This document shows, in pieces, positions 1 through 32,000 of a stretch of DNA of 32,000 nt. The stretch covers positions 2,310,001 through 2,342,000 of the forward strand of contig NZ_JAGIOS010000001.1 in assembly GCF_017876815.1 (NCBI RefSeq), read 5' to 3'. The notes beneath the pieces were generated by a model. The model did not search any database, was not told the origin of the DNA, and saw only the letters and a program-made list of their open reading frames with translations. Each line of letters begins with the position of its first letter. Positions within the stretch are counted from its first letter, which is position 1. Source of the stretch: Sinorhizobium meliloti (GTDB taxonomy: Bacteria; Pseudomonadota; Alphaproteobacteria; Rhizobiales; Rhizobiaceae). A program made the position numbers and the translations under genes.

Positions 1-172
1 GGCGCTCGCGGGACATGCCCTGTCCGGCGTCAGCCATTACGACGTCGGCGGTCGCGACAAGATCGTCGCCCGCGTTGCTGCGGCCGATGGGTTCGCGCTC
101 AGAAAAATCCTCATCCCGCTCATTTCGCACTTGCGTAAAGACGCGTCAGTGCCGAAAGTCTGGACTCTCTGA
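1..172 (+). CDS. ureD: urease accessory protein UreD, 3' end (5' part off-window)
   Basis: Frame 2 reads [56 protein letters not shown] with TGA at 170-172. The tail is UreD/UreH-like and lies directly upstream of ureA. Not in the ORF track because the start is off-window. Confidence 0.75.
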
Positions 173-200
173 TCCCTGCAATCGATCTGGACGGCGACGC

Positions 201-503
201 ATGAATCTCACTCCGCGCGAAAAAGACAAGCTGTTGATTTCCATGGCGGCGATGGTCGCGCGCCGGCGGCTCGAGCGGGGCGTGAAACTCAATCATCCCG
301 AGGCGATCGCCCTCATCACCGACTTCGTCGTGGAAGGCGCGCGAGACGGCCGTTCCGTCGCCGAGCTGATGGAGGCAGGCGCCCATGTTCTCACCCGCGA
401 TCAGGTGATGGAGGGCATTGCGGAGATGATCCACGACATCCAGGTCGAGGCGACTTTTCCCGACGGGACGAAGCTCGTCACCGTCCACGAGCCTATCCGT
501 TAA
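201..503 (+). CDS. ureA: urease subunit gamma
   Basis: The 100-aa product [60 protein letters not shown]... is a textbook UreA. ATG at 201; the track ORF 15..503 is only an in-frame upstream extension. Confidence 0.97.
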
Positions 504-515
504 CGAGGAGGCACC

Positions 516-770
516 ATGCTCAGCCTGCGTCCGAACTGCGAATGCTGCGATCGAGACCTGCCACCCGATAGCGGCGATGCGATGATCTGCACCTTCGAGT
601 GTACCTTTTGCGCCGGCTGTGCGGAAACGAAGCTTGGCGGGACTTGCCCGAATTGCGGCGGCGAACTGGTTCGGCGCCCGGTGCGGCCCGCGTCAATGCT
701 GAAGAAATATCCGGCATCGACGGCGCGCGTCCTGAAGCCTCAGGGCTGTGCGCCCGAACGAGCCGCCTGA
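516..770 (+). CDS. Cys-rich small protein, DUF1272-like (putative zinc-ribbon/metal-binding)
   Basis: ATG 516 is preceded by SD GAGGAGG (505-511), 13 nt after the ureA stop. Product is 84 aa with nine Cys in the first 47 residues (CxCC ... Cx3Cx2Cx2C ... Cx2C). Sits between ureA and ureB on the same strand. Confidence 0.8.
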
Positions 771-781
771 GGGGAACGAAC

Positions 782-1087
782 ATGATTCCAGGTGAGATTA
801 TCGCCGCCGCCGGTGAGATCGAGTTGAATGCGGGCCTCGAAACCGTCAGCATCGAGGTCGCCAACTCGGGCGACCGACCGGTGCAGGTCGGTAGCCATTA
901 TCATTTCGCCGAGACCAATCCGGGCCTGATCTTCGACCGTGACGCCGCGCGCGGCAAGCGGCTCGACATTCCTGCGGGTACGGCCGTCCGCTTCGAGCCG
1001 GGACAGACACGGCAGGTGACGCTCATCCCGCTTTCGGGAAAACGCGAGGTTTTCGGCTTCCGCCAGCAGGTCATGGGGAAGCTATGA
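782..1087 (+). CDS. ureB: urease subunit beta
   Basis: The 101-aa product [53 protein letters not shown]... is a canonical UreB. ATG 782 follows GAGGGGAA. The track ORF 599..1087 is an in-frame extension. Confidence 0.97.
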
Positions 1088-1503
1088 GAGCGGCCGCTCC
1101 TGCGCTGAGCCTGTTGTTGTGCTGCACGGCTCCCGCCAATGCGCAACAGCCTGAGCCGGATTGCCGGAAGGCCGTGAGCCAGATGGATCTCAACATTTGC
1201 GCCGATCAGGACTACCGGGCGGCGGATGCGGAGCTGAACAAGACCTACCGCCTTGTGGTCGCGGCCATGCAGGCGACCGACAAGGAGCTTGGCGACATCG
1301 ACGCGGCTTACGCCGGAGCGCTCGAGGCACTAAAAAAAGCGCAGCGAGCCTGGATCGGCTATCGCGACGGCCAATGCGAACTCGCCGGGTTCGAGGCGAG
1401 GGGCGGCTCGATGGAACCCATGCTGGTCTCCGGTTGCCTCGCAGAGCTGACACGCAAGCGCACCGCCGAGCTCAAGGAACTCATGGAATCTGCGGAGAAT
1501 TGA
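1084..1503 (+). CDS. exported DUF1311/LprI-like domain protein
   Basis: ATG 1084 overlaps the ureB stop (ATGA). It has an N-terminal Sec-type signal ([16 protein letters not shown]). This is followed by the pattern [22 protein letters not shown] ... [13 protein letters not shown], characteristic of the DUF1311 (lysozyme-inhibitor LprI N-terminal-like) family. Confidence 0.8.
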
Positions 1504-1506
1504 TCA

Positions 1507-2157
1507 TTGCAAAGCGGCCGCGTCATCATGATCGTTGGCAATGGTGACGTGCCCGAGGGCGCTGCCGCGACGATCGATGCAGCCGATCTGGTGATCCGTT
1601 TCAACGATTGCCGCTCGGTCGGGAAGGGCGGCAGCAGGACCGATATCATCGCCGTCTGCAACACCGGCCGCCCGGCACTGTCGATGCTCGGCGGCGGGCG
1701 CTGGAAGACGAGTGCGGCGGTCCGGCAGGCACGCGAGCTATGGAGCGTCCGCTCCGGAGCCAGGTTCGCCGCGATGCGGGCAGCACTTGCCGGGACCCAT
1801 CCGGATCTCGACGATTTCTGCGACGACTATACGGCCGGCTTCGAGAGCTTCGCGCGGGCGACGGCACGCAAGCACCGGGTCATCGCGGCCGAGACGCATG
1901 ACCGGCTGGAGCGCGATCTCGCCCGCTTCGCGCCGTCGCCTTATGTCGCGCCGTCGAGCGGTCTGGTGGTGATTGCCGACATCGTGTCGAGCTTTGCCGC
2001 AGCCGGCGACGATGTCGTGCTTGCCGGCTTCGGCCATATCGGCTGGCAGTGGCACCCGTTCGCCGCCGAGCGCCGCTATGTCGATGCGCTCGCAGCGCAA
2101 GGGCGGCTTCGCCGACTTCATCCATTTGCCTCTTCAGATTTGCCCCAGGGAGCCTGA
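1507..2157 (+). CDS. conserved hypothetical protein with sialyltransferase (GT29)-like L/S/VS motif look-alikes
   Basis: TTG 1507 lies 8 nt after GGAGA (1494-1498); an alternative ATG is at 1528. The ORF fills the ureB/DUF1311-ureC gap and ends 3 nt before ureC. Motifs present: IVGNG..x9..IDAADLVIRFN..x5..VGKGGSRTD; PSSGLVVIADIV...DVVLAGFG; HPFAAER. Confidence 0.75.
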   Translation: MQSGRVIMIVGNGDVPEGAAATIDAADLVIRFNDCRSVGKGGSRTDIIAVCNTGRPALSMLGGGRWKTSAAVRQARELWSVRSGARFAAMRAALAGTHPDLDDFCDDYTAGFESFARATARKHRVIAAETHDRLERDLARFAPSPYVAPSSGLVVIADIVSSFAAAGDDVVLAGFGHIGWQWHPFAAERRYVDALAAQGRLRRLHPFASSDLPQGA

Positions 2158-2160
2158 TCC

Positions 2161-3873
2161 ATGTCCTACAGAATGTCGCGCGCGGCCTATGCCAACATGT
2201 TCGGTCCGACCGTGGGCGACAAGGTGCGCCTCGCCGACACCGAGCTCTTCATCGAGGTCGAGAAGGATTTCACCACGCATGGCGAGGAGGTGAAGTTCGG
2301 GGGCGGCAAGGTCATCCGTGACGGCATGGGCCAAAGCCAGGTGACGCGCGAAGGCGGCGCGGTCGACACGGTGATCACCAATGCGCTTATCCTCGATCAT
2401 TGGGGGATCGTGAAGGCGGATATCGGGCTGAAGGACGGGCGGATCGCGGCAATAGGCAAGGCCGGCAATCCGGACATGCAGCCGGGCGTCACCATTATCG
2501 TCGGCCCGGGCACGGAGGTCATCGCCGGCGAGGGCAAGATCGTCACGGCCGGGGGCATGGACAGCCATATACATTTCATCTGCCCGCAGCAGATCGAAGA
2601 GGCGTTGATGAGCGGCCTGACCTGCATGCTCGGCGGCGGGACGGGACCGGCGCACGGTACGCTCGCCACGACCTGCACGCCCGGACCGTGGCACATCGCC
2701 CGCATGATCGAAGCGGCCGATGCGTTTCCGATGAATCTCGCCTTTGCGGGCAAGGGAAATGCGTCGCTGCCCGGCGCGCTCGTGGAAATGGTACTCGGCG
2801 GCGCGACCTCGCTGAAGCTGCACGAGGATTGGGGCACGACGCCGGCCGCCATCGACTGCTGCCTCTCCGTTGCCGACGAATACGACGTGCAGGTTATGAT
2901 CCATACCGACACACTCAACGAAAGCGGCTTCGTCGAGGATACGATCGCGGCGATCAAGGGCAGGACGATCCACGCCTACCACACGGAAGGCGCCGGCGGC
3001 GGGCATGCGCCTGATATCATCAGGATCTGCGGCCAGCCGAACGTCATCCCGTCCTCGACCAATCCGACGCGGCCCTATACGGTGAACACGCTTGCGGAAC
3101 ATCTCGACATGCTGATGGTATGCCATCACCTGTCGCCCACCATTCCGGAAGACATCGCCTTCGCCGAAAGCCGCATCCGCAAGGAGACGATCGCAGCGGA
3201 GGATATCCTCCACGATATCGGCGCCTTCTCGATCATTTCCTCCGACAGCCAGGCGATGGGGCGGGTCGGCGAGGTGGCGATCCGCACCTGGCAGACCGCC
3301 GACAAGATGAAGCGCCAGCGCGGACGGCTCAAGGAGGAGACCGGCGACAACGACAATTTCCGGGTCAAGCGCTACATCGCCAAATATACGATCAACCCGG
3401 CGATAGCCCATGGCCTCAGCCATGAGATCGGCTCGCTCGAGGTCGGCAAGCGCGCCGATCTGGTCCTCTGGAATCCCGCCTTCTTCGGCGTGAAGCCCGA
3501 CATGGTGCTTCTCGGCGGCACGATCGCCGCAGCACCCATGGGCGACCCGAACGCCTCCATCCCCACGCCGCAGCCGGTCCACTACCGGCCGATGTTCGGC
3601 GCCTATGGAAGGAGCCGGACCAACTCCTCGGTCACCTTCGTCTCGCAGGCGTCGCTCGATGCCGGGCTCGCCGGCAGGCTCGGCGTCGCCAAGGAGCTCG
3701 TCGCTGTCCAGAATACCCGCGGCGGCATCGGCAAGGCGTCGATGATCCACAACAGCCTGACGCCGCATATCGAGGTCGACCCGGAAACCTACGAGGTCCG
3801 CGCCGACGGCGAGCTCCTGACCTGCGAGCCGGCGACGGTGCTGCCGATGGCGCAGCGGTATTTCCTGTTCTAG
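2161..3873 (+). CDS. ureC: urease subunit alpha
   Basis: 570 aa with hallmark segments [70 protein letters not shown] and MVCHHL. Confidence 0.98.
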
Positions 3874-3885
3874 GTTCTATAGCCC

Positions 3886-4050
3886 TTAGATCGTGGCACG
3901 ATGCACGCCTGTGAGGTGCGCGACTTCCGCCACCGGCTCCTTGTCCTCATGGATGAGTTGGCGCGCGTGCGCGATCTGCTCGGCCAATAGGGTAGGGAAA
4001 GGGCCGAACCGCACGCCTCGCGCCTTCGCCGCGATCCGGCCGGCCCGCTC
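3886..4050 (-). pseudogene. serine recombinase (resolvase/invertase) C-terminal HTH remnant
   Basis: Minus-strand frame reads ERAGRIAAKARGVRFGPFPTLLAEQIAHARQLIHEDKEPVAEVAHLTGVHRATI* with TAA at 3886-3888. This is the linker plus helix-turn-helix end of resolvases. No catalytic domain is present: the frame is closed by two in-frame stops (4051-4056), 5 nt before repeat copy A (4062). Confidence 0.6.
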
Positions 4051-4061
4051 TCATCATCTAG

Positions 4062-4169
4062 CTACTGCATGTTTCCTTTAATCGTATCCGATTAAAGGAC
4101 AAAAACATGCAGCAAATCAAAGTGCTACAGCGACCTTTGCGCGTCTGATAAGACGCGCGGCGCTGTAGG
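4062..4169 (-). repeat. about 105-bp palindromic intergenic repeat (RIME/REP-like), copy A
   Basis: ctactgcatgtttcctttaatcgtatccgattaaaggacaaaaacatgcagcaaatcaaagtgctacagcgacctttgcgcgtctgataagacgcgcggcgctgtagg. This is nearly identical to the reverse complement of 19567..19669. It contains two internal hairpins (catgtttcc...ggacaaaaacatg and ctacagcg...cgctgtag). Confidence 0.85.
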
Positions 4170-4235
4170 GCCGTAGGGCCGGCCCAGGATGGGTTTATAG
4201 GCTGCAACATTGCCTCTTTGCCGGCAACGCAGCAA

Positions 4236-4553
4236 TCAGGCAATCGCCGCAAGCCCTCTTTTCTGAACAATGGTCAGCAATCGCAGCGCCGGCCCTCCCG
4301 GCTTCTTCACCCCGCGCTCCCAATCGGACACAAGCCCCTTGCTCACATTGAGGTAGCGGGCAAAGACAGGCTGCGAGATATGTTCACGCTCCCGAATAGC
4401 GCGAATTTCCTCCGGGGTCATTGACTCCACGGCCGTCAAGCAGGCGTCGTCGAATTCGCGCATCGTCTGCTTGTCGATCGCGCCGGCTTCAAACAGGCTC
4501 TCCATGGTTTCATGGATGGCCGCCATTGCCTCACTCTTATACTTCTTCGCCAT
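4236..4553 (-). CDS. HTH (XRE/COG2944 NadS/YiaG-like) antitoxin
   Basis: ATG at 4553 lies 8 nt after GGAGG. Product MAKKYKSEAMAAIHETMESLFEAG...MTPEEIRAIREREHISQPVFARYLNVSKGLVSDWERGVKKPGGPALRLL carries a C-terminal HTH. It overlaps the upstream toxin gene by 17 nt. The track start at 4583 is an extension. Confidence 0.85.
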   Translation of the reverse strand: MAKKYKSEAMAAIHETMESLFEAGAIDKQTMREFDDACLTAVESMTPEEIRAIREREHISQPVFARYLNVSKGLVSDWERGVKKPGGPALRLLTIVQKRGLAAIA

Positions 4554-4923
4554 CTTCAACCTCCGAAAAGCGCCCTTTCCCAATCAGCACGGCCATTTGC
4601 GCATCCGATAGCGCAAGGAGTTCCTTCGCCATCTTCTTGAACAGGGCTTCCTCGCCGTCTTCAATGTTGGCCTGTTCACTCTTTGCAAAGCCGAAAACGA
4701 AGAATGCCCGCTGTTCCAGCCTAAACAGGATGATCGTGCGATAACCGCCTGACTTCCCTTGCCCCGCCCTCGCGACACGCTGTTTGATCACGCCGCCGCC
4801 AAGATCGGCGTCAATCTGGCCTCGTTCGGCGCGGCGCACCGCGTCTACCAAGGCAGCGTCCGCGATCCTCTGCTTTCGAGTAAAACGCTCAAACCATGCG
4901 TTCTTAAAAATCCGCACCGCCAT
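4537..4923 (-). CDS. RelE/ParE-superfamily toxin (COG4737 / former DUF1044 type)
   Basis: 128 aa, MAVRIFKNAWFERFTRKQRI...IDADLGGGVIKQRVARAGQGKSGGYRTIILFRLEQRAFFVFGFAKSEQANI...KKMAKELLALSD. This conserved core is typical of the family, and the toxin-first order with an HTH partner is HigBA-like. Confidence 0.85.
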   Translation of the reverse strand: MAVRIFKNAWFERFTRKQRIADAALVDAVRRAERGQIDADLGGGVIKQRVARAGQGKSGGYRTIILFRLEQRAFFVFGFAKSEQANIEDGEEALFKKMAKELLALSDAQMAVLIGKGRFSEVEDGEEV

Positions 4924-4934
4924 CCTACCGGTCT

Positions 4935-4963
4935 ATATATAACACTAAGCGTTACACTTCAAG
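4935..4963 (-). promoter_or_regulatory. candidate sigma70-type promoter of the toxin-antitoxin operon with imperfect palindrome in the spacer
   Basis: The minus strand reads CTTGAA-N17-ATATAT, compared with the rhizobial consensus CTTGAC-N17-CTATAT. The -10 ends 11 nt before the toxin ATG. The spacer contains TAACGCTTAGTGTTA (12 of 15 positions palindromic). Confidence 0.5.
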
Positions 4964-5209
4964 GTGCGGCGCTGTCCGTGCAAATTGCCTCATTGCCAGC
5001 AATATCATCAAGGCCTACCGGATCGGGGACTGTCGCCGCAGCTCGTTTAATTGCCCCGCAGTCATGCGCCTTCCGCATGGCTGCCATGCGGGAGGTCTCC
5101 GTCGCTTTGATGCTGCACTGCAGCGGAAATTTCGTTAGGAAGGGCACTCGATTTCCGCCGGCGCGCCTGTCCTCCCAAGACTGCGCCGCCGGCAGCCAGT
5201 TTTTAGGAG

Positions 5210-5755
5210 ATGATGATGCTCGGCAGAAAAGTTCCCGCTGTAACCTTCCGCACCCGCGTCCGCGACGAGTCCGTCGGCGGTTCCAATCCGTTCCGCTGGC
5301 AGGACGTTACCTCGGACGACTATTTCGCCGGCAAGCGCGTCGTGCTGTTTTCGCTGCCGGGTGCTTTCACCCCGACCTGCTCGACCTACCAGCTGCCGGA
5401 CTTCGAAAAGCTCACCTCCGAATTCCGGACTCTCGGGATCGACGAGATCTACTGCGTCTCCGTCAACGACGCCTTCGTGATGAACGCCTGGGGCAAATCG
5501 CAGGGCCTCGAGAACGTCAAGCTCATTCCGGACGGTTCGGGCGAGTTCACCCGCAAGATGGGCATGCTCGTCGCCAAGGACAATCTCGGCTTCGGCATGC
5601 GCTCCTGGCGCTATGCCGCCGTCATCAACAACGGCGTTGTCGAGCAGTGGTTCGAAGAGGAAGGCTACTCCGACAACTGCGACAGCGATCCCTACGGCGT
5701 CTCCTCGCCGCAGAACATCCTCGCGGCGCTGAAGTCCAAGAAGCTCGCCGCCTGA
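5210..5755 (+). CDS. peroxiredoxin, Prx5-type (AhpC/TSA family)
   Basis: Contains FSLPGAFTPTCS (peroxidatic Cys motif), IYCVSVNDAFVMNAWGK and RSWRYAAVINNGVVE. There are three tandem ATGs at 5210/5213/5216 after AGGAG (5205-5209). The third has the best spacing, so the true start may be 5216. Confidence 0.92.
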   Translation: MMMLGRKVPAVTFRTRVRDESVGGSNPFRWQDVTSDDYFAGKRVVLFSLPGAFTPTCSTYQLPDFEKLTSEFRTLGIDEIYCVSVNDAFVMNAWGKSQGLENVKLIPDGSGEFTRKMGMLVAKDNLGFGMRSWRYAAVINNGVVEQWFEEEGYSDNCDSDPYGVSSPQNILAALKSKKLAA

Positions 5756-5776
5756 TCCCGATTTTACCGAATCGAT

Positions 5777-5854
5777 AAAGCCCCGGCTGCCGCAAGCAGG
5801 TTCCTGAAAATCCACGCGATTTTCGCCTTCTTGCTGGTGCCGGGGCTTTTTCTT
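5777..5854 (+). terminator. long imperfect hairpin plus T-run downstream of the peroxiredoxin gene
   Basis: aaagccccggc (5777-5787) pairs with gccggggcttt (5839-5849). An inner stem gcaagcagg/ccttcttgc has one mismatch. The hairpin runs into a T-tract, ttttt (5847-5851), that continues as ctt (to 5854). Confidence 0.5.
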
Positions 5855-5932
5855 GCTACAGTGAAGACTTCCAGGAGGAAGCGGATGCGGGGGCGCGAAC
5901 CATGCACGTTTCCTCGTTTCACCGGTAAGGGA

Positions 5933-6241
5933 ATGCAGAAATCCATGGTTTACATCATTGCATATCTGACGGCGCATGCGGGCAAGGGCGACGAGGTCGT
6001 GGCACTGACGACGCCGCTGATCGAAGCGACGCTGAAAGAGGCCGGTTGCGTCAGCTATGAGCTCTATCGCAAGCCCACGGATCCCGATGCGCTGGTGTTC
6101 GTCGAAACATGGAAGGACAGGGCGGCTATCGATGCGCATTTCGCCGAGCCGCATCTGAAGGCCTTCCAGACGGCGGCGGCGAATCTTTTGGCGAGCGCCC
6201 GCGTCGAGATCGTGCATCCGGAAAAGATCGAGGTGGTCTGA
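5933..6241 (+). CDS. antibiotic-biosynthesis-monooxygenase (ABM, YgiN-like) domain protein
   Basis: Product of about 100 aa: M(QKSM)VYIIAYLTAHAGKGDEVV...CVSYELYRKPTDPDALVFVETWKDRAAIDAHFAEPHLKAF. Start is ATG 5933 or 5945; the track start 5831 is an extension. The stop lies 1 nt before the ureE GTG. Confidence 0.85.
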   Translation: MQKSMVYIIAYLTAHAGKGDEVVALTTPLIEATLKEAGCVSYELYRKPTDPDALVFVETWKDRAAIDAHFAEPHLKAFQTAAANLLASARVEIVHPEKIEVV

Positions 6242-6242
6242 C

Positions 6243-6707
6243 GTGCCCTATCGCTCGACCGAAGTTCTTTCGCCCGGTCCCGGCGAAAGGGCGCCGCTTC
6301 ATCGCTTGACCCTGACGCATGAGCAGCGCCATCTGCGCCGCAAGCTCCTGCACCTCGAAAACGACGATGTGGTGATGCTGGATCTCAAGGAGCCCGTGAT
6401 GCTCGCCGATGGCGATCTTCTGGTGCTCGAGGGCGGCGGCCATATCGAGGTGAAGGCGGCAGCGGAAGCGCTTTACGACATCCGCGCGCGAAACCCGCTG
6501 CACCTGATGGAGCTTGCCTGGCATCTCGGCAACCGGCACCTCCCGGCGGCGGTGGAAGAGGGGCGGATTCTGATCGCCCGCGACCCGGTCATTCGCGCGA
6601 TGCTGGAGGGCCTGGGCGCCACCGTCGATGAAGTGAACGAACCCTTCCATCCCCTGCACGGCGCCTACCACCAGCACGGTCACGGCGATCACTACCGTCA
6701 TGGCTGA
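6243..6707 (+). CDS. ureE: urease accessory protein UreE (nickel metallochaperone)
   Basis: GTG start. The product has a UreE-like core (LTHEQRHLRRKLLHLENDDVVMLDL...LAWHLGNRHLP) and a His-rich tail HGAYHQHGHGDHYRHG. Confidence 0.93.
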   Translation: MPYRSTEVLSPGPGERAPLHRLTLTHEQRHLRRKLLHLENDDVVMLDLKEPVMLADGDLLVLEGGGHIEVKAAAEALYDIRARNPLHLMELAWHLGNRHLPAAVEEGRILIARDPVIRAMLEGLGATVDEVNEPFHPLHGAYHQHGHGDHYRHG

Positions 6708-7371
6708 GCATGCCGATACGCAGTCGCTCCTGCGTCTCGTTACCTGGCTCTCGCCCGCCTTTCCCGTCGGCTCCTTCTCCTATTCCGGCGGTCTGGAGCA
6801 GGCGATTCATGACCGGCTTGTCACCGGTGCCGACGATTTGCGGCTATGGTGCGAAACGCTCCTGGATCACGGCACGACGTGGAACGACGCGCTGCTTCTG
6901 GCGGAAGGTTACCGTGCATGTGACGATGCCGCGCGGTTGATCGCGGCATCGGAACTGGCCGAAGCACTGGCCGGATCGCGCGAGCGGCATATGGAAACCA
7001 TGCTCCTCGGCGAGGCGTTCCTGGCCGCCGCCGGCCACTGGCCGCACGCGTCGCTCGAATTCCCTGGCGCGAGGGCCGCCTATCCGGTGGCGGTCGGCGC
7101 GGTCGCCGGAGCGCACCGCACCGGCCTCGAAGCGGCGCTCGCCGCCTTTCTCAACGCCACCATATCGAACGCAGTGTCGGTGGCTATCCGCTGCGGCGTT
7201 ACCGGCCAGCGCGACGGGGTCGGCATGCTTGCGCGAATGGAGAAAACGATAGGGGCGGTGGCAACGCGCGCCACGCGCGCCTCGCTCGATGATCTTGCCG
7301 CCGCGACGATCATCGCCGACATTGCCTCGCTGAGACACGAGATATTGCATTCACGATTGTTCCGCACTTAA
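6700..7371 (+). CDS. ureF: urease accessory protein UreF
   Basis: MAEHADTQSLLRLVTWLSPAFPVGSFSYSGGLEQAI... has a typical UreF N-terminus. The start overlaps the ureE end by 8 nt. Confidence 0.95.
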   Translation: MAEHADTQSLLRLVTWLSPAFPVGSFSYSGGLEQAIHDRLVTGADDLRLWCETLLDHGTTWNDALLLAEGYRACDDAARLIAASELAEALAGSRERHMETMLLGEAFLAAAGHWPHASLEFPGARAAYPVAVGAVAGAHRTGLEAALAAFLNATISNAVSVAIRCGVTGQRDGVGMLARMEKTIGAVATRATRASLDDLAAATIIADIASLRHEILHSRLFRT

Positions 7372-7407
7372 CGGAACAACGGACGGACTTCGAAAGGATA
7401 GAAAAAG

Positions 7408-8019
7408 ATGCCATCGAAAAACGGTCCTCTGCGCATCGGTATCGGCGGTCCGGTCGGATCCGGAAAGACGGCGCTGACCGACAAGCTCTGCAAGGCCATG
7501 CGGGAGAAATATTCCGTCGCGGTGGTTACGAACGACATCTACACCAAGGAAGATGCCGAGGCGCTGGTGCGCATGCAGGCCTTGCCTTCGGAGCGGATCG
7601 TCGGAGTCGAGACGGGCGGATGCCCCCACACGGCGATCCGCGAGGATGCATCGATCAATCTTCAGGCGATCGCCGATCTCAACCGCCGCATTCCCGATCT
7701 CGATGTCGTCTTCATCGAGTCGGGAGGGGACAATCTGGCAGCGACCTTCTCGCCCGATCTCGCGGATCTTACGATTTATGTGATCTCGGTCTGCCAGGGC
7801 GAGGAAATTCCGCGCAAGGGCGGACCGGGCATCACCAGGTCCGATCTGCTGGTGATCAACAAGAAGGATCTCGCCCCTTACGTCGGTGCCGACCTCGGGG
7901 TCATGGAACGCGACGCGGCCCGGATGCGAGCCGAAAAGCCGTTCGTGTTCTCGGATATGAAACGCGGCGACGGGGTGGAGCGGATCGTCGAGTTCCTGAC
8001 GGTGCACGGGGGGCTCTAG
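7408..8019 (+). CDS. ureG: urease accessory GTPase UreG
   Basis: Contains P-loop [14 protein letters not shown] motif [13 protein letters not shown], and ESGGDNL and NKKDL GTPase motifs. Confidence 0.98.
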
Positions 8020-8283
8020 ATCACGATGTATTTAGGTCGGTCGGCCTAAAAACATGAACGTGATTTGCTGCGAGATGGATGATGGCGCTTCTCCTCCTCC
8101 TCATCTCTGTGCTTGTCACAGAGATCCAGCAGCGCCGCGTCTGCGGCGCGGGAAGAGTTCTTTCAGCCCAAGGACTTGGTCTGGCTGGATCCCTGTGACG
8201 GGCACAGGGATGAGGAAATCAAACAAGCCGCCGCAGGTATCCCGAATCTCAACAGGCCTTAGATCACGTTGTTTTTAGACCGG
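8017..8283. repeat. composite intergenic repeat (hairpin + internal inverted repeat, flanked by 24-nt direct repeats)
   Basis: Direct repeats tagatcacgatgtatttaggtcgg (8017-8040) and tagatcacgttgtttttagaccgg (8260-8283) match at 20/24. Hairpin at 8020-8064. Inverted repeat ctgtgcttgtcacagagatccagc (8107-8130) / gctggatccctgtgacgggcacag (8184-8207) matches at 21/24. The motif ggatccctgtgac.ggcacagggatgagg is a recurrent rhizobial intergenic element. Confidence 0.75.
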
Positions 8284-8323
8284 GTCGACCCGCTCTGAGC
8301 AGCACCCCGGCGCAGCTCTCGTC

Positions 8324-11300
8324 CTATTCCGCGGCCAGCGCCGGATGGCTGATGACCTTGCCGTCGGACTTGCGGCGCTTCTCGTCTTCGAGCGCCTTGA
8401 TGCGCTCTTCGAGGCTCTCGATCGTGCTGCCCTGTTCGGCGGCAAGCTTGCTCAGCGCCTCCTGGTCGAGCGGCAGTGCCTCCTCGTCCTTCTTGCCGAT
8501 GAAGCGGCCGAAAGCCCAGGCGAGGAGACGCGACAGGTCGTCCATGATCAGGAAGAAGGACGGAACCACGACGAGGCTCAGGACCGTCGAAACGATGATG
8601 CCTCCGATGACGGCGATCGCCATCGGTGCACGGAAGGAACCGCCTTCGCCGACGCCCAGCGCCGAGGGCAGCATGCCCGCGGACATGGCGATCGAGGTCA
8701 TGACGATCGGACGAGCCCGCTTCCGTCCGGCCTCGATCATGGCGAGCGTCCGGTCCATGCCGTGATGCATCATCTCGATACCGAAGTCGACGAGCAGGAT
8801 GGCGTTCTTGGTGACGATGCCCATCAGCATCAGGATACCGATCAGCACCGGCATCGACAGCGCGTTCTGAGTCAGGATCAAGGCGGCTGCCACGCCGCCG
8901 ATCGCGAGCGGCAGCGAGAACAGGATGGTGAAAGGCTGTATCACATCCTTGAACAGGAGGATGAGCACGACCAGCACCATCATCAGACCCAGCAGCATGG
9001 CGTTGCCGAAGCTCTCCTGCATCTCGGCCTGCACCTCGGCGTCGCCGCTTTCAAGGAACTGGACCGTTTCAGGCAGATCGGCGTCGGCGGCGATTTCCCT
9101 GAAGCGGGCCGATGCCGTGTCGAGCGCCACGCCGGCGGGCAGGTCGGCGCCGAGCTTGACGACGCGGTAGCGGTCGTAGCGCTTGATGGAACTCGGCCCT
9201 TCCGCATAGTTGATGTCCGCGACGCTCGACAGCGGAACGGTCGCTCCGGATGCCGTCTGGACCTTCAGGTTGCGGATCGCCGCCAGGTCGGTGCGAAAAT
9301 CACGGTCGAGCTGCACCCGGATCGGGATCAGGCGCCCATCGAGCGCAATCTTCGTCAACTGCGCGTCGATATCGCCGATCGTGGCGATGCGGATCACCTC
9401 GGAGATCTGCGCCGTCGTGATGCCAAGGCGCGACATCTGCTCGTCGCGCGGCCGGATCTGCAGTTCCGGTCGGGGCAGCGCTCCCTCGGGGCTAACGTTG
9501 GCAAGCAGCGGATCTCGGCGCAGATCCGCTTCCAGGGTGGCGACCGCCTTGTCGAGATCCGCCTCGTTGCTGGAAAGCAGGTTGAACGACAGATCACGCT
9601 CGCCGCGATCGTTCAGCTTGGTGACGCGGACATCGGGAATCGATCGCAATCGGGCGAAGATTTCCTTCTCGATCTCCGATTGCGGCTTGATCCGACCGGC
9701 CGGGGGCAGCTTCGGCAGGTATTGGCCGATCAGCGGTGTGCGGCCGATCACGTCGTTGACGACCTTGTTGATCAGCGAATGATCGAGCTTCTCGAGCAGC
9801 ACCGTGACGGCAGCGCGTCGCAGTTCGAGGTCGCCCTTGGGCGAGGCGCCGCCGAGTACGAAGACGTTTTCCACGCCGTCGATATCCTTGACGCGATTGT
9901 AGATCTCGGTGGTGGTCCGGTCCGTATCCGCGAGCATTGCGTCCGGCGGCAGTTCGATGGACAGGCTGACGCGCGAGCTGTCTTCCGGCGGCAGGAAGCT
10001 GCCCGGGACGAAGACGAGCAGCGCGACCACGGAACCGACCGAGACCAGGATCGCCGCAAGCAGGGTGGAGTAGCGCGTGTACCAGCGCTTCGTGGTGAAG
10101 CGTACGAGGCGCGTGTACTGGCGCATCATGAAGCCTTCGTCGTCATGATGCCCGCTGACATCCGAAGGCTTCATCAGATAGGCGGCCATGACCGGCGTGA
10201 TCAGGCGGGCGACCAGGAGCGAGAAGAACACCGAGACGGCGACCGTCAGGCCGAACTGGATGAAGTACTGTCCCGGAATGCCAGGCATGAAGGATACGGG
10301 CACGAAGACGGCGATGATCGTGAAGGTGGTGGCGATCACCGCAAGGCCGATCTCGTCCGCAGCCTCGATCGCTGCGCGGTAAGGCGACTTGCCCATGCGG
10401 ATATGACGCTCGATGTTCTCGATCTCCACGATCGCATCGTCGACGAGAATACCCGTCGCGAGCGTCATCGCCAGGAAGCTGACGAGGTTCAGCGAGAAGC
10501 CGAGCAGTTCCATCACCCAGAAGGTGGGGATGGCTGAGAGCGGCAGTGCGACCGCCGAGATCAAGGTCGCGCGCCAGTTGCGCAGGAACAGCATAACGAC
10601 GATGACGGCGAGCACGGCGCCCTCGATCAGCGTATGAATCGCCGCTTCGTAGTTGCCGTAGGTGAAGTAGACCGAATCGTCCACCATCTCGATGGAGACA
10701 TCCGGATGCTTCGCGCGGATTTCATCGAGCGTCTTGCCGACGGTTTCCGCGACCGACACTTCGCTCGCCCCCTTGGCGCGGAACACGGCGAAGGTGACGC
10801 CCGGCTGCCCGTTGAAGCGGGAGAACGACTTCGGCTCCTCATAGGTGTCGATCACCTTGCCGAGTTCCGACAGACGGACGAAGCGGCCGTTCGGCAGCGA
10901 GATCATCGTACCCGCCAGCGCCGTTACGTCGCGCGTGTCGCCCAATGTGCGGATCGCCTGTTCGCTGCCGCCGACCTGGCCGCGGCCGGAACCGAGGTCC
11001 ATGTTCATTCGGCGAAGCTGGGCGTTGACGTCGGCGGCGCTGATGCCAAAGGAATTCAGACGGTCCTCATCGAGCTCGACCCGGACCTCGCGGTCGGAGC
11101 CGCCGTAGCGGTCGACACGGCCGATGCCGGTTTGGCCCTGGATGGCGCGCTTGATCGTGTCGTCGACGAACCAGGACAGCTCTTCCAGCGTCATGCCGGG
11201 CGACGAGACGGAAAATGTCTGGATCGCCTGGCCTTCCACATCGACCTTGGAAACGATCGGCTCTTCGATCGAGGTCGGCAGGTCGCTTCGGATGCGGTCG

Positions 11301-11635
11301 ATGGCATCCTTGACATCCTGCACGGCCTGCGTCGTCGGGACTTCCATGCGGAAGATGACGGCGGTCGTCGAAATGCCGTCGGTGATCGTCGACTCGATAT
11401 GGTCGACGCCGGAGACGCCGGCGACCGCGTCCTCGATCTCCTTGGTGACCTGGGTTTCCAGTTCGGCGGGCGCCGCACCGCTCTGTGTGACGGCGATCGA
11501 AACGATCGGCACGTCGATGTTCGGGAAGCGCGTGATGGGCAGCGAATTGAACGACTGCCATCCGAGCACCACGAGCACGAAAAACGCCAGGATGGGCGCG
11601 ACCGGATTGCGGATGGACCAGGCGGAGAAGTTCAT
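8324..11635 (-). CDS. RND (AcrB/HAE-type) efflux transporter permease
   Basis: 1103 aa, MNFSAWSIRNPVAPILAFFVLVVLGWQSFNSLPITRFPNIDVP... The 12-TM/two-large-loop RND layout is recognisable throughout. A C-terminal charged extension of about 55 aa is present. Confidence 0.95.
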   Translation of the reverse strand: MNFSAWSIRNPVAPILAFFVLVVLGWQSFNSLPITRFPNIDVPIVSIAVTQSGAAPAELETQVTKEIEDAVAGVSGVDHIESTITDGISTTAVIFRMEVPTTQAVQDVKDAIDRIRSDLPTSIEEPIVSKVDVEGQAIQTFSVSSPGMTLEELSWFVDDTIKRAIQGQTGIGRVDRYGGSDREVRVELDEDRLNSFGISAADVNAQLRRMNMDLGSGRGQVGGSEQAIRTLGDTRDVTALAGTMISLPNGRFVRLSELGKVIDTYEEPKSFSRFNGQPGVTFAVFRAKGASEVSVAETVGKTLDEIRAKHPDVSIEMVDDSVYFTYGNYEAAIHTLIEGAVLAVIVVMLFLRNWRATLISAVALPLSAIPTFWVMELLGFSLNLVSFLAMTLATGILVDDAIVEIENIERHIRMGKSPYRAAIEAADEIGLAVIATTFTIIAVFVPVSFMPGIPGQYFIQFGLTVAVSVFFSLLVARLITPVMAAYLMKPSDVSGHHDDEGFMMRQYTRLVRFTTKRWYTRYSTLLAAILVSVGSVVALLVFVPGSFLPPEDSSRVSLSIELPPDAMLADTDRTTTEIYNRVKDIDGVENVFVLGGASPKGDLELRRAAVTVLLEKLDHSLINKVVNDVIGRTPLIGQYLPKLPPAGRIKPQSEIEKEIFARLRSIPDVRVTKLNDRGERDLSFNLLSSNEADLDKAVATLEADLRRDPLLANVSPEGALPRPELQIRPRDEQMSRLGITTAQISEVIRIATIGDIDAQLTKIALDGRLIPIRVQLDRDFRTDLAAIRNLKVQTASGATVPLSSVADINYAEGPSSIKRYDRYRVVKLGADLPAGVALDTASARFREIAADADLPETVQFLESGDAEVQAEMQESFGNAMLLGLMMVLVVLILLFKDVIQPFTILFSLPLAIGGVAAALILTQNALSMPVLIGILMLMGIVTKNAILLVDFGIEMMHHGMDRTLAMIEAGRKRARPIVMTSIAMSAGMLPSALGVGEGGSFRAPMAIAVIGGIIVSTVLSLVVVPSFFLIMDDLSRLLAWAFGRFIGKKDEEALPLDQEALSKLAAEQGSTIESLEERIKALEDEKRRKSDGKVISHPALAAE

Positions 11636-11650
11636 GGTCTCATGTTCCCG

Positions 11651-12838
11651 TCAGTTGGTTGCCGGCTCGGCGGATTCGACCGGATTGATGCGGTCGCCAT
11701 CGCGCACATAGGCACCGGCCTTCGCCACCGCCTGCTCACCCGGTCTGATGCCGGAGAGTATCTCGATGAATTGTCCGTCCTGGATGCCCGTTTCGACAGG
11801 TACCAGGCGCACGACGCCGTCTTCGACCTTGCGGACGATGGACTTGCCGTCTTCCGATGTAACGGCCGTTTGCGGCAAAACCACCGTTTCCTTCTGCTCC
11901 GCCACGATCACTGCGCTGGCATACATGCCCGCGCGCGCCTTGGATGCGTCGGTCAGGCTGATACGCACCGTGCCGAGGCGGGTCTGCGGGTCGACCGTGG
12001 GCGCGATCAACCGGATCTTCCCCTCGATCGTGGTGGTGCTGCCGGCAAGCTTGACCGTGGCCGTCTGCCCCACGGCAAGCTTGATGACATCGGACTCGGC
12101 GACATCGGCCCACATCTCGATTTCGCCGTCGCGAATGATCGCGAACAGCGGCTCGCCGCTGCCGCTGGCGATCGCACCGACCTTGGCGTTCTTTCGCGAG
12201 ATGACGCCGCTGACCGGCGCCTTAACGGCGGTTCGTGCGAGACGCAGGTCGACGTCGTCTATCTGGGCCTGCACCACCTTGATATCTGCCGTTGCGACGC
12301 TCACCGACTGCTCGGCCGAGCGGACGCGTGCGCGGCCCGCGGCAGCGAGCGCTTTCAAGCGGTCGGCCTCGGCCGTCGATACCGTACCGTTCTTGGAAAG
12401 CTGCACGGCACGCTCTGCCACACGCGTCGCCTCCTCCGAATTGGCCGTCACTTCGGCAAGCTGGGCGTGCAGCTGGGCAAGCGACGCCTCGGCCTTTGCG
12501 AGATTGGCCTCGAGCTGGCTCTTCTGCAGGAGCAGCGCGTCCTCATTGAGCACGGCGAGCGTGCCGCCTTCCTCGACCCGGTCGCCGACATCGACGTTGA
12601 GCGAGCGGATGGCAAGTCCATCGACCAGCGGAGAGACGTAGATCTCGTCCACCGCCTCGATCGAACCGGTCGCAATGACGCGGTCGGTAATCGCACGCTC
12701 CGTCGCTTCGGTCACGACGATGGATGGCGGCGCCTGTTTTTGCGGGGACTTGACGGCCTCTTCGGCCGAAGCGCTTACAAGCGCGGACAGGAGCATCGCT
12801 GCACAAGCGCCGACGAGAGGCAGGAGTTTCTGAGCCAT
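11651..12838 (-). CDS. RND efflux membrane-fusion (periplasmic adaptor) protein
   Basis: ATG 12838 gives MAQKLLPLVGACAAMLLSALVSASAEE... (signal/anchor). It is followed by a coiled-coil hairpin (QLEANLAKAEASLAQLHAQLAEV...) and beta-barrel segments. The stop lies 15 nt before the RND start. The track start 12913 is an extension. Confidence 0.9.
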   Translation of the reverse strand: MAQKLLPLVGACAAMLLSALVSASAEEAVKSPQKQAPPSIVVTEATERAITDRVIATGSIEAVDEIYVSPLVDGLAIRSLNVDVGDRVEEGGTLAVLNEDALLLQKSQLEANLAKAEASLAQLHAQLAEVTANSEEATRVAERAVQLSKNGTVSTAEADRLKALAAAGRARVRSAEQSVSVATADIKVVQAQIDDVDLRLARTAVKAPVSGVISRKNAKVGAIASGSGEPLFAIIRDGEIEMWADVAESDVIKLAVGQTATVKLAGSTTTIEGKIRLIAPTVDPQTRLGTVRISLTDASKARAGMYASAVIVAEQKETVVLPQTAVTSEDGKSIVRKVEDGVVRLVPVETGIQDGQFIEILSGIRPGEQAVAKAGAYVRDGDRINPVESAEPATN

Positions 12839-12922
12839 AGGCCTGTTTTCCCGAAGCTGAAGCAAACATGCCCGATCACGCCCGCGCAGGGGCGAATATC
12901 CGGCCGCAATCACGCTATTTCA

Positions 12923-12983
12923 CCTACAGCGCCGCGCGTCTTGCCGGACGCGCAAGGACCGCTGCAGCACTTTGAATTGCTGC
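12923..12983 (+). repeat. partial copy (about 60 bp) of the RIME/REP-like repeat, copy B
   Basis: cctacagcgccgcgcgtcttgccggacgcgcaaggaccgctgcagcactttgaattgctgc aligns with the first half of copy C (19567-19627). Confidence 0.7.
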
Positions 12984-13099
12984 CCGGGGCAGCGGTTTCA
13001 AACCACAGGCACCGGACGGGAAGAAAATTCCCTGATGGGCAACCCTAAAGAAATAAAGATTCCTCCATACGCTTGCCCTCCAGTCAAACGTTCCGGCCT

Positions 13100-13128
13100 A
13101 TGTAGTCGCCGGAGCAAATGCTTACAAG
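13100..13128 (-). promoter_or_regulatory. candidate promoter reading toward the RND operon
   Basis: The minus strand reads CTTGTA (13128-13123)-N17-CTACAT (13105-13100), compared with the rhizobial consensus CTTGAC-N17-CTATAT. It lies in the locally AT-richer part of the 600-bp spacer. Confidence 0.3.
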
Positions 13129-13442
13129 AGCGGCGAAGCAATGGTGCCTCACTATTTCTACTGTCATGCGTCTTCGGATGCAATACGGGTGCAACCTGAA
13201 GGTAGTCTTAACAACCACGGCAGGATGCGAGATCTTTCGCCGTTCGACAGCGAGCCCTCCACGCTAAGCCATTGGAATCGAGCTTTTCTGGTGCCAGCGG
13301 GCGTCGGTCGGTGCGCTTCTCCAGGGTAGTAACGCTGCGACCTTTAACCACGGGGTGCGAGTTCTCGCTGCTGCGGCAAGCGGCACAACTCGCTGGGGAG
13401 CGCGAGGCGAGGGCCACGCGCTCCTTCCGTTCGTGTGGAGTC

Positions 13443-14435
13443 CTACTTAAGCGCCGCGTCCGTGATGTCGTGCGTCCAGGCGCCTTCCGGCTCCTTGGAT
13501 ATGACCGGGTCGGAGCCGCCGGCCAGCAGCGACTGGACGGTGCGCTTGTAATCCGCCTCGTCGAGGGCGCCGCTGGAACCTGCAGTCAGCTTGGCGACTT
13601 CGCCCATCATGCGCTTCTGGTGCTTTTCCGTCTGCGCGCCGGTGGAGTCGTTCTCGAGTACGATATCGGCCGCCTCGTCCGGATTCTCCTCGGCAAATTT
13701 CCAGCCCTTCATCGAGGCGCGGACGAACTTCACCATCTTGTCCTTGAAGGCCTCGTCCTTGAGCTTGTCCTCGAGCACGTAGAGGCCGTCTTCGAGCGTG
13801 GCGACGCCCTGGTCCTCATATTTGAAGGTGACCAGATCCTCCGGCTTGATGCCGGCGTCGATGACCTGCCAGTATTCGTTGTAGGTCATGGTGGAGATGC
13901 AGGCGGCCTGCTTCTGGATCAGCGGATCGACGTTGAACCCCTGCTTCAACACGGTCACGCCATCCGGTCCGCCATCCGTCGGGATCTTCAGGTGCGACAT
14001 CCAGGAGAGGAACGGATATTCGTTGCCGAAGAACCAGACGCCGAGGGTCTTGCCCTTGAAGTCTTCGGGACCCTTCACTCCGGATTCCTTCAGACAGGTG
14101 AGCATCATGCCCGATGTCTTGAAGGGCTGGGCGATATTGACGAGCGGTACGCCCTTTTCGCGCGTGGCCAGCGCGGAGGGCATCCAGTCGACGATGACGT
14201 CGGCGCCGCCGCCGGCAATCACCTGCGCCGGTGCGATATCCGGGCCGCCGGGCTTGATTTCGACGTCGAGGCCCTCTTCCTCGTAAAAGCCCTTGTCCTT
14301 CGCCACGTAGTAGCCGGCGAACTGGGCCTGGGTCACCCACTTCAGCTGAAGTGTGACCTTTTCGGCGGCATTGGCATGGAAGGCCGCGAGCGAAAAGACG
14401 CCCGCTGCCAGCAGAGATGCAAGTTTCTTGTTCAT
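13443..14435 (-). CDS. ABC transporter substrate-binding protein, NMT1/THI5-like (NitT/TauT family), probable pyrimidine-related importer
   Basis: Signal peptide MNKKLASLLAAGVFSLAAFHANA/AEK. The NMT1-like fold signature is LQLKWVTQAQFAGYYVAKDKGFYEEEGLDVEI. It is the last gene of the importer operon. Confidence 0.88.
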   Translation of the reverse strand: MNKKLASLLAAGVFSLAAFHANAAEKVTLQLKWVTQAQFAGYYVAKDKGFYEEEGLDVEIKPGGPDIAPAQVIAGGGADVIVDWMPSALATREKGVPLVNIAQPFKTSGMMLTCLKESGVKGPEDFKGKTLGVWFFGNEYPFLSWMSHLKIPTDGGPDGVTVLKQGFNVDPLIQKQAACISTMTYNEYWQVIDAGIKPEDLVTFKYEDQGVATLEDGLYVLEDKLKDEAFKDKMVKFVRASMKGWKFAEENPDEAADIVLENDSTGAQTEKHQKRMMGEVAKLTAGSSGALDEADYKRTVQSLLAGGSDPVISKEPEGAWTHDITDAALK

Positions 14436-14464
14436 TCCAGTTCCCTCTTATTGTTGCTTCATTG

Positions 14465-15334
14465 TCAGGTCCGGCCACTGCGGATGGACGGATGCCAGAA
14501 GGTGACGGCGCGTTCGATGAGCGCGACCATCCCGTAGAAGACGGAGCCAGCCACCGCCGCTACGGCGATTTCGGCCCAGACCATGTCGACATTCATGCGG
14601 CCCACTTCCGTGGAGATCCGGAAGCCCATGCCGACGATGGGCGTTCCGAAGAATTCGGCCACGATCGCACCGATCAGCGCCAGCGTGGAGTTAATCTTGA
14701 GAGCGTTGAAAATAAAAGGCCAGGCGGCCGGCAACCGGAGCTTGACGAGTGTCTGCCACCAGGAGGCGGCATAGGTGCGCATCAGATCGCGCTCCATGTG
14801 GCTGGCGGCTGCAAGCCCCGAAACCGTGTTCACCAGCATCGGGAAGAAGGTCATGATGACGACGACCGCCACTTTCGACTGCCAGTCGAAGCCGAACCAC
14901 ATGACCATGATCGGGGCGACACCAATGACGGGGAGGGCGGAGACGAAATTGCCAAGCGGCAGCAGCCCCTTCTGCAGGAAGGGCGAACGGTCGATGAGGA
15001 TTGCGACGACGAAGCCGAGGCCGCAGCCGAGCGCGTAGCCGGTCAGCACGGATTTCAGGAAGGTCTGCCGGAAATCGGCCGCCAGCGTCGGCAGCGAATT
15101 GATCAGCCGCTGCCAGATCATCGAGGGCGCCGGCAATAGCACCGATGGAACGGCGAAGCCGCGGACGATGCCTTCCCAGAGGACGAGTATGGTGATGCCG
15201 AAGAGGAGAGGCACGGCAACACGTGCCGCGTTGTTCGCGGCGTCGCTTGCGAACTGCTTTCGGACCAGCCATTCGTTGAAGGCCCAGGCAGCGAGCCAGA
15301 AGAGGATGGCGCCCGCGAGAGCGGCAAGGTTCAT
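14465..15334 (-). CDS. ABC transporter permease (NitT/TauT family)
   Basis: 289 aa and multi-TM. The start overlaps the upstream permease stop (ATGA at 15331-15334). Confidence 0.9.
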   Translation of the reverse strand: MNLAALAGAILFWLAAWAFNEWLVRKQFASDAANNAARVAVPLLFGITILVLWEGIVRGFAVPSVLLPAPSMIWQRLINSLPTLAADFRQTFLKSVLTGYALGCGLGFVVAILIDRSPFLQKGLLPLGNFVSALPVIGVAPIMVMWFGFDWQSKVAVVVIMTFFPMLVNTVSGLAAASHMERDLMRTYAASWWQTLVKLRLPAAWPFIFNALKINSTLALIGAIVAEFFGTPIVGMGFRISTEVGRMNVDMVWAEIAVAAVAGSVFYGMVALIERAVTFWHPSIRSGRT

Positions 15335-16215
15335 GGTTTTGCCCCCATGCGCTTCAGGACGGCCGTATGCGCCAGGCCGACGATCATGACGAGGACCGCG
15401 GCGAGTGCCGCAGCCATGAACAGCGCCGCCCAGATCTGTACGGTCTGTCCGTAATAGGACCCGGCGAGCAGGCGTGCGCCGAGTCCGGCGACCGCGCCGG
15501 TCGGCAGTTCGCCGACGATGGCGCCGACGAGCGAGATCGCGACGGCAACCTTCAACGAGGTGAAGAGATAGGGCATGGACGAAGGCCAGCGCAGCTTCCA
15601 GAAGGTCTGAGCGGGCGAGGCGTTATAGGTGTGCATCAGGTCGAGCTGGATCGTTTCGGGGCTGCGCAGCCCCTTGACCATGCCGACGACCACCGGGAAG
15701 AACGAAAGATAGGTGGAAATCAGCGCCTTCGGAAGCAGGCCGGAAATGCCGATGGCGTTGAGCACGACGATGATCATCGGCGCGATCGCCAGGATCGGTA
15801 TCGTCTGACTGGCGATCACCCAGGGCATGAGCGATCGGTCCATTGCGCGGTTGTGGACGATACCGACGGCCAGCAGCACGCCCAGCACCGTGCCGATGCC
15901 GAAGCCGAGCAAAGTGGCCGAAAGCGTGATCCAGGCATGATAGACCAGGCTGCGCTTCGAGGTGATCGCCTTGTTGGCGGTCGTATCCCAGATCTCGGCG
16001 ATCAACTGGTGCGGAGCAGGCAGCACCGGGCGTTCCTGAGCCATGGTATTGCGGAGGATTTCGGAAAAGCCGATCTCGGTGCCGGCGCGGGCGGCGGTAT
16101 CCCGTTCGAAAGGTGCGTTCAGGAAGACCGATGCGACGTACCAGCCCGCGATCAACAGGAGGACGACGGTGGAGACGGGAAGGAGCTTGTCCTTGAGGAG
16201 GCTTTCCTCGCGCAT
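15331..16215 (-). CDS. ABC transporter permease (NitT/TauT family)
   Basis: 294 aa and multi-TM. ATG 16215 is preceded by AGGGAGG and lies 2 nt after the GNAT stop. Confidence 0.9.
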   Translation of the reverse strand: MREESLLKDKLLPVSTVVLLLIAGWYVASVFLNAPFERDTAARAGTEIGFSEILRNTMAQERPVLPAPHQLIAEIWDTTANKAITSKRSLVYHAWITLSATLLGFGIGTVLGVLLAVGIVHNRAMDRSLMPWVIASQTIPILAIAPMIIVVLNAIGISGLLPKALISTYLSFFPVVVGMVKGLRSPETIQLDLMHTYNASPAQTFWKLRWPSSMPYLFTSLKVAVAISLVGAIVGELPTGAVAGLGARLLAGSYYGQTVQIWAALFMAAALAAVLVMIVGLAHTAVLKRMGAKP

Positions 16216-16217
16216 GG

Positions 16218-16703
16218 TCAGGCCTCCCTTTCGCGCAACGGTTCGGAGCGCCAGTGGTACAGAATGTCTGGCAGGCCCTCCTCGTTGTCGCCGCCCGTTC
16301 TGCGCACCGGCAGGAAGCCCTCACGTTCATAGAAGCGCTGGGCGCCACCGTTGTGTTCAAATGTCCAAAGCTTGAGCTCGGATCTCGCGCGTTTCTTGGC
16401 TTCGCGGATGAGGGTGGTTCCGATTCCGACGCCTCTGTGCCGTTCATCCAGATAGAGCGCGGTGACGAAGCCATCCGCGGACAGAGCGAGGAAGCCGGCG
16501 ATTTCGCCCCGACAGTCGGCAACGATGACGGGTCCGTTTGCAAAGACGCTTTCCCGGTAATGCCGCTCCACATCCTCCTGCGGATGAACCCGCGGCATCC
16601 ACGGTGTGGCGTCTATCCAGCGATTGAGAATACCGGCGCATGCCGGCATGTCCGCCAAGGTCGCATCGCGACAGGACACTTGAGCGGCGCGGCTACTCGT
16701 CAT
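16218..16703 (-). CDS. GNAT family N-acetyltransferase
   Basis: 161 aa with the acetyl-CoA motif LYLDERHRGVGIGTTLIREAKKRA and the C-terminal signature GAQRFYEREGF. The ATG (16703) overlaps the ATPase stop region by 11 nt. Confidence 0.88.
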   Translation of the reverse strand: MTSSRAAQVSCRDATLADMPACAGILNRWIDATPWMPRVHPQEDVERHYRESVFANGPVIVADCRGEIAGFLALSADGFVTALYLDERHRGVGIGTTLIREAKKRARSELKLWTFEHNGGAQRFYEREGFLPVRRTGGDNEEGLPDILYHWRSEPLREREA

Positions 16704-17484
16704 AGCTGTGCCCCGCTCTCAAGCCCTCGCGCACGCGATGCGCGATCTCGAGGAATTCCGGCGTTTCCCGAATGCCGAGCGGACGTGCCCTCGGAAGGGT
16801 CGATTCGATGACGTCCGTCACGCGGCCGGGGCGGGGACTCATGACGATGATCTTGGTCGAGAGGTAGACCGCTTCCGGAATGGAGTGCGTGACGAAACAG
16901 ATGGTCTTGTCGGTGCGCGCCCAGAGTTTGAGGAGTTGCTCGTTCAAATGGTCGCGGACGATCTCGTCGAGCGCCCCGAAGGGCTCGTCCATCAAAAGGA
17001 GATCGGCATCGAAGGCCAGCGCCCGGGCAATCGACGCGCGCTGCTGCATGCCGCCGGACAGCTGCCAGGGATATTTCTTGCCGAAGCCCGAGAGGTTGAC
17101 GAGTTCCAGCGTCCGCTCGATCCGCGCCTTCCGGTCCTCGCTGGAGTAACCCATGATCTCCAGCGGCAGCGCGATGTTCTTTTCGATCGTGCGCCAGGGA
17201 TAAAGGGCGGCCGCCTGGAAGACATAGCCATAGGCGCGCCGCCGGCGGGCCTCCTCGGGCGTCATGCCGTTGACGGAAATGGTGCCGGCCGTCGCCTTTT
17301 CGAGATCGGCGATGACGCGCAGAAACGTCGTCTTGCCGCAGCCGGACGGGCCGATGAAGGACACGAAGTCGCCCTTGACCACGTCGAGATTCACGCCGGT
17401 AAGTGCATTGACCGGTCCGTCGCTGGTCTCGAACGTCAGGCCGAGGTTCCGGGCCGAGACCACGGAGGCGGGATTGGATGTCAT
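16693..17484 (-). CDS. ABC transporter ATP-binding protein (NitT/TauT family)
   Basis: Contains Walker A GPSGCGKTT, signature LSGGMQQRASIARAL and Walker B LLLMDEPFGALD. A conservative start at ATG 17484 gives 263 aa. In-frame upstream ATG 17607 and the track start 17667 are possible but would run into the divergent cupin start. Confidence 0.88.
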   Translation of the reverse strand: MTSNPASVVSARNLGLTFETSDGPVNALTGVNLDVVKGDFVSFIGPSGCGKTTFLRVIADLEKATAGTISVNGMTPEEARRRRAYGYVFQAAALYPWRTIEKNIALPLEIMGYSSEDRKARIERTLELVNLSGFGKKYPWQLSGGMQQRASIARALAFDADLLLMDEPFGALDEIVRDHLNEQLLKLWARTDKTICFVTHSIPEAVYLSTKIIVMSPRPGRVTDVIESTLPRARPLGIRETPEFLEIAHRVREGLRAGHSYDE

Positions 17485-17605
17485 GGACGGATTCTCATTA
17501 TCGACTGCCTGTGTCAGACTGCTATCCGGACCCGCAACATGCAATGGCGGATTTGCCGGCGAGGTCGCCTGCTGTTGGTTTTTCAGCGTATTCTGGAGGA
17601 CGGTC

Positions 17606-18019
17606 ATGTCTCGATCACCCAATCCTGGCTGTCGCGTGGTCCGCCCGGGCGATGCCTTTGCCGGCAAGCAGGGGCTCGATTATTTCGAGGGTATTGCCAC
17701 GGAAACGGTCGGCTCCACCGGCATCTGCATGCATCTCGTGACCATGCCGCCCGGTGCGCGCGCCAAGGCACATCTTCATGAGACCCACGAAACGGCGATC
17801 TACGTGCTCTCCGGCGAAGCGCACACCTGGTTCGGCGAGCGGCTCGAAGAACACGTGATCACCAGGGCGGGAGATATGCTCTACATTCCCCCCGGCGTGC
17901 CGCACCTCCCGGCGAACCTCTCGGACGCCCCTTGCACGGCGGTGATCGCCCGGACGGACCCGAAAGGAAACGAGAGCGTCTTGCTGCTGCCCGAGCTCGA
18001 CGGGCTGGTGCCCTCCTGA
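17606..18019 (+). CDS. cupin domain protein (metal-binding, function unknown)
   Basis: ATG 17606 lies 5 nt after GGAGGA. Both cupin motifs are present: G-x5-HLHETHE (GARAKAHLHETHETAIYVLSG) and GDMLYIPPGVPHLPAN, an exact G-x5-P-x-G-x2-H-x3-N. The track start 17264 is antisense to the ATPase gene. Confidence 0.85.
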   Translation: MSRSPNPGCRVVRPGDAFAGKQGLDYFEGIATETVGSTGICMHLVTMPPGARAKAHLHETHETAIYVLSGEAHTWFGERLEEHVITRAGDMLYIPPGVPHLPANLSDAPCTAVIARTDPKGNESVLLLPELDGLVPS

Positions 18020-18070
18020 CTGCCCGGGTACGGTTTTTTCTCTAAAGGCACAGGGCTGCGGCATCTCGGA

Positions 18071-19525
18071 TCAGACGCCGCTTGCGGGAATGCCGCTGCG
18101 CTGCACCGCCCGTGGCGCCGTCACTTCCTTCCAGGTGGAAAGCGCGGTGCTGACCGCCGGGAAGGGATCGCGCCGGACGAATTCGCCGTGGCCCTCCTGC
18201 GTCTTCACGGTTCCTTCCTCGATCGAAACCACGCCGCGCGTCAGCGTGAAGCGCGGCAGACCGGTGACCGTCTTTCCCTCGAAGACGTTGTAGTCGATCG
18301 CCGATTGCTGCGTCTTCGCAGAGATCGTCTTGGAGCGCTTCGGGTCCCAGACGACAAGGTCCGCATCGGCGCCGACGAGGATCGCCCCCTTCTTCGGATA
18401 GATGTTCAGGATCTTGGCGATGTTGGTGGAGGTTACCGCAACGAATTCGTTCATGGTGATGCGGCCGGTCGCAACACCATAGGTCCAGAGCATCGGCATG
18501 CGGTCTTCCAGCCCACCGGTGCCGTTCGGGATCCTGGTGAAATCGCCGACTCCGAAGCGCTTCTGCTCGGTCGTGAAGGCGCAATGGTCGGTCGCGACCA
18601 CCTGGAGCGAACCGGAGGCAAGCCCCGCCCAGAGGCTGTCCTGGTGAAGTTTGTTGCGGAAGGGCGGCGACATCACCCGGCGGGCGGCGTGGTCCCAATC
18701 CTTGTCGAAATATTCGGTCTCATCGAGCGTCAGGTGCTGGATCAAGGGCTCGCCGAAGACGCGCATGCCCTTGGCGCGGGCGCGCCGGATCGCTTCATGC
18801 GCCTGTTCGCACGAAGTATGAACGATGTAGACGGGACAGCCGGCCATGTCGGCGATCATGATCGCGCGGTTGGCGGCCTCGCCCTCGACTTCTGCCGGAC
18901 GCGAATAGGCATGTGCCTCCGGGCCGCTATTGCCTTCCGCCAGCAGCTTCGCCTGCAGTTGCGCCACCACGTCGCCGTTTTCGGCGTGGACCAGCGGCAG
19001 CGCGCCGAGCGCCGCACAGCGTTGGAAGGAGGAGAACATCTCGTCGTCGTCCACCATCAGCGCGCCCTTGTAGGCCATGAAGTGCTTGAAGGTGTTGATG
19101 CCCTTGTCCTTTACGATCGTCTCCATCTCGTTGAAGACCTGCTCGCCCCACCAGGTGATGGCCATGTGGAAGGAATAGTCGCAGTTGGCGCGCGTCGATT
19201 TGTTGTCCCACATGGTGAGCGCCTCGAGCAGCGACTGGCCGGGCGAGGGGAGTGCGAAATCGACGACCATGGTGGTGCCGCCGGCAAGAGCCGCGCGGGT
19301 CCCGCTTTCGAAATCGTCGGAGGAATAGGTGCCCATGAAGGGCATTTCGAGATGCGTATGCGGGTCGATGCCGCCCGGCATCACGTAGCAGCCGGTGGCG
19401 TCGAGCGTTTCGGCGCCGGAGAGATTCGGCCCGATTTCGACGATCCTGCCGCCTTCCACCTTTACATCGGCCTTGTAGGTCAGGTCGGCCGTGACGATGG
19501 TTCCACCCTTGATGACAGTGCTCAT
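18071..19525 (-). CDS. dht: dihydropyrimidinase / D-hydantoinase
   Basis: 484 aa, MSTVIKGGTIVTADLTYKADVKVEGGRIVEIG...GGIDPHTHLEMPFMG...FKHFMAYKGALMV. This is the cyclic amidohydrolase signature. SD AGGGGAA lies upstream. Confidence 0.95.
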   Translation of the reverse strand: MSTVIKGGTIVTADLTYKADVKVEGGRIVEIGPNLSGAETLDATGCYVMPGGIDPHTHLEMPFMGTYSSDDFESGTRAALAGGTTMVVDFALPSPGQSLLEALTMWDNKSTRANCDYSFHMAITWWGEQVFNEMETIVKDKGINTFKHFMAYKGALMVDDDEMFSSFQRCAALGALPLVHAENGDVVAQLQAKLLAEGNSGPEAHAYSRPAEVEGEAANRAIMIADMAGCPVYIVHTSCEQAHEAIRRARAKGMRVFGEPLIQHLTLDETEYFDKDWDHAARRVMSPPFRNKLHQDSLWAGLASGSLQVVATDHCAFTTEQKRFGVGDFTRIPNGTGGLEDRMPMLWTYGVATGRITMNEFVAVTSTNIAKILNIYPKKGAILVGADADLVVWDPKRSKTISAKTQQSAIDYNVFEGKTVTGLPRFTLTRGVVSIEEGTVKTQEGHGEFVRRDPFPAVSTALSTWKEVTAPRAVQRSGIPASGV

Positions 19526-19566
19526 TGGTTCGTTCCCCTGGATGGTGCTTTCGGCGGCTCGGGCCG

Positions 19567-19669
19567 CCTACAGCGCCGCGCGTCTCAGACGCGCAAAGGA
19601 CGCTGTAGCCTTTGAGTTGCTGCATGTTTTGTCCGTTGATCGGCTACGATCAAAGGAAACATGCAGTAG
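19567..19669 (+). repeat. about 105-bp palindromic intergenic repeat (RIME/REP-like), copy C
   Basis: cctacagcgccgcgcgtctcagacgcgcaaaggacgctgtagcctttgagttgctgcatgttttgtccgttgatcggctacgatcaaaggaaacatgcagtag. It is the inverted orientation of copy A. It lies between the carbamoylase stop and the dihydropyrimidinase start. Confidence 0.85.
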
Positions 19670-19702
19670 AAAAGGGCGGAACCACCGTCCCGCCCGCAAA
19701 AC

Positions 19703-20953
19703 TCATTCCACGATTTCCGCCGTTTCGAGCACGGCGTGGAACAGGACGTCCGCACCGGCGGCCGCCCATTCCCTGGAGATATCCTCCGCCTCGTTATGGC
19801 TGAGCCCGCCGACGCAGGGGCACATGATCATCGTGGTCGGCGCGACCTTTGCGGCCCAGCAGGCATCGTGTCCGGCGCCGGAAACGAGATTCATGTGGCT
19901 GTAGCCGAGCTTCTCGGCGGCCCCGCGTACCGTCTCGACCAGCTTGGGGTCGAAGGTGACGGGGTCGAAATGCCCGACCGCCTCGATGGAACAGCCGACG
20001 CCGAGCCGCTCGCAGATTTTTGGCGCTTCGGCTTCGATCCGGGCGCGCATGCCGTCCAGTTTGGCCTGGTCGGGCGAGCGGATGTCGACGGTGAACACTA
20101 CTTTGCCCGGCAGGACGTTGCGCGAATTGGGCGAAAAGAACATCTGGCCGACGCCGCCGACGGCGCCCGGCTGGTTTTCCATGGCGACGGTCTGGACCAT
20201 TTCGAGGATGCGCGCCATGGCGAGGCCTGCATTGACGCGCATGTCCATCGGCGTCGAGCCGGTATGCGCTTCCCTGCCGGTCAGCGTGAACTCCAGCCAC
20301 CGGAGGCCCTGACAGTGCGTGACGACGCCGATCTGCTTGTTCTCGGCCTCGAGGATAGGCCCCTGTTCGATGTGGTATTCGAAATAGGCGTGCATCTTGC
20401 GCGCGCCGACCTCTTCATCGCCGAGCCAGCCGATGCGCTTCAGTTCGTCGCCGAAGCTCTTTCCTTCGGGATCCTTGCGGGCATAGGCGTATTCGAGGGT
20501 ATGGACCCCGGCAAATACGCCGGAGGCGAGCATGGCAGGCGCAAAACGCGCTCCTTCCTCGTTGGTCCAGTTGGTCACGACGATCGGGTGCTTCGTCTTG
20601 ATGCCGAGGTCGTTCATCGTGCGTACGGCCTCGAGGCCGCTCAGGACGCCGAGGACCCCGTCGAACTTGCCGCCGGTCGGCTGTGTGTCGAGATGCGAGC
20701 CGATATGGACGGGCAGCGCATCCGGATCGGTACCGGGTCGCGTTAGGAACATGGTGCCCATCTTGTCGACGCCCATGGAGAGCCCCGCCTCTTCGCACCA
20801 GGACTGGAAAAGCCGGCGACCTTCGCCGTCCGCATCCGTCAAGGTCTGGCGGTTGTTGCCGCCGGCAACGCCGGGGCCGATCTTCGCCATTTCCATCAAC
20901 GAATCCCATAGACGGTCGGCATTGACGCGCCTATTCTCGCCAGGTGCTGCCAT
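19703..20953 (-). CDS. M20-family N-carbamoyl-L-amino-acid / N-carbamoyl-beta-alanine amidohydrolase (beta-ureidopropionase, AmaB-type)
   Basis: ATG 20953 lies 6 nt after GAGGAGA. The 416-aa product is MAAPGENRRVNADRLWDSLMEMAKIGPGVAGGNNRQTLTDADGEGR...GSHLDTQPTGGKFDGVLGV...EEG.RF. The track start 21067 is an extension. Confidence 0.9.
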   Translation of the reverse strand: MAAPGENRRVNADRLWDSLMEMAKIGPGVAGGNNRQTLTDADGEGRRLFQSWCEEAGLSMGVDKMGTMFLTRPGTDPDALPVHIGSHLDTQPTGGKFDGVLGVLSGLEAVRTMNDLGIKTKHPIVVTNWTNEEGARFAPAMLASGVFAGVHTLEYAYARKDPEGKSFGDELKRIGWLGDEEVGARKMHAYFEYHIEQGPILEAENKQIGVVTHCQGLRWLEFTLTGREAHTGSTPMDMRVNAGLAMARILEMVQTVAMENQPGAVGGVGQMFFSPNSRNVLPGKVVFTVDIRSPDQAKLDGMRARIEAEAPKICERLGVGCSIEAVGHFDPVTFDPKLVETVRGAAEKLGYSHMNLVSGAGHDACWAAKVAPTTMIMCPCVGGLSHNEAEDISREWAAAGADVLFHAVLETAEIVE

Positions 20954-21080
20954 GGCGTTCTCCTCTATTGTCGGCCAGTCCCTCCCCGGGATAGCCCTCA
21001 TGTTCCCGTCGGCCAAATCGGGGCCTTGTTGTGATGCCCTTCGATCAGGCGTTGCCTTTGTCGGCAATCTGACTGATAAT

Positions 21081-21096
21081 TTGACCGGTTGGTAAA
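21081..21096. promoter_or_regulatory. RutR-box-like operator
   Basis: TTGACCGGTTGGTAAA compared with the enterobacterial RutR consensus TTGACCAnnTGGTCAA (12 of 14 specified positions). It lies in the divergent region between the carbamoylase gene and the RutR-like gene. Confidence 0.5.
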
Positions 21097-21231
21097 CATT
21101 ACAACTTCCGTGGCGGCACTCAAGCCGGAAAAAGAAAAAAACAGGAGTTGTTGCTCAAAAAAACGGCGCGTCCGATTTTTGGGCAGCCCGCGCCGGACGT
21201 CATATGCCTGGGGGTATGGACAGGGGACGAG

Positions 21232-21873
21232 ATGGTACTTCCGAGAGCGGCTAGAACCCAGAGGCGCACGCGCATTCAGGAGGAGAAGGAGGAGCAGATC
21301 CTCGAGGCGGCGCTGGAGGTGTTTTCCGCAAACGGCTTTCGCGGTTCGACGATCGATCAGATCGCTGACGTGGCGGGCATGTCGAAGCCGAACCTGCTCT
21401 ATTATTTCCGCACCAAAGAGGCGATGCATCGCGCGCTGATAGACCGCGTTCTCGACACCTGGCTCGATCCGCTGCGCGCGTTCGATGCCGAGGGCAATCC
21501 GGTCGCCGAGATCCGCAGCTATATCCGCCGCAAGCTCGAAATGGCGCGCGACTTCCCGCGCGAAAGCCGGCTGTTCGCCAATGAGGTCCTGCAGGGCGCC
21601 CCGCGTATCGTGGACGAGCTCAAGGGTCCGCTGAAGCAACTGGTGGACGAAAAGGCCGAGGTCATCCGCAGCTGGGCCAAGGCGGGCAAGATCGCAAAAT
21701 GCGACCCTTATCACCTGATCTTCGCCATCTGGTCGACGACGCAGCACTATGCCGATTTCGACGTTCAGGTGCGCGCCGTGCTCGGCCAGGAGAATGCCGG
21801 CGAGGGGCGCTTCGAGGACGCCGCACGCTTTCTAGAGCGGCTGTTCGTCGACGGGCTGCAGGTGCGGGAGTAG
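21232..21873 (+). CDS. rutR: TetR-family regulator, RutR-like (pyrimidine catabolism)
   Basis: 213 aa with the TetR HTH ILEAALEVFSANGFRGSTIDQIADVAGMSKPNLLYYFRTKEAM. The C-terminal domain carries WSTTQHYADF, as in RutR. ATG 21232 follows GGGGA. Confidence 0.85.
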   Translation: MVLPRAARTQRRTRIQEEKEEQILEAALEVFSANGFRGSTIDQIADVAGMSKPNLLYYFRTKEAMHRALIDRVLDTWLDPLRAFDAEGNPVAEIRSYIRRKLEMARDFPRESRLFANEVLQGAPRIVDELKGPLKQLVDEKAEVIRSWAKAGKIAKCDPYHLIFAIWSTTQHYADFDVQVRAVLGQENAGEGRFEDAARFLERLFVDGLQVRE

Positions 21874-21904
21874 GGGCTTTTTTTGGCGAGAAGCTTTGCG
21901 GCGT

Positions 21905-22067
21905 GCCCCTCATCCGGCTGCCGCCACCTTCTCCCCGCAGGCGGGGAGAAGGGACAAGCGGCGCCAACTGAACCCCGCATTCACCGCCCGCCCGAGGGAG
22001 CGAGCGGGCGCGGCATATCCCTTCTCCCCGCCTGCGGGGAGAAGGTGGCGGCAGCCGGTTGAGGGGC
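21905..22067. repeat. 50-bp near-perfect inverted repeat pair (rhizobial GC-rich palindromic element)
   Basis: Arm A 21905-21954 is gcccctcatccggctgccgccaccttctccccgcaggcggggagaaggga. Arm B 22018-22067 is its reverse complement with one mismatch, after a 63-bp spacer. Each arm contains its own hairpin ttctccccgcaggcggggagaa. A related degenerate copy lies at about 22180-22258. Confidence 0.9.
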
Positions 22068-22271
22068 AACCAACCCCGACCGAGCGGGGTTGAGCCGGTT
22101 GGGTTCCCGAGGGATCCCCTTCATGAGCAGTATCCGCCGCCCCGGCGCGCAAGAGATATGTGCATGCCGTAGGCTTTCGACGGGGAGAAGGGACTCGCGG
22201 CTCGCGTCTTGCGTCTTTCCGTCCCCTCTCTCCCGCGCGAGGGGAGAGGGTGAGGGGCAAATCGGGGCTGG

Positions 22272-23945
22272 TCAACCCTGCATCGGCAGCGAAAGCGAGA
22301 GCTGCGCCGCGTCACCGATGATCCAGGTTTCCAGAGTCGCCTTGCGGCCCCGCAGGCCGATTTCCAGCCGTCTGTGGCCTTCGAAGCTGAGGCCGGCGCG
22401 CTCGACCAGTTCGGCGGAAACGGCAAGCTCGACGTCGTGCTCCTTCGCGAGACCTTCCAGCCGGCTCGCCGTATTGATCGTGTCGCCGACGACCGTGAGC
22501 GAGGTTGCCTGGCCGTAGCCCATTTCGCCGATGATCGCCGGGCCCGCGTGGAGGCCGATGGCGAGCCTCAGTGGCTGCTCGAGTTCCCCTTCGAAGGTCT
22601 GGTTGAGCGCCCGGATTCCCTGCGACAACCGGGCGGCGGCCGAAAGTGCCTGGCGGCAGGCCTCCGGCAGAGGGGTCTTCAGTCCGAAGATCGCGAGCGC
22701 CCCGTCGCCGATGAACTTGTCGACGACGCCACCGGAACCTTCGACGGCTTCGCCGACGACTTCGAAATAGCGGTTGAGCAGAAAGACCGTGTCGTAGGGC
22801 AGCCGGTGCTCGGCGATGCGGGTGAAATCACGCAGGTCGCAGAAGAGCACGGCGACACGGCGCTCGCGTCCGCCGGCGTTCTGGCGGGCAAGCTGCGTCT
22901 TGATCCCGAGGCTGTCGGTGTCGAGGATGGGCACGACGCTCACATTGTGCACGGGGCGGAACTGGCAGGCGAGGCGTACGTTCTCGGGAGCGCCGATGCG
23001 GGTCAGCGTCGCGAGTTCTGCAGCTTCCGGCGGCGGCTGGCCTTCGAGCCCCTGCGTTATCCGCACGCGACAGGTGGAACAGCGCCCGCGCCCGCCGCAG
23101 ACGGAAACATGAGGAATTCCGGCCGCCCGGCTGGCCTCCAGAACGCTGAAGCCGAGGCTGACGGCGGCGACCCGGCCGTCCGGATAACGAATACGAATAC
23201 GGCCGCGCGCCGGCAGGGCGCGCAGAACGAGGGTGCCGCCGATCAGGCTTGCGAAGCCGCCATAGAATGCCAGCCTGATCTTATCGAGAAGGTTAGGGTC
23301 GACGCGAGGTGCCTGGCTGGAATAGGCCCTGTCGCCGTAACCGCCATGTTCCGCGTAGTCGCGCTCCAGTGAACGGGCGCCGTTGACGAAGCCGAGCAGT
23401 GCGAAGATCGGCACCAGCAGGGCGACGGTATAGAGCAGCGTTTCGTATTTCGGAAACCAGGCGCGCCCTCGCATCCAGAACCAGGCGCCAAGACAGGCGT
23501 GACCCCAGACGACGATGAGCGCAAGCGACTGACGAGAGGTGTTGAACGAGCTTGACCAGAGGGTGCGCAGGATCGCGGGGTAGTCTGGATAAACACCTGA
23601 AAGAAGCGGCTCCACGCGGGCGGCGACCACGTGAGGCACAAGCAGAAAGGGCAGACTCAGGCCGAAGATGATCTTCAGGGCTTCGCCGACAGGCATGCGG
23701 AACGTTTGCCGCCGGTAGAGACTGTCGAGCGCCATCAGGAAATGCAGCAGCAGCGCGCCGTAGAGGAGGGCCGTTCCGGGAATGCTCTGCCAAACCGAGG
23801 TGAATATCCGCCGGCCCGTTTCCATCGCATCGATCGAGACGAGCCCGAGCGCGTGATTCGAGAAGTGCAAGAGCACGAAAACGCCGAGTACGGCCCCTGA
23901 GATCAGGTGCATCTTCTTGCGCGTGCTGGCGGATAGGATCGTCAA
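22272..23945 (-). CDS. cyaC: membrane-anchored class III adenylate cyclase with [2Fe-2S] ferredoxin domain (CyaC-like)
   Basis: About six N-terminal TM helices carry conserved His. A plant-type ferredoxin module follows (VCGGRGRCSTCRV...RLACQ). The cyclase homology domain reads VAVLFCDLRDFTRIAE...DKFIGDGALAIFG...GLHAGPAIIGEMG...VVGDTINTASRLE. Start is TTG 23945; an alternative ATG is at 23912. Confidence 0.88.
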   Translation of the reverse strand: MTILSASTRKKMHLISGAVLGVFVLLHFSNHALGLVSIDAMETGRRIFTSVWQSIPGTALLYGALLLHFLMALDSLYRRQTFRMPVGEALKIIFGLSLPFLLVPHVVAARVEPLLSGVYPDYPAILRTLWSSSFNTSRQSLALIVVWGHACLGAWFWMRGRAWFPKYETLLYTVALLVPIFALLGFVNGARSLERDYAEHGGYGDRAYSSQAPRVDPNLLDKIRLAFYGGFASLIGGTLVLRALPARGRIRIRYPDGRVAAVSLGFSVLEASRAAGIPHVSVCGGRGRCSTCRVRITQGLEGQPPPEAAELATLTRIGAPENVRLACQFRPVHNVSVVPILDTDSLGIKTQLARQNAGGRERRVAVLFCDLRDFTRIAEHRLPYDTVFLLNRYFEVVGEAVEGSGGVVDKFIGDGALAIFGLKTPLPEACRQALSAAARLSQGIRALNQTFEGELEQPLRLAIGLHAGPAIIGEMGYGQATSLTVVGDTINTASRLEGLAKEHDVELAVSAELVERAGLSFEGHRRLEIGLRGRKATLETWIIGDAAQLSLSLPMQG

Positions 23946-24092
23946 ACAAACTTGCCTGGGTCTGGCGGCCTTGGAGCGGCTCGCTTCGGTGTCCTCCTTA
24001 TTTACCAGATCATCGGTGCCGGCAACTTACGTTTTCTAAACGAACTGTTTCGCTTTTCGGGTGTTGCGCGGAGTGCGTGTTCCCATGCCGTC

Positions 24093-24992
24093 CTACTCCA
24101 TGATGCGCGGCAATCCAGCGGCGAGTTTGTCGATCACCACCCGCAGTTTCGGCAGCATGTGTTGCGTTCGCGGCCAGACTGCGTGGGCCTTGAAGATCAG
24201 ACCCGGCCGGTCGGTGAGGACACGGACAAGTTCGCCTTTCTGCACGCGCTCGCGCACCAGCCAGCAAGGCAGCCAGGCAAGGCCGTGGCCGGCGGCAGCC
24301 GCATCGGCGATTGCGGCGAGATCGTCGAGCCTCAGCCGCGTTTGCGGCAGCACGATTTCCGCCGCCTTGCCGTCGGACGGAAAGGACCAGGATAGCGGCT
24401 CGCCTCCGCGGGCGTAGACGATGCCTTCATGTGCGGCGAGTTCGGCAACCGTCCTCGGCATGCCGTGCGCTTCGAGATAGGCAGGGGAGGCGCAGACGGT
24501 CATCCGCTGTTCCGCCACCGTGCGCATCATCAGGCCTGAGCCGTTACCGAGGGGGCTGTTGCGGATGGCCAGATCGAAGCCCTCGTCGAGAAGATCGATG
24601 ACCCGGTCATTGAAGGAGAGATCGAACTCCAGACGGGGATGCGACCGCAACAGGTCGCGAAGCAGCGGCGCCACGCATTGGCGGCCGAAGAGGACCGGCA
24701 TCGAGATGCGCAGGCGGCCGCGAATTTCCCGCCTCCCGGATTCGAGGAGGTCTTCGGCCGTTCTGATTTCGCCGAGCGCTTTTTGGCAGCTCTCGTAGAA
24801 GAGCTGCCCTTCTTCGGTGAGACTCTGCGTCCGTGTGGTGCGATGGAAGAGGCGCACGCCGAGCCGCCGTTCGAGCCGGGAGACCGTCTTGCCCACGGCC
24901 GAGCGCGAAAGATTGAGCCGGGCGGCGGCGGCGGAAAAGCCACCGGCATCGGCAACTTCCACGAAAACCGAAATGCCGTTGAAGCGCTCCAT
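24093..24992 (-). CDS. LysR-family transcriptional regulator
   Basis: ATG 24992 lies 8 nt after GGAGGA. The product MERFNGISVFVEVADAGGFSAAAARLNLSRSAVGKTVSRLERRLGVRLFHRTTR is a classic LysR wHTH. The track start 25055 is an extension. Confidence 0.92.
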   Translation of the reverse strand: MERFNGISVFVEVADAGGFSAAAARLNLSRSAVGKTVSRLERRLGVRLFHRTTRTQSLTEEGQLFYESCQKALGEIRTAEDLLESGRREIRGRLRISMPVLFGRQCVAPLLRDLLRSHPRLEFDLSFNDRVIDLLDEGFDLAIRNSPLGNGSGLMMRTVAEQRMTVCASPAYLEAHGMPRTVAELAAHEGIVYARGGEPLSWSFPSDGKAAEIVLPQTRLRLDDLAAIADAAAAGHGLAWLPCWLVRERVQKGELVRVLTDRPGLIFKAHAVWPRTQHMLPKLRVVIDKLAAGLPRIME

Positions 24993-25015
24993 GAATTGCG
25001 TCCTCCGGGGAACCA

Positions 25016-25030
25016 ATGATGGGAAATCAT
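25016..25030. promoter_or_regulatory. LysR-type T-N11-A box
   Basis: ATGATgggaaATCAT dyad (TGAT-N5-ATCA, giving T-N11-A). It lies in the 104-bp divergent region between the LysR gene and the MDR oxidoreductase gene. Confidence 0.5.
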
Positions 25031-25096
25031 ATCGCAACTGAAGAAGAATATTCAACAGTATGCTCGCCTTACCGCAACAGATGAAAAGGAACGAGC

Positions 25097-26119
25097 ATGT
25101 CCAAATGGATGCAGGAATGGAGCACCGAGACGGTGGCCCCCCACGATCTCAAGCTTGCCGAACGGCCGGTGCCGGAGGCCGGCGAACACGATATAATCGT
25201 GCGCACGCTTGCCGTATCGCTCAACTACCGCGACAAACTGGTACTCGAGACCGGCATGGGGCTCGATCTCGCTTTTCCCTTCGTGCCGGCCTCGGATATG
25301 AGCGGAGTGGTCGAGGCCGTCGGCAAGAGCGTGACGCGTTTCCGGCCGGGCGATCGCGTGATCTCCACCTTCGCCCCCGGATGGCTTGACGGCTTACGAC
25401 CCGGCACCGGCAGGACGCCTGCCTATGAGACGCTCGGCGGCGCGCATCCGGGCGTCCTGTCGGAATATGTGGTTCTCCCTGAGGGCTGGTTCGTCGCAGC
25501 GCCGAAGAGCCTCGACGCGGCGGAGGCGAGTACCTTGCCCTGTGCGGGGCTGACCGCCTGGTTCGCTCTTGTCGAGAAGGGTCATTTGCGGGCGGGCGAC
25601 CGTGTCGTCGTGCAGGGTACCGGCGGCGTTGCGCTGTTCGGATTGCAGATCGCAAAGGCGACCGGAGCCGAGGTCATCGTGACCTCGAGCAGCCGCGAAA
25701 AGCTCGATCGGGCTTTCGCGCTCGGTGCCGATCACGGCATCAATCGCCTGGAGGAGGACTGGGTGGAGCGCGTCTATGCGCTGACCGGGGACCGTGGCGC
25801 CGACCACATTCTGGAGATCGCCGGCGGCGCCGGGCTCGGCCAGTCCCTGAAAGCGGTCGCGCCGGACGGGCGCATCTCGGTGATCGGCGTGCTCGAGGGC
25901 TTCGAGGTCTCAGGCCCGGTCGGGCCGCTTCTCCTGAAGTCTCCCGTCGTGCAGGGTATCAGCGTCGGTCACCGCAGAGCGCTCGAAGATCTGGTCGGGG
26001 CCGTCGACCGCCTTGGACTGAAGCCCGTCATCGACATGCGTTACAAGTTCACCGAGGTCCCCGAGGCCCTCGCACATCTTGACCGCGGCCCCTTCGGCAA
26101 GGTGGTGATAGAGTTTTGA
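25097..26119 (+). CDS. MDR-superfamily NAD(P)H-dependent oxidoreductase (quinone oxidoreductase/zinc-type ADH-like)
   Basis: 340 aa. Contains RTLAVSLNYRDKLV, the Rossmann motif VVVQGTGGVALFGLQIAK and the end GPFGKVVIEF. AAGGA SD is present. Confidence 0.88.
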   Translation: MSKWMQEWSTETVAPHDLKLAERPVPEAGEHDIIVRTLAVSLNYRDKLVLETGMGLDLAFPFVPASDMSGVVEAVGKSVTRFRPGDRVISTFAPGWLDGLRPGTGRTPAYETLGGAHPGVLSEYVVLPEGWFVAAPKSLDAAEASTLPCAGLTAWFALVEKGHLRAGDRVVVQGTGGVALFGLQIAKATGAEVIVTSSSREKLDRAFALGADHGINRLEEDWVERVYALTGDRGADHILEIAGGAGLGQSLKAVAPDGRISVIGVLEGFEVSGPVGPLLLKSPVVQGISVGHRRALEDLVGAVDRLGLKPVIDMRYKFTEVPEALAHLDRGPFGKVVIEF

Positions 26120-26133
26120 CGCGATAGGAACGC

Positions 26134-26164
26134 GGAAGGCCGCCGGCGATGCCGGCGGCCTTCC
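26134..26164. terminator. bidirectional hairpin between convergent genes
   Basis: ggaaggccgccggc-gat-gccggcggccttcc forms a perfect 14-bp stem. It lies between the MDR gene stop (26119) and the preA stop (26184). Confidence 0.7.
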
Positions 26165-26183
26165 GGTCTGACTTGTACGTCCT

Positions 26184-27497
26184 TCACTCGGCGGCCTGGC
26201 GGGCCATCGGGTTGTTCGGATGGGTCGTCCAGTTGGCGTAGTTCGGGTCGACCGGTTTCCCGGTGCGCCGGTCGAGTGTGCCGGCCGCGAGCGGCTCCAT
26301 GGTGATGCAGTTCTCCACCGGACAGACATTGACGCAGAGGTTGCAGCCGACGCATTCCTCCTCGATCACCTCGAAATGGCGCACGCCATTGACGAATTGG
26401 GTGATTGCCTGATGCGAAGTGTCCTCGCAGGCGATATGACAGCGGCCGCATTTGATGCAGGCGTCCTGATCGATCTTCGCCTTGGCGATATAGTTGAGGT
26501 TGAGATATTGCCAGTCGGTGACCTTCGGGACGGCTCGGCCGCTGATGTCGTCGAGCGTCCGATGGCCCTTGGCGTCCATCCAGTCGGAGAGGCCGGTGAT
26601 CATCTCCTGGACGATCTTGAAGCCATAGGTCATTGCGGCAGTGCAGACCTGTACGTTGCCGGCGCCGAGCGCCATGAATTCGGCCGCATCCCGCCAGGTG
26701 GTCACGCCGCCGATGCCCGAAATCGGCAGGCCGTAGGTCTCCGGATCACGGGCGATCTCGGCCACCATGTTGAGCGCGATCGGCTTCACGGCCGGGCCGC
26801 AATAACCGCCATGGCTTCCGCGGCCGTCGATCGAGGGCTCCGGCGAGAAAGTGTCGAGGTTGACGCCGGTGATGGAGTTGATCGTGTTGATGAGCGACAC
26901 CGCGTCGGTGCCGCCGGCCTTGGCAGCGCGGGCGGGCTTGCGGATGTCGGTGATGTTCGGCGTAAGCTTGGTGATGACAGGCATGCGCGTGTATTGCTTG
27001 CACCAGCGCACCACCATTTCGATGTATTCCGGCACCTGGCCTACCGCCGAGCCCATACCGCGCTCGGACATGCCGTGCGGACAGCCGAAATTGAGCTCGA
27101 TGCCGTCGGCGCCGGTCTCCTCGACCAGCGGCAGGATCGCCTTCCAGGCGTTCTCCTCGCAAGGCACCATGATCGAGGCGATCAGGGCTCGATCCGGCCA
27201 GTTCATCTTCACCTGCTTCATTTCGCGCAGGTTCACATAGAGATCGCGGTCGGTAATGAGTTCGATATTGTTGAAACCCAGCAGCCGCCGGTCGGCGCCC
27301 CAGATCGCGCCGTAGCGCGGGCCGTTGACATTGACCACCGGCGGTCCTTCTTCCCCGAGCGTCTTCCAGACGACGCCGCCCCAGCCCGCCTTGAAGGCGC
27401 GCTCGACGTTGTAGGCCTTGTCCGTCGGCGGCGCCGAGGCGAGCCAGAACGGGTTCGGGGATTTGATGCCGACAAAATTGTTGCGAAGATCAGCCAT
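26184..27497 (-). CDS. preA: NAD-dependent dihydropyrimidine dehydrogenase subunit PreA (DHOD-like FMN domain + 2x[4Fe-4S])
   Basis: ATG 27497 gives 437 aa, MADLRNNFVGIKSPNPFWLASAPPT...ELNFGCPHGM... The C-terminus has CIKCGRCHIAC and CVGCNLCVNVCP. The track ORF to 27785 is an extension into preT. Confidence 0.93.
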   Translation of the reverse strand: MADLRNNFVGIKSPNPFWLASAPPTDKAYNVERAFKAGWGGVVWKTLGEEGPPVVNVNGPRYGAIWGADRRLLGFNNIELITDRDLYVNLREMKQVKMNWPDRALIASIMVPCEENAWKAILPLVEETGADGIELNFGCPHGMSERGMGSAVGQVPEYIEMVVRWCKQYTRMPVITKLTPNITDIRKPARAAKAGGTDAVSLINTINSITGVNLDTFSPEPSIDGRGSHGGYCGPAVKPIALNMVAEIARDPETYGLPISGIGGVTTWRDAAEFMALGAGNVQVCTAAMTYGFKIVQEMITGLSDWMDAKGHRTLDDISGRAVPKVTDWQYLNLNYIAKAKIDQDACIKCGRCHIACEDTSHQAITQFVNGVRHFEVIEEECVGCNLCVNVCPVENCITMEPLAAGTLDRRTGKPVDPNYANWTTHPNNPMARQAAE

Positions 27498-27528
27498 TGT
27501 TCTCGTCCTCTCGATCCTGTTCTGCTTT

Positions 27529-28890
27529 TCAAGCAACGGCGCTCGCCAGCGGCTGAGCCACGGCGAAAGCCCGGTCGATCGATCCGGCGGCATCGCGTCC
27601 CATCGCGACGGCCGAAACGGTGAGGTCCTCGCCCCCGAGCACGCAGTCACCGCCGGCCCAGACCTTTTCCAGCGAGGTGCGTCCTTCCGAATCGACGACG
27701 ATGCGTCCGCTTTCCATGCGAAGGGCGCCGAGGCCGGAGGCCTCGAAGGCCTGGCCGATGGCCTTGAAGATCTGGTCGGCGGCAATGATTCCGGTCTCGC
27801 CGGTCGTTGTCAGCTTCCCGTTTTCAAGCGTGGTGTAGTCGAGTTCGATGCCGGCGACCCGGCCATCCTTGACGGCGATGCGCTTCGGCTGCAGCCAGTG
27901 GCGGATGGTGACGCCCTTGGAAGCCGCAAGGTCCTGCTCGAATTCCGAGGCGTTCATGTGCTCCTTGCCGCGGCGATAGCAGATCGTCACTTCCTCGGCG
28001 CCGAGCAGCTTCGCCTGGACGGCGGCGTCGATCGCAGTCATGCCGCCGCCGAGCACCACGACGCGCCGGCCGACCGGAATGTCGGCCTTTGTCTTCGACT
28101 GGCGAAGTGCGGCGATGAAGTCGACGGCGTCCTCGACGCCTTCGGCATTCTCGCCTTCGATCCGCAGTGCATTGACACCTGCAAGACCGAGGCCGAGAAA
28201 GACGGCATCGAATTCTTCCGCCAGATCGGCAAGAGAGAAGTCGCGGCCGAGCGCCTTGCCGTGGCTGACCTCGATGCCGCCGACCGAAAGCACGTATTCC
28301 ACCTCTCTCTGGGCGAAGTCGTCGACCGCCTTATAGGCGGCGATGCCGTATTCGTTGAGGCCGCCGGATTTTTCGCGCGCATCGTAGATCACCACGTCGT
28401 GGCCTTTCACGGCCAGCCGATGCGCGCAGGCGAGCCCCGCCGGCCCGGCGCCGACGACGGCGACCCTGCGGCCGGAACGAGCGGCGCGCGAATAGAACTG
28501 CTTGTTCTCCCGCATGGCGATGTCCGTCGCGTAGCGCTGCAGGCGGCCGATTTCGACCGGCCGCTCCTCGGCCGTGTTGCGTACGCAGGCCTCTTCGCAG
28601 AGCGTCTCGGTGGGACAGACGCGGGCGCACATGCCGCCCAGTATGTTCTGGTCGAAGATCGTCTTCGCCGAGCCGATCGGATTGCCCGTCGCGATCTGGC
28701 GAATGAAGAGCGGGATGTCGATGGAGGTCGGACAGGCGGTCATGCAGGGCGCGTCATGACAGAAATAACAGCGGTCGGCGGCGACCAGCGCCTCGTGCCT
28801 GTCGAGCGACGGATGAAGGTCGGAGAAATTGGCTTCGTACTCGGCAAGCGGCAGCCGCCCGCCGAGAATCCCAGATTGCGTCGTTCCCAT
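27529..28890 (-). CDS. preT: dihydropyrimidine dehydrogenase subunit PreT (GltD-like NAD(P)/FAD oxidoreductase)
   Basis: 453 aa. Contains CYFCHDAPCMTACPTSIDIP, GGMCARVCPTETLCEEAC and VAVVGAGPAGLACAHRLA. Confidence 0.93.
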   Translation of the reverse strand: MGTTQSGILGGRLPLAEYEANFSDLHPSLDRHEALVAADRCYFCHDAPCMTACPTSIDIPLFIRQIATGNPIGSAKTIFDQNILGGMCARVCPTETLCEEACVRNTAEERPVEIGRLQRYATDIAMRENKQFYSRAARSGRRVAVVGAGPAGLACAHRLAVKGHDVVIYDAREKSGGLNEYGIAAYKAVDDFAQREVEYVLSVGGIEVSHGKALGRDFSLADLAEEFDAVFLGLGLAGVNALRIEGENAEGVEDAVDFIAALRQSKTKADIPVGRRVVVLGGGMTAIDAAVQAKLLGAEEVTICYRRGKEHMNASEFEQDLAASKGVTIRHWLQPKRIAVKDGRVAGIELDYTTLENGKLTTTGETGIIAADQIFKAIGQAFEASGLGALRMESGRIVVDSEGRTSLEKVWAGGDCVLGGEDLTVSAVAMGRDAAGSIDRAFAVAQPLASAVA

Positions 28891-29089
28891 TTTTGGCTCC
28901 CAATGTTTTCTCAGGATGAGGGAACGGTAACATGCTTTATTTTTTTATCAAACGGTAAAATTTCCTTCCAAACCGGCGTAAAAGCCTGGAAAACCGGACC
29001 TTGCCCGCGGCAAGGTGCGGCGCACATCTCCCCCCGTTTGACAGCGCATGGAAAATAGTGGCAGCAAATCAAGGGGAAGGGAGCAGTCG

Positions 29090-30043
29090 ATGGCACGCAA
29101 GGCGGAAAGCAGCAACAGGCTGGACGACGCAGCCCGCGCAGGCTGGCTCTATTATGTCGCCGGCCGTACGCAGGACGAGATTGCGTCGGTGATGGGAATT
29201 TCCCGGCAATCGGCACAACGCCTCGTGTCGCTTGCCATGGCCGAGCGGCTGATCAAGGTGCGCCTGGACCATCCGATCGCCGCCTGCCTCGAAATGGCGG
29301 CGCGTCTCAAGGAGAAATACGATCTCAAGCATGTCGACGTCGTCCCGAGCGATCCAGGTTCCGACTCGACCACCGTGGGCATCGCCGAGGCCGGGGCGGC
29401 GGAAATCGAGCGCTGGCTGAAATCGGCCGAGCCCGTGGTGCTGGCGATCGGCACGGGCCGGACGCTGAAGGCGACCATCGACCAGCTGCCATCGATGGAA
29501 TGCCCGCAGCACCGTATCGTTTCGCTCACCGGCAATATCCGGCTCGACGGGTCGGCCGCCTATTACAACGTCATCTTCAGCATGGCGGACACGATCAAGG
29601 CGCGGCATTTTCCCATGCCCTTGCCGGTTCTCGTCTCCTCGCCGGAAGAGCGGGAAGTCCTGCACAAGCAGAGCCTGGTGCAGATCGCCCTGGAACTCGG
29701 CGCCGAGGCGGACGCTGCCTTCGTGGGCGTCGGCGAACTTGGGCCCGACGCGCCGCTTTGCGAAGACGGGTTCCTGGCGCGCGATGAAATGGCACGGCTG
29801 ATGGCGGCGGGCGCTGCCGGCGAAATCTGCGGTTGGATGTTCGACCACGAAGGCGTGCTCCTGCCCGACAGCATCAATGAGCGCGTCGCCTCGGTTCCGC
29901 TGCCGCCGCGTGACCGCGCGTCGGTTATCGGCATCGCCAAGGGCAGGCGCAAACACGAGGCGCTGCGCGCCGCACTCAAGGGCAGGATCATCAACGGTCT
30001 CGTCACCGATGAGGCTACGGCCGACTATCTGCTCCGGGTCTAG
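29090..30043 (+). CDS. SorC/DeoR-type sugar-binding transcriptional regulator
   Basis: ATG 29090 follows GGGAAGGGAG. The N-terminal HTH is AARAGWLYYVAGRTQDEIASVMGISRQSAQRLV, followed by the SorC sugar-binding domain (LAIGTGRTL...). It lies upstream of the smo-type operon. Confidence 0.88.
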   Translation: MARKAESSNRLDDAARAGWLYYVAGRTQDEIASVMGISRQSAQRLVSLAMAERLIKVRLDHPIAACLEMAARLKEKYDLKHVDVVPSDPGSDSTTVGIAEAGAAEIERWLKSAEPVVLAIGTGRTLKATIDQLPSMECPQHRIVSLTGNIRLDGSAAYYNVIFSMADTIKARHFPMPLPVLVSSPEEREVLHKQSLVQIALELGAEADAAFVGVGELGPDAPLCEDGFLARDEMARLMAAGAAGEICGWMFDHEGVLLPDSINERVASVPLPPRDRASVIGIAKGRRKHEALRAALKGRIINGLVTDEATADYLLRV

Positions 30044-30161
30044 ATCGCGCAGCCGGTCGCGGGACCGCGGCATCGACGCGCTTCTCCCGAAATCCCCGTA
30101 AAAAATGCGAAGCTAAAACATCTTCTTAGCCGCTCCCGCGCATCGCGGCGACAAATGCGGA

Positions 30162-30203
30162 TTGACATTTCAGCTCAATCGGTGAGTAATTGCTCACGAG
30201 CAA
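30162..30203 (+). promoter_or_regulatory. candidate smoE promoter with overlapping dyads
   Basis: TTGACA (30162-30167)-N17-AGTAAT (30185-30190). The dyad GTGAGtaattgCTCAC (30182-30197) and the dyad TTGCTCacGAGCAA (30190-30203) overlap the -10. Confidence 0.45.
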
Positions 30204-30236
30204 GGCAAATGCTCAATTTCTTCTGGGAGGAAGTCG

Positions 30237-31547
30237 ATGAATTTGAGAACTTTCCTGCTGGGCACGTGCTCGGCAGTTGCTCTGGCGGGTCTGGCCCAAG
30301 CGGAGACCCTGACCATTGCCACCGTGAACAACGGCGACATGATCCGGATGCAGAAGCTGACGGACGATTTCACGTCGAAAAATCCGGACATCCAGCTTGA
30401 GTGGGTCACTCTCGAGGAAAACGTGCTACGCCAGCGCGTCACGACCGACATCGCGACCAAGGGCGGTCAGTACGACATCATGACGATCGGCACCTATGAG
30501 GTGCCGATCTGGGCGAAGCAGGGCTGGCTCCTGCCGCTCGACGACCTCGGTCCCGAATACGACGTCGACGACCTTCTGCCGGCGATCCGCAGCGGCCTGA
30601 CCATCGACGGCAAGCTCTATGCAGCACCGTTCTACGGCGAGAGCTCGATGGTCATGTACCGCAAGGACCTGTTCGAGAAGGCCGGGCTTACCATGCCCGA
30701 TGCGCCGACCTGGGATTTCATCGCCGATGCGGCCCGCAAGATCACCGACAAGGGCAACGAGATCTACGGTATCTGCCTGCGCGGCAAGGCCGGCTGGGGC
30801 GAGAACATGGCTTTCCTGACGGCCACCGCAAACGCCTTCGGCGCCCGCTGGTTCGACGAGAACTGGAAGCCGCAGTTCGATCAGCCGGAATGGAAGAACG
30901 CACTCGACTTCTACGTCAAGCTGATGAATGACGCAGGCCCGCCCGGCGCCTCGTCCAACGGCTTCAACGAGAACCTGTCGCTGTTCCAGACCGGCAAGTG
31001 CGGCATGTGGATCGACGCGACCGTCGCCGCCTCCTTCGTGACCAATCCGAAGGAGTCGACCGTCGCCGACAAGGTCGGTTTCGCGCTCGCTCCAGACACC
31101 GGCCTCGGCAAGCGCGGCAACTGGCTCTGGGCCTGGAACCTCGCCATTCCGGCAGGATCGCAGAAGGCCGAGTCGGCGCAGAAGTTCATCGCCTGGGCGA
31201 CGGGCAAGGATTATCTGAAGCTCGTTGCCGAGAAGGAAGGCTGGGCGAACGTTCCTCCCGGTACCCGCACCTCGCTCTATGAGAATCCGGAGTACCAGAA
31301 GGCGGCGCCCTTCGCGAAGATGACCCTGGACTCGATCAATGCCGCCGACCCCAAGAACCCGGCGGTGAAGCCGGTGCCCTATGTCGGCGTCCAGTTCGTG
31401 GCGATCCCGGAATTCCAGGGCCTCGGCACGGCGGTCGGGCAGGTGTTCTCGGCGGCCCTGGCCGGTCAGATGAGCGTGGATCAGGCGCTTGCCAGCGCGC
31501 AGCAGCTGTCGACCCGCGAAATGACCAAGGCCGGCTACATCAAGTGA
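30237..31547 (+). CDS. smoE: sorbitol/mannitol-type ABC transporter substrate-binding protein
   Basis: 436 aa with signal peptide MNLRTFLLGTCSAVALAGLAQA/ET. It looks like a cluster-D sugar SBP closely resembling SmoE-type polyol binders, an assignment made from memory of the smoEFGK family. SD GGGAGGA is present. Confidence 0.85.
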   Translation: MNLRTFLLGTCSAVALAGLAQAETLTIATVNNGDMIRMQKLTDDFTSKNPDIQLEWVTLEENVLRQRVTTDIATKGGQYDIMTIGTYEVPIWAKQGWLLPLDDLGPEYDVDDLLPAIRSGLTIDGKLYAAPFYGESSMVMYRKDLFEKAGLTMPDAPTWDFIADAARKITDKGNEIYGICLRGKAGWGENMAFLTATANAFGARWFDENWKPQFDQPEWKNALDFYVKLMNDAGPPGASSNGFNENLSLFQTGKCGMWIDATVAASFVTNPKESTVADKVGFALAPDTGLGKRGNWLWAWNLAIPAGSQKAESAQKFIAWATGKDYLKLVAEKEGWANVPPGTRTSLYENPEYQKAAPFAKMTLDSINAADPKNPAVKPVPYVGVQFVAIPEFQGLGTAVGQVFSAALAGQMSVDQALASAQQLSTREMTKAGYIK

Positions 31548-31558
31548 GCTCCCAAGGA

Positions 31559-31594
31559 GCCGGAGCGTCTGCTGGAAACAGTGAACGCTCCGGC
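31559..31594 (+). other. intercistronic stem-loop after the SBP gene
   Basis: gccggagcgt-N16-acgctccggc forms a 10-bp perfect stem 12 nt after the smoE stop with no T-run. This is typical of mRNA-stabilising or attenuating hairpins that raise SBP:permease ratios. Confidence 0.5.
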
Positions 31595-31736
31595 TACCTC
31601 CAGAGCGGGACGGGGAAAGGGGCAAACCCGCCTTCGATCCGCGTTCCGCTCTGACTTTTCCAATTCATGGCGCGCGTTCGGATGGCGATACGCTTGCCGT
31701 TTTGAAGAACCGCGTCGACTTCACACGGGGGACGCC

Positions 31737-32000
31737 ATGGCGACCTTGCACACCCGCTCCGCCGCGCGACTGATGATCGCGCCCTCGGTGCTCCTGCTCC
31801 TGGCCTGGATGATCGTGCCGCTGGCCATGACGATCTATTTCTCGCTGCTGCGCTACAACCTGCTGATGCCGGGAATGGAGGAGTTCGCGGGGCTTACGAA
31901 TTACACCTATTTCCTCACCGACCCGGCCTTCTTCCAGGCGATATTCAACACGCTCGCCATCGTTCTCGGCGTGCTCTTCATCACCGTGGTCGGCGGCATC
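31737..32000 (+). CDS. smoF: sugar ABC transporter permease, 5' part (continues off-window)
   Basis: ATG 31737 follows GGGGGA. The product MATLHTRSAARLMIAPSVLLLLAWMIVPLAMTIYFSLLRYNLLMPG... has a typical MalF/SmoF-type N-terminus. Confidence 0.85.
   Translation, partial: MATLHTRSAARLMIAPSVLLLLAWMIVPLAMTIYFSLLRYNLLMPGMEEFAGLTNYTYFLTDPAFFQAIFNTLAIVLGVLFITVVGGI

Follow-up and report, generated by a model that had tools for sequence, protein, structure and literature searches.

The structural genes of the urease operon of Sinorhizobium meliloti do not follow one another directly. In the stretch of 32,000 nucleotides that we analysed (the window), the gene order is ureA, a DUF1272 ORF, ureB, an LprI-like ORF, an ORF of 216 codons and ureC. 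Databases name the product of the last ORF before ureC 'Urease operon accessory protein' or 'urease operon 23 kDa accessory protein', and the question raised by the locus is whether this protein serves urease at all or is, as an initial annotation made from the sequence proposed, a relative of the animal sialyltransferases of family GT29. The ORF had been placed at 1507-2157, filling the gap before ureC, and these coordinates proved to be exact. The features of this part of the window are as follows.

201-503, plus strand: ureA, urease gamma subunit
516-770, plus strand: Cys-rich DUF1272 ORF in the interval between ureA and ureB (Pfam E = 1.6e-29)
782-1087, plus strand: ureB, urease beta subunit, the stop of which overlaps the start of the LprI-like ORF
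1084-1503, plus strand: LprI-like ORF (PF07007, Pfam E = 1.1e-26), with a signal-peptide-like N-terminus
1494-1497, plus strand: putative Shine-Dalgarno GGAG, read from the sequence, 9 nt 5' of the TTG of the GT29-like ORF
1507-2157, plus strand: GT29-like ORF, TTG start, TGA stop, 216 aa
2161-3873, plus strand: ureC, urease alpha subunit

The GT29-like ORF is separated by 3 nt from the LprI-like stop and by 3 nt from the ureC start, and a second possible start, ATG at 1528, would give a product of 209 aa. No promoter-like or terminator-like site was seen between ureA and the 3' end of ureC, and the best reading of the DNA is that the GT29-like gene would be co-transcribed with urease. The DUF1272 ORF is a second non-urease passenger gene. 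Other passenger genes in the same cluster are a RelE/HTH pair, a peroxiredoxin and an ABM monooxygenase.

Taken alone, the 216-aa sequence gives a match to PF00777 that is only suggestive: residues 9-177 are colinear with HMM positions 59-227 at E = 0.065, and the score of 13.1 bits does not reach the Pfam gathering threshold of 23 bits. The same profile matches 19 of 21 orthologues (best E 3.9e-5) and 54 of 91 diverse relatives at E <= 0.01, a level at which the 91 relatives match no other Pfam family. One relative, P0176, lies above the threshold at 26.7 bits, some others carry precomputed PF00777 tags, and the NCBI name 'glycosyltransferase family 29 protein' already stands on the orthologues WP_183432306.1 and WP_407866856.1. 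Since some relatives exceed the threshold and NCBI has given orthologues a GT29 name, membership is supported by the profile and not by the single-sequence threshold.

Sequence searches of the PDB gave no useful match with the single protein or its close orthologues, and a diverse profile of 91 sequences was needed. This profile recovered ST6GalNAc2 (E 5.6e-9), ST3Gal1 (5.5e-8), ST6Gal1 (6.3e-8) and ST8Sia3 (2.7e-3), with the stronger GT29 chains spanning 5.6e-9 to 1.4e-6; no significant PDB match fell outside GT29, and no GT42 chain was matched. Alignment with hhalign to published bacterial GT29 proteins gave a probability of 97.5% and E 8.6e-12 for that of Loktanella and a probability of 94.5% and E 7.4e-8 for that of Pseudovibrio. 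No NCBIfam model matched the protein, and a profile of the distant relatives run against a word-indexed database found just 26 proteins, all without an informative name.

The AlphaFold (AF2) model of the 216-aa protein (pLDDT 86.2, pTM 0.85) has seven strands with helices alternating between them. When it was compared with the PDB by Foldseek, the top 27 matches were sialyltransferases only: ranks 1-13 were GT29 enzymes at probability 1.0 (pig ST3Gal1 2wml, E 4.7e-6; ST6GalNAc2; ST6Gal1), ranks 14-27 comprised GT42 CstI/CstII chains, three more ST6GalNAc2 chains and 9c08, and beyond rank 27 the probability fell below 0.3. The functionally named matches up to E 0.001 in a viral library search were likewise all GT29 or sialyltransferase. 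The model and the Foldseek ranking together point to a modified GT-A (variant 2) fold, in which helices flank a central parallel sheet, with GT29 as the closest solved enzymes. Membership of GT42 or of a MAF/DUF115-type family was considered and rejected, there being no profile match in Pfam or the PDB and a weaker likeness to the GT42 fold.

The GT29 reading of the initial annotation is upheld by these searches, in which the significant profile and structure matches were to GT29 and essentially to sialyltransferases only. As judged from the profiles and the predicted model, the product is indeed a much reduced bacterial relative of the animal sialyltransferases. The accompanying view of GT29 as a family of eukaryotes and viruses does not hold, as 23 bacterial sequences, 19 of them alphaproteobacterial, had already been reported (Petit et al., 2018, Sci Rep; PMC5811610). 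Bacterial GT29 proteins having been known since 2018, and orthologues already bearing the NCBI name, the protein belongs to a described kind.

The predicted positions of the sialylmotifs are given below.

1531-1644, plus strand: sialylmotif L equivalent, residues 9-46, predicted nucleotide-binding part
1951-2034, plus strand: sialylmotif S equivalent, residues 149-176, PSSG...AGFG
2053-2070, plus strand: sialylmotif VS equivalent, H183-P-F-A-A-E188, predicted catalytic His and structural Glu

The motif strings that had been quoted are all present at their residues (IVGNG 9-13, IDAADLVIRFN 23-33 and VGKGGSRTD 38-46 in motif L; PSSG 149-152 and AGFG 173-176 in motif S; HPFAAER 183-189 in VS), although the gap before VGKGG is four residues and not five. 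In the 91-sequence profile, residues 9-46 align on motif L of ST6GalNAc2, ST3Gal1 and ST6Gal1, and residues 149-176 on the PSTG...YGF of ST6GalNAc2 and ST3Gal1. Across 83 distant representatives, G11, R31, G152, F175, G179, H183 and E188 are 100% conserved and N12, V29, N33, G42, D46, P149, S150 and G174 at least 90% conserved, so that H183 and three residues of the PSSG loop, both of which the initial annotation had singled out, are indeed conserved; the motif S residues P149, S150, G152, G174 and F175 stand at 94-100%. It can be seen that the residues invariant throughout the superfamily are confined to motifs L, S and VS, while a further set between L and S (C51, W66, D103, C105, D106, H131, Y146) is invariant specifically in the clade.

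The placement of H183 differs by aligner. With hhalign, H183/E188 fall on PHDFDAE and SHNFQRE of the published bacterial GT29 proteins, in agreement with the earlier reading of HPFAAER as motif VS, whereas HMMER prefers the His of motif III, setting G-H183-P-W on H-H-Y-W of pig ST3Gal1. Six residues lie between GFG176 and H183. In the hhalign alignments, a deletion of 11 residues relative to the bacterial GT29 proteins follows the GF of motif S and precedes the VS His, at the place expected for motif III. The short S-VS gap and the conflicting alignments suggest that motif III or VS is missing, or that both are merged; we read motif III as missing or collapsed. Some plant members of GT29 likewise do without motifs III and VS (PMC5811610).

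There is no type II membrane anchor, motif L already beginning at residue 9, and no Cys stands at the positions of the animal L-S disulfide in the protein or in its alignment to the animal enzymes. Both the anchor and the disulfide cysteines are absent from all bacterial GT29 proteins (PMC5811610), and their absence here therefore does not exclude the protein from the bacterial branch.

The tie between the gene and urease was followed in a genome scan queried with close orthologues only, which matched 379 species loci. Among the best 80 of these 379, the GT29-like gene lies between ureB and ureC in 67 (84%), so that synteny with the ure genes, which the initial annotation had proposed as a check, extends well beyond this strain; the other 13 have no ure genes within 5 kb. 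In the same 80 loci the LprI-like gene is found in 68, adjoining 9 of the 13 copies that have no adjacent ure genes, and the DUF1272 gene in 63, including four Shinella loci that lost their ure genes. Seven Shinella species have lost ureD/A, ureB, ureC and ureEFG at the locus, as judged from that locus only in genomes that may carry urease elsewhere, and the flanks match those of urease-positive Shinella loci. In these seven the GT29-like gene is intact with all of its motif residues, and dN/dS is 0.20 among urease-less copies against 0.21 among urease-linked ones.

More distantly, the protein belongs to a bacterial family of GT29-fold proteins of about 200 aa, which forms 537 representative clusters at 50% identity and many members of which are missed by Pfam. 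The contexts of relatives, taken from the individual contigs that encode them, include several glycan loci: P0222 lies with a UDP-Glc dehydrogenase, three GT2 genes, epimerases, GT8 and rmlC; P0176, a fusion of Methyltransf_24 with GT29, lies with a GT4-like gene (weak Pfam match), GT2, an ABC exporter and dTDP-rhamnose-pathway (rml-type) genes; P0187 is itself a GT2-GT29L fusion; and P0286 adjoins a Stf0 sulfotransferase. Certain other relatives occupy non-glycan contexts. No CMP-sugar synthetase gene stood beside any relative that was examined, and the donor class is for this reason based on homology only.

Our main reading, to which we give a probability of roughly 0.6, is that the protein is a minimal, cytoplasmic representative of the bacterial branch within the GT29 superfamily that would transfer sugar to an envelope glycan and travel with urease as a passenger. 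By analogy with the GT29 mechanism, it would catalyse inverting, metal-independent transfer of a CMP-activated keto-acid sugar onto an envelope glycan, with N12 and N33 of motif L and S150, S151 and G152 of motif S holding the donor nucleotide and phosphate, H183 acting as general base on the acceptor hydroxyl and E188 positioning H183. The donor class would be the CMP-activated 2-keto-3-deoxy acid sugars and the donor itself most probably CMP-Kdo, as no other CMP-ulosonate is expected in every host genome; such a choice would parallel that proposed for the plant GT29 protein RCKT1, a putative CMP-beta-Kdo transferase (PMC11288761). The acceptor would be a clade-specific glycan, probably of the envelope; the L-S segment holds invariant residues found only in the urease clade. 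The gene would be co-expressed with urease without being a maturation factor for it.

Several other explanations have to be set against this reading. Long ORFs are abundant in high-GC DNA and the Pfam E-value of the single sequence is only 0.065, as would be expected of a spurious or non-coding ORF with chance resemblance to the motifs in a GC-rich genome; this explanation is refuted by 711 homologues, the 379 matching species loci, purifying selection (dN/dS about 0.2), the confident AF2 model, and profile and fold matches that are exclusively to sialyltransferases, and we give it practically no weight. A true urease accessory factor, in which the GT29 fold modifies or chaperones urease, a Ure maturation protein or nickel delivery, would explain the placement between ureB and ureC, which recurs after ureB/LprI in those 67 of the best 80 loci with 3-nt gaps and without an internal promoter or terminator; moreover, the clade invariants C35, C51, D103, C105, D106, D107 and H131 could bind metal. 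We nevertheless regard such a role as improbable. Many ureases mature without a GT29-like gene, and Pfam and NCBIfam scans found no significant match to any other family, the UreD/E/F/G accessory families included, indicating that there is no sequence similarity to those factors. Nor does the gene depend strictly on ure genes at its locus, being intact with unchanged dN/dS where all of them were deleted and occurring as orphan copies in unrelated contexts in Mesorhizobium, Phyllobacterium, Paramesorhizobium and a Brucella sp., while the obvious passengers named above share its cluster. The initial annotation had left the substrate as urease-related or of the envelope; since the gene survives intact where the ure genes are all gone, an envelope or otherwise non-urease substrate is favoured and a urease-related one disfavoured. 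The placement in 84% of loci could still reflect a functional tie to urease or to nitrogen limitation, but we think it most likely that the gene is a passenger encoding a sugar transferase rather than a urease helper.

Two further alternatives keep the fold and change the activity. An active transferase of GT29 fold might use a donor other than a CMP-ulosonate, such as an NDP-hexose or a phospho-sugar. Motif III of the animal enzymes contacts the CMP phosphate, and its loss here, together with the neighbourhoods of relatives, which contain dTDP-rhamnose and UDP-sugar genes but lack a CMP-sugar synthetase, is consistent with this. However, no characterised member of the GT29 or GT42 folds is known to use a donor other than a CMP-activated keto-acid sugar, conservation is highest at the predicted nucleotide-binding residues in motifs L and S, and the housekeeping KdsB makes CMP-Kdo, so that a linked synthetase would be unnecessary; plant RCKT1, as a proposed CMP-Kdo user, points the same way (PMC11288761). 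We consider a different donor unlikely. Doubtful, too, is a protein that does not transfer sugar at all but binds CMP or a CMP-sugar as a sensor or regulator, or hydrolyses CMP-sugars, having lost its acceptor-binding elements on reduction to 216 aa. Its small size beside solved GT29 chains of 275-374 aa, the absence of motif III and of the lid regions, and the non-glycan contexts of some relatives would suit such a protein, whereas the putative catalytic His-x4-Glu is 100% conserved superfamily-wide, conservation within the clade is strong in the L-S segment, where acceptor sites lie in GT29, and the GT2 fusions and clustering with other glycosyltransferases suggest assembly-line glycosyltransfer.

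A bolder variant of the main reading, which as a whole strikes us as a long shot, would make the LprI-like and GT29-like pair, with DUF1272, an envelope-remodelling module deliberately co-expressed with urease in rhizobia. Upon induction by urea or nitrogen limitation, a surface glycan or a periplasm-bound protein would then receive Kdo or a different ulosonic acid from the GT29-like protein, and the envelope would thereby be adapted to the ammonia released by urease and the accompanying alkalinisation. The same variant might place this compact alphaproteobacterial enzyme without motif III near the ancestor of the eukaryotic sialyltransferases.

The preferred reading, a GT29-type envelope-glycan transferase, replaces a placeholder name of 30 years' standing, 'urease operon accessory protein', by a concrete and testable biochemical assignment for a gene that occurs in hundreds of Rhizobiales species, and it brings to light a large and mostly unannotated bacterial family of GT29-fold proteins of about 200 aa. 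A soluble, disulfide-free minimal GT29 protein might be a useful model of the sialyltransferase core, and it is relevant to the proposal that the eukaryotic enzymes are of alphaproteobacterial origin. The locus also carries a caution, namely that location inside a urease operon does not make a gene a urease factor.

Among known systems, the 'urease operon 23 kDa accessory protein' and the ORFs interrupting ureABC in Rhizobium meliloti and R. leguminosarum, which we take to be those of Miksch et al. (1994, Mol Gen Genet) and Toffanin et al. (2002, Arch Microbiol), are the same ORF; the name implies a role in urease for which we found no supporting evidence. Within the searchable literature, nothing was found on the ORF or on its GT29 relationship. 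The animal enzymes compared (pig ST3Gal-I 2wml/2wnb; human ST6GalNAc-II 6apj/6apl, ST6Gal-I 4js1/6qvs/4mps and ST8Sia-III 5bo6) resemble the model at Foldseek E 4.7e-6 to 2e-4, probability 1.0 and TM 0.51-0.59, and the family profile aligns their motifs L and S residue by residue; metal-independent, inverting chemistry with a catalytic His would be expected to be shared. They differ in that identity is 13-20%, their solved chains are longer, and the type II anchor, the L-S disulfide and a clear motif III have no counterpart here; sialic acid synthesis is not known to be universal in the host, which makes CMP-Neu5Ac an improbable donor. GT42 Cst-I and Cst-II of Campylobacter jejuni share the modified GT-A fold at a second tier of Foldseek scores (E 4.6e-4 to 1.2e-2), below those of GT29, and show no match at the sequence level.

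Compared by description, plant RCKT1/MGP2 of Arabidopsis, proposed to be an inverting RG-II CMP-beta-Kdo transferase (PMC11288761), has a GT29 fold in an organism without sialic acid and provides a precedent for a CMP-Kdo donor, but it is a larger Golgi membrane protein with a pectin acceptor. The bacterial GT29 proteins of Alpha-, Gamma- and Epsilonproteobacteria (PMC5811610), exemplified by the single-domain proteins of about 205 aa from Loktanella (SDE00283.1), Thioclava (WP_078572004.1) and Pseudovibrio, are of the same type: soluble, about 200 aa, mostly alphaproteobacterial, with no anchor and no disulfide Cys, and with motifs L, S and VS (H-D/P-F/W-x-x-E). The word 'urease' does not occur in the text or supplements of that study, and the urease clade is a separate clade outside its sequence set, distinguished from the published bacterial proteins by the 11-residue deletion between S and VS and by being embedded in a urease operon.

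The ORF proposed by the initial annotation lies where it was placed, and its TTG start codon is preceded 9 nt upstream by a GGAG. An alternative in-frame ATG at 1528 yields a 209-aa form, which some databases carry. The genes around it in the window are:

201-503, ureA, first in the local order
516-770, forward strand, Cys-rich DUF1272 ORF (E 2e-29), between ureA and ureB
782-1087, ureB
1084-1503, forward strand, secreted-looking LprI-like ORF (LprI/DUF1311 family, PF07007, E 1e-26) with a signal-peptide-like N-terminus
1507-2157, forward strand, the GT29-like ORF (GT29L), TTG start, 216 codons
2161-3873, ureC
4236-4923, reverse strand, RelE-family toxin and HTH antitoxin
5210-5755, forward strand, Redoxin/AhpC-type peroxiredoxin
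5831-6241, forward strand, ABM monooxygenase
6243-8019, ureE, ureF and ureG
8324-12913, reverse strand, AcrB-family RND pump and HlyD-type membrane-fusion protein, directly downstream of ureG

GT29L is spaced 3 nt from each flanking gene. A consensus scan from ureA to the end of ureC showed neither promoter-like nor terminator-like sites, which makes co-transcription with ureABC the natural reading. The ureC-ureE interval of S. meliloti contains obvious passengers (the RelE/HTH pair, the peroxiredoxin and the ABM monooxygenase), so gene content inside the operon is no reliable guide to urease function. The length of this spacer, from ~30 bp to ~3.1 kb among related loci, suggests an insertion hot spot. 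Shinella and several other examined loci likewise have AcrB downstream of the cluster.

The single GT29L sequence gives a sub-threshold match to PF00777 (Glyco_transf_29; E 0.065, 13.1 bits) that is colinear, with residues 9-177 on HMM positions 59-227. The family-level evidence goes beyond this and settles whether the ORF is GT29-like. PF00777 was matched by 19/21 orthologues (best E 3.9e-5). An exhaustive profile search returned 537 representative clusters at E <= 0.001, mostly of ~200 aa, and in a diverse set of 91 full-length representatives (21-56% identity to the query) 54 matched PF00777 at E <= 0.01, the best at 9.2e-10; no other Pfam family was matched by the 91. A profile built from them recovered the PDB sequences of ST6GalNAc-II (5.6e-9), pig ST3Gal-I (5.5e-8), ST6Gal-I (6.3e-8 to 1.4e-6) and ST8Sia-III (2.7e-3), with motifs L and S aligned residue-for-residue, and found nothing significant outside GT29 among solved structures. 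The AlphaFold2 model made from the orthologue alignment is confident (pLDDT 86.2, pTM 0.85) and has seven strands alternating with helices, and its 27 best Foldseek matches in the PDB were all sialyltransferases. Ranks 1-13 were GT29 enzymes (E 4.7e-6 to 2.2e-4, probability 1.0, TM 0.51-0.59), and ranks 14-27 comprised chains of Cst-I/II from GT42, three further ST6GalNAc-II chains and a Pasteurella sialyltransferase; beyond rank 27 the probability fell below 0.3. In a viral structure library, every functionally named match up to E 0.001 was a GT29 or sialyltransferase, from mimivirus, herpesvirus, poxvirus and a tailed phage. We conclude with high confidence that GT29L is a real GT29-fold homologue.

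The sialylmotif strings first reported for the ORF are present at the quoted residues, except that the gap between RFN33 and VGKGG is four residues rather than five. Residues conserved across the superfamily fall in motif L (9-46), motif S (149-176) and an H-x4-E element (183-188). Among 83 distant representatives, G11, R31, G152, F175, G179, H183 and E188 are 100% conserved and N12, V29, N33, G42, D46, P149, S150 and G174 are 90-99% conserved. Comparison by hhalign with two small bacterial GT29 proteins from Loktanella (97.5%, E 8.6e-12) and Pseudovibrio (94.5%, E 7.4e-8) (Petit et al. 2018) put H183…E188 exactly in register with the VS motifs of these proteins, PHDFDAE and SHNFQRE, with an 11-residue deletion in the GT29L family at their motif III region. 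HMMER, by contrast, matched G-H183-P-W to motif III of pig ST3Gal-I, H-H-Y-W. Given these two placements, the family has motifs L and S plus a single His motif, either merged or surviving, which we read as a probable VS because E188 is invariant. GT29L lacks the animal disulfide cysteines and a membrane anchor, like every bacterial GT29 protein (PMC5811610).

Positions invariant in the urease-operon clade alone, such as C51, W66, F87, L-D-D-F-C-D-D-Y (101-108), H131 and Y146, lie between motifs L and S. In GT29 this intervening region forms the acceptor site, which suggests a clade-specific acceptor. The L-D-D-F-C-D-D-Y stretch (nt 1807-1830) and C35, C51 and C105, all invariant in this clade, might form a putative metal or acceptor site; C35 is also common in the wider family (64%).

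Database names for the 711 homologues are 'Urease operon accessory protein', 'urease operon 23 kDa accessory protein' or 'hypothetical', and the cluster to which the window protein belongs is Sinorhizobium meliloti. When one genome per species was scanned, 379 species had a relative, and gene order was counted for the best 80 of these loci. The order ureA-(DUF1272)-ureB-(LprI)-GT29L-ureC occurs in 67. In the remaining 13, ureA, ureB and ureC are all absent within 5 kb; one retains a ureE-like stretch. Seven are from Shinella species (L041, L042, L043, L051, L065, L067, L078) and have the same flanks as urease-positive Shinella (L045, L046, L048, L052, L054-L056, L058, L076, L079): an ABC transporter, DUF6867 and a binding protein upstream, and a 230-aa gene and AcrB downstream. 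All seven lack ureD/A, ureB, ureC and ureEFG and keep GT29L, with DUF1272, LprI and a GGDEF gene variably kept beside it, which amounts to piecemeal excision of urease genes around passenger genes at one chromosomal site. None of the 13 orphan copies is disrupted or has lost a motif residue. Nei-Gojobori dN/dS stands at 0.20 for orphan Shinella copies (21 pairs, dS ~0.75), at 0.21 for urease-linked copies and at 0.23 for comparisons across the two sets. More than one loss event is possible, since the orphans are not monophyletic in a neighbour-joining tree and differ in the passenger genes left. No ure genes adjoin the other orphans, from Mesorhizobium, Paramesorhizobium, Phyllobacterium and a Brucella sp.; the single neighbourhood inspected, Mesorhizobium L035, has unrelated genes (carotenoid oxygenase, glyoxalase, LacI regulator, oxidoreductase). 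As a natural experiment, the Shinella loci speak against a urease role for GT29L, which is probably not required for urease.

LprI adjoins GT29L in 9/13 urease-less loci, which suggests that the two proteins, one periplasmic and one cytoplasmic, form a functional pair. The operon immediately upstream of the Shinella urease cluster (L042 2525-2869 and equivalents) encodes an ABC transporter of Liv/Urt type, with a permease, two ATPases, DUF6867 and a Peripla_BP_6 binding protein. It recurs in Ensifer and Sinorhizobium loci reaching far enough upstream, and is a candidate for the uptake of urea or amides.

By analogy with GT29 enzymology, motifs L and S would bind the CMP moiety, H183 would act as general base positioned by E188, and transfer would be inverting and metal-free. 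The donor would probably be CMP-Kdo, because hundreds of Rhizobiales keep the gene and cannot all make nonulosonic acids, and because the plant GT29 RCKT1 is a proposed CMP-beta-Kdo transferase (PMC11288761). The acceptor would be an envelope glycan and GT29L a passenger sharing the urease transcript. We give even odds that GT29L is an active CMP-ulosonate transferase. The joint statement, a GT29-fold homologue that is an active CMP-ulosonate transferase and not required for urease, we put at a probability of roughly 0.6.

Distant members lie within polysaccharide loci, with UDP-glucose dehydrogenase, three GT2 genes, epimerases, GT8 and rmlC around P0222, and a GT4-like gene (weak Pfam match), GT2, an ABC exporter and dTDP-rhamnose-pathway (rml-type) genes around P0176. 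Fusions to other glycan-related domains also occur: P0172 and P0176 are Methyltransf_24-GT29 fusions and P0187 is a GT2-GT29L fusion. P0286 adjoins a Stf0-type sulfotransferase, P0174 lies near Methyltransf_24 and a sugar nucleotidyltransferase, and a further two contexts gave no information. Near the distant relatives whose context was examined, no gene for a CMP-sugar synthetase was found. P0289 sits beside a Methyltransf_24 gene in a phage structural module (terminase, portal, Mu-like capsid), and a phage-encoded GT29 inside a virion module is unusual. The pairing with Methyltransf_24 is recurrent, fused in P0172/P0176 and adjacent in the phage module and a sugar-modification cluster (L086 8001-9239, a phage contig; L087). 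P0220 (693 aa) and P0246 (699 aa) both have the GT29-like domain at the N-terminus, and the conserved region of ~480 aa C-terminal to it matches no Pfam family.

Knowledge of ORFs interrupting the rhizobial ureABC genes dates from the 1990s, and our literature search found no paper joining them to GT29. NCBI names orphan orthologues 'glycosyltransferase family 29 protein'. The initial view of GT29 as a eukaryote and virus family does not stand: bacterial GT29 was reported in 2018 as 23 sequences, 19 of them alphaproteobacterial, including ~205-aa single-domain proteins and multi-domain S. fredii and Ensifer proteins (PMC5811610). The window ORF is absent from these 23, and 'urease' occurs nowhere in that paper or its supplements (PMC5811610). 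Because bacterial GT29 and the interrupting ORFs were both known and no paper linking them was found, the finding is a correct and useful re-annotation to a putative motif-III-less minimal clade of bacterial GT29. Members of this clade probably share the VS motif with the Loktanella and Pseudovibrio proteins but differ from them in the 11-residue deletion at the motif III region.
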